From contig JBBDJP010000005.1 of the NCBI GenBank assembly GCA_040879805.1, forward strand, positions 1 through 43,938: a DNA stretch of 43,938 bases. Direction: 5' to 3'. The number at the start of each line of letters is the position of its first letter. Within the stretch, counting starts at the first letter, position 1. The notes under the pieces were generated by a model, which saw only the letters and a program-made list of their open reading frames with translations, had not been told where the DNA came from and did not search any database. Source of the DNA: Candidatus Pacearchaeota archaeon. Lineage in GTDB: Archaea > Nanobdellota > Nanobdellia > Pacearchaeales > GW2011-AR1. Both the position numbers and the translations under genes were made by a program. Positions 1 through 43,938 of this stretch are shown piece by piece.

Positions 1-2
1 CT

Positions 3-776
3 TTTAACAATTTTAAAAAAAGAGCTAAAATGGTTCTTAAAGAATTGAAAAAAGCTGAAAAAGAAACTGGATACAAAAAATTCTTCTTAGGTAATACTAC
101 TCATTCTGATGTTGATGAAATGTTGAACCGGGCTAATTTCCTAAAAAAGAATGGAGGGATATTCATGATGATGGATGTTATAACAACAGGTTTTGCAGCA
201 GTTCAAACTATTAGAAAGAATAATCCTGGACTTGCAATTCATGCCCACAGGGCAATGCACGGTTTTATTACAAGAGATAATTCTCCAGGAATTCATGGAA
301 ATGGAAAACTTTATGGATTTAGTATTTCTATGATTGCTCTTGCTAAAATATTCAGGCTCCTGGGAGTAGATTCAATTCACGGGGGTTCACCTCTTGCTAA
401 AATGGAGGATTATGGTGAAGCGAAATATATTCAACAGTTACTTCAAGAAAAAAACCTAAAACCCCATAAAAAAATTCCTACACTTGGACAAAATTGGTAT
501 CATATAAAACCTGTGTGGATGACCGCTTCTGGAGGTTTGCATCCTGGAGACTTTGAAGCTGTCTTAGATACTTTGGGGGAAGACATAATTATTCAATGTG
601 GAGGGGGATTACTTGGACATCCTGATGGGGTTGAGGCAGGAGTTATTGCAATTGAAGAAGCAAGAACAATTTATGAAAAAGGCGTGTCTCTTAGAAAATT
701 CGTTAAGGAAAATCCTGAAACTCCTTTGGCTAAGGCAGTCGAGCATTGGGGTTATGGACCTAAAATAGTTTATTGA
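3..776 (+). CDS. rbcL: Form III(-like) RuBisCO large subunit, C-terminal part (5'-truncated by window edge)
   Basis: Frame is open from nt 3 (FNNFKKRAKM...). Motifs HAHRAMHG, loop-6 Lys (AKMED), ASGG and GGGLLGHPDG match form III RuBisCO. Confidence 0.9.
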   Translation, partial: FNNFKKRAKMVLKELKKAEKETGYKKFFLGNTTHSDVDEMLNRANFLKKNGGIFMMMDVITTGFAAVQTIRKNNPGLAIHAHRAMHGFITRDNSPGIHGNGKLYGFSISMIALAKIFRLLGVDSIHGGSPLAKMEDYGEAKYIQQLLQEKNLKPHKKIPTLGQNWYHIKPVWMTASGGLHPGDFEAVLDTLGEDIIIQCGGGLLGHPDGVEAGVIAIEEARTIYEKGVSLRKFVKENPETPLAKAVEHWGYGPKIVY

Positions 777-1033
777 ATAAAATGGTAAAGAAAAAATCAA
801 AAAGTCAGATAAGAAAAATTAACCTAGAATTTAGAAAAGCTTCAAGCGCCGCAATAATTGGTGCGGCAGGATTTGTTGCAGGACTTGCATGGATGGATGT
901 AGTAAGAGAATTTTTTAACGAGGTTCTTGGATCAAACTCTCTTCAAAATTCTTTATTTTCTGCAATAGCTGTGACTATTCTTACAGTGATTATTATTATG
1001 ATTGTATCAAAGATAAAACCTTCTGAAGAGTAG
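773..1033 (+). CDS. Small 2-TM membrane protein (DUF5654-like)
   Basis: AAGFVAGLAWMD motif, two hydrophobic helices, overlaps the rbcL stop. Confidence 0.6.
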   Translation: MNKMVKKKSKSQIRKINLEFRKASSAAIIGAAGFVAGLAWMDVVREFFNEVLGSNSLQNSLFSAIAVTILTVIIIMIVSKIKPSEE

Positions 1034-1034
1034 A

Positions 1035-1487
1035 ATGAAATATAGAAAGGCTATTTTTATTGTAACTTACACAAAAACAAAAAAAGGATACGAATTTCTC
1101 ATTTTAAAAAGAAAATTACACTGGAGAGGTTGGGAATTTCCTAAAGGAGGCTTGAATTATTTTGAAACAAAGAAAAAGGCAGTTAGACGGGAGCTTAAAG
1201 AAGAAACAGGGCTCAAGCCAATAAAGATGAAAAAATTTGATTTCTCTGGAAAATATGAATATGGAAAAACTTTATCTGATAGGCCAATGTATGAAGGACA
1301 AACATTCCATCTATTTGCTACAGAAGTTAAAAAACCTGCAAAAGGAAGAATTAGAATAGATACAAAAGAACATTCAGATTATGAATGGGTAAGCCTTAAG
1401 AAAGCTATCAAAAAAGTTAAATGGGAAAATCAGAAGAATTCTCTTAAAATTATTGGAAATTGGTTAAAGAAAAAACCTAAAAACTAG
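1035..1487 (+). CDS. NUDIX hydrolase
   Basis: Nudix box GGLNYFETKKKAVRRELKEETG preceded by WEFPKG; EHSDYEW motif. Confidence 0.9.
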   Translation: MKYRKAIFIVTYTKTKKGYEFLILKRKLHWRGWEFPKGGLNYFETKKKAVRRELKEETGLKPIKMKKFDFSGKYEYGKTLSDRPMYEGQTFHLFATEVKKPAKGRIRIDTKEHSDYEWVSLKKAIKKVKWENQKNSLKIIGNWLKKKPKN

Positions 1488-1504
1488 AATTAACTCTCCA
1501 TACC

Positions 1505-1924
1505 ATGAAATTTAGAGAATTCAAACTTAGATCTGGATCAAAAATTTTTTTGGGAAGAGATGCAGAAAATAATGATCTTCTAATGAAAAAATTTGAAGGT
1601 AAAGAAAACATAATCTTACATACTAACTCTCCTGGAAGTCCTTTTGGTGTGATTGATAAAATAGAACCAAGTAAAGAAGATATTCAAGAAGGGGGAATTA
1701 TTGTAGCTAGTTATAGTCAAGACTGGAGAGATAATAGAAAAAATGTTCTGATTGATGTTTTCACTGGCAAGGATACTTCAAAACCAAAAGGTTACAAAAT
1801 TGGAAGCTGGAAGGTAAAAAGAGCAAAAAAGATTAGAATTAAAAAGGAGGATATTTTACAATTAGAAAAGGAAAAAAATGGCACAAGGACAGGTTCAACT
1901 AGGGAAAAAAGGAATAACAGATAA
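1505..1924 (+). CDS. NFACT RNA-binding domain protein (DUF814-like)
   Basis: GRDAENND and LHT-x-xPGSP motifs. Confidence 0.75.
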   Translation: MKFREFKLRSGSKIFLGRDAENNDLLMKKFEGKENIILHTNSPGSPFGVIDKIEPSKEDIQEGGIIVASYSQDWRDNRKNVLIDVFTGKDTSKPKGYKIGSWKVKRAKKIRIKKEDILQLEKEKNGTRTGSTREKRNNR

Positions 1925-2132
1925 TTTTATCGAAACTCTTAGAAATCACTTTAAAAAAAAGGAAAATGTGAAAATTAGTGTTTTAAAAAATTTGGGAAGA
2001 GATAAAAAAGATATGAAAAAAATTAAGGAGGATATTTTAAAAAAATTAGGGGAGAATTATATTGGAAAAATAATTGGATTTTCAATATTTCTAAAAAAAT
2101 GGAGAAAACCTGTAAGGAATAATTCAGAGTGA
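1878..2132 (+). CDS. YhbY/CRM-domain RNA-binding protein
   Basis: VQLGKKGIT and VKISVL motifs; typical position upstream of rps19e. Confidence 0.85.
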   Translation: MAQGQVQLGKKGITDNFIETLRNHFKKKENVKISVLKNLGRDKKDMKKIKEDILKKLGENYIGKIIGFSIFLKKWRKPVRNNSE

Positions 2133-2181
2133 TTTAATTAAATTAAGAAGATTTATAAACTGATTTTACAGTTTTGGTTTA

Positions 2182-2224
2182 GGTAAACTTCTCAATGAGA
2201 GGTTCTAACATCGAAAGATGTGCC
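2182..2224 (+). promoter_or_regulatory. Structured 5' leader of rps19e (two hairpins)
   Basis: AACTTCTC-AAT-GAGAGGTT and ACATC-GAAA-GATGT, downstream of a TTTATAAA box at ~2150. Confidence 0.4.
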
Positions 2225-2232
2225 AAGTTAAA

Positions 2233-2670
2233 ATGGAAAAAAAGCAAAACTTAGTATATGTGATTCCTAGTCAAGAATATAATCTTAAATTAGCTGAAGC
2301 TTTGAAAAAAATTCCTGAATTTAAAAGTCCTGATTGGGTGAGTTTTGTAAAATCTAGTTCTGGTAGATCAAGACCAATTGATGATCCTGATTTCTGGCAT
2401 AAAAGGGCTGCAAGCATTCTAAAACAAATTTATAAGAGAAAAATTGTTGGAGTAAATCGCCTTAAAACAAGGTATGGAGGAAAGAAGAATAGGGGAGGAA
2501 AACCAGAGAGATTTAAGAAAGGTGCAGGAAAGATAATTAGGACTATTCTTCAACAATCAGACAATGCAGGGTTTACAGAAATTGCAAAAAATATTAAAGG
2601 GGTAAAAAGCCGAAGACCTGGAAGAAAACTTACTGAAAAAGGAATAAAACTTTTGGAGGGGATTAATTAA
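2233..2670 (+). CDS. rps19e: 30S ribosomal protein S19e
   Basis: PDWVSFVKS, DFWHKRAASILKQIY, YGGKKNRG, IIRTILQQ; start moved from 2218 to ATG 2233. Confidence 0.95.
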   Translation: MEKKQNLVYVIPSQEYNLKLAEALKKIPEFKSPDWVSFVKSSSGRSRPIDDPDFWHKRAASILKQIYKRKIVGVNRLKTRYGGKKNRGGKPERFKKGAGKIIRTILQQSDNAGFTEIAKNIKGVKSRRPGRKLTEKGIKLLEGIN

Positions 2671-2671
2671 T

Positions 2672-2875
2672 ATGGGAATAAAAAATATTGAAAAGAAGGC
2701 TAAACTTGCAAAGAAAGCTAGGCAAACAAAATGGGCTCCTGTTTGGGCAGTTCTTAAAAAATACGGTCCTGGAAAAAGAGTTCATCCGTCTTCTATGACT
2801 AAACACAGAAGGTCCTGGAAAAGAACAAAACTTCATATTAAACCTAGAAAACAAAGAAAATCTCACTTTGGTTAA
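2672..2875 (+). CDS. rpl39e: 50S ribosomal protein L39e
   Basis: KLAKKARQTKWAPVW...RRSWKRTKL; synteny with rps19e and rpl31e. Confidence 0.88.
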   Translation: MGIKNIEKKAKLAKKARQTKWAPVWAVLKKYGPGKRVHPSSMTKHRRSWKRTKLHIKPRKQRKSHFG

Positions 2876-2896
2876 ATAAACTAAAATTTAATAAAA

Positions 2897-3451
2897 ATGG
2901 CTGAAAATAAAAATCCTAAAAATAAAATTGAAGAAAGGGAATATGTTATTCCACTTAGAAGAGAATGGAAAAAAGTTGCTAGGTATAAAAAAACAAATCG
3001 AGCTGTTAAAGCAGTTAAGAAATTCTTAGCTAGACATATGAAAATTCGCGATGGAGATTTAAATAAGATTAAAATTGATAGATATTTGAATGATTTTCTT
3101 TGGACAAATGGGATAAAGAATCCTCCATCTAAAGTTAAGGTTAAAGCTTACAAAGAAGAAGGAATAGTTAGGGTTGAGCTTTTGGATCTCACTGAAAAAT
3201 TGAAATTTAAGAAGGCTAAACTTGCAAAAAGAGAGAAGAAAGCCGTTGAAGTCCAATCAAATAAACCTGTAGTTAAAGAAAAAGAGGAAGAGAAAAAAGA
3301 TGATGATTCTAAGACCGAAAAAGAAGAGAAAAAAGCTGCAGTTGTTGAAGCTGGACAAAAACGTGCAAAGAAAGCTGCTAAAGTAGCAAAACACCAAACA
3401 AAATCTCCAAAACAAAAACAACCTCTGCAAAGAAAAACCTTAAAGAAGTAA
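2897..3451 (+). CDS. rpl31e: 50S ribosomal protein L31e with long charged C-terminal extension
   Basis: EREYVIPLR, RAVKAVKKFLARHMK, NPPSKVKV. Confidence 0.93.
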   Translation: MAENKNPKNKIEEREYVIPLRREWKKVARYKKTNRAVKAVKKFLARHMKIRDGDLNKIKIDRYLNDFLWTNGIKNPPSKVKVKAYKEEGIVRVELLDLTEKLKFKKAKLAKREKKAVEVQSNKPVVKEKEEEKKDDDSKTEKEEKKAAVVEAGQKRAKKAAKVAKHQTKSPKQKQPLQRKTLKK

Positions 3452-4078
3452 TTATTTCAAAACCTTCCCTGTTTCTTCATACCATAAATATAAGTCTAAT
3501 TCACCAAGAGGAATTCTTGTTTTTTCTGAAGTTTTTCTGAGAATATTCTCAACTTCCATATATTTTTTTGTTGTTAAAGTTTTTGGACGTTCAATTAGAT
3601 TTTGATTGACAAGTAAATCAAGAATATGAAAATCAATTATTGCAAGATTTTTGTAACCTATATTTCTAAGGAAATGTGAAGCTTCTTTCATTCCAATTCC
3701 TTTTATATTTTTAACAATCCATTCCCTCATTTTTATTTCATCTTTAAATTCCTGGAGAGTTTCTTTTATTGTGTCTTTTAACGGTTGGGCTTCTACAATA
3801 TATTTAGCTCTGGCATTTGGAAATCTGTGTCCAAGTTCAGCCAACTTTTTTGCAAGTTCTTTTTCAGATAAATGTAAAAATCCATCTCCAATTTCATTCT
3901 GAATTTTAATCCCACCGTGCGCAGAAAAGTTCGCCGTCATAAAACAAAAACAAAGTTCCTTGAAAATTTCATTTGAATTCTTTTTTCCAAGATCTTCAAA
4001 TTCCACCATTTTAGAATCAATCGTCTCTTTTACAGGAGAGTTTTTGTGTTTTTCAACTATTGCTATTACTTCTTTCAT
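3452..4078 (-). CDS. ogg: N-glycosylase/DNA lyase (8-oxoguanine glycosylase, archaeal Ogg type)
   Basis: ELCFCFMTAN, HRFPNARAKYI, HhH KGIGMKEASHFLRN, IIDFHI, LDLYLW. Confidence 0.93.
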   Translation of the reverse strand: MKEVIAIVEKHKNSPVKETIDSKMVEFEDLGKKNSNEIFKELCFCFMTANFSAHGGIKIQNEIGDGFLHLSEKELAKKLAELGHRFPNARAKYIVEAQPLKDTIKETLQEFKDEIKMREWIVKNIKGIGMKEASHFLRNIGYKNLAIIDFHILDLLVNQNLIERPKTLTTKKYMEVENILRKTSEKTRIPLGELDLYLWYEETGKVLK

Positions 4079-4704
4079 TTTATTTTCTTAATCTGTTTAA
4101 GTAATTCATCTTTCTTTTTCCTGCTTGTATAAGTCTTTCCAAATCTAACTAATGTTGAATTCACCCTATTCCAGTATTTTTTTGGAAGAATTTTCCTTAG
4201 ATCTTCTTCAATTTTATGTGGATTTTTGTTTTTTGTCCAATCAAGTTTTTGAGAGATGTATGAAACATGTGTATCCACCCCTATTCCCGATTCTCCAATT
4301 TCTGATAAAAAAACATTGGCAGTTTTTCTTCCGACTCCATCTAATTTTATTAATTCATTAATATTTTTAGGTACTTTTGAATTATAATTTTTAACAAGAG
4401 ATTTGGCACAAGATATTATGTTTTTAGATTTATTTTTATAGAAATTTATTGGTTTAATGATTTTTTTTACCTCACTTAGTTTCGCTTTTGATAATTTCTT
4501 TGCTGAAGGATATTCCTTAAAGAGTTTTGTAGAAATAGGGATTGTTACTTCGTCTCTTGTTCTTGCAGAGAGAATCGTTGATATCAGAATTTTAAATGGG
4601 CTATCCCACTTCTCTGCGGCAAGTCTCAATTCACCAGAATTTTTTCCTAATTTCTTTAATTCTCTCATTTGCTTAAGAATAGTTTTTCTTTGTATACTCA
4701 TCAA
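4075..4704 (-). CDS. nth: Endonuclease III lacking the C-terminal Fe-S motif
   Basis: LISTILSARTRD, HhH LDGVGRKTANV, VDTHV; no CxxxxxxCxxCxxxxxC motif. Confidence 0.88.
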   Translation of the reverse strand: MMSIQRKTILKQMRELKKLGKNSGELRLAAEKWDSPFKILISTILSARTRDEVTIPISTKLFKEYPSAKKLSKAKLSEVKKIIKPINFYKNKSKNIISCAKSLVKNYNSKVPKNINELIKLDGVGRKTANVFLSEIGESGIGVDTHVSYISQKLDWTKNKNPHKIEEDLRKILPKKYWNRVNSTLVRFGKTYTSRKKKDELLKQIKKIK

Positions 4705-4812
4705 AATTGAAACTCTTGGTTAATTAAAAGCTTTTTGATGAAATCTCCATAATTAAGCATTTTAAAGTAGTAAAAACAAAAAACTTAAATACTTTCATAA
4801 ATCTTGACAATT

Positions 4813-5124
4813 ATGGAAAAAATAAGTGAATATTCTGAGAAAGTTCAGATTGAAGAAAATCATAAAAGCATTTTAGAAAAAATTGGTCATGAAGGTCTAG
4901 TTGATGTTGTTTGGAATTCTCTCCCTTGGTATAAAAAAACTGCATTCCCTTTTGGAGTTTATGGAGTAAATGTTTATAAGAAAATATTAGCAAAAAGTGA
5001 AAATATCGATGAAGTTTTTATGGGTCACTCTGATGAATATGCTATTTCGCAAAAATTTAGATTAATGAGGCCTAAATTCAGAAAGGTAGAAAAGATTCTT
5101 AGAGAAAAATATAATATTGAATAA
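4813..5124 (+). CDS. Hypothetical protein
   Basis: ~103-aa ORF filling the gap between nth and truB; ATG 4813 preferred over TTG 4804. Confidence 0.55.
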   Translation: MEKISEYSEKVQIEENHKSILEKIGHEGLVDVVWNSLPWYKKTAFPFGVYGVNVYKKILAKSENIDEVFMGHSDEYAISQKFRLMRPKFRKVEKILREKYNIE

Positions 5125-5168
5125 TTTTAGTTGAAAAGATATTTATATATCATTTTTGTTCCTTCTTT

Positions 5169-6050
5169 ATGAATATTGGAAAAATAAAATCTGATAAGAC
5201 CATTAAAGAATTACTTGAGTTTGGAATAATAAATATTGATAAGCCTTCAGGACCAACATCATTTAATGTTTCTGATTTTGTTAGGAGAAAACTAGATTTG
5301 AGAAAAACTTCACACTTTGGGACATTGGATCCAAAAGTTACCGGAGTTTTACCAATAGCATTAAACAGGGCGTGCAAACTTACAGGATTTTTTTTAGGTG
5401 AAGATAAAGAATATGTTGGGGTAATGAGTGTTCATGAAAAAATTGATAAAAAGACTATTGAAAAAATTATTAAAGAAAACTTTATGGGAAAAATAACTCA
5501 ACTTCCACCTGTAAAATCAAGAGTTAAAAGGCAGGAAAGAGTTAGAGAAATAAAATCTTTTAAAATTTTAGAACAAGAAGATAAAAATTTTCTTTTTAAA
5601 GTTGAGTGTGAAGGTGGGACTTACATAAGAAAACTTGTACATGATTTGGGTGAAGAATTGGGAACTGGTGCACACATGTTGGAACTTCGAAGAATAAGGG
5701 CAGGGATCTTTAAAGAAGATGGAAAAAAATATCCTTCTGTGAATCTTTATGATTTTGAAAAAGCTGTTGAAGAATATGAAAAAGGGAATGAAAAACTCTT
5801 AAGAAAAATTGTAATTCCTGGTGAGATTGTCTCTGAATTATATCCTGCCGTTCAGGTTAAAAAAAATTATATGGGTAAATTGTTCAATGGAAGCCCTTTA
5901 CATAAAAAATATATTAAAGACAAAAAACTAGATTTGGAAGGAGAGAAGTTTTGTGCTTTCTCAAATAACAAATTTATTGGAGTTTATAGAAGAACATTGG
6001 AAAAAGAAATTCTTGGGAGACCTTTATTTGTCTTGCAGCCTTTGGTTTAA
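5169..6050 (+). CDS. truB: RNA-guided/tRNA pseudouridine synthase Cbf5 (TruB family)
   Basis: IDKPSGPTS, catalytic HFGTLDPKVTGVL, CEGGTYIRKL, LRRIRAG. Confidence 0.95.
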   Translation: MNIGKIKSDKTIKELLEFGIINIDKPSGPTSFNVSDFVRRKLDLRKTSHFGTLDPKVTGVLPIALNRACKLTGFFLGEDKEYVGVMSVHEKIDKKTIEKIIKENFMGKITQLPPVKSRVKRQERVREIKSFKILEQEDKNFLFKVECEGGTYIRKLVHDLGEELGTGAHMLELRRIRAGIFKEDGKKYPSVNLYDFEKAVEEYEKGNEKLLRKIVIPGEIVSELYPAVQVKKNYMGKLFNGSPLHKKYIKDKKLDLEGEKFCAFSNNKFIGVYRRTLEKEILGRPLFVLQPLV

Positions 6051-6132
6051 CATCGCGATTAAGAGAAGTTTGGCGTAGGCGAATTTTGGGAAATTTTCTG
6101 CAAGAAAATTTACCTCTTAATCGCTGTTATAC
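6045..6132 (-). other. Integron attC-like recombination site (88 bp)
   Basis: Minus strand reads GTATAAC-a-gcgattaagag...ctcttaatcgc-gat-GTTAAAC: R''/R' boxes, a perfect 11-bp inverted repeat (6055-6065/6114-6124), an asymmetric spacer and an internal hairpin (6091-6111). Confidence 0.7.
6046..6069. repeat. 24-bp direct repeat, copy 1 (tttaacatcgcgattaagagaagt)
   Basis: Exact match to 9977-10000; contains the truB stop codon. Confidence 0.97.
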
Positions 6133-6309
6133 GCGTCTGCTAAGACCGAACCATAGTCTGCAAGACGGTTTTTTGCGAAGCAAAAAAAATGGCGAAGAGT
6201 TAAATTTTCACGATAATAAATTTCGACCGTAGGAAGTGTATGTCCGAAGGACGAGGAGGCTTTTTTGTTTCTTTTTCTAAAGATATGCTTTAGATCAAAC
6301 CGAAACATA

Positions 6310-6334
6310 TTTAAATATCGGCATATAACGATAT
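6310..6334 (+). promoter_or_regulatory. ars promoter TATA box with ArsR-type operator
   Basis: TTTAAATA (6310-6317) overlapped by the inverted repeat ATATCG-N8-CGATAT (6315-6334), just upstream of the arsR ATG. Confidence 0.65.
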
Positions 6335-6337
6335 ATT

Positions 6338-6622
6338 ATGATTGATAAAAATATAAAATTATTATATGCTCTTAGTAATGAAACAAGAATAGAAATTTTG
6401 CAATATTTGCTTAATAGAGAATTATGTGCTTGTTCTATTCATCCTTTTATTGGAAAAGCTCAATCAACCATTTCGGGGCATTTAAAAATATTGGAAGAAG
6501 CAGGAATAATTGAATCCAAAAGGGTAGGGGTAAACATTTGGTACAGAATTAAAAGTAAAAAAGCTATACAGATTATGAAGATTCTAGGTATTCAAAAAAT
6601 TGAAAATAAAATAAATTGCTGA
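6338..6622 (+). CDS. arsR: ArsR/SmtB arsenic-responsive repressor
   Basis: ALSNETRIEIL, ELCAC metal site, QSTISGHLKIL HTH. Confidence 0.93.
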   Translation: MIDKNIKLLYALSNETRIEILQYLLNRELCACSIHPFIGKAQSTISGHLKILEEAGIIESKRVGVNIWYRIKSKKAIQIMKILGIQKIENKINC

Positions 6623-6631
6623 GGCATTAAT

Positions 6632-6955
6632 ATGGTAAAAGATAATTTAACTATTTATGAAGGAGTAATGTGTTGTCAAACGGGTTTATGTGGACCAGAA
6701 CCAGATAAAACCCTTATAGATCTAAATGAAACACTAAAAAAATTACAAAATGAATTTAGTGATTTAGAAATAAATAGGGCAAATATAACACACAACCTAA
6801 ATATGTTTTTAGAGAATAAAGAGATCTTCCAATTAGTTAAGGAAAAGGGGCAAGAAATTCTTCCAATCACTACTATTAATGGAAAAATTATTGCCAATCA
6901 AAAATATCTGAAATATGATGAAGTAAAAGAAATAATTAAGGAGACAAAAAAATGA
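6632..6955 (+). CDS. arsD: Arsenite metallochaperone ArsD
   Basis: IYEGVMCCQTGLCGP, LPITTING. Confidence 0.93.
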   Translation: MVKDNLTIYEGVMCCQTGLCGPEPDKTLIDLNETLKKLQNEFSDLEINRANITHNLNMFLENKEIFQLVKEKGQEILPITTINGKIIANQKYLKYDEVKEIIKETKK

Positions 6956-8796
6956 AAAATTTAAGCAAATTCATAAAACCTATTGCAGAAAACGAGACAA
7001 AATTCATATTCTTTAGTGGTAAAGGAGGGGTTGGAAAAAGTACAATGAGTTGTTCAACTGCTGTCTGGCTTGCTAATCAAGGATATAAAACTTTACTTGT
7101 GACAACTGATCCTGCACCAAATTTATCAGACATATTCGATCAAGAAATAGGCCATAGAGTGACTAAAATAAACAATATTCAAAATCTATCTGCTATAGAA
7201 ATCGACCCTGATGTTGCATCACAGGAATATAGGGAAAAAATAATGGCTCCGATGAGAAAATTATTGGATGAGAAAGATATCAAAATAGTAAACGAACAAT
7301 TGAACAGCCCTTGCGTTGAAGAAATTGCGGCTTTTGACAAATTTATAGAATTTATGGATAAACCAGACTATGATGTTGTGATATTTGATACAGCGCCAAC
7401 AGGACATACAATAAGATTATTAGAGCTTCCCTCTGGATGGAATGAATCGTTAAAAGGAGATTCTGCAACATGTATTGGTCCTAGTGCTTCACTACAAGAT
7501 GCAAAAGCGAGATATGAAAAAGCGATTTCGTATTTGCAAGATGAACAAAAAACCTCTTTTGTTTTTGTGTTAAAGCCAGAAAATTCTAGTGTGCTTGAAG
7601 TTGAAAGAAGTTCAGGAGAACTTGAAAAACTAGGTATAAATACCACTTTTTCTATAGTGAATGGGTTACTTCCTAATAATGCAATTACAGATGAATTCCT
7701 AAAGAAAAGAAAAGAGCAAGAGAACGCAGTCATTGAAAATATCAAAAATTCTTTTAAGACTCCTTTATTTTTTTATCCTCTTAAAGATTCTGAAGTTTCT
7801 GGATTAAAGTTGTTGGAATCAGTTGGAGATTTTTTGTATGAAGGAAAAGAAGAAGAAAATAGCGAGCCAAAACAGATTACTAAAGAAACAGAAGTTACGT
7901 TCGACAATAATCTTAAGGAAATACTCCCTGTACTTACTCCGTTAAGAGATAAAAGATATGTCTTTTTTACAGGCAAAGGAGGGGTTGGAAAAAGTACTGT
8001 TGCGTGTACAACTTCAGTATATATGGCTGAAAAAGGGTTAAAAACATTAATTGTAACGACTGATCCTGCATCTCATCTGCACGACATTTTTGGACAAGAA
8101 ATAAATCACGAACCAACTAAGATTAGAGCTGTGGATAATTTATTTGCTGCAAGAATTGATCAGAAGAAAGCATTAGAGGAATACAAAAAAAGAATTTTAG
8201 AAGCAGTAAAAGACAAGGACGAAGAAACAAAGAAATCTGTTGAGGAAGATTTAAACTCTCCGTGTGCTGAAGAAATGGCTGCGTTTGAGAAATTTATGAG
8301 TTATTTTGAAATCGAAGGATACGAAGTAATTATTTTTGATACAGCGCCAACAGGACACACTCTAAGGCTTTTGGAGCTTCCTTCTGATTGGAAAGGGTTT
8401 GTTGATTTAGGAACATTAACAAAGAATACATCTGGAGAGACTATGAGCAAGTACTCTAATGTTATAGATACTATGCGAAATAAGGACAAAAGTTCATTCA
8501 TTTTTGTGATGTATCCAGAGTACACGCCGATAATTGAAGCATGGCGTGCATCTGAGGACTTGAAAAAACAAGTCGGAATTGAAACAGCAGCTGTCGCAGT
8601 AAACAATCTGATTTCTCCACATTGGGGGCAAAACTCTTTCTTTAATAATCGAAGAATCCAACAATCCAAATACTTACAACTCATAAAAGAGAAGTTTGAA
8701 ATCCCCTCAATTTTTATTTCTTTACAAGAGGATGAACCAAAAGGAATTGATAATCTAAAGAGGCTTGGAAAAAATATTTTCGGAGGGCAAAAATGA
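6952..8796 (+). CDS. arsA: Arsenite-activated ATPase ArsA (two nucleotide-binding domains)
   Basis: Two GKGGVGKS and two DTAPTGHT motifs; metal-binding Cys in SPCVEE, ATCIGP and SPCAEE. Confidence 0.96.
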   Translation: MKNLSKFIKPIAENETKFIFFSGKGGVGKSTMSCSTAVWLANQGYKTLLVTTDPAPNLSDIFDQEIGHRVTKINNIQNLSAIEIDPDVASQEYREKIMAPMRKLLDEKDIKIVNEQLNSPCVEEIAAFDKFIEFMDKPDYDVVIFDTAPTGHTIRLLELPSGWNESLKGDSATCIGPSASLQDAKARYEKAISYLQDEQKTSFVFVLKPENSSVLEVERSSGELEKLGINTTFSIVNGLLPNNAITDEFLKKRKEQENAVIENIKNSFKTPLFFYPLKDSEVSGLKLLESVGDFLYEGKEEENSEPKQITKETEVTFDNNLKEILPVLTPLRDKRYVFFTGKGGVGKSTVACTTSVYMAEKGLKTLIVTTDPASHLHDIFGQEINHEPTKIRAVDNLFAARIDQKKALEEYKKRILEAVKDKDEETKKSVEEDLNSPCAEEMAAFEKFMSYFEIEGYEVIIFDTAPTGHTLRLLELPSDWKGFVDLGTLTKNTSGETMSKYSNVIDTMRNKDKSSFIFVMYPEYTPIIEAWRASEDLKKQVGIETAAVAVNNLISPHWGQNSFFNNRRIQQSKYLQLIKEKFEIPSIFISLQEDEPKGIDNLKRLGKNIFGGQK

Positions 8797-9131
8797 GAGA
8801 AAAAACACCTATGGAATTACTTAAGGAGATAGCTCCAGAATTTGCTCAAAGCCAGATGAATGATAAAAAAACTCTTTTTGATGATGAGAAATATCAACAA
8901 ATACCTAAAAAGTATAAATTTCTTATAGGTCTTGCAACAGCTGCAGCATTAGGTTCTGACATGTGTACAAGAATGTGGACAAAACAGGCAATTGCTTCAG
9001 GTGCAAACAAATCAGAAGTGACAGAAGCAATGATGGTTGCAAGATTTTTAAAACAGGCAACAGTCAACGATACTATTGCAAGTTCCATTGAGAAGTTCAT
9101 TTTACAGGATGAAGGAGAAAAAAATGAATGA
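8793..9131 (+). CDS. Carboxymuconolactone decarboxylase/AhpD-like protein
   Basis: IPKKYKFLIGLA...C...A...GANKSEVTEA pattern; a single Cys rather than CxxC. Confidence 0.75.
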   Translation: MREKTPMELLKEIAPEFAQSQMNDKKTLFDDEKYQQIPKKYKFLIGLATAAALGSDMCTRMWTKQAIASGANKSEVTEAMMVARFLKQATVNDTIASSIEKFILQDEGEKNE

Positions 9132-9468
9132 AGAAATAAAAAATAAAACAAAAGAGTTTGCACAGGCAATTTTAGAAAGCGAAGAGTATAAAACATTTAT
9201 ATCTGTCTCAGATGATTTAAAAAAAAGTGAAGATTCAAATTTATTAAAAGAGTTCCAAAATAAACAAATGGAATTACGGCGGAAAGGATTTGATCCTTCG
9301 CTAATGGAAGAACTAAGAGAATTGCAAACAAAAATAAATAAGAGTGAAACAATACAACAATTTGCCAAAACTCAAAATGAATTGGTTGATTTATTAAAAA
9401 GAACAAATAACCTTATTAGCTTAAGAATAAATATGCCTTTTGTAAGTGCTATGAGAGGTGGTTGCTGA
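9124..9468 (+). CDS. YlbF-family helical protein ending in RGGC
   Basis: EFAQAILESEEYK N-terminus, coiled-coil body; start moved to ATG 9124. Confidence 0.7.
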   Translation: MNEEIKNKTKEFAQAILESEEYKTFISVSDDLKKSEDSNLLKEFQNKQMELRRKGFDPSLMEELRELQTKINKSETIQQFAKTQNELVDLLKRTNNLISLRINMPFVSAMRGGC

Positions 9469-9671
9469 TGAATGGAAAAAATCCTTCAAATCAACATGCA
9501 ATAATAAAAGCAAAAGAACTTGCTGAAGCAATCAAAAATAGTGAAGAATTTAAAGATGGCGATGTTGTTGCATTGCAAAGCGTTCTTACAAAATGTAATA
9601 GAATAATTAGTGAGAGTATCAAAATTAATTATGAAGCAGTTTGCCAACCAAGAGGAGGCTGTTGTGGTTAA
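9468..9671 (+). CDS. Short YlbF-like protein ending in RGGCCG
   Basis: AKELAEAIKNSEEF resembles the N-terminus of the preceding protein; TGATG overlap coupling. Confidence 0.65.
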   Translation: MNGKNPSNQHAIIKAKELAEAIKNSEEFKDGDVVALQSVLTKCNRIISESIKINYEAVCQPRGGCCG

Positions 9672-9675
9672 AAAA

Positions 9676-9873
9676 ATGGGTTTATTTTCATTATTCAAGG
9701 AAAAAGAAAAAGTGTTGCAGTGCGATTGGTGTAAAAACGAAATAGATACTCCTTCCTATACCAAAGTTTTTGGTAATACTAAATATGGATTTTGTTCTGA
9801 TTCCTGTAAGCAAAATTTTAGAAGCTGGTTTAAAAAAATGCGTTCTTGCGGGCCAAGTTGTGCTTGTCATTGA
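9676..9873 (+). CDS. Small TRASH/YHS-like metal-binding protein with CGPSCACH tail
   Basis: CDWC...YGFCSDSC; start moved to ATG 9676. Confidence 0.7.
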   Translation: MGLFSLFKEKEKVLQCDWCKNEIDTPSYTKVFGNTKYGFCSDSCKQNFRSWFKKMRSCGPSCACH

Positions 9874-9976
9874 ATATTAATATTTCTCATAAAGTGAGAC
9901 AATATGTGCGTAGCACCTGGACTCCCCCTCTTTTGCTTCTTTTTCTAAAAGAAGAGAGAACTTAAACACAATTGAA

Positions 9977-10000
9977 TTTAACATCGCGATTAAGAGAAGT
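9977..10000. repeat. 24-bp direct repeat, copy 2 (attC right half only)
   Basis: Identical to 6046-6069; no complementary arm found in 10000-10115. Confidence 0.97.
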
Positions 10001-10115
10001 GACAATCCCTCCAAAAATTTTTCGGGCATTCAGATATAAAAACCACGCAAATCTACACACAAATTTCACAAGCATCAATCAAAAATGTTAAAAGCCCTTT
10101 AGACAATATTAATTT

Positions 10116-10700
10116 ATGAGACACTTCGTTTATTTTTCATCAACAGCACAAACTTCAGGAAAAGCACTTTCAAAAAAAGATTTGATGAAAGCTGGAAGAA
10201 TAGATATTGCAATCCATACTATAATAAATTCATTTTTTATTTCAAACAAACTCAGAGATGATGTTGTTCTTCATCTTATTTTTTACGGAATGCCTGACCC
10301 TCCAAAGCACATAGAACTTCATATTAAACCTGAAACTGAATTAAGTAAAAAAGATATTGGAACTTTGTTAAAAAAAATTCTTTACAAATACCAAGAAGGT
10401 AGGAAAAATGAGGTTCATCCAGGATGTTTTGTAGAGAAAAAAAGTTTTCTTAATGTGATTGAAGAACTTAGAGATGAAGATAGAGAAATCTTCATTTTGG
10501 ATGAAGGGGGTGAAGAACTTAGAGAAGTTAAAATCCCTGAGGGAAGTGTTTTTGTTCTTGGGGATCAAAACGGACTTCCAAAAAAAGAGTTAAAAAGACT
10601 GAAAAAGAATTGTAAGGTTGTCTCTGTAGGTCCCGAAATCTATTTTGCAAGCCAGGTTGTAACAATAATAAATAACGAATTAGATTTGAGAAAAATTTGA
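10116..10700 (+). CDS. trmY: tRNA pseudouridine-N1 methyltransferase TrmY (SPOUT)
   Basis: GRIDI, SFFISNKLRDDVVLHL, PDPPK, FVLGDQNGL, SVGPEIYFASQ. Confidence 0.85.
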   Translation: MRHFVYFSSTAQTSGKALSKKDLMKAGRIDIAIHTIINSFFISNKLRDDVVLHLIFYGMPDPPKHIELHIKPETELSKKDIGTLLKKILYKYQEGRKNEVHPGCFVEKKSFLNVIEELRDEDREIFILDEGGEELREVKIPEGSVFVLGDQNGLPKKELKRLKKNCKVVSVGPEIYFASQVVTIINNELDLRKI

Positions 10701-10748
10701 GTTAGAATACAGATAAAACTTAATAAATCAACTTTACTACTTTAAATT

Positions 10749-11024
10749 ATGAAAAAATCAGTGAGACTTTATATTGAAGGGACTGTACAGGGAGTATTTT
10801 TCAGAGCATTTGTAAAAGAAAATGCAGAAAGGTATAATGTCAAGGGCTTTGTAAGAAATCTAGAGGATGGAAGAATTGAAACTTTTTTGGAAGGAAATTC
10901 GCCTGATGTAAATAAAATGATTGAAACTGTAAAGAAAGGTCCAAAACACTCTCAAATAAGGAAAGTCATTGAGAAAAAAGAAAGGTTCCAAGATTTTAAA
11001 AGTTTCAAGGTGTTGCATATTTAA
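10749..11024 (+). CDS. acyP: Acylphosphatase
   Basis: GTVQGVFFR, GFVRNLEDGRIE, GPKHS. Confidence 0.95.
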   Translation: MKKSVRLYIEGTVQGVFFRAFVKENAERYNVKGFVRNLEDGRIETFLEGNSPDVNKMIETVKKGPKHSQIRKVIEKKERFQDFKSFKVLHI

Positions 11025-11025
11025 A

Positions 11026-12513
11026 ATGGTAGAGAAATTCTTTTGGGCAGATAAAATTGCAGATGAAATAATTAAGTTAAATGATAAAAAAGAATATGTT
11101 TGTGCTTCTGGGATAACTCCTTCTGGAACAATTCATATAGGAAATTTCAGAGAAGTAATCACTACTGACTTAGTCGTTAAAGCTCTTCAAGATAAAGGAA
11201 AAAAGGTTAGATTTATTTATTCTTGGGATGATTATGATCGGTTTAGAAAAGTTCCTACGAATGTTCCTAAGAATTATGAAAAATATATTGGATTTCCTTT
11301 AAGTAAATTTCCTCATCCTTCAAACAAAAAAATTAGTTATGCTGAATACTTTGAAAAAGAATTTGAGAGTTCTCTTGAAAAATTGGGAATAAAGCCCGAA
11401 TTTATAAGACAGAGCATTATGAATGAAAATTGTAAATATTCTTCTCTTATAAAAACATCTCTAGATAAAAAGGATGAAATAAAAAAGATCCTTAATAAAT
11501 ATAGGAAAGAACCTTTAGGTAAGGATTGGTATCCTTTTGTTGTTTATTGTGAAAAATGTAATAAAGATTCTACAAAAATAATTTATGCAGAAGATTACAA
11601 TATTGAATATTCTTGTAAGTGTGGTTTTCAAAATAAAATAGATTACCGAAAAAAGGGCATAGTTAAACTTAAATGGAGGGTTGACTGGCCTGGAAGATGG
11701 AAATATGAGAATGTTGACTTTGAACCTGGTGGAATTGATCATAGTGCTTCAGGAGGTTCTTTTGACACTTCGAAAATTATTGTTAAGAAAATTTTTGATC
11801 ATAAAGCTCCAAAATACACTTTTTATGAATGGGTCAGAATAAAAGGGGGAAAAGAATTCTCTAGCTCTTCAGGAAATGCAGTTTCTCTAGCCGAAGTTGA
11901 AAGTGTTTATGAGCCAGAAGTCTTGAGATATATTTTTGTTGGAACAAGACCTAATAAAGGTTTTCAGATAAGTTTTGATAATGATATAATTAAGATCTAT
12001 GAAGAATATGATGATCTTGAACATAGGTATTTTGAAAAACTTGTTGATCCACAAGAAAAAAGAATCTATGAATTATCTCAAATAAAGATACCAAAAAAGA
12101 AACCTAATAGAGAAAATTTCAGACACTTAATAACTCTTGTGCAAACAGGTAAAGAAAATGAACTTAATTCTCTATCAAAAAAAAGAGCTGAAAAAGTTAA
12201 AAATTGGCTGAAGAATTATGCGGGAGAAGATATGGGATTTGAGGTTCAAGATGAAATAAAAATAGATTTAACAGATCCTCAAAAAGAAGCACTTATATTG
12301 TTAAAAGAATCTTTGGCAACAAAAGAGTTTAATGAAGAAGAATTGTTTAATGAATTCTATAATATTTGTGAGAATATTGGAATCAAACATAAGGATTTCT
12401 TTCAGACTGCATATAGAGTCATTATTAATAAAACAAAAGGTCCAAGACTTGCAGGATTGATTCTTGTAATTGGTCAAAAAAATGTCGTGGATCTTTTAGA
12501 AAAGATAAAATAA
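11026..12513 (+). CDS. lysS: Lysyl-tRNA synthetase, class I
   Basis: FWAD, GITPSGTIHIGNFRE, KLKWRVDWP, EPGGIDH, GPRL; start moved to ATG 11026. Confidence 0.96.
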   Translation: MVEKFFWADKIADEIIKLNDKKEYVCASGITPSGTIHIGNFREVITTDLVVKALQDKGKKVRFIYSWDDYDRFRKVPTNVPKNYEKYIGFPLSKFPHPSNKKISYAEYFEKEFESSLEKLGIKPEFIRQSIMNENCKYSSLIKTSLDKKDEIKKILNKYRKEPLGKDWYPFVVYCEKCNKDSTKIIYAEDYNIEYSCKCGFQNKIDYRKKGIVKLKWRVDWPGRWKYENVDFEPGGIDHSASGGSFDTSKIIVKKIFDHKAPKYTFYEWVRIKGGKEFSSSSGNAVSLAEVESVYEPEVLRYIFVGTRPNKGFQISFDNDIIKIYEEYDDLEHRYFEKLVDPQEKRIYELSQIKIPKKKPNRENFRHLITLVQTGKENELNSLSKKRAEKVKNWLKNYAGEDMGFEVQDEIKIDLTDPQKEALILLKESLATKEFNEEELFNEFYNICENIGIKHKDFFQTAYRVIINKTKGPRLAGLILVIGQKNVVDLLEKIK

Positions 12514-12514
12514 A

Positions 12515-13102
12515 ATGGGAACATTACCAATTTCTAGAGAACAAGCACTTGAACTCGTGAAGAAATATAATGAGGATAATAGAGATTTAATTCATTATCT
12601 TGAATCTGAAGCAGTTATGTGTGAGCTGGCAAAAAGACTTGGTAAAGATGAAGAATATTGGAGTATGCTTGGCTTGTTGCATGATATTGATTGGGGATTG
12701 ACAAAAGATAAAGTTGAAACGCACCTTACTAAGGCTCCAGAAATCTTGAAAGAAGCAGGATTTGATGAAAAGTTTATTCGGATTGTTTTGAGTCATGGAT
12801 ATGGTTTTGATGAATTGCCTCATCTTAAAGACAAGGAAAGAAATGAGGAAGTTGAATATGCACTTGCAGCTTCTGAAACAATTACTGGTTTAATTCATGC
12901 TTATGCCTTAATGAGAGATAATAGAATCTCAAATATGAAATCAAAAGGTTTGAAAAAGAAATTCAAGGACAAAAATTTTGCAGCCAAAGTTGACAGAGAT
13001 GTTATTCGTGAATCTGAAAATTTGGGGATTGAATTAAGTGAATTTTTTGAAATTGCTATCGAAGGAATTAAAAAGATAAAAGATGGGGTTGGATTAGAAT
13101 AA
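12515..13102 (+). CDS. HD-domain (HDIG) phosphohydrolase
   Basis: H-x-x-ESEA, GLLHDID, SH motif, KKKFKDKNFAA. Confidence 0.88.
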   Translation: MGTLPISREQALELVKKYNEDNRDLIHYLESEAVMCELAKRLGKDEEYWSMLGLLHDIDWGLTKDKVETHLTKAPEILKEAGFDEKFIRIVLSHGYGFDELPHLKDKERNEEVEYALAASETITGLIHAYALMRDNRISNMKSKGLKKKFKDKNFAAKVDRDVIRESENLGIELSEFFEIAIEGIKKIKDGVGLE

Positions 13103-13108
13103 ATAAAA

Positions 13109-13525
13109 ATGGGAAAAAGAAATTCAAAGAAAAAGAGGTCGAGAAAAAAGAGTTCAGACGCTTCAAACGTTTTTGTTTCTGTATTGGCCATAGTGAGTAT
13201 AATGGGATTTACAGCCATAATTTCTGAAAGTTGGTTTGGATTTGGATTAACATCTTATGTTGAATCTTTAATACTTCTTGTTCTAGGAACGGGATTCCTA
13301 CTCGAATCTGAACCAAAATTAATTTTTAAAAAAAGGAGGGAAATAGATGAAATAAATTTTGGGAGATTAACAACATTTGTGGTTGGATGTCTATCGGTAA
13401 TTGCAGGAATTTTAAGCTTCCCTCATATAAATATACAACACTATGTCTTCCTCTCAATCAAAGGACTTATAAGTTTTATAGCAATAATTTTCATAATTAT
13501 TCAAACTTGGTTTATTAAAAAATAA
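13109..13525 (+). CDS. 4-TM membrane protein
   Basis: Basic N-terminus followed by four hydrophobic segments. Confidence 0.7.
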   Translation: MGKRNSKKKRSRKKSSDASNVFVSVLAIVSIMGFTAIISESWFGFGLTSYVESLILLVLGTGFLLESEPKLIFKKRREIDEINFGRLTTFVVGCLSVIAGILSFPHINIQHYVFLSIKGLISFIAIIFIIIQTWFIKK

Positions 13526-13526
13526 A

Positions 13527-13712
13527 ATGGGATTAGTAGTCAAATCAAATATACGGAAAGTTGTAAAAGAAATTGATAAAGAGAACTCTATTTCCAGTGT
13601 TGCTGAAGAAGTTGGTAGAGCCCTTGAAAGAAAAGTAGAAGATATTTTGGGAGATGCGATTAAGAGGGCAAAAGAAAATGGAAGAAGAACTTTACAAGCT
13701 AGAGACTTGTAA
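13527..13712 (+). CDS. Short histone-fold protein (DUF1931/Bd0055-like)
   Basis: LVVKSNIR...RAKENGRRTLQARDL, with the histone RxT and RD clamp. Confidence 0.85.
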   Translation: MGLVVKSNIRKVVKEIDKENSISSVAEEVGRALERKVEDILGDAIKRAKENGRRTLQARDL

Positions 13713-13714
13713 AA

Positions 13715-13918
13715 TTAAACAGCATAAAGGGAATAGTAAAAAGCCATGTGGGCTAAAGGCAGAGTTAGATTTCCAAAAAGTTCAGTATACTTTATTATTG
13801 GATCTTTTTCTGAAAGAATTTTGGGAATATGTCTGAATGATTTAAATGGGATAAAACAATCTGAAAGATTATATTTTATATCTTCTAAATTATCCAGTTC
13901 TTTCTCTAATTTTGACAT
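13715..13918 (-). CDS. Hypothetical small protein
   Basis: 67-aa ORF filling the gap; no recognised motif. Confidence 0.4.
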   Translation of the reverse strand: MSKLEKELDNLEDIKYNLSDCFIPFKSFRHIPKILSEKDPIIKYTELFGNLTLPLAHMAFYYSLYAV

Positions 13919-13969
13919 TTAATTAAACAGTAAGATAAATTTATAAATATTTGTTGTTTTTTTTTATGT

Positions 13970-14128
13970 ATGAAAAAGAGTAAATTTCCTGTTTTGGCAG
14001 TCATTCTTTTGATCTTTGCAGCTGTCTGGTTCTCTAAAGAAATGGGATATTATCAGATTGATCTTCCGTGGATTCCTGTGATTCTTGGAGTAATTGCTAT
14101 AGGGATGATATTCAATAGATTCGGATAA
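13970..14128 (+). CDS. Small 2-TM membrane protein (52 aa; not in the ORF track)
   Basis: Translated by hand: MKKSKFPVLAVILLIFAAVWFSKEMGYYQIDLPWIPVILGVIAIGMIFNRFG; TTTATAAA box upstream. Confidence 0.7.
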   Translation: MKKSKFPVLAVILLIFAAVWFSKEMGYYQIDLPWIPVILGVIAIGMIFNRFG

Positions 14129-14141
14129 TAAATTTAGTAAA

Positions 14142-14534
14142 ATGCCAAAAAATAAATCTAAAGGAAGTAATGCTGAAAGAGATCTTTTTAGAAAATTTGT
14201 GGAAAATGATTATCGGGCCGTTAGGGTTGCAGGATCGGGTCAAATGGAAAATGCTGATTGTGATTTGATAGCCGGTAAAAAAGGGAAAAGTAAATATTCT
14301 GTTGAAGTGAAATCTTCAAGAAAACCTTACAAATACATAAGTAAGGAACAAATTGAAAATTTCAAAACCTTTTCTGATTTATTTGGATTAAAACCAGTAA
14401 TTGCATTAAAATTTTTCAGGGAAGATTGGATTTTTATTACAGTTAATCAAATGAGGGATTCAGGAAAAAATTTTGTGATAAGTCTTGAAGAAGCTAAGAA
14501 AAAAGGGAAAAAGTTTTCAGATTTTTTTAAATAA
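14142..14534 (+). CDS. hjc: Holliday junction resolvase Hjc
   Basis: KGSNAERDL, RVAGSG, DLIAG, VEVK (PD-(D/E)xK). Confidence 0.93.
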   Translation: MPKNKSKGSNAERDLFRKFVENDYRAVRVAGSGQMENADCDLIAGKKGKSKYSVEVKSSRKPYKYISKEQIENFKTFSDLFGLKPVIALKFFREDWIFITVNQMRDSGKNFVISLEEAKKKGKKFSDFFK

Positions 14535-14585
14535 ATTTAATCCAAATATCAAAAAACTTAAATTTCCGTCTTTTTTATTATTTCT

Positions 14586-15287
14586 ATGAAATTTAAGATA
14601 TTGTTCATCCTAACCTTTTTTGCATTATTTCTTGGAATTAATGGAATTTTTGTTTCAGGACAAAATATAACTGCAGACTTTCTTCAAGAAGTTGGTTTAG
14701 GAGAAGAATTCACAATAACAATTACTCTAACTAATTTTTCCGAAGGAGAATATGATGTTAAATTTGATACTCAAAAAAGTGGAGGTAATTTGTTAAAAGT
14801 TTATAATAATGGGCAATGGAAATCTAGTTTTTATTATATAAAAAATGCCATTTCTAACGATGATAAAAAAGATTTTATGTTGAAATCTGAAGATTATTCG
14901 GGAGTCCTTGAATTTGAAATTAGGGTTAGAAAGTCTGGACAAAGTACATTTACTCCCTCTGGCATATATGAAATTAAAATATCTAAGGGAGAAATTAAAG
15001 AGGAAACAGATGATATTGAAAATGAATCTGAAAATAGTTCTGCAGAGGTTGAAGAAAATGAAGATTCTAGATATTTTGAGCCAACAGGAAAAATAACTGA
15101 AGAAACTTCTAAAGGAGATATGGAATCTCTTAAAATAATTTCACTAAACCCCAAAGATATAAAAAGTGAGGAAAATTCTTCAGAAAGAAAGATTAATTAC
15201 CCTGTCTATGGATTTGTGGCTTTCTCGATTTTAATCGGAATTTTGTTCCTTATCCAGAAAAGGAAATATAAAAATGAATTCAGATGA
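14586..15287 (+). CDS. Secreted, C-terminally anchored surface protein
   Basis: Signal peptide, beta-rich domain, acidic linker, C-terminal TM plus basic tail. Confidence 0.75.
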   Translation: MKFKILFILTFFALFLGINGIFVSGQNITADFLQEVGLGEEFTITITLTNFSEGEYDVKFDTQKSGGNLLKVYNNGQWKSSFYYIKNAISNDDKKDFMLKSEDYSGVLEFEIRVRKSGQSTFTPSGIYEIKISKGEIKEETDDIENESENSSAEVEENEDSRYFEPTGKITEETSKGDMESLKIISLNPKDIKSEENSSERKINYPVYGFVAFSILIGILFLIQKRKYKNEFR

Positions 15288-15870
15288 AAAAATAAAGGCA
15301 CTAATAATTCTTGATATTATAGGTAGACCTGCAGAACATCTTATAGATACTCTTAATGCCCTTATTGGAGATTTAGAAAAAGAAAAGGGAGTTGATGTTG
15401 TTTCAAAAAAAATAAGAGAACCTGTTCCCATGAAAGAACGAGGGGATTTCTTTACAACTTTTGCAGAGGTTGAAATTGATGTGAATGAAATTTCCCGCCT
15501 TACAGAATTGATGTTTAAATATATGCCTGCAAATATTGAAATTATTTCTCCAGAAATGCTTGTAGTTGCAAATGACAGGATAAATCAACTTTTGAACGAC
15601 CTTGTAATAAAACTTCACAGATATGATGAAATAGCAAGGGTGATGCAATTAGAAAAACAAGTTCTTTTTAAAAAAATTAAAGAAATGGGTGGAGAGATTC
15701 CCTCACAGGTAAGCCCTGTTGCACAAATACATCAACCTGGTCAAGAGCAAAAACCTTCCAAAAAAACAATTATTTCAAAACCTAAAACAAAGAAGAATAA
15801 ACCTAAAAAGAAAACTTCTGTGAAAAAAAAGTCTTCTAAAAAATCTAGAAAGAAAGGAAAAAAGAAATAA
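15274..15870 (+). CDS. Hypothetical protein with Lys-rich tail
   Basis: 198-aa ORF with a globular N-domain, coiled coil and K-rich C-terminus. Confidence 0.75.
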   Translation: MNSDEKIKALIILDIIGRPAEHLIDTLNALIGDLEKEKGVDVVSKKIREPVPMKERGDFFTTFAEVEIDVNEISRLTELMFKYMPANIEIISPEMLVVANDRINQLLNDLVIKLHRYDEIARVMQLEKQVLFKKIKEMGGEIPSQVSPVAQIHQPGQEQKPSKKTIISKPKTKKNKPKKKTSVKKKSSKKSRKKGKKK

Positions 15871-17157
15871 TTACTTCTTCTTACCTAAAGAAAGTATATC
15901 TGTCTTGGGTCTTGCTTTTTTGTATTTTTTAAAAAACCAGACTAGAAGTATTAGAATTATTACTACTAATCCCCAACCAATAATTTTTCCTGTGTTTTTC
16001 TCTTTAACTTCTTCGCAAATTGAAGGAGGAACACAACATGAACCTTCTCTTGTAGAAACTGTTTCGCCATTACATTTTTCACTACTTCCACAAATTTGAC
16101 CTTCCAATTGTTCACATGTAGTAATTATTCCTGGTTCTTCCTCTTCTTCAGAAATAAAATCTTTTATGAAATTCAATGAAATTAAAAATGATGTTGAGAA
16201 ATCCTCCGTTTGTGCAACAATGCTTCCTTCAATTTTTGTTTCATTGCTGCTAGAATTTATAAAAATCTCAATTTTTTGTGTAGAACCTTCATTTAACAAA
16301 CTAATTTTGGAAGGAGAAACATTCATATAAGAGTTTAAAGAAGATGATATCTCCAAAGAAATATTTTCTATAGGAACTTCCCCATCATTTACTAAATAAA
16401 TTATTCTTTTTGCATCTGAATCTGTTGTTATATTTATGTCTGTACTTGATGGTTCAAATCTTAAGCTAGTTATTTTTTCTTCCTCTTTTTCATTCTGATC
16501 AAAATCTTCTTTAAATTCAAAATAAACAGGTATAAAATAAGTTGTTGATTCTGAACTTAATTCTATCTCACTTAAAAAAGATTCATTTATTCCATCTGTC
16601 TGAAATTCTACATCCATTATCTCTCCTGAAACTAATTCTATTTGATTTTCATTAGTTGAAAAAAAGGACGATTCTATTGAAATTGCTTTTCTATTTGATT
16701 TTAAATTCTGTATTTGGAGTGAGAAATCTCCTGAAGTTTTAACAATTCCAGGGTTAATTGAAAAATCTGCTAAATTATCTGTTATTGTAAAAGGAATTAT
16801 TATGTCTTCATCTGTTGTCTGAGTTCCTAATATATATCTTACTCCTTCTACCCTTAAAGAATAATTTCCTTCCTGCTTATCTAGCAACCTTGCATAAATA
16901 TAAAAATCATCAGAAATCTTTTCGACTTCATAATTCATAGGAACTCTTTCATGATCTCTGTAAAAAAATACATCTCCATTTGTTATTTGATCTACAAAAT
17001 TTCCAGAAATTCTTACAATCAAAGTTTCACCTTGATCAAAATCTGTTGAGTTTTTTGTGAACTCTGATTCTGCTGAGAAAACAAAAGGCGTTAATATCAA
17101 AGATATAAAAACTGTTAAAGCAAAAACTGTGAAAAAATTTCTTTTCTTTATTCTCAT
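15871..17157 (-). CDS. Secreted Ig-like/Cys-repeat surface protein with C-terminal TM
   Basis: Signal peptide, beta-sandwich-like segments, C-x7-C-x5-C-x11-CC module, TM plus KK tail. Confidence 0.75.
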   Translation of the reverse strand: MRIKKRNFFTVFALTVFISLILTPFVFSAESEFTKNSTDFDQGETLIVRISGNFVDQITNGDVFFYRDHERVPMNYEVEKISDDFYIYARLLDKQEGNYSLRVEGVRYILGTQTTDEDIIIPFTITDNLADFSINPGIVKTSGDFSLQIQNLKSNRKAISIESSFFSTNENQIELVSGEIMDVEFQTDGINESFLSEIELSSESTTYFIPVYFEFKEDFDQNEKEEEKITSLRFEPSSTDINITTDSDAKRIIYLVNDGEVPIENISLEISSSLNSYMNVSPSKISLLNEGSTQKIEIFINSSSNETKIEGSIVAQTEDFSTSFLISLNFIKDFISEEEEEPGIITTCEQLEGQICGSSEKCNGETVSTREGSCCVPPSICEEVKEKNTGKIIGWGLVVIILILLVWFFKKYKKARPKTDILSLGKKK

Positions 17158-17193
17158 ACTTCATTGAGAGAAAAAGGGTTAATAAATTTTTAT

Positions 17194-19053
17194 TTAATTT
17201 CCCATTTCCTTTAATTTCTTAAGAACTTCGTCAAGCTCCTTGTTAGCTCCCGATTTCCTTTCATCTTTTTTTGGATTGTTTGTAGGGTGTGTCCGAGGAA
17301 TTATTCTCCTTCTTAATACAGGCCTCCTTCCAGGAGAAGGACGAGGACCACTATAAGGTCCATATCCTGGAGGTCTTCTATGAGAACCTTCTCCAGAAGA
17401 CTTTCCTTTTGAACCTCCAAATTTAGATTTTACTTTGAGCCAAAAATTCCTTAATTTATCCCTAAATATTATCCCAAGAGTTACAAGAACAATCAAAATT
17501 AATAAAATCCAAATCCAAGTAAAATTTCTCTCGTTCTTAGGATCGTCTGTTGAAAGAACATAACATGTGTCTCCTGAGAAAGTACATGAATATTCTGCAG
17601 GGACTTCTCCGGTTCGTCCAGACCCAGGCCTACAAATCCCTCCTTGCTGTTCACATTCTGAAACCTCTGGTCCTTGAGAATCTTCACAAACTCCTCCTTC
17701 TACGCAACATCTAGAAGTGTCTTCTGCACTTACAAAATTTCCTCCCGAACATATTTGGCCTGAAGAACAAATTGACCCTCCTTTATCAAAACAAGTTTCT
17801 TGTTGAACTTGAACACTACAACAAACTGAAGAAAAAGAACCTGAACAAGTTAGATCTAGTATATCTCCTCCACATTGCCCTGATGGAACACAATAATTTC
17901 CAGAATCTTCACAACTAACTGGAGTTTGGCCTCCATTTCCTGTTCCAGACTTAAAGTCCTTTGGCCATAAAGATTCTAAAATAAATGCAGTATTCTTTAC
18001 ATTTCCAGAATCCCAGCAACCATCTGCTTCCTGAACATTAAGAAGCCATTCTTGAGAATTTGTTTTTTCTTGTAATGTCTCTGATTGGAATGGGTAAAGT
18101 GCAAGTGCTGTATCATAATATCTATCTCCTGAAACTTCCCAACGTTGGTCTCCAAGCTGTTTTGAGAGCAAAGAATCTCTATAACTTTCATCAGAGGTTA
18201 TTGAATATAAAAATGCTTCAGGCAATAATCTTCCATTATCTTCAGAAAGAGTGATTAGGTAAGGAAGATATGAAGAAACATCTTCTCCTAGCTTATCTAA
18301 AACAAATGCTGCCCAAAGGCTTCCTTCATAATTACATGCCCCTCCTTCTTCAAAACATAAGGACTCTACTCTCTCAGTTGTTATTCCTCCTGCCGAAGCT
18401 GAAGAAGAAGTTGGAAAAACATGAACTGTTGAAGAAAAAGTTTCTTTAAATAATAAATTAGTCAAAAAATCATTACCACAAGAAATTTCAAAATCAGTTT
18501 CATAATAGTTTGAATCAACCTTGAGCCAATAACCTTCTTCATCGATTGATAATCCTGGACCAGGATTTCCACTAATTGTCTTATCCTCGTTTAAAATTAT
18601 ACTGTAAGATCCTGCATATTGGATTGAACATTCTGTTGCTTCAGAGCTCTCTATTTGGATAAACCATGTAAGTTCAGGGGCATTCCTTGTTTGTGAAAGA
18701 AGCCATTCTTCATAAGAATCTGTGTTTGTCCCAACATGGTCAAGAGAAAGAACTGATATAGATGTTGTTTTCAAATTACAATTTCCTGAGGGCCAACATT
18801 CTTCATTAGAAGAGTCTTCAATAAGTTCATCCTCACAATGATTCACTGCCAACAATGAAAATGCTTTTTCTTCTGTTGAAAGAGCCGAACATTTTTCATC
18901 TACCTTATCTATTAAACAAGAATATGCTTTATCAATTGGATCTTCTGTTTCATTTTCCTGGGCTTGAACGAAAGAAAATGTGATTAAAATTATGAAGGCA
19001 AAAATAAATGTCTTTAACAACATTCTTCTAAAACCAGCAACCCTCTTTTCCAT
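17194..19053 (-). CDS. Surface protein: alpha/alpha-toroid (prenyltransferase-repeat-like) domain, Cys-rich repeats, TM, Pro/Arg-rich tail
   Basis: QEADGCWD and YDTALALY-type repeats; three Cys modules; TM at WIWILLILIVLV. Confidence 0.7.
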   Translation of the reverse strand: MEKRVAGFRRMLLKTFIFAFIILITFSFVQAQENETEDPIDKAYSCLIDKVDEKCSALSTEEKAFSLLAVNHCEDELIEDSSNEECWPSGNCNLKTTSISVLSLDHVGTNTDSYEEWLLSQTRNAPELTWFIQIESSEATECSIQYAGSYSIILNEDKTISGNPGPGLSIDEEGYWLKVDSNYYETDFEISCGNDFLTNLLFKETFSSTVHVFPTSSSASAGGITTERVESLCFEEGGACNYEGSLWAAFVLDKLGEDVSSYLPYLITLSEDNGRLLPEAFLYSITSDESYRDSLLSKQLGDQRWEVSGDRYYDTALALYPFQSETLQEKTNSQEWLLNVQEADGCWDSGNVKNTAFILESLWPKDFKSGTGNGGQTPVSCEDSGNYCVPSGQCGGDILDLTCSGSFSSVCCSVQVQQETCFDKGGSICSSGQICSGGNFVSAEDTSRCCVEGGVCEDSQGPEVSECEQQGGICRPGSGRTGEVPAEYSCTFSGDTCYVLSTDDPKNERNFTWIWILLILIVLVTLGIIFRDKLRNFWLKVKSKFGGSKGKSSGEGSHRRPPGYGPYSGPRPSPGRRPVLRRRIIPRTHPTNNPKKDERKSGANKELDEVLKKLKEMGN

Positions 19054-19064
19054 GTTTATTTTAG

Positions 19065-20420
19065 TTAATCCTTATTTTTAAAATTATCTTTGTTCTTGTT
19101 TTTCTTTATCTTATTTTTCTGTTTTGATTTTTTAGATTTTTTAGACTTTTTTTTAAAATCTTTCTGCTTATTTTTACTTGAAACATAATTAAGAGGGTTC
19201 TTGTATCTTAACTCTTCATCCGTAGGAGTTATTCCTATTCCCTTATAATAATCTTTATCATAGTTCGGAGGAGGAACAACTTTATTCCTATAACTCCAAA
19301 GTAGCTGTGATTTTATGTATCCTTCTTTAAGAGGGGCTTCATTCTTCTCGTTCCAATCTTTAATTCTCTTTTCAATTTCATCCTTATCCATGCCAATAGA
19401 TCTGAAAAAATTCAAAATAATAAATAATGCTCTTTTTCTCCCATCTCCTATTCCTTCAAGAATTTTTTTTATTGATGGAGGCATTATGTCTTCAGAGAGA
19501 TTTGTAACCTTGAGAGGTTTATATTCAATTCTCTCTTTTATTTTTTGATTTTCTTCCGGATTTTTATTTTTATACCAATCAAGAGCTTCCCTTAATAATT
19601 CGGTTGCCTCTCCTTCTTCTGCTTCAGGCATAAAATTCCTAACTTTTATTTTTAGAGGGTCTGCATCTTTAGGTTGAAAATCTCCAATCTTATCCGGATT
19701 TATAACTACGCTTGCCAAAGATGTTTTTTCATGTAAAGAGTAGGGCATTCTAAATAAGTGTCTAGAGGATACTAAAATTAAATCAGGAACAACCTCTTTT
19801 GGAGCTTCGAAATCTTTTATATATTTGTTCTGGCCAAATTCTTCTTTTGTTAAATCAGTCACTTTCTCTATTAGCTCTTTTTTAGAAACATTCATTATGA
19901 ACTGAGTTATTATTCTTGGCCATTCAGGAAACATATCAGAAGTCATCACTCCATTTATTTCTTTAGGGAAAGCTTTCCAAGGAACAATTATGTGAAATCC
20001 TTTGCTTCCTGAAAATTTTATTCCAAAATTTTTGACTCCATAAAATCTTAAGATATTTATAATTATTTTAGCCAGAATTTTACTATAATCCATGTATTTA
20101 CTATCGATGTCAAAAAGTAAATCCCACCCTTTTCTTAATTTGTTAAGTTGCTCCCTGTTTAAATCTGTTGAAATTTTTAGAGGATCTTCCCAAATTTCTT
20201 CACTACAGTGAAATGATGTTGCTCCTTTATTTACAAGGCTAAAAATATCTCCAGAGTACTGAAAAGTATCTGGTCTTTTTCCAAAACTCCTCATCATAAA
20301 ACTCGGAGCAATCTCTCTGTTCTTTGAAAAATTATAAATGGCATCCTGGATATCTTTTCTAGAATAATACAATGACTTTACATTGTCTATTCTTTGTTCT
20401 TTTACTGAGGACTTTTCCAT
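19065..20420 (-). CDS. Single-chain DNA primase (PriS catalytic domain fused to PriL-CTD/PriX-like domain)
   Basis: LLFDIDS, FSGSKGFHI, RHLFRMPYSLHEKT; C-terminal PPSIKKIL..DGRKRALF..NFF. Confidence 0.85.
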   Translation of the reverse strand: MEKSSVKEQRIDNVKSLYYSRKDIQDAIYNFSKNREIAPSFMMRSFGKRPDTFQYSGDIFSLVNKGATSFHCSEEIWEDPLKISTDLNREQLNKLRKGWDLLFDIDSKYMDYSKILAKIIINILRFYGVKNFGIKFSGSKGFHIIVPWKAFPKEINGVMTSDMFPEWPRIITQFIMNVSKKELIEKVTDLTKEEFGQNKYIKDFEAPKEVVPDLILVSSRHLFRMPYSLHEKTSLASVVINPDKIGDFQPKDADPLKIKVRNFMPEAEEGEATELLREALDWYKNKNPEENQKIKERIEYKPLKVTNLSEDIMPPSIKKILEGIGDGRKRALFIILNFFRSIGMDKDEIEKRIKDWNEKNEAPLKEGYIKSQLLWSYRNKVVPPPNYDKDYYKGIGITPTDEELRYKNPLNYVSSKNKQKDFKKKSKKSKKSKQKNKIKKNKNKDNFKNKD

Positions 20421-20511
20421 GATCTAAAAGAGCATGAAAGATTTATATAATTAATCTATTTATTGTTTACAGAATAGCAATGCTTAAAAGTAAAGTAAGT
20501 GTTTTTATAAT

Positions 20512-21237
20512 ATGTTAATAAGACTTGAAAATCCAAAACCGCTGTCAAGAGTCATAGATATAATCTCTGATTTAGTTACTGAGGTCCGAATTAAAGTGGA
20601 CGATTCTGGTTTTAGTATAACTGCAATGGATCCTGCAAATGTTGCATTAGTTAACTTTGTTTTACCAAAAAATTCTTTCACACAATTTGAAGCAGATACT
20701 GAAGTACTGGGAGTTAATTTGGAAAGTCTCAAAGGAATATTAAAGCGATGTGGTACAACAAGCACACTTACTTTGGAGAAAAAAGAGAATATTTTGAATA
20801 TTGGTATCCAAGACAGAATCAAAAGAGACTTTAAACTGAGTTTGATTGAAATTGATTCTGAAGAAAAAGAAATGCCAAAACTTGAGTTTGCTGCGGAAGT
20901 CGAATTAGCTTCCCAAGATCTTTCTGATTCAATTGAAGATTGTCTTGTAGTTGCAGATGCCTGTTCATTTAAAATAAAAGATAAAAAATTTGTTGTTGAA
21001 GCAAAAGGGTTGAACTCTGCAAGATCTGAATTTTCAGAAGACGAAGCAAGAATACATGCTGAAGATTGTAAATCTCGTTACAGCCTTGAATATCTTCAAA
21101 AATTTATAAAAGGTGCTAAACTTTCTGGAAAAACTATTTTAAAATTTGCTAATGATCATCCTTTAAGAATGGATATAAAGAATGATTTTCTAGAACTTTC
21201 ATTTCTTCTTGCACCTCGTGTTGAAACTGAAGATTAA
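20512..21237 (+). CDS. pcn: PCNA sliding clamp
   Basis: AMDPANVALV, SRYSLEYL, FLLAPRVE. Confidence 0.96.
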   Translation: MLIRLENPKPLSRVIDIISDLVTEVRIKVDDSGFSITAMDPANVALVNFVLPKNSFTQFEADTEVLGVNLESLKGILKRCGTTSTLTLEKKENILNIGIQDRIKRDFKLSLIEIDSEEKEMPKLEFAAEVELASQDLSDSIEDCLVVADACSFKIKDKKFVVEAKGLNSARSEFSEDEARIHAEDCKSRYSLEYLQKFIKGAKLSGKTILKFANDHPLRMDIKNDFLELSFLLAPRVETED

Positions 21238-21310
21238 AACCTAAATAAAGGGTAAATGATTTAGAAAAAATCCTAACAAGATTTATAAATAAAATTTTCC
21301 TATAAAACCT

Positions 21311-22135
21311 ATGATTAAAAGGGGGGATTTTAGTAAATATCTTAGTCTTAAGAAAGGTCAAGTAACTCTTTTTATTATAATTGCAATTTTGATTGTTGGA
21401 GGTATAGCTTTGTTTCTCTTTTTGTCTCCAGATATAGGAAGTGAAGGCGTGCAATTTGATGAGCAAAATCCTCAGATTTTTATGCAAACTTGTTTAGAAG
21501 ATGATTTAATAGAAACTATAGATGTGATTTCTCTTCAAGGAGGAAGTATGAACTCTGAACACTCTATCAGGTATGATGGGATGAATGTAGAATATTTATG
21601 TTACACTAGTGAGTATCTTGTCCCTTGTAAAATTAGTAGAATCAATTTAAAAGACCATATGGAATCTGAAATAGAGAACGAAATAAGAAATAATGTAGGA
21701 ACTTGTTTTGATTCACTTATAGAAAGCTACCAAGAAAGAGGATATGCAGTTCAAGAAAACAGAGGACTAACAAGTATTGAGATTCTTCCTAAAAGAATAG
21801 ATGTAAATTTAGAAGAATATGATTTGACAGTTTCTAGAGATGGAACTGAAAGGTTTGAAAATTTTAATATGATTTTAAACAATAATCTTTATGAACGTAT
21901 AAATATTGCTAATGATATTATTGATTGGGAAGCGACAAATGGAAAATTTTCGAAAGCTCTTGCATATGAAATGATTTATACTGGAACAAAAATTGAGATA
22001 CAAGGACAGGAAGATGGTTCAAGAATTTATGTTTTATCAGATAGAGAAACTGGCGAAACGCTCCAGTTTGCAGTAAGAAGTGTTGCAAGAGGTCCTGGAT
22101 ATGAGGAAGTTCCAATAATATATGGAGAAGAATAA
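21311..22135 (+). CDS. Class III signal-peptide (pilin-like) protein
   Basis: LKKG|QVTLFIIIAILIVGGIALFLFL. Confidence 0.75.
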   Translation: MIKRGDFSKYLSLKKGQVTLFIIIAILIVGGIALFLFLSPDIGSEGVQFDEQNPQIFMQTCLEDDLIETIDVISLQGGSMNSEHSIRYDGMNVEYLCYTSEYLVPCKISRINLKDHMESEIENEIRNNVGTCFDSLIESYQERGYAVQENRGLTSIEILPKRIDVNLEEYDLTVSRDGTERFENFNMILNNNLYERINIANDIIDWEATNGKFSKALAYEMIYTGTKIEIQGQEDGSRIYVLSDRETGETLQFAVRSVARGPGYEEVPIIYGEE

Positions 22136-23939
22136 AATGAAAAGAATAAAATTAAGTTTAACTATTTTTTTAGGAATCTTTTTACTTGGTGTTCTATTAA
22201 TAATTAACTTGAATCTTGTAAATGCTGAGCTAGAATCTTTTTATTGTGCAGAAAGAACTCTTGATGGCGCATGGTGTCAGAATGTTCCTCTTGATGAAGT
22301 CGATGAAGATTATGATTACCTTCCCACTTCTTGTGACTCTACTGATTTTTGTAGAACTGGAACTTGTGTGAATCCTAATGAAGGTGCTTGTAGGCCTAAT
22401 GTTCCTCAAAGAGTTTGTGAGGCTGATGGAGGTGTCTGGGATGAAAGGCCAAGAGAAGAAATAAATAGATGTCAATTAGGATGTTGTTATATTGGAAGTG
22501 GAGCTTCTTTTGTTACACAAACAAAATGTTCAAGCCTTTCTGGAGAATATGGAATAGAAATAGAGGAATTTAATCCTAACATAAAAAATTCTGGGCAATG
22601 TCTTGCAAGTGCATTTCCTGAAGATGAAGGTGCTTGTACTTCTGATGATGGGTTTGTAACAAGTTGTGAAATGTTGACTAGTGAAAGATGTGAAAGTAGG
22701 ATATCTAGCTCTGGAGAGGATGTAATTGTAGAATTTCATCGAGGTGAATTGTGTACCTCACCTAGATTAGACACTATTTGTAGTCCAACTGAAAGAACAA
22801 CTCTTGTAGATAATAAAGATGGTGTCTTTTTTTTAGATAGTTGTGGAAATGTTGCAAATATTTATGATGCAACTAGGCAAGATGATCCAACCTACTGGGA
22901 AACTATAATTTCTGAGGGTGATAGCTGCTCTCTTGATAATGACTTGTCTAATTCAAATGCTTGTGGAAATTGTAATGTTTTTGACGGAAGTATTGGAAAA
23001 ATATATGATAGAAATAATAATCAAATGTTTCCAAATCCTCCGATTATGGGAAACTATATGTGTGCTGATTTGAGTTGTAAAAGTGGTAAATTTGCAGAAG
23101 ATTTTAGGGATAGGTTTGGAAGATGGGCTCAACAAGGAGAGTCATGGTGTGGAAATACTGCACTACAAGGATTTGAAAATACTCCTGGAAGTGAACATTC
23201 TAGGTTTGAATGTTCTTTCGGAGAGGTTGAAGCAGAATCTGGAGATCCATTCAGACAAACAATATGTTCTGAAACAGAGTTTGTAATTGAAGGTCAAGAA
23301 GAAGGATTCAAAACAGGTAATTTTAGGCCAAATAGGTGGCATGATTGTACTATTACAACTACTCAAGAAGATTGTGAAGATATTCAATCAAGAGATTGTG
23401 AGTGGGTCGAAGGTGAAACTCTTGGGTTGCTTCATGTAGATGACGATGGATTAAAATTAGTGGTTAATGAGGATGGAGAACTTGTTTCAAGAGATCAAAC
23501 TAATAGTAAAACTGGTGCTGCATGTATTCCAAAATATCCTGTAGGAACTTTCTTCTGGGAGCCCGAAACACGAAAAGAAATCCTTCAAGGAGAAAGCTCT
23601 GGACAACTTTGTATGATTGGAGGTGATTTTTGTGTTGCAAGATTTGAAAGAACTAGAATAGCAGGAATACTTGGTGAAGATTTTAAGTGTGTAGAAAATT
23701 GTGATTGTGTTGGATTGGATGAAGGAGATTCAAGACCTGGCAGAACTTCTGCAGAAAATAGTATCTTTAATAGCGATTGGTTTGAACACAGAAATGATAT
23801 GTGTGTTGCATTAGGAGATTGTGGACTAATTGAAAATTATATTGGAGAACAAGGTAGATGGAGTGAAGATGATTTAGTACAATACAATCGTGATATTGAT
23901 GAAAACTTTGAACCAGAATTTGAAGGTGATGAAGAATAA
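22122..23939 (+). CDS. Large secreted Cys-rich acidic protein
   Basis: Sec signal ending VNA|EL; about 37 Cys by hand count; start may be ATG 22137. Confidence 0.8.
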   Translation: MEKNKMKRIKLSLTIFLGIFLLGVLLIINLNLVNAELESFYCAERTLDGAWCQNVPLDEVDEDYDYLPTSCDSTDFCRTGTCVNPNEGACRPNVPQRVCEADGGVWDERPREEINRCQLGCCYIGSGASFVTQTKCSSLSGEYGIEIEEFNPNIKNSGQCLASAFPEDEGACTSDDGFVTSCEMLTSERCESRISSSGEDVIVEFHRGELCTSPRLDTICSPTERTTLVDNKDGVFFLDSCGNVANIYDATRQDDPTYWETIISEGDSCSLDNDLSNSNACGNCNVFDGSIGKIYDRNNNQMFPNPPIMGNYMCADLSCKSGKFAEDFRDRFGRWAQQGESWCGNTALQGFENTPGSEHSRFECSFGEVEAESGDPFRQTICSETEFVIEGQEEGFKTGNFRPNRWHDCTITTTQEDCEDIQSRDCEWVEGETLGLLHVDDDGLKLVVNEDGELVSRDQTNSKTGAACIPKYPVGTFFWEPETRKEILQGESSGQLCMIGGDFCVARFERTRIAGILGEDFKCVENCDCVGLDEGDSRPGRTSAENSIFNSDWFEHRNDMCVALGDCGLIENYIGEQGRWSEDDLVQYNRDIDENFEPEFEGDEE

Positions 23940-23959
23940 TAAATTATAAAATTTACAAA

Positions 23960-26125
23960 ATGAAAAAGGATAAAATTTTAAAAAGAAAATTTAGAGGCAG
24001 CATGGCCATAGGTGAAATAGCAATTCTCATAATAAGTGTTATTGCTTTTTCATATCTTCTTGGAGGGAGTATTCCTTCCGTAGATGCACAAACATTTGAG
24101 GGTTCTGTTACTAATCCAGGAAGACTAACAGAACTAGCTAATGAACCTTTTCCATTTAAGATTGGACCTGTAAGCCAAACAATAAAGACAACCACAGCAT
24201 CAGAGACAGCAAAACTGACTGCAAGAGAAATGTTCAGTGCTACACCTAATACTGCTGGAGGTTGGGGTTATCTTGGATATGGTTTAATACATTTAGGATA
24301 TGCTTTCGGAATATACTCTTTAGCAGGAATACTTGGAGATAGGATGGACTTGACAGATAGAGATAAAAGTATTTTACAATGGTCTTCTGCAGGGGCATAT
24401 TTAGCAGGTGCAATAATCACAAAAATTGCAGTTGTTCAAGGATCTAGCTCTTGGCTTTTAACGACAAGTGTTTCTTTTCTTGGACTCTCAGTTCTTGGTT
24501 TAATTGGTATGGGTGTAGCTATTCTTCTCACTCTTCTTTTTAGCTCAGTTTCAAAAAATGACTCTGTTACATTTTCATGCCTGCCTTGGGATGCTCCAAC
24601 AAATGGAGATAATTGTGAAGTGTGTAATGATGAAGATATTCCTTGTACTGAATATAGGTGTATGAGTCTAGGAACTCATTGTGAATATTTGAAAGAAGAA
24701 AGATTATGTGTCTTTGACGATGCTATTGATACTAATCCTGTGGTAATTGAACCTAATGAAGATGTTTTAACTCAGGGCTACACATACACTCCAGATAATG
24801 TTGTTTCTCCTCCAAACAGAGGTGTGAAAATAGTTCCTGAAGAAAACTTGAATGGGTGTGTTTCTCCATTCACTCCTTTGAAATTTGGAGTTAACCTTTT
24901 CAATGATACTTCACTTGAAGAACCAAGACCTGCAAGATGTAAACTAAGTTCAGAAAGACCTGATGATTTTGACGACATGAATATTTGGTTGAGCAATGGA
25001 CTAGTCTCTTATGATCACTCTTTCCAAATGAATATTCCCAGTATAGATTCATTAAGTGCTGAAAATATTTCTCTGAGGGAAGGGGGAGAATTTTCAGTAT
25101 ATTTAAGATGTGAGACAAGACAAGGATATCGAAATACAAATGATTTTATCTTTAATTTCTGTGTTGATGATGGTCCAAATACTTGGGAGCCCGAAATAAC
25201 TAGAACAAGTATAGTAAATAACTCTTTTATTTCTCATTTCTCAGAAGAAGAAGAAAGAGAAGTTGATGTAACTATCTTTACAAGTGAGCCTTCCCAATGT
25301 AGATGGAATAGGGGAAATCCTTTAGCATATGAAGACATGCCTGAAGAAAATCAAATAAATTGTCCTGCTAGTCTTAGTGCTACAAGAATGGAATCTCAAG
25401 GAGATTATAGGTGTGAAGGAACAACTCTTAAAGGTTTATTGAATAATCAGAACAATGATTATTACATCAGTTGTATTGATCAACCTCACTTAGAAGGGAC
25501 CGAAGAAGAACATGATCGAAACTCAATGCAAGTCCCATATCACTTTAGATTAAGAGGCACTGAACCTTTGGTAATTTCTTCTTCAAGTCCAAATAATGTT
25601 TCCCTTGTAGATTCTACTCAATTAATTAGAGTTAACCTTGAAGTTGAGACTTTTGCAGGGGCAGACAGAGGTAATGCAATCTGTTCCTTTAGTCCTTCTG
25701 GTGAAAATAAATTTGTAAGATTCTTTGAAACTGGGACTCATGAACATAAACAACCATTAGATCATCCTGAGGGAGATTATTCTTATGATATTAGGTGTAC
25801 TGATGATGGAGGAAATTCTGACTCAACTCAAATAAACTTCACTGTTGAAACGGATACAACAGCTCCAAGAGTAGTTAGAGTCTTTAAAGAAAGTAATAAC
25901 CTTAAGATTATAACTAACGAAGGTGGAAAATGTGTTTATGATACTGTAAGTTGTAATTATAATTTTGAAGTTGGAATTGGAATGAGTTCAAGCAATTCAG
26001 ACAAATCTCATACTACAGGATGGGATGCAAATAAAAACTTCTATATAAAATGTGAAGATGAGTTTGGAAATAGGCCTGCACCAAATCAATGTAGTATTAC
26101 TGTAAGACCTTTTGATGTTGCTTAA
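23960..26125 (+). CDS. Large membrane-anchored Cys-rich/Ig-like protein with class III-like N-terminus
   Basis: KRKFRG|SMAIGEIAILII; several TM segments near aa 100-195; Cys cluster; DTTAP Ig-like repeats. Confidence 0.75.
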   Translation: MKKDKILKRKFRGSMAIGEIAILIISVIAFSYLLGGSIPSVDAQTFEGSVTNPGRLTELANEPFPFKIGPVSQTIKTTTASETAKLTAREMFSATPNTAGGWGYLGYGLIHLGYAFGIYSLAGILGDRMDLTDRDKSILQWSSAGAYLAGAIITKIAVVQGSSSWLLTTSVSFLGLSVLGLIGMGVAILLTLLFSSVSKNDSVTFSCLPWDAPTNGDNCEVCNDEDIPCTEYRCMSLGTHCEYLKEERLCVFDDAIDTNPVVIEPNEDVLTQGYTYTPDNVVSPPNRGVKIVPEENLNGCVSPFTPLKFGVNLFNDTSLEEPRPARCKLSSERPDDFDDMNIWLSNGLVSYDHSFQMNIPSIDSLSAENISLREGGEFSVYLRCETRQGYRNTNDFIFNFCVDDGPNTWEPEITRTSIVNNSFISHFSEEEEREVDVTIFTSEPSQCRWNRGNPLAYEDMPEENQINCPASLSATRMESQGDYRCEGTTLKGLLNNQNNDYYISCIDQPHLEGTEEEHDRNSMQVPYHFRLRGTEPLVISSSSPNNVSLVDSTQLIRVNLEVETFAGADRGNAICSFSPSGENKFVRFFETGTHEHKQPLDHPEGDYSYDIRCTDDGGNSDSTQINFTVETDTTAPRVVRVFKESNNLKIITNEGGKCVYDTVSCNYNFEVGIGMSSSNSDKSHTTGWDANKNFYIKCEDEFGNRPAPNQCSITVRPFDVA

Positions 26126-26165
26126 TCAAGGATAAATTAATAAACTTATTTTTTCTTTCAGTTTT

Positions 26166-26666
26166 ATGAATAAAAAGGGGCAAATTAAGATATCTTTTGG
26201 CATGATTTTTTCTGTAATAATGATTGTCATTTTCTTGGTCTTTGCTTTTTATGCAATAAGAACTTTTTTTGGAATACAAGAAACAGCACAAACTGGAAAA
26301 TTTATTGATGACTTACAATCTGATGTAAACACAATATGGAGAAGTACTGAAGGATCTCAAGAAAGAACTTATAGACTTTCTAAAAAAATTAGTCATGTTT
26401 GTTTTGGTGATTTTGAACGAGATGGGACTGGGCCTAGACAATCAATTTATGGAGAGCTTGAATTTAATTATTTTGGAAGTGAAAATATTTTCTTCTACCC
26501 TACTGAATCTTCAAATCCAGGATCTTTTGAAATTAAGAATGTTGATATTTTAGAAATAACTCTTAATGAAAATCCTTATTGTATTGACAATGAAGATGGG
26601 ACTCTTGAATTAGTTCTTATCAAGGACTTTGGAGAGCCACTTGTTAAAATAGAGAGGGCAAACTGA
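26166..26666 (+). CDS. Class III signal-peptide (pilin-like) protein
   Basis: MNKKG|QIKISFGMIFSVIMIVIFLVFAF. Confidence 0.8.
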   Translation: MNKKGQIKISFGMIFSVIMIVIFLVFAFYAIRTFFGIQETAQTGKFIDDLQSDVNTIWRSTEGSQERTYRLSKKISHVCFGDFERDGTGPRQSIYGELEFNYFGSENIFFYPTESSNPGSFEIKNVDILEITLNENPYCIDNEDGTLELVLIKDFGEPLVKIERAN

Positions 26667-27604
26667 TGATTATAAAAAATAAATCTGGATTTCAAATGTC
26701 TTTTGCTTGGATTTTTGCAATAATTGTGGGAGTTTTCATACTTTTTTTAGCAATATATGGAGTTACTCAGTTCTCAGATACTGGTGAAGATGTTTCTGAT
26801 ATAAGTGCTGGGTCTGAAATAGGTGGAATTTTGAGTGCTTTGGAAACTGGAGTCGAATCTGGACAGGTGACTTCTCTTAGAATGCCGTTAGAAACGAGAA
26901 TTATAAACGGATGTAATCCTGAAGGAACTTTTGGAACTCAATCTATAGGAATATCTCAAAAAAATCGTGGGAGTTGGAGTGAATCTGACCTTGAAGTTAC
27001 TTTTAGAGATAAATATCTTTTTTCAGAAAGAAATGTTCAGGGAAGATCTTTTTTCTTTTTCTCAAAACCATTTGAACTTCCTTTTGAAGTTGCAGATCTT
27101 ACTTATGTAACATCTTCTGAAGACAATTATTGCTTTGTAGATGCTCCTGAAAATATTAAAGAGGAACTTGAAAACCTTGGACAAGAAAATATGTTCACCG
27201 AAGATTCTTTTGATAGTTGTCAAGAAACTAGTATAAAAGTTTGTTTTGAAAATTTTGGAGAAGATTGTGAGGTTGAAGTTGATTATCTTTCCGGAAAAGT
27301 TGTTAAGAACAGAGAAAGTGTTTATTTTGAAACGGACTCTCTTATGTATGCTGCCATTTTTTCAGAACCTCAATATTATGAATGTCAGGTTGAAAGACTA
27401 ATTAAGAAAACAGATGAACTTTCTTCAATTTATGAGAGTAAAGCAAATATTATTTCTGCAGAGGGTTGTAATTCAAATGTAGATCTTGGCTCTTTTAGAA
27501 ATTTATTGGGAAATTATAGAGACTCTTCAAATCTTTTGGATATTGCAATAACTGCAAATAATATAGATTCTCAAAATTCTAGAGAGAGATGTAAATTATG
27601 GTAA
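26666..27604 (+). CDS. Class III signal-peptide (pilin-like) protein
   Basis: KNKSG|FQMSFAWIFAIIVGVFILFLAI; TGATG coupling. Confidence 0.75.
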   Translation: MIIKNKSGFQMSFAWIFAIIVGVFILFLAIYGVTQFSDTGEDVSDISAGSEIGGILSALETGVESGQVTSLRMPLETRIINGCNPEGTFGTQSIGISQKNRGSWSESDLEVTFRDKYLFSERNVQGRSFFFFSKPFELPFEVADLTYVTSSEDNYCFVDAPENIKEELENLGQENMFTEDSFDSCQETSIKVCFENFGEDCEVEVDYLSGKVVKNRESVYFETDSLMYAAIFSEPQYYECQVERLIKKTDELSSIYESKANIISAEGCNSNVDLGSFRNLLGNYRDSSNLLDIAITANNIDSQNSRERCKLW

Positions 27605-28128
27605 AAAGGCTTAATAAGAAAGGGCAAATGAAAATTCAACAGATGGCTTTTATGCTTCTAGCCGTGACTTTGTTTTTTGCTTTAGTTGGAATGTTTTTCT
27701 TAATGATTTTTTTCTCAGATATTGAAAATTCTGCAGAGAGTATTGAAGAAAGAAATTCTTTATTACTTGTTTCTTCTATTGTAAATTCTCCCGAGTTTGC
27801 TTGTGGTAGTGCTTTTGGGAGTACTAAACTTAATTGTATTGATTTTGATAAATTAATGGCTCTTCAGAGTAATTCAAATAGATATTCTAATTTTTGGAAG
27901 GTTGATGGGATTGAGGTTCGGAAAATTTTCCCTTCCGATTCTGGAGTGTGTACTTTTAGTAATTATCCTAATTGTGGAAAGATAATTATTGTTGATAATG
28001 AAGGTTCTGGAGTAGGAATTTCTAATTTTGCCGCCTTATGTAGGAATGAAGATAGGGGAGAAGGAAGAAGCGTGGGTGAAAGGTGTGAACTTGCAAGGAT
28101 TATTGTTTATCATGGAGGTGAAGAATGA
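27598..28128 (+). CDS. Class III signal-peptide (pilin-like) protein
   Basis: LNKKG|QMKIQQMAFMLLAVTLFFALVG. Confidence 0.8.
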   Translation: MVKRLNKKGQMKIQQMAFMLLAVTLFFALVGMFFLMIFFSDIENSAESIEERNSLLLVSSIVNSPEFACGSAFGSTKLNCIDFDKLMALQSNSNRYSNFWKVDGIEVRKIFPSDSGVCTFSNYPNCGKIIIVDNEGSGVGISNFAALCRNEDRGEGRSVGERCELARIIVYHGGEE

Positions 28129-28610
28129 ATTTTATAAATAAAAAAGGGCAAGAAGAAATTGTTGGTTTTGCAGTGATAATTGTGATTGTTGTTGTAGTTC
28201 TACTTTTTTTCCTAAGTTTTTATATTCGAGGAGATAGTAGTGAGGGAGTTGAAAGTTTTGAAGCTGCTAGTTTTATACAATCTTCTCTCCATTTTACAAC
28301 AGAATGTGAAGGAAACTTAGGTAATTATGATGTTCGTAGGTTAATTTCTGAGTGTAGTGATGAAAGTCAGTGTTTGGATGGAAGGGATGCTTGTAATGTT
28401 CTAGAATCAACTCTTGAAGATCTCATAAATGCAGGGTGGCAAGTAGGTGAAGATCGACCTGTTAAAGGATATGAGCTTTTTATTAGTTCGAATCAAAATA
28501 ATTTAATTAATGTTTCAGAGGGGAATATTACAAGGAATTTTAGAGGAACTTTCCAAGACTATGTTTTAGGAGATAGGATTGAAATATCTTTTAGAGCTTA
28601 TTATGAGTAA
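28125..28610 (+). CDS. Class III signal-peptide (pilin-like) protein
   Basis: INKKG|QEEIVGFAVIIVIVVVVLLFF; ATGA overlap. Confidence 0.8.
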   Translation: MNFINKKGQEEIVGFAVIIVIVVVVLLFFLSFYIRGDSSEGVESFEAASFIQSSLHFTTECEGNLGNYDVRRLISECSDESQCLDGRDACNVLESTLEDLINAGWQVGEDRPVKGYELFISSNQNNLINVSEGNITRNFRGTFQDYVLGDRIEISFRAYYE

Positions 28611-28622
28611 TTCTGGGTTTGA

Positions 28623-28976
28623 TTAGACTTTTATATGAATTGTTAATGTTTCTACAGATACAACAGGCTTATGTCTTACTCTTTTCTTTGTTTTTTCCTC
28701 TAAAAGCTCTATAAATCCAAATCTTTCAAGGAGTTTTACGTCATCACTTACTGATTTGAAGTTTCTTCCTAGTTTTTTAGCTAAATCATATATGGATCTT
28801 GGTTCTTGAGTCTTTATTACGTGTAAAATACGGGCTCTCTCGTTACTTAATAGCCTTCTTAGTACTGAAAGACCTTCAAAATTATAGTCTTTTTTTGAAA
28901 ATCCTGATCTTTTGAAGATAGAGAAAGTTCCTTTTGACTCTGTTATTGTTATTTCTCTTGTTTTTGTAGTTGCCAT
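28623..28976 (-). CDS. Winged-helix DNA-binding protein (HVO_A0114-like)
   Basis: LLSNERARIL...PRSIYDLAKKLGRNFKSVSDDVKLLERFGFI. Confidence 0.8.
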   Translation of the reverse strand: MATTKTREITITESKGTFSIFKRSGFSKKDYNFEGLSVLRRLLSNERARILHVIKTQEPRSIYDLAKKLGRNFKSVSDDVKLLERFGFIELLEEKTKKRVRHKPVVSVETLTIHIKV

Positions 28977-29027
28977 TTTTTATTGAATTGAGAAACATTT
29001 AAATATTTATGTCGGCTGTTTGTTTTT

Positions 29028-29267
29028 ATGGAATTTAAAGTTAATCTGCCTGAGGAATTTGAGAAAAAAGTCAGGGAACATCCTGAATTGAATCTATCTT
29101 CGGTTATTGAAAAGGCTCTTTTAGGTGTTCTAGATAGGTTTGATTTAGTTGGGTTTATTGATTCAAAGTTAGATAAAAGTAATTTTACTAAAGAAGATGC
29201 TGATAGATTGGGTGAATTGGCTAAACAAAATAGATTGAAAGAACTTAAATCTAAGAATTTATTATAA
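29028..29267 (+). CDS. Putative antitoxin
   Basis: 79 aa, RHH-like N-terminus, directly abuts the PIN gene. Confidence 0.7.
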   Translation: MEFKVNLPEEFEKKVREHPELNLSSVIEKALLGVLDRFDLVGFIDSKLDKSNFTKEDADRLGELAKQNRLKELKSKNLL

Positions 29268-29669
29268 ATGAGAATTGTTATAGATACTAACAAACTATTT
29301 TCTTTTTTTTGGAAAGGATCTTTGATAAAGAAGTTGATTCTAGAAGGGTATGATTTGTATTCTCCAGAGTTTGCTTTAGAAGAATTGGAAAATAATAAAG
29401 GTGAAATCCTCAGAAAGACAGGGTTATCTAGAGTAGATTTTGAAGAATTTGTGATAAAATTGAAAAAAGTGGTGAAATTTGTTCCTTTTTCACAATATTC
29501 TGAAAGAATACCTGAAGCCTTCAATTTACTTCCAAAAAACCCTAAAGATGTAGACTTCTTAGCTCTCGCCATTAAGTTGAATGCAGCGATTGTTTCTAAT
29601 GATAAGGGACTAAAAAAACAATCTAGAGTCTCTATATTTGAAGATTCCAGACTTTCCGAATTGATTTGA
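29268..29669 (+). CDS. PIN-domain toxin (VapC-like)
   Basis: IVIDTN, ALEE, DPKD-like NPKDVDFLALA, VSNDKGL acidic tetrad. Confidence 0.9.
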   Translation: MRIVIDTNKLFSFFWKGSLIKKLILEGYDLYSPEFALEELENNKGEILRKTGLSRVDFEEFVIKLKKVVKFVPFSQYSERIPEAFNLLPKNPKDVDFLALAIKLNAAIVSNDKGLKKQSRVSIFEDSRLSELI

Positions 29670-30100
29670 ATTGTATCCATTTTATTGGCTGTTTACTGTC
29701 CGTTTAGCTGTTTAGTTTTTTCTTTTAGCATATCTAGAGTGTCTTGATTTCTTCTTAACATATATATTCTATATGTATGTTATCTTCTAATAGATATGTT
29801 TAATGTATATTTTATATACTTATGTTTTTTCCTGTAATATATTATACTATAAGTAGTACATGTTAATAAATCTTTTTATTTGCCAAAATTCAAATATCCT
29901 TTTAATGATTTAGTAACACCAAAAGGTTTATAAGTAAAACCTCCAAAAACAGGTATTTTGGAGTGTTTCACAACTTTGTAACAGTAAGCTTTTTAAAGGA
30001 AAACTTACTTTTACACATACGCCTTTAGATAGGTTAGGATGGTTTAGGCGTTCTTATAGGGGATCAAAAAATCAGTCGAAAAAAAGGAGTATTATATTCA

Positions 30101-30466
30101 ATGCAAATCAACAATACAAAAAATCCTGAATCTTTCAGGAATAATGGATTGAACTTTGGCAATGAGTTTTGCCTTGGTTCAACAAATAGAAAGATAGATT
30201 TGTCAACTAGTGAGGATATTGTTCTTTTAGGTACTACAAATTCAGAAATTCTTAAAAATTTAGGTACTACAGAATTTGCAAACAAAAACATGATAAATGC
30301 TGTTGCAACAATGAAAATCCCTTCAAACAGGCTTTTGATGGAAAATTCAAACATACAATCTCAATCACATTCACCCGGTTTGGTAACTTTACCCTATAGT
30401 TACTCCGGAAGTGAAGATTGCCCTTGGCAGTTCTTTAATAGAGCTGAAAGGAGGTTTATAAAATAG
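30101..30466 (+). CDS. Upstream ORF in the S-layer gene leader (hypothetical)
   Basis: GGAG upstream; in-frame 33-bp-period LGTT repeat; ends 5 nt before the S-layer ATG. Confidence 0.4.
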   Translation: MQINNTKNPESFRNNGLNFGNEFCLGSTNRKIDLSTSEDIVLLGTTNSEILKNLGTTEFANKNMINAVATMKIPSNRLLMENSNIQSQSHSPGLVTLPYSYSGSEDCPWQFFNRAERRFIK

Positions 30467-30471
30467 TAAAT

Positions 30472-32829
30472 ATGAAATACAATTTTAGAAAAATCTCTGC
30501 TATAGCTATGAGTGTAATGACTCTTGGTTTGACTGCAGGAGTTGCTCCACTTGTATCAGGTGCAGATTACCCAGCCCCATTCGTTGATAACGGAAGTGCT
30601 GATTTTGCAGTTGTACACGGTTCAGGAGCTGCTGCAACAGACCAAGCAGAAGCAACATCTGTTGCTAACTCGCTTTTGGCTTTGGCTAGTGGTGGTGTTT
30701 CAGGAGTAGGTACAGACAGTATTCAGCTTCAAAGAAGCTCTGATGAATTCAATCTTGGAAACAATATGACTGACTTTTATACAACTCTTGATGATGAAGA
30801 ATTGTCAGTTGTTCTTGAGAACGGGATTTACTTCAATGATGAAAATGACGATTTTGATTACGAACAAGAATTGACTCTTCCAAGTACAAGTCAGCTTACT
30901 CATTTTAGAGACAGAGACTACAACGATTACGAACCTACGATTGGTTTCCACCTTGCAAAAGGAGATGCAATCCTTAACTATACTTTGGAATTTACTCCAA
31001 ATGCTGTAGAAGCGGGTTCAAACTATGACGACCTTGAAAGCACTTTTATAGAAATTCTTGGAAAAGAATACTTTATATCAGAAGTGTCTAATGATGGAAC
31101 TTCAATAACTTTATTGGATTCTGCCTCAACGACATTGCTTAATCAAGGAGATACAACAACAGTAACTGTCGATGGAACTTCTTATGAAGTGAGCATACAA
31201 GCTATCTCTGGTACTGGAGCCATTTTGGTTGTTGACGGAGAGTCTACCAATAGACTTGGTGATGGAGATACGCAAAAACTTTCAGGAGGTAATGTGCACA
31301 TTGGTGTTACAGACTTCCAGGAAGCTGCTTTCCAAGGAGACAATGCTTTCGTTGAGTTTAGTCTAGGATCTGGAGAAATCGTAATTGAAAATGGCGTGGA
31401 AGTTGAAATAAACGGAGATGCTATAAGTCAAATCGATGAATATGATGGACACAAGCTTAATGGATACACTCTTTCAAACCCTAGTAACGAAACTATCATT
31501 CTTGAATGGTTAGCTGATGATGATGTTTTCATTACACAGGATAGTGAGTTGACTCTACCAGGATTCGGAGGTGTGAAGTTCACAATGGGTGACTTCGTAA
31601 CCGATACTGAGGAAACAACAACCTTCAACACTGGAGATCCTTTTAGTATTACAACAACAGTTGAAGATGGAGAAGTAACATTAGACATCTTTTATCTGAA
31701 TGGTACTGAAGACGGCTTCGGAACAAATCTTGGAGCAAGCAGTGTAAGACATTTGATAACAAATCAAACAGGAGGAACTAATTCAACTGTTGAACTTAAC
31801 TTAGATAACGAAACATACTTCGTTGCTTCTTGGACTGATGGTTCAAGAGATGCAGAAACATATGTTTACGAACTAAGTAACATAAAGGATAACAGTGGTA
31901 AGAACGAAACCACATTGACAAGCCTTTCAGGAGGTTCAAATGTTGTTTTCAGTGATACTACTGATGACCAAGATGTTGGAAGATTAAGATTAACTCTTAC
32001 TGCTTCTGATGTTGGTGCTGAAACTGCAACCGTTAAGGTTGAAGCTGTAAGTAGTGGAAGTGTCTATACAGACAGAGTTTTCACTGCAGAAGGCTTGCAG
32101 TTCAAGCTTCCTGTAATCGATGGAGCAAACACTACGGAAAATTTCATCTTCTTGGACTCTAATGTGACGTTTGATTTTAACTTCACAGAGGAAGATAGAG
32201 ATGGAAACATCGCAAGTGGAAGTTCTTTCCAAATCTCAACAAGCATTGATTCTGATGATGGAATTGAAGCTGATGGAGAAACTGGAGTAGGTGTACTTCA
32301 AATCGGTAGAACTGGAGATAACTATGTTGGTTATGTTGAATCTGATCTTGCAACAAGAGTTGACTGGACAAAAGATACCAGTGGACTTGACGCAATGCAA
32401 GTTACATACCATGGAAGTGAAGCTTACGCAGAAGTCTTTGTATCATCAACAGATGCTACAGACGATGGAAGTATTGAGCTAGGAGATGTTCTTGTAACAG
32501 ATTCTGAGGTGAGTTCTGTACAGAACAGAAACTTGGTTGTTATTGGTGGAAGCTGTATAAACTCAGTTGCTGCTAATTTAGTTGGTGGAGCATATTGTGG
32601 TTCTGCATGGACAGACGCTACTGGCGTTGGTTCTGGAGAATTCGTAATTGAAAGCTTCGAGAATCCAAACAACGATGATGCAGTTGCATTACTTGTAGCT
32701 GGATACGAAAGAGATGACACTGTAAATGCTGCGACATACTTAAGACAACAAGGAGACGGATTGAACGTGGATGTTGGCGAAAAGTATACTGGTAGCACAT
32801 CAACAAGTGTTGAAGCTGTCGTTAACTAA
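30472..32829 (+). CDS. S-layer protein
   Basis: Signal peptide, ADYPAPFV..DFAVVHG N-terminal and NLVVIGGSCINSVAA..LLVAGYE C-terminal S-layer motifs; very acidic; AGGAGGT SD. Confidence 0.88.
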   Translation: MKYNFRKISAIAMSVMTLGLTAGVAPLVSGADYPAPFVDNGSADFAVVHGSGAAATDQAEATSVANSLLALASGGVSGVGTDSIQLQRSSDEFNLGNNMTDFYTTLDDEELSVVLENGIYFNDENDDFDYEQELTLPSTSQLTHFRDRDYNDYEPTIGFHLAKGDAILNYTLEFTPNAVEAGSNYDDLESTFIEILGKEYFISEVSNDGTSITLLDSASTTLLNQGDTTTVTVDGTSYEVSIQAISGTGAILVVDGESTNRLGDGDTQKLSGGNVHIGVTDFQEAAFQGDNAFVEFSLGSGEIVIENGVEVEINGDAISQIDEYDGHKLNGYTLSNPSNETIILEWLADDDVFITQDSELTLPGFGGVKFTMGDFVTDTEETTTFNTGDPFSITTTVEDGEVTLDIFYLNGTEDGFGTNLGASSVRHLITNQTGGTNSTVELNLDNETYFVASWTDGSRDAETYVYELSNIKDNSGKNETTLTSLSGGSNVVFSDTTDDQDVGRLRLTLTASDVGAETATVKVEAVSSGSVYTDRVFTAEGLQFKLPVIDGANTTENFIFLDSNVTFDFNFTEEDRDGNIASGSSFQISTSIDSDDGIEADGETGVGVLQIGRTGDNYVGYVESDLATRVDWTKDTSGLDAMQVTYHGSEAYAEVFVSSTDATDDGSIELGDVLVTDSEVSSVQNRNLVVIGGSCINSVAANLVGGAYCGSAWTDATGVGSGEFVIESFENPNNDDAVALLVAGYERDDTVNAATYLRQQGDGLNVDVGEKYTGSTSTSVEAVVN

Positions 32830-32842
32830 ATCCAAATTTTAT

Positions 32843-32880
32843 GCCGGGGTTTCCCGGCGATTTTTTCTTTTTTTTTATTT
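32843..32880 (+). terminator. Hairpin plus T-tract terminator after the S-layer gene
   Basis: GCCGGG-GTTT-CCCGGC followed by a long T-rich run. Confidence 0.75.
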
Positions 32881-32980
32881 TTCTTTTTTTCTAAGACTTG
32901 GCGAGAGCTCTATAAATTTAAATCCAAAAAAAACATTTAAATACCTCTAATTCTAATTTAAGATTAATCAAAAGAGGAAA

Positions 32981-34360
32981 ATGGATTCAAATCAAAGTTA
33001 TTTTTTAAGAGGAATGTTTATTTTAGTTGTAGTCCTGTTTGCAGGATTTGTTTTTGCTGATTCTGGAAGTCTTGCACCTTCAGAAGCAGAAGCAGAAGAT
33101 AATATTCAATTGCTTTGGTTTAATGTTTCTAATGTTACTGTTGACGGAGGAACAGGAGTTCCTGCATTAGATAATGTTACTGTTGCCCTTCTTGGCACAG
33201 CTTCTACAGGAAATATTACAAATATAACTTTATCCAATGGGACTAATGTATGGTACAACGATACTTCAGGAAGTTTTCCTAAGATTATTACTATTGGTGA
33301 GAATATTACTGCAGACACAAATTTCACACTAAATTTTACCTTGAATTCTAGCGCTACTTGGAATAAGACTTTTGGAGCAAATATTACAGCGATAGGAAAT
33401 AGTTCAACAGGAAATAATACTCTAACTTACTCGACCTTGCCTTACAATTCAAGTCTTGTCAACATTAATGAATCAACAGATCCAAGCGTAACAGCTGTTG
33501 AGAGGTCAAGCAACACAAGAACTTCAATAACAACTGACTTTACCAGCAGTTCAAAATGTTCAGATTCAGGGGCGGCTGCAAGCGGAATTTCTACATGTGT
33601 ACTAACAAGTTCTGCAGGAACGGTTGATGGTGCAGAAATTACTGGTTTGAGTTGCGGAACGGAATATGACATTACTGTGACTGCAACAGACAATGCAGGA
33701 AACACTGCTTCAACTACAGAGTCTTTATCAACACAGTCGTGCGGTAGTGGAGGTTCTTCACTTCCTGTAGGTCCACCACAAAAAGTTCATTCATTTACAC
33801 AGATAACTCCTGGAGTAGTAGGAATAGTTTCAAATTTTGATTCAGAAATTGGTGTTAGAGAGATAACAATAAGTGTGAACAATCCTGCACAAAATGTTAA
33901 AATTACTGTGACAAAACATGATGGCAAACCTGCAGAAGTTTCAGTTGAAAAATCTGGAGAAACATATCAATATATTCAAATCGATGCAGAGAATCTTAAT
34001 GATGGTTTTGGAACTGCCTCAGTGGAGTTCAGAGTTGAGAAATCCTGGATTTCAGATAAAGGATTAGAAAGAAATGAAGTTGCTGCCTTCAAATTTGATG
34101 AATCTTCAAATGTATGGAATGAACTTGAAACAGAATTCTCATCAGAGGATTCAACTTACAATTATTATGAAGTTATGTTAGACTCCTTTAGTTACTTTGC
34201 AATTTCGGAAAAAAGTTTGATTGAAGATTCTGAATCAAATACAACAGAAGAAGTACCTGCTCAAGAAAAGAATAACACCTGGTTATGGATTCTAATTGCA
34301 ATTATAGTGGTTGCTGCTGGAGCTGCATACATCGGAACTAATTCCCGAAAGAAAAAATAA
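32981..34360 (+). CDS. PGF-pre-PGF domain surface glycoprotein
   Basis: Signal peptide, sequon-rich N-domain, Fn3/Ig-like segment, YQYIQI...EFRVEKSWI...SFSYFAI domain, C-terminal TM. Confidence 0.85.
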   Translation: MDSNQSYFLRGMFILVVVLFAGFVFADSGSLAPSEAEAEDNIQLLWFNVSNVTVDGGTGVPALDNVTVALLGTASTGNITNITLSNGTNVWYNDTSGSFPKIITIGENITADTNFTLNFTLNSSATWNKTFGANITAIGNSSTGNNTLTYSTLPYNSSLVNINESTDPSVTAVERSSNTRTSITTDFTSSSKCSDSGAAASGISTCVLTSSAGTVDGAEITGLSCGTEYDITVTATDNAGNTASTTESLSTQSCGSGGSSLPVGPPQKVHSFTQITPGVVGIVSNFDSEIGVREITISVNNPAQNVKITVTKHDGKPAEVSVEKSGETYQYIQIDAENLNDGFGTASVEFRVEKSWISDKGLERNEVAAFKFDESSNVWNELETEFSSEDSTYNYYEVMLDSFSYFAISEKSLIEDSESNTTEEVPAQEKNNTWLWILIAIIVVAAGAAYIGTNSRKKK

Positions 34361-34390
34361 TCCTAAAAAATTATTCCACTCCAATCTACT

Positions 34391-34416
34391 AAAATTTATA
34401 AACAATATTCCTTAAT
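34391..34416. repeat. 26-bp direct repeat, copy 1 (aaaatttataaacaatattccttaat; BRE/TATA)
   Basis: Exact match to 35634-35659. Confidence 0.95.
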
Positions 34417-34463
34417 TCCACTTGTAGTAAAGTTTTTTATAGAATCTTTTTCTTCAGATTATA

Positions 34464-34763
34464 ATGGATATCTTTAAGATTACTGACAAAACAGGAAGAA
34501 AAATAAGATTAACCAATAAACAATGGAAACATATTCAAGAACACCCACATATGCATGAATCTCTTGAAAAAATTAAAGAAGTAATAAAAAATCCTTTAAC
34601 AATAAGAAAGGGTGAATTTGATAATAAAGTCAATTATTTCTATAAAGAGTACAAGGAAATGAGTCCAAAAGAAAGATATCTTTTCATCTCAGTTAAATAT
34701 TTAAACGGGGACGGCTTTGTTATAACAGCGTTTTATACAAATAAAATAACGGGTTTAAAATGA
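34464..34763 (+). CDS. Putative RelE/BECR-fold toxin
   Basis: IRLTNKQWKHI, YLFISVKY, FVITAFY; paired with the downstream DUF2283-like gene. Confidence 0.65.
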   Translation: MDIFKITDKTGRKIRLTNKQWKHIQEHPHMHESLEKIKEVIKNPLTIRKGEFDNKVNYFYKEYKEMSPKERYLFISVKYLNGDGFVITAFYTNKITGLK

Positions 34764-34993
34764 ATAATTTGAATATTTATTATGATGAAAGAGGCGATTT
34801 CTTAGAGATAACTAAAGGAGATATCTCTAATTGCTATTTTGACAACTTAGGGAAAGGTATATTTAAGATTACTGACAAAGAAAGTGGAGAAGTAAAAGGA
34901 ATTGCAATTCACAGCTTTAAAGCCAGAACAAAATCAGACAATATCAAACTAGAACTTCCATTTGACATCAATTTTTTTGGACTAAAAACCTGA
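34760..34993 (+). CDS. DUF2283-like putative antitoxin
   Basis: NIYYDERGDFLEI...VKGIAI; ATGA overlap. Confidence 0.75.
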   Translation: MNNLNIYYDERGDFLEITKGDISNCYFDNLGKGIFKITDKESGEVKGIAIHSFKARTKSDNIKLELPFDINFFGLKT

Positions 34994-35092
34994 ACCAACA
35001 AAATCTTTTTCTAAAATTTTTTAGGAGTTCTAAAAAAGTTTAAATACTACATTTTATTGTGTTTTGTAGTAAAAAACAACAAATAATCTAAA

Positions 35093-35335
35093 ATGGTCAA
35101 AGCGACAATAGATATCCCTGAAGAAGAAAACAGAATCTTAAATATTGTTAAAGGAAAATACGGATTCAAAAACAAGGAAGAGGCCCTAATCTTTATTTTA
35201 AAAGGATACAAGAAAAATTTAGAACCTGAGATAAGACCCGAATACATTGACAAACTAAAAAAGATTGAAAAAGAAGGTGTTTTCGAAGAGTTCAATTCTA
35301 TCGATGAACTAAGAAAAAGTATTGAAAATGCGTAA
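35093..35335 (+). CDS. Antitoxin (DUF2683-like)
   Basis: EENRILNIVKGKYGFKNKEEAL...EIRPEYIDKLKKI; overlaps the RelE-like gene. Confidence 0.75.
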   Translation: MVKATIDIPEEENRILNIVKGKYGFKNKEEALIFILKGYKKNLEPEIRPEYIDKLKKIEKEGVFEEFNSIDELRKSIENA

Positions 35336-35606
35336 GTTTAATATAGAAAGAGACTTACACAGAATTCTTAAAAAACTGCATAAAAAAGATTCCAAAAAGT
35401 ATAAAATAGTTTGGAAGAAGATTAATGAGATTCTCAGTATTGGAGATGTTAATCATTACAAAAATTTAAAGTTTCCTCTAAACAATTTCAAAAGAGTCCA
35501 CATAGACAGAAGTTTCGTCTTGGTGTTTAAGTATGATCAGAAAAAGGATAAAGTAATTTTCTATGATTTAGACCATCATGACAAAATTTATCTCAAAAAA
35601 TATTAA
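35328..35606 (+). CDS. RelE/StbE/YafQ-family mRNA interferase
   Basis: HYKNLKFPL, KRVHIDRSFVLVF, DHHDKIY; start moved to ATG 35328. Confidence 0.88.
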   Translation: MRKFNIERDLHRILKKLHKKDSKKYKIVWKKINEILSIGDVNHYKNLKFPLNNFKRVHIDRSFVLVFKYDQKKDKVIFYDLDHHDKIYLKKY

Positions 35607-35633
35607 AATCTTAGAGTAATTTAAAACTCTGAC

Positions 35634-35659
35634 AAAATTTATAAACAATATTCCTTAAT
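35634..35659. repeat. 26-bp direct repeat, copy 2 (promoter of 35667 gene)
   Basis: Identical to 34391-34416. Confidence 0.95.
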
Positions 35660-35666
35660 CTCTTTT

Positions 35667-36263
35667 ATGAAAAGGTTTATCTCTAAACGTGAAAGAGCTA
35701 AGAAAAAACGAAGAAACCAGATAGCTGTTGGAATTGTTTTAACTTTCCTTATGTTTCTAAGTGTCTTAGGTTTTGCTTTCCAATTTGGTGTTGGAGTTCC
35801 TAATGAAGGAAATGGTCAAACAGGAGGACAAGAAAATGTTGTTTATAATGGAGTTGAATTCGTTTTTAATAGTGGTTTCTGGATTGCAGAAGGATTTGCA
35901 TTTAGATATAATCCTGGAGAAGTCCAAGATATTCAACCAAGTGGAGAAGAACTAAAAGACGTTCTTTCCTATCAAGGAAAACCCCTTTACCTTTACTCAG
36001 AAAACCAAGAAGCAAGAAGTGAAATAAGAGTTAATTTAGGCGTAATTGCAAGTAATGTAGAATCTGGATGTCCTGAAGGAGAATTTGAATGTCCGGAAGA
36101 AATTCCAACAATATCGTGTGATGGCGATAACTTTATAATTATAAAAGAAGGTGTAAACAACGCAATAACTCAAGAGGGGAGTTGTGTATTTATTGAAGGA
36201 CCTTCTGAAGATCTAACAAAGATATCAGACCAATTCCTATTCAAAATTTTAGGAATAAGATAA
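35667..36263 (+). CDS. N-terminally anchored membrane protein
   Basis: Basic N-terminus, one TM, ectodomain with 4 Cys. Confidence 0.75.
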   Translation: MKRFISKRERAKKKRRNQIAVGIVLTFLMFLSVLGFAFQFGVGVPNEGNGQTGGQENVVYNGVEFVFNSGFWIAEGFAFRYNPGEVQDIQPSGEELKDVLSYQGKPLYLYSENQEARSEIRVNLGVIASNVESGCPEGEFECPEEIPTISCDGDNFIIIKEGVNNAITQEGSCVFIEGPSEDLTKISDQFLFKILGIR

Positions 36264-36270
36264 TTAGAAA

Positions 36271-36993
36271 ATGGCAAAGAAAAAAACCAAAAAGAAGACG
36301 AGTAAAAAGAAAGGCACTGAGAGTAAGAAGACTGTAAAAAGTAAAAAGAATAAAGTAAAAAAAACTTCTAGTAAAAAGGCTAAGAAAAAAGAATCTGTTG
36401 ATTTTAATAATACATTAAGAAACATATTGATAATTTCAGGAATAATAGTGTTAATAATAGCTATCTCTGTTTTTTCGGACGCACAACCTCGAACATTTGA
36501 ATATAGGGGTGTTGATTATAATATAGTTGAATTCTGTGATGGAGGGCCTCCTTGTTTAATAACTTACAATACAAAATTACCTATAACTCAGGATGGAAGA
36601 AGTGGGAACTACAATTTTTATTTAAGGAATGATCCTAGAGTCTTAGATGAAGAAGTTCCTTTTAATGGAAGCCTTACACTAAGAGAGGATCTCAATCTAA
36701 ATATAACTTATGGAAGAAGCTGTAGTGGATATTCTAGCATAGCTATTCAAAACTTTGCTACACTTATGGGTGTTGCAGGAATTAATCTTTCAAACAGTTC
36801 TGAAAGTGGTGTCGCCTGTGATGAGACTGGAAAAGAAATGTATGTTATGATCCAAGAAGGGAATGAAACAGGAATAGAACAAATTGGTCCTGCATGTTAT
36901 AATATAAATATTAATGGTTGCGAGGTTCTTCAAGGTACAGAAAGGTTCATGAATGAAATGTTTGTTTACCTTGATCGAATAGTTAAAAAATAA
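36271..36993 (+). CDS. N-terminally anchored membrane protein, distant paralogue of 35667
   Basis: K-rich N-terminus, TM, YRGVDY motif, C..IQEG..I..G.C..I.G C-terminal pattern. Confidence 0.75.
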   Translation: MAKKKTKKKTSKKKGTESKKTVKSKKNKVKKTSSKKAKKKESVDFNNTLRNILIISGIIVLIIAISVFSDAQPRTFEYRGVDYNIVEFCDGGPPCLITYNTKLPITQDGRSGNYNFYLRNDPRVLDEEVPFNGSLTLREDLNLNITYGRSCSGYSSIAIQNFATLMGVAGINLSNSSESGVACDETGKEMYVMIQEGNETGIEQIGPACYNININGCEVLQGTERFMNEMFVYLDRIVKK

Positions 36994-36994
36994 A

Positions 36995-37582
36995 TTATTT
37001 TTTAGATTCTTTCAACAAAAACTTTACATCTGAATAAAAAGGTATCTTATTGATCTTATATTTCTTAACTTCTAAAAACCAAATTCCTACAACCACTATT
37101 GTACTAAGTCCATACCAGAAAATATTGTGTGTGACATCAAAGTATGAAGAACCTGAGACTGCAAGAGCACTTAAGATTACAATCCTTATTATGTTTAAAA
37201 TTAAGAATAATACAAAAGAAAAGACTATTGCATTAACTCTCTTTTTTATCTTTATATCTGGGGTAGAAAGATTCAATATAAGTAATAAATAATATGCAGA
37301 TCCTGCAATGCAAGCCGTAACCAATTCTATAGGGACAGTATTATTCAAGAGAATGGCCGGGAACTCTCCTGAAAGAAATAATGTTTCATAAAATATGCTT
37401 AAAATCCAATAAACAGGGTAAGCCGTTAAGGGAGTAAAAATAAAATAAAATATTGCCAATCCTGGAAATGCTGCTAACAACAAAATCAAATACCTGGTAA
37501 CTATGCTCTTTATTTTATTCTTAGAAACTTTACTCTGTTTTTTTGAACTTTTTTTCTTCCTCTTTTTGGAGTTCTTTTTCAT
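36995..37582 (-). CDS. Exosortase/archaeosortase-family protein (pacearchaeosortase-like)
   Basis: Multi-TM; Cys (VTACIAG), Arg (LNIIRI) and His (THNIFW) triad. Confidence 0.85.
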   Translation of the reverse strand: MKKNSKKRKKKSSKKQSKVSKNKIKSIVTRYLILLLAAFPGLAIFYFIFTPLTAYPVYWILSIFYETLFLSGEFPAILLNNTVPIELVTACIAGSAYYLLLILNLSTPDIKIKKRVNAIVFSFVLFLILNIIRIVILSALAVSGSSYFDVTHNIFWYGLSTIVVVGIWFLEVKKYKINKIPFYSDVKFLLKESKK

Positions 37583-37668
37583 TGAAAACTAAGTAAAATT
37601 TTATTTAAATAATTTGGGTTCTTCAAAAAATAGGTAATTTAAGTTAATAAAAAGAAAAATCTAACTAA

Positions 37669-39327
37669 TTATGCTCTTCTATTTCTTCTTGCAATTCTCA
37701 CTGCAACGAATATAATCACAACAACAAGAATTACATTCAAAACTCCAAGTCCCCATAGGTATGAATCTCCACTTCCTGTAGCAAATCCTGTGATTCCAAG
37801 GAACCCTTTAGGTTCTATATTAACTGAAACTGGTTGACTCATTGTCTCACCGTCTGAAGTTACTTCCAAAATAAATTCTTGAGTTCCTTCAGCATCTCTT
37901 GAAACATCAAAAGTTAGGATAACTTCTTGAGAATCTCCTGCTCCAAGAACAAATGCGGGATTATCAATTCTTACTGAATCTGCCCAAGACTCGTATCCAG
38001 AAGTGCTAAGAACATAGGTATTTGTCTTTGAGTCAAGGTTAACAATTGTGGCTTTCACAGTCATTGGCTTGCCTGCAACTGCCTCTGAATCAAGGCTTGC
38101 TGAAACCGCTGTCAAATCTTCAAATCCTGCACAATCTCTAACATTTAGGAAAATTGTATATCTTGATTCATCTCCTTCATCATTTTCATAAACATCATTA
38201 CTGCCCATGCTTTCATCATCGTAAGCGATAACACTAATGAAATACTGCATCTCCTCTGCATTGTTAGGCACATTTACATTGAAACTCATTCTTTCAGAGT
38301 CCATTGCGTCAATTCCTCCAAAGAAACTTACTGTTTCATCTAAGTTAAGATTACTATTAAAAATTCTTATAAAAATTTCATCATTATCAAAATCCTCATC
38401 TCCAATATTCCAAACGTCTGCACTTATTTCTAAAGACTGTCCACATGAAACTGACTCTGGAACTTGAACATTATCAAGAATTATGAATTCATCATCGGTT
38501 ATAATATCTATTGATTCAAAATCTGATACTCCTGTACTATCTCCATCAAATTCAGAATCGCTGTCATCAATTTCTCCAACAGCCCTTGCATAAAACCTAT
38601 ATTCTTCATTACCTGCTCTTAAATCATCAGGATTGATTCTTAAAGTTACTATTACATCTTGATCATCTCCAAAATCAAGATCAAAACCATCATTGCTTAT
38701 ACTCATATCCTCTTCATCCATTATACACCTCTCAGCGGAAACGTCATACAAACAGGTTTCAATTTCTATATCTTCAACATCCCAGTTTCCGTTGTTTTCC
38801 ACATTAAATTCTATTTCAACCCTATCAAGAGGATACCAAAACTCATCATCTCCAAAACCATCAATAACATCAAATTCTATATTTGTAATGCTTAACTGGC
38901 CTTCATTCTCTCCCGTAAAGAATTGTTTTTCAAAGTTAACAGTTACGCTTACAGTCTCGTTTTCAGAAGCGTTTGTTGAATCTACTCCAATCACATCAAA
39001 TGAAGCAGAGTAAGTTCCAAGTCTAAAACTAGAAACATCTCCATCTATAGAAGCATTAAAATTTATTGAAGAAACATTGGTTGTATCTCCTGTTGATTCT
39101 AAAACAATATTAGCAGTATTTGAACCACTTACAATCTGTTGTGGTGTAAAAGTTGATGTCAAATTAAAATTAGTGTCTCCAGATACTAAAAATGTATTTG
39201 AAGGATTTTGATCACTTAATTTAATTGCTTGAGAATTAGGAGTAAGATCCAAAGCACTTCCAAATCCAATTAACATTAATAGTGCAAAAACACCGAACAT
39301 AAACAAACTAAATACCTTTGATTCCAT
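37669..39327 (-). CDS. Secreted acidic multi-Ig/CARDB surface protein (putative S-layer-associated)
   Basis: Signal peptide, repeated V.N.G.D Ig strands, GITGFATG before the C-terminal TM plus RR tail. Confidence 0.8.
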   Translation of the reverse strand: MESKVFSLFMFGVFALLMLIGFGSALDLTPNSQAIKLSDQNPSNTFLVSGDTNFNLTSTFTPQQIVSGSNTANIVLESTGDTTNVSSINFNASIDGDVSSFRLGTYSASFDVIGVDSTNASENETVSVTVNFEKQFFTGENEGQLSITNIEFDVIDGFGDDEFWYPLDRVEIEFNVENNGNWDVEDIEIETCLYDVSAERCIMDEEDMSISNDGFDLDFGDDQDVIVTLRINPDDLRAGNEEYRFYARAVGEIDDSDSEFDGDSTGVSDFESIDIITDDEFIILDNVQVPESVSCGQSLEISADVWNIGDEDFDNDEIFIRIFNSNLNLDETVSFFGGIDAMDSERMSFNVNVPNNAEEMQYFISVIAYDDESMGSNDVYENDEGDESRYTIFLNVRDCAGFEDLTAVSASLDSEAVAGKPMTVKATIVNLDSKTNTYVLSTSGYESWADSVRIDNPAFVLGAGDSQEVILTFDVSRDAEGTQEFILEVTSDGETMSQPVSVNIEPKGFLGITGFATGSGDSYLWGLGVLNVILVVVIIFVAVRIARRNRRA

Positions 39328-39476
39328 TTTGTGTAGTCATTTTAGAGTTAAATTCATTTATAAATATTTATGTCTTAAAGAATATAATACATAAGGAAAT
39401 ATTGAGATTTTTTAAATTAACGGAAAATTTATATAACTAAAAAACTTCTTTTTTACATCTTTAAGAGGTAAAAAGA

Positions 39477-39863
39477 ATGGTGATAAAAGTACATGAAAAT
39501 TCTGTTGGTGCATGGGCATTCCTAATAGGTGTTGTTTTAGCTATATTAATAGGACTTTCAACAACAATCTTTGCAGTTCCAGTGATAATCTCTTATAGTG
39601 CTCAAATTTACGCAATGTTAGTTATTCTAGGGCTCGTCATTGGTTTTGTAGGAGTTACTGGAAAAGATACCCAACCTTTCTTGTGGGTTGGGGCAGTTCT
39701 TGTAATTGTAAGTAGATTTGGAATGGAGGGTGTAAGAGGAAGTCTTATCGGAATAGGTGTTGGAGATGCTGTTTCTTCTGTTTTTGGAGCTTTACTCGCA
39801 TTATTTGTACCTGCAACAATAGTTGTAGCTTTGAAAATGGTTTTCTCAATGGCAAGAGTTTAA
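39477..39863 (+). CDS. 4-TM membrane protein
   Basis: Four hydrophobic helices; GAWAFLIG motif. Confidence 0.75.
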   Translation: MVIKVHENSVGAWAFLIGVVLAILIGLSTTIFAVPVIISYSAQIYAMLVILGLVIGFVGVTGKDTQPFLWVGAVLVIVSRFGMEGVRGSLIGIGVGDAVSSVFGALLALFVPATIVVALKMVFSMARV

Positions 39864-39911
39864 TTAATAAAAAATATTTTATAAAATTAATTAAGGAATA
39901 AGAATTTAAAT

Positions 39912-40304
39912 TTACTCAAATCTACTTTTTTCTTTTTTCTCTGGCTGCTTCTCTTCTTTATGAATCTTGGCAAAGGAAGGTGTTGCGATAACTACATTTT
40001 CACCAAAACCAGCAATATTTCCTTCAAGGGCATCAACTGTTTTCTTTATCTTTGAAATAGCTCTCTTCAACTCAATTGAATCTTTTTGTCTCAAAGTTTT
40101 TATATCAATAATTGCAATTGTATATCCTTCTCTCAATGCATTAAGGATATCTGTGACATGATCATAGTCTTTCAACATAAAAAGCTTAACCAATACTTTA
40201 CTTTCCTTTTGATCTCTTCCCAAATCAATCTCTAAGTACTCCTCATCAAAGTCCTCATTAGGAACTTTTTCAGAAAATGCTTTTTTTATCTTATCTAAAA
40301 TCAT
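39912..40304 (-). CDS. sepF: Cell division protein SepF
   Basis: ILNALREGYTIAIIDI...ELKRAISKIKK...GNIAG..VIATP. Confidence 0.9.
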   Translation of the reverse strand: MILDKIKKAFSEKVPNEDFDEEYLEIDLGRDQKESKVLVKLFMLKDYDHVTDILNALREGYTIAIIDIKTLRQKDSIELKRAISKIKKTVDALEGNIAGFGENVVIATPSFAKIHKEEKQPEKKEKSRFE

Positions 40305-40400
40305 ATTATTTTTAACTTGCAGATGTTTATAAAGATTTCGTAAATTTTTTGCACATGTTCTGTCTTTTGATAAATAATTTGATTATTTTAGAAGTTAAAC

Positions 40401-40757
40401 TTAATTTAGGAAATAATTTCTTTTTTCCATAAGTTCATTATTAAATTTTGAAATTGTATCTTCGCCAAGAATTTTAGATAGTTCTAAAGGTTCAATACTT
40501 TTTACAAAGCCAACACTTCGATTAGGATATTTATACTCTATCTCAAACCATTTTCTTTCTGGTTCTTCTGTTATACATCTATATTTTATTTCCCTCATTT
40601 GAGCTTCTTCATTTATCGCTTCGCCATTTTTTAAAAATTCTTCGTAAACTAATTCTTTTTTATCTTCTTCAAGATTGCACCTAATTGCAAAGGTAAATGA
40701 AGGTTCCTCTATTTTGCTTAAAATTTCTTTCAATTTTTTTCTCATAAAAAAAATCAC
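40401..40757 (-). CDS. Hypothetical protein
   Basis: 118-aa ORF, co-oriented with neighbours; no motif recognised. Confidence 0.6.
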   Translation of the reverse strand: MIFFMRKKLKEILSKIEEPSFTFAIRCNLEEDKKELVYEEFLKNGEAINEEAQMREIKYRCITEEPERKWFEIEYKYPNRSVGFVKSIEPLELSKILGEDTISKFNNELMEKRNYFLN

Positions 40758-40808
40758 AAGTCTTTATTTTTAAACCCTTCCCAAAAAAATAGAATTCTTG
40801 ATAATCCC

Positions 40809-41120
40809 TTAAGAATTTAATTTCTTTAACTCTTCAATCTTCTCTGCAATTGCAGATTCTTGTTTCTCAATAGATTCAACTCTCAACTTCAAAAGTTTAT
40901 CTTTATCTAAAATTTCTTTTTTAATCTTATCTTTATCTGTCTTTATCATCAACTGTCCAACTATCTTAAAAATCTCTTCAGAACTCTCAACTTCCTTTTT
41001 TGCAGCTTCCGTCTCAGAAATTTCCATTTGAAACGCTTGTTTTTGATATAGGAGATTCTGTAAATTTTGTTCAAGCATCTGAATCTCTTGTATTGTTTGG
41101 TTGTTTTTTTCGTTTGACAT
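40809..41120 (-). CDS. pfdB: Prefoldin beta subunit
   Basis: Coiled coils flanking IFKIVGQLMIK. Confidence 0.93.
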   Translation of the reverse strand: MSNEKNNQTIQEIQMLEQNLQNLLYQKQAFQMEISETEAAKKEVESSEEIFKIVGQLMIKTDKDKIKKEILDKDKLLKLRVESIEKQESAIAEKIEELKKLNS

Positions 41121-41160
41121 CTTAATATTATTTGTTTAAAATTCTTTAATTGGAATAAAT

Positions 41161-41298
41161 TTACTCTGCTTTTACTTTCTTTGTACCTTTTCTGAGTTTA
41201 TAGAAAATTTTTCCACCACAATGAGGGCAAACAAATCTCTTTTTGAGTTTTTCGTTCTTTATTTTCTTTTCACACTTGAAACATTTATATGTTGGCAT
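41161..41298 (-). CDS. rpoP: RNA polymerase subunit Rpo12/P (45 aa; not in the ORF track)
   Basis: Translated by hand: MPTYKCFKCEKKIKNEKLKKRFVCPHCGGKIFYKLRKGTKKVKAE; canonical position after rpl37Ae. Confidence 0.93.
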   Translation of the reverse strand: MPTYKCFKCEKKIKNEKLKKRFVCPHCGGKIFYKLRKGTKKVKAE

Positions 41299-41336
41299 TT
41301 TATTATATTGTTTAGGTATTATTTAATATTTGTTGT

Positions 41337-41573
41337 TTATTTTTTAGGTTCTTCTATGTAATATGCTCCTGAAGCAAATCTCTTTGCACATTTTTTCCTA
41401 GGACATTCCCATATCCCTTTTGAAACTCTTTTAGCTCCAAGCTTTCCACAAAAAGGACATTTTTGCTTGACTTTCTGTTTAGATTCTACTGAAACAAGTT
41501 TTGCTCTAACTCTCCTACCATGCCTTGCTCCAAATCTTCCTGCAGATTTTGTTTTTTTTGATTTCGATGTCAT
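41337..41573 (-). CDS. rpl37ae: 50S ribosomal protein L37Ae
   Basis: SAGRFGARHG, CPFCG, GIWEC zinc ribbon, GGAY-like SGAY. Confidence 0.95.
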   Translation of the reverse strand: MTSKSKKTKSAGRFGARHGRRVRAKLVSVESKQKVKQKCPFCGKLGAKRVSKGIWECPRKKCAKRFASGAYYIEEPKK

Positions 41574-41587
41574 TTTATTGTTTTAAA

Positions 41588-41660
41588 TGGGGCTGCCCGG
41601 ATTTGAACCGGGGTCTCGAAGTCCCAAACCTCGAAGCTTACCAGGCTGGCCCACAGCCCC
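41588..41660 (-). tRNA. tRNA-Pro (UGG), intronless, CCA not encoded
   Basis: GGGGCTG/CAGCCCC acceptor stem, anticodon loop TT-TGG-GA, T-loop GGTTCAAATCC. Confidence 0.96.
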
Positions 41661-41691
41661 TCTGTAAAAAGATTGGTAATTGATTTATAAA

Positions 41692-42405
41692 TTATTTCTT
41701 TTTTGGTTCGGCAGGGGCTTTGACTGCTTCTTCTTTTTCAGGTACTACTTCTTTAGATTTTGCATCTTTTTCTCCTTCTGCCTTGGCTGCTTCTGCTTTT
41801 TCTGCTTCTGCTGCAGCTTCTTCAGCAGCCTTTGCTGCCTCAAGAGCCTTCAAGTCTCTCTCTTGCTTCTTCTTTCTAACTTCAAAGAATTTGTCTAATT
41901 TTTCTCTTTTCTCAGAAGGAGTCTCAGTCTGTTCTTCAGAAATCTCAGTATCATATTTACCCTCATCTATATCTTCTTCAATTTCTTTAGGTTCTTTATT
42001 TTCAATTAAAATTCCTAAACTTACTGCACTTCCAACAACTGTTTTTACAGCTGCCTTCAAATCTTTAGATAACATGTCTGGAAACTTTGTTTTTGATACT
42101 GAAATTATTTGTTCGATTGATGCATTTGCAACCTTCATTCTGTCTTGTTCACCTGATCCTTTTTCTATCCCAATTTCTTTCTTTAAAAGTTCTGAAACAG
42201 GTGGTGATGAGACTGATACTGTGAACTCTTTTGTTGAAGGAGTTACATCTAATATTACTGGAACTTTCATTCCTTTGAATCCTTGAGTTGCTTCATTGAC
42301 TTCTTTAATGACATTTCCCATAGGAATTCCTAAGGGCCCTAGTTTTTGGCTTAATACTGGGCCTGGTTTCAGGTCACCTGCGTCAACTAATAATTTAATT
42401 TGCAT
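41692..42405 (-). CDS. rpl11: 50S ribosomal protein L11 with Ala/Glu/Lys-rich C-terminal extension
   Basis: PGPVLSQKLGPLG, GMKVPV, PPVSELLKKE, VVGSAVSLG. Confidence 0.95.
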   Translation of the reverse strand: MQIKLLVDAGDLKPGPVLSQKLGPLGIPMGNVIKEVNEATQGFKGMKVPVILDVTPSTKEFTVSVSSPPVSELLKKEIGIEKGSGEQDRMKVANASIEQIISVSKTKFPDMLSKDLKAAVKTVVGSAVSLGILIENKEPKEIEEDIDEGKYDTEISEEQTETPSEKREKLDKFFEVRKKKQERDLKALEAAKAAEEAAAEAEKAEAAKAEGEKDAKSKEVVPEKEEAVKAPAEPKKK

Positions 42406-42853
42406 CTTCTTCCTCGCTTTCTCTCCTCACAACTTTAACATTATCTATTTTTAAGGTTACTGGAAGCTGTATTACCGCTCCAAGAAGATTTACAACAACT
42501 TCTTCTTTTTGTTTATCTACCCTTACGACTTTTGCCTTCTCTCCTTTTAATGTTGAACCAATAATTTCTACTATATCTTTTTCCTCTATTGATACATCTT
42601 TTATAGACGGCTCAACCATATTTTTGATTTCTTCATATTCTATGGTTTTTCCAATTATTCCTTTTACATAAGGAAGATTGAACACTGCTTCTTCCGCACT
42701 CTCTCTGTTTTGTGCTTCTACAAGAATATATCCTCTTAATCCATGAGGTCTTATAACAGTATTTACTTCTATTGATTTCTTCCGCACTCTTTCCGAAACC
42801 ATATCTGTGGCCTTTTCTTCCTTATTTGTCGTAACTTTTATTATAAAAATCAT
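42395..42853 (-). CDS. spt5: Transcription elongation factor Spt5/NusG
   Basis: NGN domain (LRGYILVEA) plus KOW (DIVEII..LKGEKAKVVRVD). Confidence 0.95.
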   Translation of the reverse strand: MIFIIKVTTNKEEKATDMVSERVRKKSIEVNTVIRPHGLRGYILVEAQNRESAEEAVFNLPYVKGIIGKTIEYEEIKNMVEPSIKDVSIEEKDIVEIIGSTLKGEKAKVVRVDKQKEEVVVNLLGAVIQLPVTLKIDNVKVVRRESEEEDAN

Positions 42854-42949
42854 CTTAGCTCCGTCTACCTCTTAACTTTTTAAGAAGTAGTTATGAATAT
42901 CTAATAATTTGAGTTTATAAAATTTCCTATAGGTATAAATTCTATTATA

Positions 42950-43138
42950 TCAAACAAAAATCTGCATTATCATTGAGATTATAAATCCTACAACACCTAT
43001 TATCAAAATTCCTATCGCGGTTATTTTTGCAACAGTCATATACTCATTTTTTGTGGGTTTTTTCATTACAAGCCAAACCCTTTTTGATTTTGCAATAAAC
43101 CTCTTAAGCTCGTTTGTTTTTTCTTTTGTTAAACCCAT
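42950..43138 (-). CDS. secE: Protein translocase subunit SecE/Sec61-gamma
   Basis: RVW..MKKPTKNEY..AKITAIG..IIG.VGF. Confidence 0.93.
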   Translation of the reverse strand: MGLTKEKTNELKRFIAKSKRVWLVMKKPTKNEYMTVAKITAIGILIIGVVGFIISMIMQIFV

Positions 43139-43162
43139 AATTTAGATAGAAAAAGATTGTTT

Positions 43163-43738
43163 TTAAGGTTTTTGTGATTCTGGATCTAAAACAATGTAAA
43201 GCGAATGGTAAATTCCTCCGATACAGTAAAGATTGTCCTTATGTTTGTAAATATCAATTTCAACAAAATCTTTGTCGTGTACAGTCCCTAAGAACTTATT
43301 GTTCTTCACTAAGTGGATTGCTTTTTCCTTTGCCGAATCTAATTCAGGTATGTTCCTCAAACTTACAAAAGTGTCCAGATTCTTCTGAAGTTCAGAATTA
43401 TTTAATTTCTTGAATTTCTCATATCTTTGCTCCGTAAAAATTGAAGAAATTTTATATTCGTTTTCTTTTAGCCATTCTGAGGAAGGCAACTCATAAATAC
43501 CTGTCAGTGTTGATTCTCCTTGAAACTTTATTGGATCTCCCTCCACATCTCTAAAAAATTTATACTCTTCTTTTACAAAATTGAGGGCCGACAAATATTC
43601 TCTTCCAGTCAATTTAGAAAAGTCACAATATGAAAAATCTTTGAACAACTCTTCTTTCATTAAGATGTTCTTTATTTCAGAATCTAAAAAATCTCCTGAA
43701 GTCATTGTTCTTTCTAAATCCATAAAGTACTTATCCAA
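43163..43738 (-). CDS. Hypothetical protein inserted between ftsZ and secE
   Basis: 191-aa ORF; no motif recognised. Confidence 0.65.
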   Translation of the reverse strand: MDKYFMDLERTMTSGDFLDSEIKNILMKEELFKDFSYCDFSKLTGREYLSALNFVKEEYKFFRDVEGDPIKFQGESTLTGIYELPSSEWLKENEYKISSIFTEQRYEKFKKLNNSELQKNLDTFVSLRNIPELDSAKEKAIHLVKNNKFLGTVHDKDFVEIDIYKHKDNLYCIGGIYHSLYIVLDPESQKP

Positions 43739-43777
43739 GAAACTTATTTAAGTATTATTGTGATTTTTTGATTTAAT

Positions 43778-43938
43778 TTATTCAAAAAATTCTATTCCTA
43801 ACTCTTCTTCTATCTCTTTATGTTTGACACTTTCCATACTTTCTCCATGACCAAGAATCTGAGAGCTCTTCACTCCCGTAACAATCAATAGTACTCTAAG
43901 AGATTTATCCATGTCTTCAGAAATTTGAGCTCCCCAAA
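43778..43938 (-). CDS. ftsZ: Cell division protein FtsZ, C-terminal end (partial; not in the ORF track)
   Basis: Translated by hand: WGAQISEDMDKSLRVLLIVTGVKSSQILG...EEELGIEFFE*; ftsZ-secE-spt5-rpl11 synteny. Confidence 0.92.
   Translation of the reverse strand, partial: WGAQISEDMDKSLRVLLIVTGVKSSQILGHGESMESVKHKEIEEELGIEFFE

Follow-up and report, generated by a model that had tools for sequence, protein, structure and literature searches.

Phage CTX-phi has an attachment site (attP) that XerCD recombines as folded single-stranded DNA, and elements that exploit Xer are known as IMEX. In the pdif modules of Acinetobacter plasmids, resistance genes lie between inverted XerC/D sites, which are plain 28-bp double-stranded sequences bound by the housekeeping XerC/D. 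The Vibrio superintegron carries VCRs, species-specific attC sites that are used by IntIA. The features of attC sites have been reviewed (PMC8946536), and archaeal integrons were described by Ghaly et al. 2022 (PMC9668308). We found no published description of the Xer-type cassette system presented here.

The window analysed is a stretch of 43,938 nucleotides from Candidatus Pacearchaeota archaeon, a tiny DPANN archaeon whose genome assembly (G000) comprises 406 kb and is 73% complete. Between truB and trmY lie arsR, arsD, arsA and four small genes, bracketed by an 87-nt imperfect palindrome (6046-6132) and a 24-nt repeat (9977-10000) (Table 1). Orthologues of truB occur in 36 of 41 relatives; truB and trmY are conserved neighbours in the genus, and a synteny comparison finds them abutting or overlapping in several relatives, as the original prediction had it for the locus without its insert. 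The junctions at both ends were assembled independently in Logan contigs from two runs: one (L048) spans truB, site A and arsD, and two (L046 and L047) run from the right repeat to trmY.

Table 1. Features between truB and trmY, with positions in the window
Feature	Position	Strand	Evidence
truB/cbf5 (pseudouridine synthase)	5169-6050	+	Pfam TruB_N, TruB_C_2, DKCLD; TAA stop 6048-6050 overlaps first bases of site A
Site A, hairpin domain	6046-6132	+ (folding strand)	Family anatomy; covariance model R1
Site A, conserved tail (GNA-loop mini-hairpin run)	6133-6257	+	Tail identity to other loci
T-rich palindromic module, left end of ars unit common with L307	6258-6283	+	L307 homology from 6258
Putative ars promoter/operator with palindrome ATATTTAAATAT	6296-6337	+	Block upstream of arsR kept in G004 and L307
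arsR	6338-6622	+	Pfam HTH_5, E 3e-15
arsD	6632-6955	+	Pfam ArsD, E 1.7e-26
arsA (two-domain ATPase)	6952-8796	+	Pfam ArsA_ATPase, E 8e-159
CMD-family (AhpD-like) protein	8793-9131	+	Pfam CMD, E 1e-8
YlbF/YmcA-like protein	9124-9468	+	Pfam Com_YlbF, E 9e-15
Small YlbF-like/DUF8067 protein	9468-9671	+	Weak Com_YlbF match; L307/L308 orthologue labelled DUF8067
TRASH-domain metal-binding protein	9676-9873	+	Pfam TRASH_HVO_1752_C, E 1e-7
Pre-site module, right end of ars unit common with L307	9892-9955	+	Family-conserved
Site B, truncated	9977-10023	+	Aligns to L190 site over 9980-10023
Stump of array-linked tyrosine recombinase gene	10003-10119	+	PF00589 match 10003-10068; translation
trmY (tRNA pseudouridine N1-methyltransferase)	10116-10700	+	Pfam Methyltrn_RNA_2, E 6.5e-38

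Site A begins with the R box TTTAAC (6046-6051), the spacer ATC, the arm L'' GCGATTAAGAG (6055-6065), AAGT and hairpin 1; these are followed by ATTTTGGG, hairpin 2 (GCA triloop), the arm L' CTCTTAATCGC (6114-6124), T and the R box GTTATAC (6126-6132). The two arms pair, nested within TTTAAC and GTTATA (6126-6131), and the minus strand reads GTATAAC-a-GCGATTAAGAG...CTCTTAATCGC-gat-GTTAAAC. Covariance model R1, whose training set included site A, gives it 77.9 bits on the plus strand and 33.6 on the minus; two sites outside the training set on another contig of the genome (G000:C6) score 63.8 and 35 bits. The tail holds the mini-hairpins gtct-GCTA-agac, gtct-GCA-agac, ttttttgc-GAA-gcaaaaaa and gtcc-GAA-ggac. 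At the right end, the pre-site module runs from a gtgc-GTA-gcac hairpin through a C-run to the T-rich palindrome TTCTTTT-TCT-AAAAGAA and matches other loci at 98% over 62 nt (L199) and 88% (L246). The repeat TTTAACATCGCGATTAAGAGAAGT is 100% identical at 6046-6069 and 9977-10000, with no further copy in the 406-kb assembly. The originally described palindrome (6045-6132) and 24-bp copy 3.9 kb away are thus real, but the copy did not arise by duplication of half a site; it represents the 5' portion of another site, which differs from the first and is truncated. Site B retains the R box TTTAAC, ATC, L'' GCGATTAAGAG, AAGT and the first strand of hairpin 1 ('GGCAATCCCTCC' subtype), the remainder being deleted; this subtype is complete in L239, L190, L059, L157 and others. 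A search for extra copies of the 11-mer, as originally advised, does return a fourth at 13656, which is a chance match inside a coding region.

Both sites belong to a family with the consensus AAC-ATC-(11 nt)-AAGT-hairpin-ATTTGG-hairpin-(complementary 11 nt)-T-GTTA, then a conserved tail of ~150 nt. The matches listed for the 20-mer AACATCGCGATTAAGAGAAG include more than 120 contigs each from metagenomes and from genomes (>240 public contigs), and the covariance model matches 62 of 151 sampled genomes of the phylum (~41%). Family sites often lie at contig ends. By their sequence, the sites of the locus are members of a very widespread, apparently integron-like gene-cassette system. The predicted likeness to attC stands as regards the invariant AAC/GTT R box, covarying L box, asymmetric spacer and variable interior; the site is not, however, a lone attC but one of a large family, nor is it a bare attC, the conserved ~150-nt tail making the unit larger.

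Among loci selected by one 20-mer, we count 81 same-strand arrays, each with 2-8 sites and cargo in between (median spacing 1153 bp), and arrays without a recombinase are common. Cargo orientation is nearly even (118:91, from crude ORF calls), and positions conserved in relatives hold variable cargo. Where a recombinase gene is present, the array lies upstream of it on the same strand in 20 of 21 loci, as do 30 of the 33 sites in these loci; intact loci also have a simpler AAC-AT-palindrome site 60-110 nt upstream of the gene start. A 93/89 branch divides the recombinase tree, with most array-linked copies (20 of 22) on one side and most unlinked copies (12 of 13, the host's own included) on the other; the array-linkage label changes 3 times, compared with 10.7 in shuffles.

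The locus had been thought to have no adjacent integrase, but the last 38 codons of a tyrosine recombinase (QSLQKFFGHSDIKTTQIYTQISQASIKNVKSPLDNINL, including the catalytic-Tyr motif) and a TGA stop that overlaps the trmY ATG (ATGA) directly follow the right repeat (TIGR02249 E 8e-9, XerA E 5e-7). Integrase-derived DNA begins at ~10012, as judged by nucleotide alignment with the integrases of L247, L123 and L239, and site-derived and integrase-derived DNA overlap at 10012-10023, a microhomology deletion junction. Read from these alignments, site B is fused to the recombinase 3' end by a probable microhomology deletion, hence the dead integrase beside it. Upstream of trmY, a related genome (G005) shows a site, cargo and a degenerate site, together with the same stump. 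The intact XerA of the host (contig C2) falls in the unlinked, housekeeping-like clade, and no competent enzyme is evident in the 73%-complete assembly.

Other loci bear on the predicted crossover point. In the pairs L283/L199 and L183/L289, the left flank is common up to ...ATAAC and then diverges, and in L059, L258, and L149, mutual identity begins at AAC; the original proposal of a cassette-marking site with a G|TT crossover agrees with these junctions. We suggest, with a probability of about 0.7, that 6046-10119 is the decayed, one-cassette remnant of an integron-like gene-capture platform between truB and trmY. In our model, family sites would act as fold-back, structure-specific recombination sites: the plus strand, which is the recombinase sense strand, would fold on itself through pairing of AAC with GTT (R box) and of the 11-nt arm with its complement (L box), with a 2-nt bulge between the boxes and two covarying GNA-loop hairpins inside. 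The covariation, strand asymmetry and loop counts given below under the RNA reading speak for this model. An intact platform would consist of same-strand site arrays with cargo, ending at the 5' end of a dedicated XerA-paralogue gene. On the plus strand, the G|TT crossover predicted for the minus strand becomes AA|C, where the XerA paralogue would cut folded single-stranded DNA as IntI does. The ars operon would be the sole cargo in the host, on the folding strand between full site A (its R box overlapping the truB stop) and site B; its predicted direction, opposite to that of canonical cassettes, is upheld, as is a putative promoter region of its own. A deletion of ~1 kb at a microhomology would have joined site B to the last 38 recombinase codons, so that the platform could no longer act alone. 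Excision at AA|C would give a 3931-nt circle with the junction ...ATTGAATTTAA|CATCGCG...

The ars unit (6258-9941) is 89-94.5% identical to that of another locus, L307, which has it in the same orientation, flanked by family sites and next to a restriction-modification cassette; this second array counts in favour of the original reading. Homology starts at 6258, runs to 9941 and then crosses an indel into the right T-rich palindrome. The hairpin and tail of site A (6051-6257) are not shared with the ars cassette of L307, and tail A accompanies other cargo elsewhere: 6125-6281 is 83-90% identical over ~157 nt to the tails of L141, L118, L139, L086, L281, and L150. Sites thus assort independently of cargo, which a classical attC and its gene do not. 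As hairpin and tail were not inherited along with the ars genes, the proposed capture through a G|TT crossover is unsupported for this cassette; given their difference in L307, we lean only slightly towards crossover at the site over homologous exchange across the T-rich end modules. The closest ArsA homologues are 95%, 95% and 90% identical. Against one relative (G004), identity is 95% for ArsA but 70% for truB and 79% for trmY, a gap that points to recent transfer. The related ars operons of G004 and L308 have no flanking sites, the nearest in G004 being 2.5 kb away. The nearest ArsA relatives are archaeal, which lends no support to the suggested cross-domain origin.

It is possible, if doubtful, that homologous recombination or gene conversion between the T-rich palindromes (6258-6283 and 9927-9955) brought the ars unit into an array already present, with no site-specific step, the hairpin sites being mere neighbours that supply portable homology. 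The block common with L307 is bounded by 6258 and the right T-rich module and not by AAC; the two modules match at 95% over 19 nt (6263-6281 and 9931-9949); L307 has two tandem modules at its left junction where the host has one; and the local recombinase is dead while the cargo looks recent. Hybrid sites, including some with breakpoints within the hairpin (e.g., L139 and L124), show recombination at several conserved points. The left module may be a terminator or insulator and a possible exchange point. However, such exchange leaves unexplained the covarying stems, the strand asymmetry, the fixed geometry to a dedicated recombinase, and the junctions exactly at AAC, and the donor may have had another hairpin/tail type.

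Less probable is a reading of the units as genes or cis-elements of a structured RNA (insulator/terminator or sRNA) made from the plus strand, in place of recombination sites. Covariation is strong: 286 of 386 AACATC-N11-AAG motifs are followed by the complementary 11-mer and GTT, there are dozens of distinct 11-mers, each with a perfect partner, and both inner hairpins show compensatory changes. Site A folds better than all of 200 shuffles as RNA or DNA (z = -5.0 to -5.3). L-box mismatches on the plus strand are 61 G·T and 7 A·C, an asymmetry of the G·U type, the single-stranded motifs AAGT and AUUUGGG are conserved, and the T-rich ends could terminate archaeal transcription. The primary sequence conserved (AAGT, ATTTGGG, and the long tail) exceeds the needs of an attC and could reflect RNA or another function. 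Yet no Rfam family matches the unit, even at E <= 10, and the loops are of the GNA triloop type that is characteristic of DNA mini-hairpins (C-GNA-G 122 and T-GNA-A 136; shuffles 29 and 46, minus strand 20 and 23), with no enrichment of GNRA or UNCG in the loop counts; GCGNAGC is a classic stable DNA mini-hairpin (PMC13037366). Where loci are compared, sequence identity stops precisely at AAC; rearrangement junctions hold truncated and collapsed copies, and the linkage with a tyrosine recombinase clade is tight and oriented. The mismatch ratio and the GNA triloops show the plus strand to be the one that folds.

We consider a canonical integron cassette or CALIN, in which an ordinary attC is mobilised in trans by an IntI-type integrase as originally supposed, very unlikely. 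The RYYYAAC/GTTRRRY-like R boxes, the imperfect palindrome, the reported archaeal CALINs (PMC9668308) and the stump, whose best NCBIfam match by E-value is the integron-integrase model, would suit it. All full-length linked recombinases (267-290 aa) are XerA-type, though, above the NCBIfam XerA cut-off and below that for integron integrases, which they match in two pieces only, leaving the part with the IntI-specific region unmatched; this places the system outside the integron family as defined. No IntI-type recombinase, for which a search of the rest of the genome was originally advised, was found in G000. The sites bear a conserved 150-nt tail and conserved primary sequence, their prevalence is 41% of sampled phylum genomes as against 75 of 6718 archaeal genomes with integrons, and the site sequence was not found in the parts of the supplements available to us (PMC9668308). 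Slimmer still are the chances of an abundant, selfish REP/MITE-like element unlinked to gene gain; its great abundance and frequent location at contig ends would fit, but one or few ORFs lie between sites in same-strand arrays, the geometry to the recombinase clade is fixed, and conserved positions in relatives carry variable cargo. Least likely is a classical 3.9-kb circle integrated via a 24-bp double-stranded att core at the truB stop to leave attL/attR, or an SSV-type event splitting the integrase gene: despite foreign-looking DNA between exact 24-nt direct repeats and an integrase fragment beside one of them, it is already contradicted by the site anatomy, as both copies of the repeat represent the family-invariant 5' part, and the sites they belong to differ (the left complete, the right truncated and of another subtype), and the fragment lies outside the repeat-bounded segment and begins at a microhomology junction, not an att core.

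The cargo resembles other arsRDA operons in having ArsR, ArsD and two-domain ArsA in the usual order, but it differs in that no ArsB or Acr3 pump gene was found in the operon or the 406-kb assembly, CMD, YlbF-like and TRASH genes being present instead. The platform resembles integrons in several respects. Its sites are imperfect palindromes in which the R boxes (AAC...GTT) are invariant and the L box is conserved in structure, not in sequence; the interior varies, and one strand has unpaired or extrahelical bases. A single strand folds, the sense strand of the recombinase gene, and junctions fall at AA|C. Arrays keep one orientation, mostly hold single-gene cargo and adjoin a tyrosine recombinase gene at its 5' end, with a simpler site shortly upstream of the gene; arrays without a recombinase are common. 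It departs from integrons in its recombinase, a XerA paralogue (267-290 aa) that lacks the IntI-specific domain; in its sites, which keep strongly conserved AACATC, AAGT and ATTTGGG, two structured inner hairpins and the conserved ~150-nt tail; in the independent assortment of cargo from hairpin and tail; in the lack of bias in cargo orientation; and in its prevalence in the phylum (~41% of sampled genomes), which greatly exceeds the figure reported for archaeal integrons. As with CTX-phi and IMEX, a Xer-family enzyme would act on one strand folded into a hairpin of two inverted half-sites, and the mobile DNA has no integrase of its own; here, however, a dedicated paralogue lies beside a cassette array, in place of a housekeeping Xer at dif and a single phage attachment site, and we recognised no 11-6-11 dif-like core in the sites. 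Like pdif sites, those described here bound small gene modules, resistance genes included, in varied contexts, whereas pdif sites have no covarying fold-back structure, dedicated adjacent recombinase or long same-strand arrays. VCRs likewise form long arrays of highly identical sites, an identity that makes both look like a repeat family; the present family differs in having an identical 20-mer across many genera, in what record titles give as both archaeal and CPR bacterial bins.

We suggest that the ars operon is the cargo of a decayed, Xer-type, integron-like platform at the junction of truB and trmY. What the original prediction observed is confirmed, and the data support its interpretation in part. 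Seven genes with their own promoter region (arsR, arsD, arsA, a CMD-family gene, two YlbF-like genes and a TRASH gene, whose product found no match in an exact-protein look-up) are enclosed by a 24-nt repeat, with truB/cbf5 on the left and trmY on the right. The left copy opens a full fold-back site (site A), in which complementary 11-nt arms (L'' and L') lie within AAC/GTT R boxes; the right copy opens a partial site (site B). The palindrome, which reads GTATAAC...GTTAAAC on the minus strand, and the exact distant repeat bracketing the ars genes are just as the original prediction described them. Site A folds with a z of about -5 against shuffles, and 0 of 200 shuffles were equally good. Independent Logan contigs of two runs span both repeat junctions, which are therefore not artefacts of the assembly (G000). 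The further copies of the repeat that had been sought in this 406-kb, six-contig assembly did not materialise: there is no third copy of the 24-mer, the 17-mer (exact or with 2 mismatches) occurs only twice, and short-word BLAST of both flanks returned only low-complexity matches and a 19-nt promoter-like match on contig C1. The C1 sequence matches the ars promoter block (CCGAAACATATTTAAATAT) exactly, just upstream of a 193-aa membrane-protein gene, and is probably a shared strong promoter motif. A complementarity between the 3' end of truB and the tail that follows site A was treated as coincidental, since the tail segment is present at loci that have no truB.

Coordinates of the features discussed (window positions unless a contig or locus is named)
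Feature	Position	Strand or spacing	Remarks
R boxes of site A	6046-6051, 6126-6131		TTTAAC and GTTATA, enclosing the arms
L'' and L' arms of site A	6055-6065, 6114-6124		GCGATTAAGAG, complementary to CTCTTAATCGC
24-mer TTTAACATCGCGATTAAGAGAAGT	6046-6069, 9977-10000		identical copies
Tail of site A	6133-6283	+	conserved, about 150 nt; 83-90% identity in six loci with unrelated cargo
Inverted repeat with truB 3' end	6030-6047, 6149-6166		16/18 complementary
T-rich palindromic modules	6258-6283, 9927-9955		start and stop of the block shared with L307
Blocks shared with L307	6258-6928, 6939-9941		88.8% and 94.5% identity
Site-type homology, site B	9980-10023
Pfam integrase match	10003-10068
Integrase homology	10012-10113	12-nt overlap with site-type homology
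Promoter-block match	G000:C1:165978-165996		19 nt
Two full C6 sites	G000:C6:31703-32505	690 nt apart	flank a 150-aa acetyltransferase gene, opposite strand
Collapsed sites	L307: about 4905, 9134, 10903; L199: about 1233
Family site with tail, relative G004	L040 (G004:C2): 4593-4870	2.5 kb from ars operon
Direct repeats of G018 insert	L043 (G018:C5): 1602-1690, 3249-3335		about 85 bp
truB homologue in two pieces	G011:C10:6154-8382		residues 3-169 and 149-292, one 778-aa frame

Site A belongs to a large and apparently undescribed family. Exact copies of the 20-mer AACATCGCGATTAAGAGAAG occur in at least 120 metagenome contigs and at least 120 genome contigs; hosts among the matches listed are, by record titles that may include binning errors, Woesearchaeota, Pacearchaeota, Nanoarchaeota, Methanosarcinales, Thermoplasmatales and CPR bacteria, and the same matches include a 171-kb Parcubacteria contig with three sites. 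The 20-mer had no match among viral contigs, and no plasmid or phage matched a family site. Because the loci were fetched with this one 20-mer, the sample is biased to one L-box type. Aligned contexts give the layout AAC-ATC-L''(11 nt)-AAGT-hairpin 1-ATTTGG-hairpin 2-L'(11 nt)-T-GTTA, where AAC and GTT do not vary, agreement with RRRY/RYYY at the three-base positions further out is loose, and AACATC, AAGT and ATTTGGG are conserved across the family. Our covariance model of the family (R1) finds sites in 12 of the 42 genus genomes and, across the phylum, in 62 of the 151 genomes sampled (41%; 55 of 119 genera). It also recovers, at 63.8 and 35 bits, two sites on contig C6 of G000 that are outside its training set (L boxes AGAGATAAAAG/CGGTTATCACT and GGCATTAACAG/CTGTTAATGCC); the pair lies between genes for a PCMT-like methyltransferase and SMC, with no recombinase gene nearby. 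What is left of collapsed sites is AACATC, 4 nt of L'', 2-4 nt of L' and TGTTA, as in AACATCAGGA followed directly by TCCTTGTTA; such sites are either scars of hairpin deletion or a minimal working form of the site.

When the arms are searched for with AACATC...AAG and ...GTT as the sole anchors, a complementary 11-mer is present for 286 of 386 AACATC...AAG motifs. Dozens of distinct L'' words have a perfect partner (such as GGAATTTAACG, AGGATTATGAG, GCAACTATGCG and GGCATTAACAG), and both inner hairpins show compensatory changes (RNAalifold). L-box pairs, counted on the recombinase-sense strand, comprise 750 Watson-Crick, 61 G·T, 7 A·C and 73 other pairs, and the preponderance of G·T over A·C points to the + strand as the folding strand. 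The spacer is asymmetric (ATC versus T), leaving a 2-nt bulge in the 5' arm that may be equivalent to the extrahelical bases of attC.

The fetched loci contain 81 same-strand arrays of 2-8 sites each, with a median spacing of 1153 bp. A single ORF occupies 75 of the 125 between-site intervals, and cargo orientation is 118:91, both resting on crude ORF calls. Tyrosine recombinase genes, encoding 267-290 aa where array-linked, occur in 21 loci, in 20 of which the sites are upstream on the same strand; 30 of the 33 sites of these loci lie upstream on the recombinase strand. Some 60-110 nt upstream of most array-linked recombinase starts is a simpler site, ATTGnnnTWAAC-AT and then a palindrome of 12-14 nt, which is a candidate counterpart of attI. 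The expectation of an IntI-type integrase behind the site was not borne out, as the linked recombinases are XerA-type. Five of them score 227-246 bits on the XerA model NF040815 (cut-off 220) and 197-209 bits on the integron integrase model TIGR02249 (cut-off 265), the latter in two pieces that skip the extra-domain region, from which we conclude that they lack the IntI-specific region. XerA-like genes number 2-4 in every one of the 12 genomes that carry an array-linked copy. The XerA HMM score was inconsistent as a marker of array linkage, and a tree was used instead: by maximum likelihood, 20 of 22 array-linked copies fall on one side of a 93/89 branch and 12 of 13 unlinked copies, with the only intact XerA of G000 (contig C2) among them, on the other. 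One "unlinked" copy groups with those that are array-linked; only 277 nt separate it from a contig end, which makes its label tentative. Judged by this tree, the array-linked enzymes are a separate clade of XerA paralogues.

The Pfam integrase search of G000 located the remnant of such an enzyme abutting trmY, where the frame reads QSLQKFFGHSDIKTTQIYTQISQASIKNVKSPLDNINL and then stop, the C-terminus of a tyrosine recombinase. This stump is near-identical to array-linked enzymes of two fetched loci (L247 and L123) and less like the XerA of G000 itself; in its frame, the 24-nt repeat has three stop codons. The right repeat runs on as GACAATCCCTCCAAAAATTT, the first strand of hairpin 1 in a subtype of which L239 and L190 hold complete sites. 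Site-type and integrase homology overlap by 12 nt, the signature of a microhomology deletion, which took out the remainder of site B together with the int-proximal site and about 240 recombinase codons; the int-proximal (attI-like) region is deleted in the window. In a relative, G005, the DNA upstream of trmY likewise holds a site and cargo, then an AACAT site that has degenerated and a stump (...KNVKSPLDN) in a later stage of decay, and this shared design indicates that the platform predates the split of the G000 and G005 species.

Comparison of loci suggests where exchange takes place. L283 and L199, like L183 and L289, share sequence up to ...ATAAC and then diverge, the full site of L283 standing at the position of a collapsed palindrome in L199, and that of L183 at the position of the int-proximal site in L289; identity among L059, L258 and L149 starts at AAC. 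In sequence, these junctions match the point at which integrons cross over, AA↓C on the strand that folds and G↓TT on its complement. Other breakpoints fall inside a hairpin, in hybrid sites (L139 and L124), or in T-rich modules. An AA↓C crossover in the window would give a 3931-nt cassette, 6051-9981, with the TAA of truB supplied by the bases left of the cut; the excised circle would read ...ATTGAATTTAA joined to CATCGCGATTAAG..., and the empty allele truB...GGTTTAA joined to CATCGCGATTAAGAGAAGTGACAATCC.

These are the coordinates that the original prediction gave for a G↓TT cassette; the block shared with an ENA contig, L307, does not follow them, as it ends in T-rich modules and not at AAC. 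The same operon is cargo in L307 too, an array independent of the one in the window. The L307 ArsA is 95% identical to that of the window, and its ars unit sits between two family sites in the same orientation, followed by a restriction-modification cassette and a third site; the sites are collapsed (AACATC-GGGC/CC-TTGTTA) and the tail differs from that of the window. Either hairpin and tail modules are often swapped, or the cargo was exchanged by homologous recombination across the T-rich modules. Recent transfer of the ars genes is indicated by G004, whose ArsA is 95% identical as against 70% for truB and 79% for trmY, and whose operon lies elsewhere in the genome, split over two contig ends. 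The related operons of G004 and L308 have no adjoining family site. On balance, we lean only slightly towards entry of the ars unit by a site-specific route.

Comparison of window 6338-6960 with G004 (L040) and L307 shows the operon to be a mosaic: arsR and its promoter are about 72% identical to those of G004 and 89% to those of L307, and from arsD onward the three are 93-95% identical. Logan unitigs of two runs break near 6715 (in arsD), 9880 and 9926 (just past the TRASH stop), which fits an arsD-TRASH block present in more than one genomic context within the same samples. Between the G004 operon and the nearest family site are thioredoxin-like, VKOR, ArsR-like and cyclophilin genes, with a C39-like peptidase gene and sufB beyond; the L308 operon abuts sufBD and is followed by arsR and an SBF/Acr3 gene. 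Neither pump family, Acr3 (PF01758) or ArsB (PF02040), was matched in the 406-kb, 73%-complete G000 assembly.

truB and trmY are neighbours throughout the genus. That removing the insert would bring them almost together agrees with G004, G012, G016, G022 and G024, where the gap is 2-8 bp or, as ATGA in G004, an overlap. Elsewhere the junction holds a Tag glycosylase gene (G017), thioredoxin and Tag (G007), a hydrolase gene (G020) or a pair of genes with an 85-bp duplication of the start of trmY on either side (G018), and in G015 a 135-bp gap retains only ATTGCAATTAACAT; as the genes differ among species, the junction is a hot spot for accessory DNA. The 1.7-kb G018 insert carries a 234-aa unknown gene and a C39-peptidase-like gene; neither a family site nor an integrase was seen in it, which points to a different insertion mechanism at the same junction. 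In G011, the interrupted truB match may be an intein or an inserted domain.

The 235-nt family unit may, less probably, have an RNA function. The great majority of loops on the folding strand are GNA triloops, which number 122 and 136; shuffles give 29 and 46, and the opposite strand 20 and 23. Neither GNRA nor UNCG loops show enrichment in family sites. GCGNAGC is a classic hyper-stable DNA mini-hairpin (PMC13037366), and we infer from the triloops that folded DNA is favoured over RNA. Rfam 15 at gathering score yielded only tRNA-Pro in the window and, at E <= 10, no match in 5950-6350; the site has no Rfam family. An H/ACA guide RNA beside cbf5/truB was rejected, the hairpin having neither a pseudouridylation pocket nor an ACA box.

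Two other known arrangements were dismissed. In an SSV-type element, the att core lies within int and both int parts lie inside the repeats; in the window, the integrase fragment is outside them and its homology begins at the microhomology junction. Archaeal XerA/dif combines a single housekeeping XerA with a 28-bp dif of 11-bp arms and a 6-bp spacer, unlike the 2-4 XerA-like genes and separate clade found here; site A read directly has no 11-6-11 palindrome, and the 24-mer offers only the mini-palindrome ATCGCGAT.

We put at slightly better than even (about 0.55) the probability that the sites and the XerA-paralogue clade constitute a second, independently evolved family of structure-specific cassette platforms ("Xer-type integrons"), pervading DPANN archaea and, by record titles, also present in CPR bacteria and Methanosarcinales, that moves whole operons such as ars between tiny-genome organisms, possibly across domains. 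If so, gene capture by folded single-stranded sites is not restricted to IntI integrons, and the smallest archaeal genomes known, apparently with those of CPR bacteria, have a comparable cassette system run by a Xer-derived recombinase lineage. Such a system would offer a concrete mechanism, open to testing, behind the heavy gene flux of these symbionts and their patchy accessory metabolism, and R1, or AACATC-N11-AAGT..., would offer a new sequence handle for the mobile gene pool in metagenomes. The window is then a natural experiment: a self-regulated multi-gene resistance operon is the cargo, the platform is decaying with its recombinase now a stump, and the same core-gene junction holds different cargo in sister species.

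Searches of the literature turned up neither the site sequence nor any Xer-linked system of cassettes in DPANN or CPR, and the site sequence is absent from those supplements of the archaeal integron survey of Ghaly et al. (PMC9668308) that were searched. A CALIN is defined there as two or more attC sites that lie under 4 kb from one another and have no intI in the vicinity; the window has one full and one truncated site 3931 nt apart and an adjoining recombinase pseudogene stump. The family resembles integrons in its imperfect palindrome with AAC/GTT R boxes, in arms conserved by structure and not by sequence (features as reviewed in PMC8946536), probably in having one recombinogenic strand, the integrase-sense strand, in arrays that adjoin the integrase gene at its 5' end, and in the frequency of arrays without an integrase. 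Unlike attC, its sites have sequence-conserved AACATC, AAGT and ATTTGGG. They differ from those of integrons also in carrying a long conserved tail, site and cargo assort independently, and the linked enzyme is without the IntI domain. Integron cassettes are mostly promoterless single ORFs in one orientation, whereas the orientation of family cargo is unbiased. Archaeal integrons were found in 75 of 6718 genomes (PMC9668308), and the prevalence of the present family, at 41% of sampled phylum genomes, is far above that.

Follow-up and report, generated by a model that had tools for sequence, protein, structure and literature searches.

How a tiny symbiotic archaeon could make use of an arsenite sensor, a chaperone, and an ATPase without a membrane pump is the question raised by an acquired seven-gene arsenic cassette in a Candidatus Pacearchaeota archaeon. 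The cassette genes lie at positions 6338 to 9873 of the 43,938-nucleotide stretch analyzed here (GCA_040879805.1, contig JBBDJP010000005.1, positions 1 to 43,938), referred to below as the window. A first-pass annotation had described arsR-arsD-arsA followed by a CMD/AhpD-like protein, two YlbF-like proteins with RGGC and RGGCCG at their respective ends, and a TRASH-like protein ending CGPSCACH, all tightly coupled, and had proposed that the cysteine tails could accept As(III) downstream of ArsA.

Layout and origin of the cassette

Family matches and gene junctions bore out this description (Table 1). All seven ORFs were present at the places assigned to them, in the order arsR-arsD-arsA-CMD-hcsL-hcsS-TRASH on the forward strand. 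For the last three, ATG codons at 9124 (HcsL), 9468 (HcsS), and 9676 (TRASH) are the likely starts, in place of the TTG/GTG codons farther upstream that open the longest ORFs. With these revised starts the junctions were, in order, ATGA, ATGA, ATGAATGA, and TGATG, followed by a 4-nt spacer; six of the seven genes are translationally coupled. The element contained no arsB, acr3, arsC, or arsM, as had been claimed, and no membrane protein, with no hydrophobic 19-mer in any of the seven products (top Kyte-Doolittle mean, 1.12). Because dN/dS values against three related cassettes were between 0.04 and 0.30 (one HcsS comparison gave 0.64), all seven ORFs, the small ones included, are real genes under purifying selection.

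Table 1. Coordinates of the cassette genes and flanking features in the window
Feature	Position	Strand	Description
Direct repeat, left copy	6046..6069		Perfect 24-nt TTTAACATCGCGATTAAGAGAAGT; overlaps cbf5 stop codon; left boundary of insertion
Probable promoter region	6310..6334	+	TATA-like box TTTAAATA (6310-6317) and inverted repeat ATATCG-N8-CGATAT (6315-6320/6329-6334)
arsR	6338..6622	+	ArsR/SmtB metalloregulator, 94 aa; NF033788, 74 bits (cut-off 55)
arsD	6632..6955	+	Arsenite metallochaperone, 107 aa; NF033727, 101.5 bits (cut-off 90)
arsA	6952..8796	+	As(III)/Sb(III)-activated ATPase, two domains, 614 aa; NF041417 ArsA_halo, 979 bits (cut-off 800)
CMD/AhpD-fold protein	8793..9131	+	112 aa; PF02627, 35.4 bits (cut-off 23); dN/dS 0.06-0.10
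hcsL-like gene	9124..9468	+	114-aa RicA/RicF-fold (YlbF family) protein; disordered Gly-rich tail ending RGGC
hcsS-like gene	9468..9671	+	67 aa; Pfam DUF8067; tail C59-x5-C65-C66-G (RGGCCG end)
TRASH-domain protein	9676..9873	+	65 aa; PF24273, 31.5 bits (cut-off 27); dN/dS 0.15-0.28
T-rich stretch	9928..9949	+	CTCTTTTGCTTCTTTTTCTAAA; terminator-like; 91% identical to 6260-6281
Direct repeat, right copy	9977..10000		24-nt; 115 nt before trmY (10116)

The cassette sits between cbf5 and trmY as a horizontal insertion of 4 kb. Horizontal acquisition was concluded because cbf5 and trmY are adjacent in genomes of the same genus (spacing of 5 to 47 nt), the cassette is flanked by a 24-nt direct repeat with just two copies genome-wide, its DNA is approximately 91% identical in three other contexts, and ArsA_halo scored above its cut-off in only one genome among 401 from the order. 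Flanks at 6258 to 6337 and 9874 to 9941 were shared with another such locus (L059), and the T-rich stretch comes just after the final segment in common with that locus. The inverted repeat ends 3 nt upstream of the arsR ATG, and the palindrome was also kept 5' of arsR in locus L002; the region is probably a promoter with an ArsR operator, giving a leaderless transcript.

The predicted ArsR, ArsD, and ArsA proteins were shown to retain all of the residues by which As(III) sensing, As(III) delivery by a chaperone, and ATP hydrolysis activated by As(III) are defined. ArsR contained an ELCAC motif (Cys30 and Cys32) and a C-terminal Cys94, and ArsD carried Cys14-Cys15-x4-Cys20. Each half of ArsA contained GKGGVGKST and DTAPTGHT, and alignment to 1F48 placed Cys121, Cys174, and Cys438 at Cys113, Cys172, and Cys422 of R773 ArsA.

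Cysteine-tailed proteins downstream of arsA

The two small YlbF-like proteins are not new but belong to families already named in NCBIfam ("halo-CC-star" HcsL and HcsS) and Pfam (DUF8067). These proteins travel with the ArsA ATPase across archaea and bacteria, and a literature and database search found no function or paper for HcsL, HcsS, or DUF8067, the families being names only. The HcsL-like protein matched PF06133 (55 bits) and NF041416 (97.8 bits, under the cut-off of 140), and the HcsS-like protein matched NF041415 (35.9 bits, under the cut-off of 55) and was assigned to PF26263 in a precomputed table (P0318). HcsS and the C-terminal half of HcsL were homologous, and the HcsL profile matched RicA and RicF (E value, 1e-7) as well as YheA. 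The AF2 model of HcsL (pLDDT, 88.6) had a disordered tail at residues 103 to 114 and a best fold match to 6PRK_A (TM score, 0.76). Tandem fusions of two YlbF-like domains occur naturally in the family.

The family comprised 713 clusters at an E value of ≤1e-10, bacteria included, and was far wider than "halo" implies; approximately 137 of the best 149 family representatives had a Cys among their last residues. In HcsS, C59 and C65 were invariant, and a C-x4-6-CC pattern was found in 23 of 26 sequences. This pattern mirrors the CC-x4-C As(III) site of ArsD, and the tails resemble S3 sites for As(III). The HcsL tail in the window had one Cys, not two. A TrxR-like gene lay after HcsS in loci L055 to L058 and was counted as support from thiol-redox genes.

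The two remaining small proteins also contained cysteine, in keeping with the description of four Cys-bearing accessory proteins, although for the CMD protein this amounted to a single residue (C58). Its redox motif was degenerate, lacking the CxxC..H motif kept by the 70- to 83-aa CMD-like proteins of other arsA loci, and ArsM filled the CMD slot in the related locus L001. The TRASH-domain protein contained the motif C16-x2-C19-x20-C40-x3-C44 and a tail of C58-GPS-C62-A-C64-H; its gene was intact in L051 and L059 and truncated in L001.

Gene partners, permeases, and competing explanations

HcsL-type genes were located directly 3' of arsD-arsA in 26 of 26 loci, all of which were chosen via an Hcs gene. 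The proposed neighborhood check of YlbF-CC genes revealed very tight co-occurrence: all six HcsL-centered contexts, on DPANN-like and Chloroflexota-like contigs, followed ArsD-ArsA, and all 20 haloarchaeal loci were arranged as ArsD-ArsA-HcsL-HcsS with overlapping genes. The cassette is the DPANN version of an operon, arsD-arsA-hcsL-hcsS, that has a wide distribution among haloarchaea and is also present in methanogens and in anaerobic bacteria. An adjacent Acr3 was found at 3 of 15 Hcs-bearing versus 16 of 20 Hcs-less arsA loci (P = 6e-4 in a test that ignores phylogeny). The suggestion that the module suits a reduced symbiont was not upheld; it is common in methanogens, Chloroflexota, Syntrophales, and free-living haloarchaea (47 of 251 genomes) and rare in the order of this archaeon, and a sink for a reduced symbiont was not specifically supported.

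At a probability of about 0.5, the best explanation is that HcsL and HcsS act alongside ArsD-ArsA as a thiolate acceptor of As(III)/Sb(III), the stretch being a horizontally acquired and presumably self-regulated arsenite/antimonite cassette. HcsL and HcsS would pair as a RicA/RicF-like helical heterodimer, and their flexible Gly-rich tails would join four thiols (HcsL Cys114 and HcsS Cys59, Cys65, and Cys66). This thiol cluster could hold As(III) or Sb(III) by trigonal S3 coordination, as ArsD, ArsR, and ArsA do, and trade it directly with ArsD-ArsA. The tails may gain further thiols, or be kept reduced, through the CMD-like and TRASH proteins, and bound metalloid could be buffered, handed to some exit, or methylated where ArsM exists. 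The S3-like pattern in HcsS, the co-occurrence with arsD-arsA, and the absence of a known pump are consistent with the original proposal of As(III) acceptors, shorn of its link to a reduced symbiont. Counted against it were the scores under the NCBIfam equivalog cut-offs, the single Cys in the HcsL tail, and the nearest solved relatives, whose tail cysteines hold [4Fe-4S] and not a metalloid. In addition, buffering by itself does not bring down the steady-state level of free As(OH)3.

In a tentative alternative, considered less probable, HcsL and HcsS would be adaptors or regulators, not the end point of the pathway, and would couple ArsA to an unrecognized membrane exit, so that resistance would still be efflux. 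The exit might be an uncharacterized transporter, an MFS-, ABC-, or aquaporin-type protein, the product of a gene from the 27% of the genome that is missing from the assembly, or the resident pump of any host that receives the cassette. ArsA is known solely as a pump energizer (PMC2963123), and ATP hydrolysis would fit transport better than buffering. In L001, the low-GC cassette adjoins a higher-GC resident Usp-ArsR-Acr3 block; therefore, in hosts that have a pump, the cassette may do no more than boost it. Among the 47 HcsL-positive haloarchaeal genomes, 27 lacked both Acr3 and ArsB, and 17 of these had an ArsP_1-family permease, in some cases within a few kilobases of the operon, whereas the other 10 lacked ArsP_1 as well. 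Against this alternative, no conserved polytopic protein was found within ±8 kb of the 20 haloarchaeal loci. The check for acr3 or arsB elsewhere in the genome found neither in the 73% complete assembly; in a search confined to Acr3, ArsB, and ArsP_1, all three were absent from this genome and from an independent second small cassette-bearing Pacearchaeota genome (G002), and none of the family's 121 genomes contained Acr3. Among the largest polytopic ORFs of the window's genome, seven were assigned to unrelated families. A co-acquired transporter may nevertheless lie elsewhere in the genome; the assembly is 73% complete and lacks SufB, which genus relatives and G002 have.

The remaining explanations concern the cargo of the tails and the usefulness of the cassette. 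It is unlikely that the tails ligate an Fe-S cluster and that the pair, instead of carrying metalloid, partners the SIMIBI-class ATPase ArsA in a redox or Fe-S-status role, such as the sensing or repair of Fe-S proteins damaged by arsenite. Consistent with such a role, bacterial versions occur amid genes for cysteine desulfurase, NifU, FeS-domain, ferredoxin, and RACo-like proteins, a widespread haloarchaeal GGCC-tailed paralogue adjoins a MinD/Mrp-like ATPase, and the closest solved homologues, RicA and RicF, share a cluster. Vicinal CC pairs, however, are ill suited to ligating one cluster and are a hallmark of the As(III) S3 sites of ArsD and ArsR, the minimal DPANN and haloarchaeal cassettes lack Fe-S assembly genes, no cysteine desulfurase, NifU, or ferredoxin motif was found in the 73% complete assembly of the window's genome, and the universal partners are ArsD-ArsA with intact As(III) sites. 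Rarity in the order, flanking repeats typical of recent insertion, the truncated TRASH gene in L001, and the lack of an available pump would fit an "ArsDA booster" module of recent arrival that depends on a resident pump, brings this host no benefit, and persists passively in Pacearchaeota, where it would decay. This is quite improbable given seven intact ORFs under constraint relative to copies approximately 9% divergent in DNA in three other contexts, the conserved putative ArsR operator palindrome, and the many complete-size haloarchaeal genomes that keep the operon without a pump. Least credible is that the C-terminal cysteines are modification substrates that turn the proteins into swinging-arm carriers, perhaps of a cargo other than arsenic, such as through decarboxylation of the terminal Cys to a cysteamine/enethiol arm by a CoaC/HFCD-type flavoprotein. 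A 189- to 212-aa CoaC-like flavoprotein was encoded directly 3' of the bacterial YlbF pair in L004, L007, L020, L045, L075, and L076, GcvH and lipoate ligase were in the same clusters, and one paralogue always ended exactly in Cys; the flavoprotein was nevertheless absent from the window, its genome, and the 20 haloarchaeal loci and scored as an ordinary CoaC, and HcsS in the window ends CCG.

Comparison with known systems

The order, coupling, and motifs of ArsR, ArsD, and ArsA were common to the window and to Escherichia coli R773 ArsRDAB and ArsA-Acr3 systems. Unlike these, the element and the assembled genome lack ArsB and Acr3, and four extra soluble Cys-bearing proteins follow ArsA. Another similar system is pNRC100 arsADRC of Halobacterium sp. 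NRC-1, which has an ArsA_halo-type ATPase and makes its host resistant to As(III)/Sb(III), with arsB taking no part (PMC3600143). The NRC-1-like layout, (ArsC-ArsR)<->ArsD-ArsA and then HcsL-HcsS, was that of the 20 sampled haloarchaeal loci, a set that leaves out the NRC-1 locus itself. The window differs from this type in an ArsA outside the haloarchaeal clade, a codirectional ArsR, the absence of ArsC, the addition of CMD and TRASH, an HcsL ending in C and not CC, and an HcsS ending in CCG.

NF041416, NF041415, and PF26263 were the best family matches to the small proteins, and they agree in post-ArsA position and tail logic; NCBI and UniRef give haloarchaeal homologues these names, whereas the window proteins score under the two NCBIfam cut-offs. 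Bacillus subtilis RicA (YmcA) and RicF (YlbF) share the fold, the pairing of paralogues, and disordered Cys tails. The tail cysteines of both Ric paralogues jointly ligate a [4Fe-4S] metal center (PMC6751060). They do so together with RicT and function in RNA processing, whereas the Hcs partner is ArsD-ArsA and the Hcs tails are Gly-rich with vicinal CC.

The HcsS C-x4-6-CC pattern resembles the S3 sites of ArsD and ArsR, in which a third Cys joins a vicinal Cys pair, the established Cys12/13/18 site of ArsD being the basis of this comparison; bacterial pairs, in which one subunit carries CC and its partner C, likewise provide three thiols in this arrangement. The putative Hcs site differs in lying on the flexible tail of a helical bundle and in possibly being shared by two chains. 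As in sequestration by metallothionein or phytochelatin, a soft metal(loid) would be taken up by a soluble partner rich in thiols, as the first-pass annotation had envisaged, but the Hcs pair would offer only 3 to 5 thiols per heterodimer, has no storage compartment, and is constantly coupled to an ATPase and a chaperone.

Gene content of the ars cassette

The window comes from contig 5 of a six-contig assembly (406 kb, 73% complete, 31% G+C), and its nearest public relatives are labelled Candidatus Pacearchaeota. The ORFs and family matches of the cassette (listed in the table) confirmed the seven-gene set described in the first-pass annotation, and no membrane-like segment was detected in any of the seven products. 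The core ars genes (arsR, arsD, and arsA) look fully functional: the repressor that responds to arsenite, the chaperone, and the ATPase that As(III) activates are all intact. ArsR, an ArsR/SmtB metalloregulator with a winged helix-turn-helix, carries the sequence ELCAC, which gives Cys30 and Cys32 of the CxC As(III) motif in the DNA-binding region, together with a C-terminal Cys94; the third Cys of the R773 protein is missing. In the metallochaperone ArsD, Cys14, Cys15, and Cys20 form the CC-x4-C chaperone motif (Cys12-Cys13-x4-Cys18 in the family definition). Both tandem halves of ArsA matched PF02374, each with the deviant Walker A motif GKGGVGKST and the sequence DTAPTGHT, and alignment to E. 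coli R773 ArsA (PDB 1F48) equated Cys121, Cys174, and Cys438 with the metalloid-binding residues Cys113, Cys172, and Cys422. Just 5' of arsR, an inverted repeat (ATATCG-N8-CGATAT) that overlaps a TATA-like box and is kept in a related cassette suggests ArsR autoregulation.

The four accessory proteins, earlier described as Cys bearing, do contain Cys residues, but the CMD/AhpD-fold protein has only one (Cys58) and no His and does not carry the redox motif CxxC..H. A C-x-P-C-x-x-x-H motif is kept by CMD-like proteins of 70 to 83 aa at four arsA comparison loci (L012, L015, L031, and L059), and the CMD protein of the window weakly matched the AhpD domain of an ArsM-AhpD fusion family. In the TRASH protein, Cys16, Cys19, Cys40, and Cys44 fit the pattern C-x2-C-x19-22-C-x3-C with a spacer of 20 residues. 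Between these genes, directly 3' of the CMD/arsA block, lies the HcsL-like gene, followed by the HcsS-like gene. The HcsL-like product has the YlbF fold and a Gly-rich tail ending in GGC, with one Cys rather than CC, and by the NCBI threshold is classed as a divergent relative and not an equivalog. The HcsS-like protein is itself assigned to PF26263 in the precomputed Pfam table. Both YlbF-like proteins already belong to named families, and while the genes of the original ORF description were real, the most plausible ATG starts of three of them (hcsL, hcsS, and the TRASH gene) all differ from those of the longest ORFs. With these starts, the successive junctions are ATGA, ATGA, ATGAATGA, TGATG, and then a 4-nt spacer, so that translational coupling links all six genes, arsD through the TRASH gene.

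Elsewhere in the window, an endonuclease III homologue without Cys in its C-terminal region was found; this region of Nth normally holds a [4Fe-4S] cluster.

Positions and family matches of the cassette, its flanks, and related features in comparison loci
Feature	Sequence	Position	Strand	Family match	Cys residues
Cassette, 7 ORFs	Window	6338-9873	+
ArsR	Window		+	NF033788, 74.1 bits (cut-off 55)	30, 32, 94
ArsD	Window		+	NF033727, 101.5 bits (cut-off 90)	14, 15, 20
ArsA	Window		+	NF041417 (ArsA_halo), whole protein, 978.8 bits (cut-off 800)	34, 121, 174, 352, 438
CMD/AhpD-fold protein	Window		+	PF02627, 35.4 bits (cut-off 23)	58
HcsL-like, YlbF family	Window	ATG at 9124	+	PF06133, 55.3 bits (cut-off 23.9); best NCBIfam match NF041416 (HcsL), 97.8 bits (equivalog cut-off 140)	114
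HcsS-like, 67 aa	Window	ATG at 9468	+	Best match NF041415, 35.9 bits (below cut-off 55)	43, 59, 65, 66
TRASH-domain protein	Window	ATG at 9676	+	PF24273 (/PF08394), 31.5 bits (cut-off 27)	16, 19, 40, 44, 58, 62, 64
24-nt direct repeat	Window	6046-6069 and 9977-10000
Noncoding element shared with L059	Window	6216-6259
Second site of that element	L059	11541-11586
53-nt stretch between right repeat and trmY	Window	10033-10085
Match to the 53 nt	L066	865-917
Endonuclease III homologue	Window	4075-4704	-
LMW-phosphatase/ArsC-like gene, 132 aa	Contig C1	20186-20584
Region of the cassette variant with ArsM	L001	2216-8751
CoaC/HFCD-type flavoprotein	L004	7825-8394
CoaC/HFCD-type flavoprotein	L007	9281-9850
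CoaC/HFCD-type flavoprotein	L020	9078-9695
CoaC/HFCD-type flavoprotein	L045	9053-9388
CoaC/HFCD-type flavoprotein	L075	6736-7305
CoaC/HFCD-type flavoprotein	L076	7338-7976
RACo-like ATPase	L075	4308-5918
RACo-like ATPase	L076	4919-6478
RACo-like ATPase	L077	5040-6566
YlbF-like paralogue (...AGGCC) and MinD/ParA-type ATPase	L098	4927-5328 and 5431-6135
Weakly ArsD-like protein	L012	7918-8247
Weakly ArsD-like protein	L004	6439-6759
Weakly ArsD-like protein	L014	3760-4125

Acquisition of the cassette

The cassette was horizontally acquired. The gap between cbf5 and trmY measures 5 to 47 nt in same-genus genomes (loci L065, L067, L068, and L073) versus 4,065 nt here, and a perfect 24-nt direct repeat, which includes the cbf5 stop codon and has no further copies in the genome, lies at either end of the insert. 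No integrase or transposase was found inside the insert. Rfam and tRNA scans of the window returned nothing in the cassette flanks, which ruled out a tRNA att site as the origin of the flanking repeats. At ~91% DNA identity, the cassette is found again, flanks of 70 to 80 nt included, in three further settings: another Pacearchaeota metagenome-assembled genome of 600 kb (G002; loci L002 and L051), an unbinned 50-kb contig on which it adjoins a restriction-modification system (L059 and L060), and a contig labelled Thermoplasmata (L001). In a more distant variant (L055-58), a thioredoxin-reductase-like gene comes after ArsR-ArsD-ArsA-HcsL-HcsS. The ArsA tree grouped the window with these low-GC contigs, in a clade with Methanoperedens, Syntrophales, Atribacterota, and Actinomycetota and outside the haloarchaeal clade; a haloarchaeal source, prompted by the family names, was ruled out by this placement with low-GC archaeal contigs. 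The window shows a resistance cassette that recently, and as a rare event, entered an ultra-small symbiont genome.

The junction of cbf5 and trmY (6046-10115 in the window) resembles a hot spot for insertions, with unrelated inserts of 700 to 900 nt in three further same-genus genomes (L069, L070, and L071). A 53-nt stretch between the right repeat and trmY is 89% identical to a sequence upstream of cbf5 in a same-genus genome (L066), and a short noncoding element of the window matches a second L059 site at 89% identity.

Permease genes and linkage of Hcs to ArsA

Three permease families, Acr3 (TIGR00832), ArsB (PF02040), and ArsP_1 (PF03773), were searched for. None of them had a match in the window's genome (assembly 73% complete) or in G002, and the earlier reading of an operon without a pump held up in both genomes; in the window's family, Acr3 was likewise absent from all 121 genomes, which represent 120 genera. 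Seven of the largest among 31 polytopic ORFs in the genome were scanned, and all belonged to other families (AI-2E transporter, signal-peptide peptidase, LPG synthase, CstA, M50 protease, prepilin peptidase, and SpoIIM). No ArsM-like gene was found in the window's genome. SufB, cysteine desulfurase, NifU, and the CxxCxxCxxxC ferredoxin motif gave no match in the 406-kb assembly, while same-genus genomes and G002 have one SufB each. The missing SufB is more likely an assembly gap than a sign of Fe-S avoidance, and gaps therefore also matter for the absence of a pump.

Outside the window, contig C1 carries an LMW-phosphatase/ArsC-like gene with a CTGNSARS motif, which scored 94 to 96 bits on thioredoxin-type arsenate reductase models, below their cut-offs.

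In L001, the Thermoplasmata-labelled contig, ArsM stands in place of the CMD gene, the TRASH gene is truncated, and Acr3 lies 1.7 kb downstream of the cassette. A cassette of 30 to 34% GC (ArsD-ArsA-ArsM-HcsL-HcsS-TRASH remnant) is found there inserted beside a resident Usp-ArsR-Acr3 block of 40 to 47% GC, an arrangement that reflects either cross-phylum transfer or an assembly or binning chimera. Acr3 as a normal part of the cassette was ruled out, since the GC profile assigns it to recipient DNA, and the mobile unit is therefore pump-less in every context seen.

Neighborhood analysis bore out the proposed co-occurrence of the YlbF-like genes with arsA and arsD. All six HcsL-centered contexts, including four distant Chloroflexota-type members, lay directly 3' of ArsR-ArsD-ArsA, and 20 of 20 fetched haloarchaeal loci had the arrangement (ArsC-ArsR)<->ArsD-ArsA-HcsL-HcsS with overlapping genes. 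A rationale specific to a reduced symbiont, which the first-pass annotation had offered, did not survive: ArsA_halo exceeded its cut-off in only 1 of 401 sampled genomes of the window's order, that of the window itself, while HcsL did so in 47 of 251 sampled Halobacteria genomes. Among these 47 genomes, Acr3 exceeded its cut-off in 15, any Acr3-like match was found in 20, and ArsB was found in none; the 27 with neither Acr3 nor ArsB comprised 17 with an ArsP_1-family permease and 10 with none of the three. At arsA loci picked without regard to pump status, Acr3 was adjacent in 3 of 15 Hcs-bearing versus 16 of 20 Hcs-less loci (Fisher test, P = 6e-4, uncorrected for phylogeny and with some near-duplicate rows). 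The Hcs label changed at least 6 to 7 times on the ArsA tree by gain or loss, and Hcs behaves as a module moving with arsDA. The inverse tie between Hcs and adjacent Acr3 fits the As(III)/Sb(III) resistance conferred by arsADRC in Halobacterium NRC-1, whose arsB has no role (review PMC3600143), and a survey reporting many arsA operons in genomes without arsB (PMC2963123).

Several recurrent neighbors were observed in related clusters. In bacterial arsA clusters, a CoaC/HFCD-type flavoprotein gene (cysteine decarboxylase family) comes immediately after the two genes for Cys-tailed YlbF-like proteins; nearby is a gene for an FmdB zinc-ribbon protein ending in ...GPGCC, which in L075 and L076 immediately follows the flavoprotein gene and in L004 and L020 immediately precedes the YlbF pair. 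Of the two YlbF paralogues in these clusters, one always ends exactly in Cys, and modification of this C-terminal Cys is possible. Directly 5' of the YlbF pair in three Chloroflexota-type arsA clusters (L075 to L077) is a gene for a RACo-like ASKHA ATPase with no listed ferredoxin domain; RACo is a reductive activator of corrinoid proteins. These clusters also contain cysteine desulfurase, NifU, FeS-domain proteins, a radical SAM/SPASM enzyme, and small methyltransferases, and the Methanocellaceae arsA loci L027-29 have an MtrA-like corrinoid protein instead. Corrinoid-dependent arsenic methylation may be encoded in such clusters.

About three-quarters of sampled Halobacteria have a second YlbF-like paralogue ending in ...AGGCC plus 2 or 3 acidic residues, which in five of eight loci (L098-L105) is followed by a MinD/ParA-type deviant-Walker-A ATPase gene and, also in five of eight, slightly further downstream by a KaiC-like DUF7125 gene; Cys-tailed YlbF proteins and SIMIBI ATPases as a class may be older partners. 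In many ArsA_halo-type loci, a second, weakly ArsD-like protein of ~106 to 121 aa with an FPCGP...CCGP motif is encoded right after ArsA. Other Cys-rich C termini there belong to an 80-aa protein (...GCCQPM), a DGC protein (...SSCCG), and IscA/HesB proteins (...GCGDSCAC), the last resembling the TRASH tail of the window, CGPSCACH.

Cysteine tails and candidate roles of the Hcs proteins

A profile of 13 HcsL-type sequences matched YheA, SP1372, YmcA/RicA, and RicF in the PDB (E values, 6e-11 to 2e-7). The AlphaFold2 model of the window's HcsL (pLDDT, 88.6) has five helices and a tail disordered from residue 103, and its best structural match was the RicA-RicF complex 6PRK (6PRK_A; TM score, 0.76), with which it shares the helical YlbF fold of PF06133. 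An exhaustive profile search returned 713 clusters (50% identity) with E values of ≤1e-10, spread over Halobacteria, methanogens, DPANN, Chloroflexota, Syntrophales, and Atribacterota. Among the top 149 representatives, ~137 have a Cys at or near the C terminus (as GGCC, GCCG, or one terminal C), and ~15 are tandem fusions of two YlbF-like domains; because such natural fusions occur, the two paralogues probably act as a heterodimer. Cross-matches show homology between HcsS and the second, C-terminal half of HcsL. The HcsS tail in the window, C59-x5-C65-C66-G, belongs to a C-x4-6-CC pattern found in 23 of 26 sequences, and in an alignment of 14 sequences C59 and C65 do not vary. In bacterial pairs, one paralogue has CC and its partner just one terminal C; in the window, one tail Cys is on HcsL and three are on HcsS.

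The two proteins, both of the RicA/RicF fold and with thiol tails that are conserved, are inseparable from the ArsR/ArsD/ArsA set, and the chance that they are a thiolate As(III) partner of ArsD-ArsA is put at about 0.5. HcsL and HcsS would heterodimerize, by analogy with the natural fusions and with the RicA/RicF structure, where a single metal centre is held by tail cysteines from both paralogues (PMC6751060). The pair would offer As(III)/Sb(III) a predicted S3/S4 thiolate site in exchange with ArsD-ArsA. A vicinal Cys pair plus a third Cys, the layout seen in the HcsS tail, makes up the known S3 sites for As(III), and a putative As(III)-acceptor role for the Hcs pair is plausible. Thiol-redox and thiol-arm genes recur near the module, including a TrxR-like gene (L055), small CxxC CMD-like genes (L012, L015, L031, and L059), GcvH (L075), lipoate-protein ligase (L074), and DGC and thioredoxin-like proteins; the thiol-redox neighbors are consistent with thiol chemistry. 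Within this thiolate-partner reading, terminal buffering is less likely than hand-over to some further component. At equilibrium, free As(OH)3 is not lowered by a sink alone, although for each micromolar of arsenic a nano-sized cell would need no more than tens of binding sites.

ArsD-ArsA-HcsL-HcsS could, though this is doubtful, be a self-sufficient pump-free machine in which ArsA with ATP loads As(III)/Sb(III) onto the shared thiolate tails, and protein-bound As replaces the glutathione conjugates used by other organisms as the form that is tolerated, methylated, or disposed of. The ArsM in the CMD slot of L001 and the weak match of the window's CMD protein to an ArsM-AhpD family are hints that methylation could draw on protein-bound As(III) wherever ArsM is encoded. 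If true, a pump-free machine would account for arsADRC resistance without a pump in Halobacterium, a puzzle now 20 years old, and would point to an older partnership of Cys-tailed YlbF-like proteins with SIMIBI ATPases, given the GGCC-tailed paralogue that adjoins a MinD-like ATPase in most haloarchaea. An equally tentative alternative casts Hcs as an adaptor to an unrecognized exit. The use of ATP suggests vectorial work, but no conserved membrane protein was found within ±8 kb across the 20 haloarchaeal loci.

The remaining explanations were given lower weight. Binding of an Fe-S cluster by the tails, as in the RicA/RicF complex with its third partner RicT (YaaT) and shared [4Fe-4S] cluster, is unlikely; genome-wide Fe-S avoidance is only weakly usable as an argument against such binding, given the SufB of same-genus genomes and G002. 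That the cassette is an inert passenger module is less probable again: all seven genes are under purifying selection, with dN/dS values of 0.04 to 0.30 against copies ~9% divergent in DNA (one HcsS comparison, based on eight changes, gave 0.64). A modified-Cys swinging arm, with the GcvH and lipoate-protein ligase neighbors and the paralogues ending exactly in Cys on its side, was considered the most improbable.

The literature search found no paper on halo-CC-star, HcsL, or HcsS (unrelated acronyms alone) and none linking YlbF to arsA; haloarchaeal homologues are named "halo-CC-star protein HcsS" by NCBI and UniRef and DUF8067 by Pfam. A large family of Cys-tailed YlbF-like proteins tied to ArsA, and inversely to adjacent Acr3, is unpublished as far as this search shows, and part of arsenic biology has been overlooked. 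To the arsDA-hcsLS arrangement, known only as database family names, the window adds a DPANN lineage, the CMD and TRASH gene set, and a clear case of transfer. For the component that haloarchaeal arsenite resistance still lacks, Hcs is a concrete candidate, and the C-x4-6-CC tail of HcsS is a mirror image of the CC-x4-C motif of ArsD. The ars core is a textbook system, in which ArsA is defined as the motor of an ArsB/Acr3 pump; in this widespread arsD-arsA operon type, the adjacent pump gene is exchanged for two conserved Cys-tailed proteins.

Follow-up and report, generated by a model that had tools for sequence, protein, structure and literature searches.

A conserved seven-gene operon of Pacearchaeota probably encodes an undescribed cell-surface structure

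Seven adjacent genes of a Candidatus Pacearchaeota archaeon probably build an undescribed cell-surface structure, the machinery for which is coded elsewhere in the genome. The genes, g1 to g7, occupy positions 21311-28610 on the forward strand of a 43,938-nucleotide stretch of DNA, the whole of which is referred to here as the window. Their open reading frames were verified at these coordinates and are tightly packed, with overlaps of 14 nt (g1/g2), 1 nt (g4/g5), 7 nt (g5/g6) and 4 nt (g6/g7) and with gaps of 20 and 40 nt at the remaining junctions (g2/g3 and g3/g4). An earlier note on this DNA had described seven coupled genes with these overlaps in a DPANN archaeon; both the layout and the lineage were correct, the organism being a member of the Pacearchaeota. 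A TATA-like box that lies some 20-29 nt before the ATG of g1, read from the sequence, is a possible promoter for a leaderless operon transcript. A scan for sigma-70 promoters and terminators, which is not relevant to archaea, gave counts equal to those in shuffled controls. The operon and its neighbours are listed below, with a slash marking the class III cleavage site.

20512..21237, + strand: PCNA, the upstream neighbour (PF00705/PF02747), directly 5' of g1 in relatives
21282..21291, + strand: TATA-like box (tttataaata), possible promoter
21311..22135, + strand: g1, class III-signal protein (LKKG/QVTLFIIIAI), 274 aa, 4 Cys, globular alpha/beta ectodomain
22122..23939, + strand: g2, Sec-exported protein, 605 aa, 37 Cys, N-terminal half of the g2/g3 ectoprotein
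23960..26125, + strand: g3, 721 aa, N-terminus of Sec type or a signal anchor, as judged from orthologue columns and hydropathy
26166..26666, + strand: g4, prepilin-like, 166 aa (NKKG/QIKISFGMIFS)
26666..27604, + strand: g5, prepilin-like, 312 aa (NKSG/FQMSFAWIFA), 8 conserved Cys
27598..28128, + strand: g6, prepilin-like, 176 aa (NKKG/QMKIQQMAFML), three conserved Cys pairs
28125..28610, + strand: g7, prepilin-like, 161 aa (NKKG/QEEIVGFAVII)
28623..28976, - strand: convergent winged-helix protein, HVO_A0114/MarR-like, 117 aa (PF25212, E=1.7e-19)
30472..32829, + strand: downstream secreted S-layer-like protein, 785 aa (PF05124 S_layer_C, 41.3 bits, above cut-off)

Comparison with about 110 related loci revealed a conserved class III signal, [KR][KR][G/A/S] followed by the cleavage site, Gln and a hydrophobic helix, in g1, g4, g5, g6 and g7. 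Each of these proteins has a basic leader, G, A or S at -1 and a hydrophobic run of about 20 residues, kept across 75-105 orthologues per family. The -1 column reads G64/A9/S1 in g1 (75 sequences; +1 Q74), G69/A12/S4 in g4 (88 sequences; +1 Q71), A53/G51/S1 in g6 (105 sequences; +1 Q104) and G53/A41/S9 in g7 (103 sequences; +1 Q103, +2 E88, +3 E101, +6 G102); g5 is the only prepilin-like member with a variable +1 residue (Y/F/A/G/Q after G/A). Retention of the [GAS]/Q junction across orders counts for a prepilin-type reading, as there is no reason for an ordinary signal anchor to preserve it. The earlier note had assigned class III N-termini to six genes. A basic stretch, a G and a hydrophobic run are literally present in six of the seven, which exceeds chance because the same deliberately loose scan finds just 31 such N-termini among 422 gene-like ORFs genome-wide (about 1e-6 for one block). 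The signal is conserved in five, however, and g3 is the exception: among 64 sequences its -1 column reads K26/G17/S5, so that the G is not conserved, whereas conservation is seen at a V-S-A/G site that follows the hydrophobic run. We therefore count five class III proteins rather than six. By these columns a class III assignment of g3 is less likely and a Sec-type N-terminus more likely, with a conserved Q/E five residues into the helix leaving the class III possibility.

The five class III families are alike only over their N-terminal 30-80 residues (hhalign); the first 80 residues of g4, for example, resemble those of g5 (96%). The genes g4, g5, g6 and g7 are always found as a block comprising one copy of each of four distinct families, of which g5 is the largest, and the operon has no obvious major pilin. 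The AF2 model of g6 (pLDDT 90) consists of a 55-residue N-terminal helix (residues 8-62) and a sheet of 4-5 strands, with one conserved Cys pair flanking the last hairpin. Thus the concern, raised in the earlier note, that models might lack a pilin alpha-1 helix does not apply to the predicted structure of g6. The order of its modelled secondary-structure elements fits the pilin lollipop fold, yet a Foldseek search against PDB matched no solved pilin or other structure (best E 0.66). Relatives of g6 are present in 336 species genomes and form 2337 clusters, the best 120 of 2337 being all unnamed or hypothetical.

The protein g1 departs from a canonical pilin. Its AF2 model (pLDDT 89.7) has a short helix (residues 15-38), a disordered linker (43-50) and a separate globular domain (54-256) instead of a continuous long alpha-1 helix. 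Foldseek searches of PDB and BFVD with this model returned nothing at E < 0.001, and TM-scores were about 0.1-0.25 for g6 (PDB) and g1 (PDB, BFVD). In related loci, g1 partners every g2/g3 module and is not tied to g4-g7. Its family comprises 9081 representatives at 50% clustering, and in the same genome a paralogue lies directly 5' of the gene for a 2242-aa secreted giant with a lytic-transglycosylase domain. The position of this paralogue suggests a general role for g1-type proteins as partners of large surface proteins.

A class III signal on a non-pilin ectodomain with a flexible linker, the layout of g1, is the hallmark of bindosome proteins (PMC13705601). The operon would then encode solute- or polymer-binding subunits that feed transporters, and it shares further features with the Sulfolobus bindosome, namely genes located away from the motor (Bas in Sulfolobus) and, as we propose here, the use of class III signals to mount non-filament proteins in the envelope. 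Unlike in the bindosome, substrate-binding-protein domains are absent from all seven proteins (Pfam, NCBIfam), no expected ABC-transporter genes were recorded beside the operon in homology searches covering 112 related loci, and a Cys-rich giant partner has no place in such a model. The missing binding domains and transporters led us to discard this reading as highly improbable.

The giant partner is composed of g2 and g3, the halves of a single large, disulfide-rich protein that in many relatives are fused into one polypeptide of 1000-1400 aa. As the earlier note had recognized, g2 is Sec-exported (..NLVNA/E, the slash marking the Sec-type site) and has 37 Cys, about 30 of which are invariant among 38 orthologues. 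The proposal that it acts as a free tip adhesin fails, given that g2 forms the N-terminal half of a protein in two parts. From its N-terminus, g3 contains the signal, a variable linker, internal hydrophobic Gly-rich segments (about 101-199) and a C-terminal ectodomain, conserved and rich in Cys, that spans about 520 aa; the protein as a whole has 21 Cys. The hydrophobic segments and the Cys-rich part had been noted before, together with Ig-like repeats; the latter correspond solely to a sub-threshold Big_13 signal (E=0.0038 in the window protein), seen in 20 of 41 orthologues. The variable linker of two g3 orthologues contains an inserted LysM, a domain that binds peptidoglycan or chitin. Judged by hydropathy, the internal hydrophobic segments probably anchor the g2/g3 protein in the membrane. 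In relatives, [g1][g2g3] modules are arranged in tandem and duplicated 1-3 times, whereas g4-g7 remain single copy.

Scans of all seven proteins against Pfam and NCBIfam yielded nothing at threshold, and PDB profile searches with g1, g2, g3, g5 and g6 found no relative, which agrees with the earlier impression that the ectodomains are unlike any recognized pilin. The Pfam pilin models (Pilin_N PF07790, Class_IIIsignal PF04021) and archaellin gave zero matches among the operon proteins even with E values up to 1. Their power in this lineage is low, because pilins from a locus of the same genome that codes for secretion machinery (C6) match Pilin_N only below threshold.

Genes for an assembly ATPase, a platform protein or a prepilin peptidase are absent from the window, as had been observed before, and also from the 10 kb around the operon across 112 loci that together span 1.7 Mb; assembly must consequently occur in trans. 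The required components are present outside the window. A single A24 prepilin peptidase with both catalytic Asp motifs (D23, AGGD86) was detected at C1:153510-154349, which settles the earlier doubt about whether the genome has one, and two T2SSE secretion ATPases and T2SSF platform proteins are encoded at the C1 and C6 loci. The A24 peptidase is found in 148 of the 151 genomes of the order and the N-domain of the C1-type ATPase in 400 of the 401 genomes of the class. Because the machinery is never within 10 kb of the operon, its link to the operon is one of co-presence, and because it is near-universal in the sampled groups, co-presence does not discriminate between partner systems.

We favour, tentatively and with somewhat less than an even chance, the view that the operon specifies a surface module related to type IV filaments but lacking a motor of its own, in which a minor-pilin-like complex displays a large adhesin. 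According to this model, g1 and g4-g7 would insert in the membrane and be cut by the A24 peptidase after G/A/S, exposing Gln at +1. Through their N-terminal helices, g4-g7 could then associate into a heteromeric stem or priming complex of minor-pilin type, for which one of the two ATPase/platform systems (C1 or C6 loci) might serve as the base or the assembler. Both large domains of g2/g3 would be extracellular, with the hydrophobic segments serving as a membrane anchor, and g1 may couple this ectoprotein to the stem through its flexible linker and globular domain. A likely role of the operon is contact with a surface or a host cell. The model draws support from the confinement of the likeness among g1 and g4-g7 to their N-termini, as in minor pilins, and from the g2+g3 fusions, the [g1][g2g3] duplications, the single-copy g4-g7 block and the LysM insertions. 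The modelled helix and sheet of g6, the peptidase, ATPases and platform proteins coded in the genome, the strict gene order and the g1 paralogue beside the lytic-transglycosylase giant also speak for it. It is weakened by the distance from any motor or peptidase gene in all 112 loci, by the missing Foldseek structure for g6 and g1, the lack of a Pfam pilin match and the short helix of g1, and by the apparent membrane anchoring of g2/g3, which sets this protein apart from known tip adhesins. The earlier interpretation, minor pilin-like subunits with a tip adhesin, thus survives as regards the class III set in one operon and assembly in trans, and is revised as regards the free g2 adhesin and the six sites.

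The complex may alternatively need no motor. The five class III proteins, whether processed or not, would in that case assemble passively with g2/g3 into a fixed heteromeric stem, with no polymerization and no ATPase, and would represent an organelle of a new, pilin-derived kind. In none of the 112 loci is the operon linked to an ATPase or platform gene, and the strict single-copy state of g4-g7 together with the lack of an obvious major pilin is in keeping with such an arrangement. However, every genome examined has T4F machinery, class III proteins known to be coded away from motors (bindosome subunits and many minor pilins) still need one, and positive evidence for independence is lacking. 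We regard passive assembly as distinctly unlikely.

The gene order of the operon is strictly kept across the 112 related loci, and the same order is found in hundreds of Pacearchaeota-type genomes. The g3 marker is present in 138 of the 151 genomes of the order, including 66 of the 68 high-quality ones, and in about a fifth of the other families in the class. Operon proteins diverge faster than PCNA (33-52% vs 62-68% identity). The winged-helix gene follows g7 in nearly all loci that extend that far. Beyond it, the S-layer-like gene, which the earlier note had not mentioned, has a same-strand homologue at a median of 780 nt past g7 in 56 of the 67 loci with at least 5 kb of downstream sequence.

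This last observation supports the main rival reading, in which the operon encodes a scaffold for the envelope or S-layer. Its pilin-like proteins would, with the membrane-anchored g2/g3, be stalks or anchors that hold the S-layer-like protein, making the operon a housekeeping wall component and not an organelle for attachment. The neighbour fits an envelope role equally well, which weakens our favoured model. The 785-aa protein lacks a membrane anchor, with no hydrophobic segment at its C-terminus, whereas g3 combines membrane segments with Ig-like beta-rich ectodomains; the prevalence of the g3 marker and the fixed position of the operon among core genes also point in this direction. Variable [g1][g2g3] copy number, LysM insertions and divergence faster than that of PCNA, on the other hand, are more adhesin-like. 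We found nothing resembling known S-layer anchors, whether SlaB-type or other, and the convergent gene that sits between the operon and the S-layer-like gene means that the two do not form one transcript. On balance a scaffold seems rather unlikely.

We compared the operon with systems in which small pilin-like proteins are encoded together. Bacterial minor-pilin operons with a large non-pilin adhesin, such as Pseudomonas fimU-pilVWXY1E, and the T2SS pseudopilin genes GspH-I-J-K resemble it in layout, being compact sets of genes for four or five distinct pilin-like proteins with only the N-terminal helix in common. As far as is known, GspK and PilX are without E5, and the much larger g5 (312 aa) likewise has no counterpart of the polar residue that is otherwise conserved near the N-terminus. 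The operon and these systems also share a Sec-exported partner of very large size. The operon differs from these sets in having no sequence or Foldseek similarity to them, in its [GAS]/Q sites and archaeal host, in a partner that is apparently membrane-anchored and made of two Cys-rich halves, split or fused, in the separate putative adaptor g1 and in the absence of a motor gene nearby. Among archaea, the Methanococcus Epd pilins described by Szabo et al. (2007) are reportedly cleaved by EppA and carry Gln at +1. Like such archaeal T4F accessory or minor pilin sets (Makarova, Koonin and Albers 2016, PMC4858521; PMC13705601), the operon has basic residues, a small -1 residue and Gln at +1, several small pilin-like genes in a row and, as we infer here, dependence on an A24 peptidase. 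Unlike them, it shows no PF07790 or PF04021 match at E up to 1 and never adjoins an ATPase or TadC gene. A 2026 survey of archaeal type IV filaments (PMC13705601) reports few T4F systems in DPANN, and this operon was not found in its text under DPANN, Nanoarchaeota, Pacearchaeota or class III signal peptide. Our literature searches and term look-ups likewise returned no description of it.

A bolder proposal, which we consider unlikely, joins the operon and the S-layer-like gene into a lineage-defining envelope organelle of Pacearchaeota and some related Nanoarchaeia. It would consist of a fixed heteromeric stem of four pilin-derived proteins that have lost the ability to polymerize, g1-type adaptors and interchangeable disulfide-rich giants (g2/g3, and the lytic-transglycosylase giant coded elsewhere) that would touch bacterial or other hosts, with g1 and g6 as folds that have no solved relative.

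The Pacearchaeota and allied lineages, which are ultra-small, abundant and uncultured, presumably spend their lives attached to other cells. Since the g3 marker is present in nearly all high-quality genomes of the order, the gene order is conserved and the seven proteins belong to no named family, the operon is a concrete, testable candidate for a host-contact or envelope structure of this group. Two of its proteins, g1 and g6, have confidently predicted folds with nothing alike among the structures solved in PDB. The operon also illustrates that a fixed set of pilin-like subunits can be retained at a distance from any motor gene, and the g1 family, which numbers more than 9000 clusters, may serve giant surface proteins in general as an adaptor.

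The block at 21311-28610 is filled by seven plus-strand ORFs (g1 to g7; 274, 605, 721, 166, 312, 176 and 161 aa). They overlap by 14, 1, 7 and 4 nt and are otherwise 20 and 40 nt apart, which confirms the tight coupling described in the earlier note. A TATA-like box (tttataaata, 21282-21291) lies 20-29 nt upstream of the first ATG; its position would fit, we infer, a leaderless operon transcript. The source genome (406 kb, 31% G+C, 73% complete), of which the window is contig C5:1-43938, is placed by its homologues in the Pacearchaeota, a DPANN lineage filed by GTDB under Nanoarchaeota. None of the seven proteins reached any threshold in Pfam and NCBIfam scans.

Conservation of the operon in relatives, suggested as a check, was borne out. 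Every related locus of sufficient length shows one and the same succession: (primase-) PCNA, g1 to g7, and then a convergent gene for a 117-aa winged-helix protein. Homologues of g3 are present in 138 of the 151 genomes of the order (66 of the 68 high-quality ones), and g6 relatives were recovered by a motif search from 336 species genomes. Beyond the order, the g3 profile matched 35 of 101 genomes of the class, about one fifth of other families, and the g6 profile matched 83 of 401 genomes; the arrangement g1, g2g3 fusion, g4, g5, g6, g7 was found, whole or in part, in 12 loci of other orders. Median identity to the proteins of the window is 33-52%, versus 62-68% for PCNA from the same loci; by this measure, the operon genes are kept yet diverge more rapidly than core proteins. 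At 50% clustering, 9081 representatives make up the g1 family. The g6 family comprises 2337 clusters, and the best 120 listed have neither a Pfam domain nor a name other than 'hypothetical protein'. One 5.7-kb contig with g6, g7 and the winged-helix gene (L081, JAZDGF010000018.1) is labelled 'Candidatus Levyibacteriota bacterium', probably because archaeal sequence was mis-binned into a CPR bacterial MAG. A literature search yielded no description of the conserved seven-gene set, the five class III families, the g2/g3 protein or the g1 adaptor pattern.

The residues around the putative cleavage site were counted in orthologues from the 112 related loci.

Residues at the putative cleavage site of the class III-signal proteins
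g1 (n = 75): -1 G64/A9/S1; +1 Q74
g4 (n = 88): -1 G69/A12/S4; +1 Q71
g5 (n = 102): -1 G/A; +1 variable
g6 (n = 105): -1 A53/G51/S1; +1 Q104
g7 (n = 103): -1 G53/A41/S9; +1 Q103; also E at +2 and +3 and G at +6

Throughout the five families, positions -2 and -3 are mostly K/R and a hydrophobic run follows. Judged from the alignments, this pattern corresponds to the class III (prepilin) signature, here with Gln at +1. Conservation of such residues would not be expected in a plain signal anchor. The earlier note had assigned class III signals to six of the seven proteins, of which g1 and g4-g7 hold and g3 probably does not: among 64 g3 orthologues, the column of G13 reads K26/G17/S5, whereas a V-S-A/G site past the hydrophobic run is conserved. 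We therefore read g3 as Sec-type or a signal anchor, with some doubt left by a conserved Q/E five residues into the helix. The N-terminus of g2 is an ordinary Sec signal. Of 422 gene-like ORFs, a loose genome-wide scan picked out 31 with class III-like N-termini, including six of the seven in the operon block, and most of the convincing ones fall in three clusters. A bindosome-like structure built from such class III proteins appears very improbable.

Profile-profile comparison confined the likeness among the five families to the first 30-80 residues. The g6 model (80-sequence alignment, pLDDT 90) consists of a helix (8-62), two short helices and a four- or five-strand sheet, the same predicted order of helix then sheet as in type IV pilins; three Cys pairs are conserved, and Foldseek returned no solved relative. 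In the g1 model (73 sequences, pLDDT 89.7), a helix (15-38) and a disordered stretch (43-50) precede a very confident alpha/beta domain (54-256) with no match in PDB or BFVD. As modeled, g1 is thus a globular protein on a class III anchor rather than a canonical pilin. More speculatively, g5, with its variable +1 residue and large size, is reminiscent of GspK and PilX, which are capping subunits.

Many relatives encode g2 and g3 together in one ORF of 1000-1400 aa, and the other-order loci with the module inside the fetched stretch have the fused form only; by this comparison, g2 and g3 are one protein. Tandem g1-g2g3 modules number one to three per genome, and g4-g7 are always single copy. 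About 30 Cys are invariant in g2 and about 20 in g3. The latter has a strongly hydrophobic 36-residue segment (164-199) preceded by two Gly-rich hydrophobic ones; as Cys-rich domains flank these segments on both sides, we infer that the chain crosses the membrane an even number of times and leaves both domains on the exterior. The Ig-like repeats claimed for g3 are reduced to sub-threshold Big_13 matches in the C-terminal part of 20 of 41 orthologues. Two orthologues carry LysM in the variable linker; g3 or g2g3 proteins with such an insertion (35.7 bits, above the cut-off) come from loci L065 (6019-8403, residues 51-77), L102 and L142, which hints at binding of peptidoglycan or a chitin-type glycan.

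The operon is flanked by the following genes.

19065-20420, minus strand: primase, 451 aa, with PF01896 (small subunit) and weak PF04104 (large subunit)
28623-28976, minus strand: HVO_A0114/MarR-like winged-helix protein, 117 aa
29028-29669: VapBC-like pair, a PIN-domain toxin (PF10130, E=1.3e-18) with a 79-aa upstream partner
30472-32829, plus strand: S-layer-like gene (PF05124), secreted, 785 aa, without a C-terminal anchor

The domain matches suggest that the primase is a fused PriS-PriL. The winged-helix gene, always convergent with g7, has the operon on one side and the S-layer-like gene on the other, and could regulate either. In the window, the PIN-toxin pair is inserted between the winged-helix gene and the S-layer-like gene; phmmer found no homologue of either member in the 112 related loci. 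The S-layer-like gene lies downstream on the same strand, a median of 780 nt past g7, in 56 of the 67 loci with enough sequence (L032-L131). This conserved neighbor, together with the almost universal presence of the operon, supports the main rival reading, an S-layer or envelope scaffold, which we consider less likely than the reading proposed below.

Assembly machinery was found only in trans, as anticipated, at two type-IV-filament-like loci on other contigs of the genome.

C1:153510-164058 (L144): A24 peptidase, seven small class III genes, an unassigned 716-aa protein and a 765-aa ATPase
C6:54439-62439 (L145): Pilin_N-like pilins, a 516-aa ATPase and two T2SSF proteins

The A24 peptidase, with D23 and AGGD86, is the only one detected in the genome; the enzyme occurs in 148 of the 151 genomes of the order, and 400 of the 401 class genomes have the C1-type ATPase (N-domain). 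The 112 loci (1.7 Mb) contain no homologues of the A24 peptidase, the ATPases or other such machinery. Class III proteins encoded apart from their motor are of a kind already known, and a motor-independent pilin-derived complex seems a rather improbable alternative.

A g1 paralogue (616 aa), with the g1-like N-terminus KKG|QVTIFIII, immediately precedes the gene for a secreted giant of 2242 aa that ends in a lytic-transglycosylase domain (C1:122392-130972, L146), and partnering giant surface proteins may be a general role of g1-type proteins. As the most likely reading, we tentatively propose that g4-g7 would build a minor-pilin-like stem or priming complex, processed by the A24 peptidase and handled by one of the two motors. 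To this stem, g1 would link the g2/g3 ectoprotein, bipartite and probably anchored in the membrane, and the whole would serve in contact with a surface or host.
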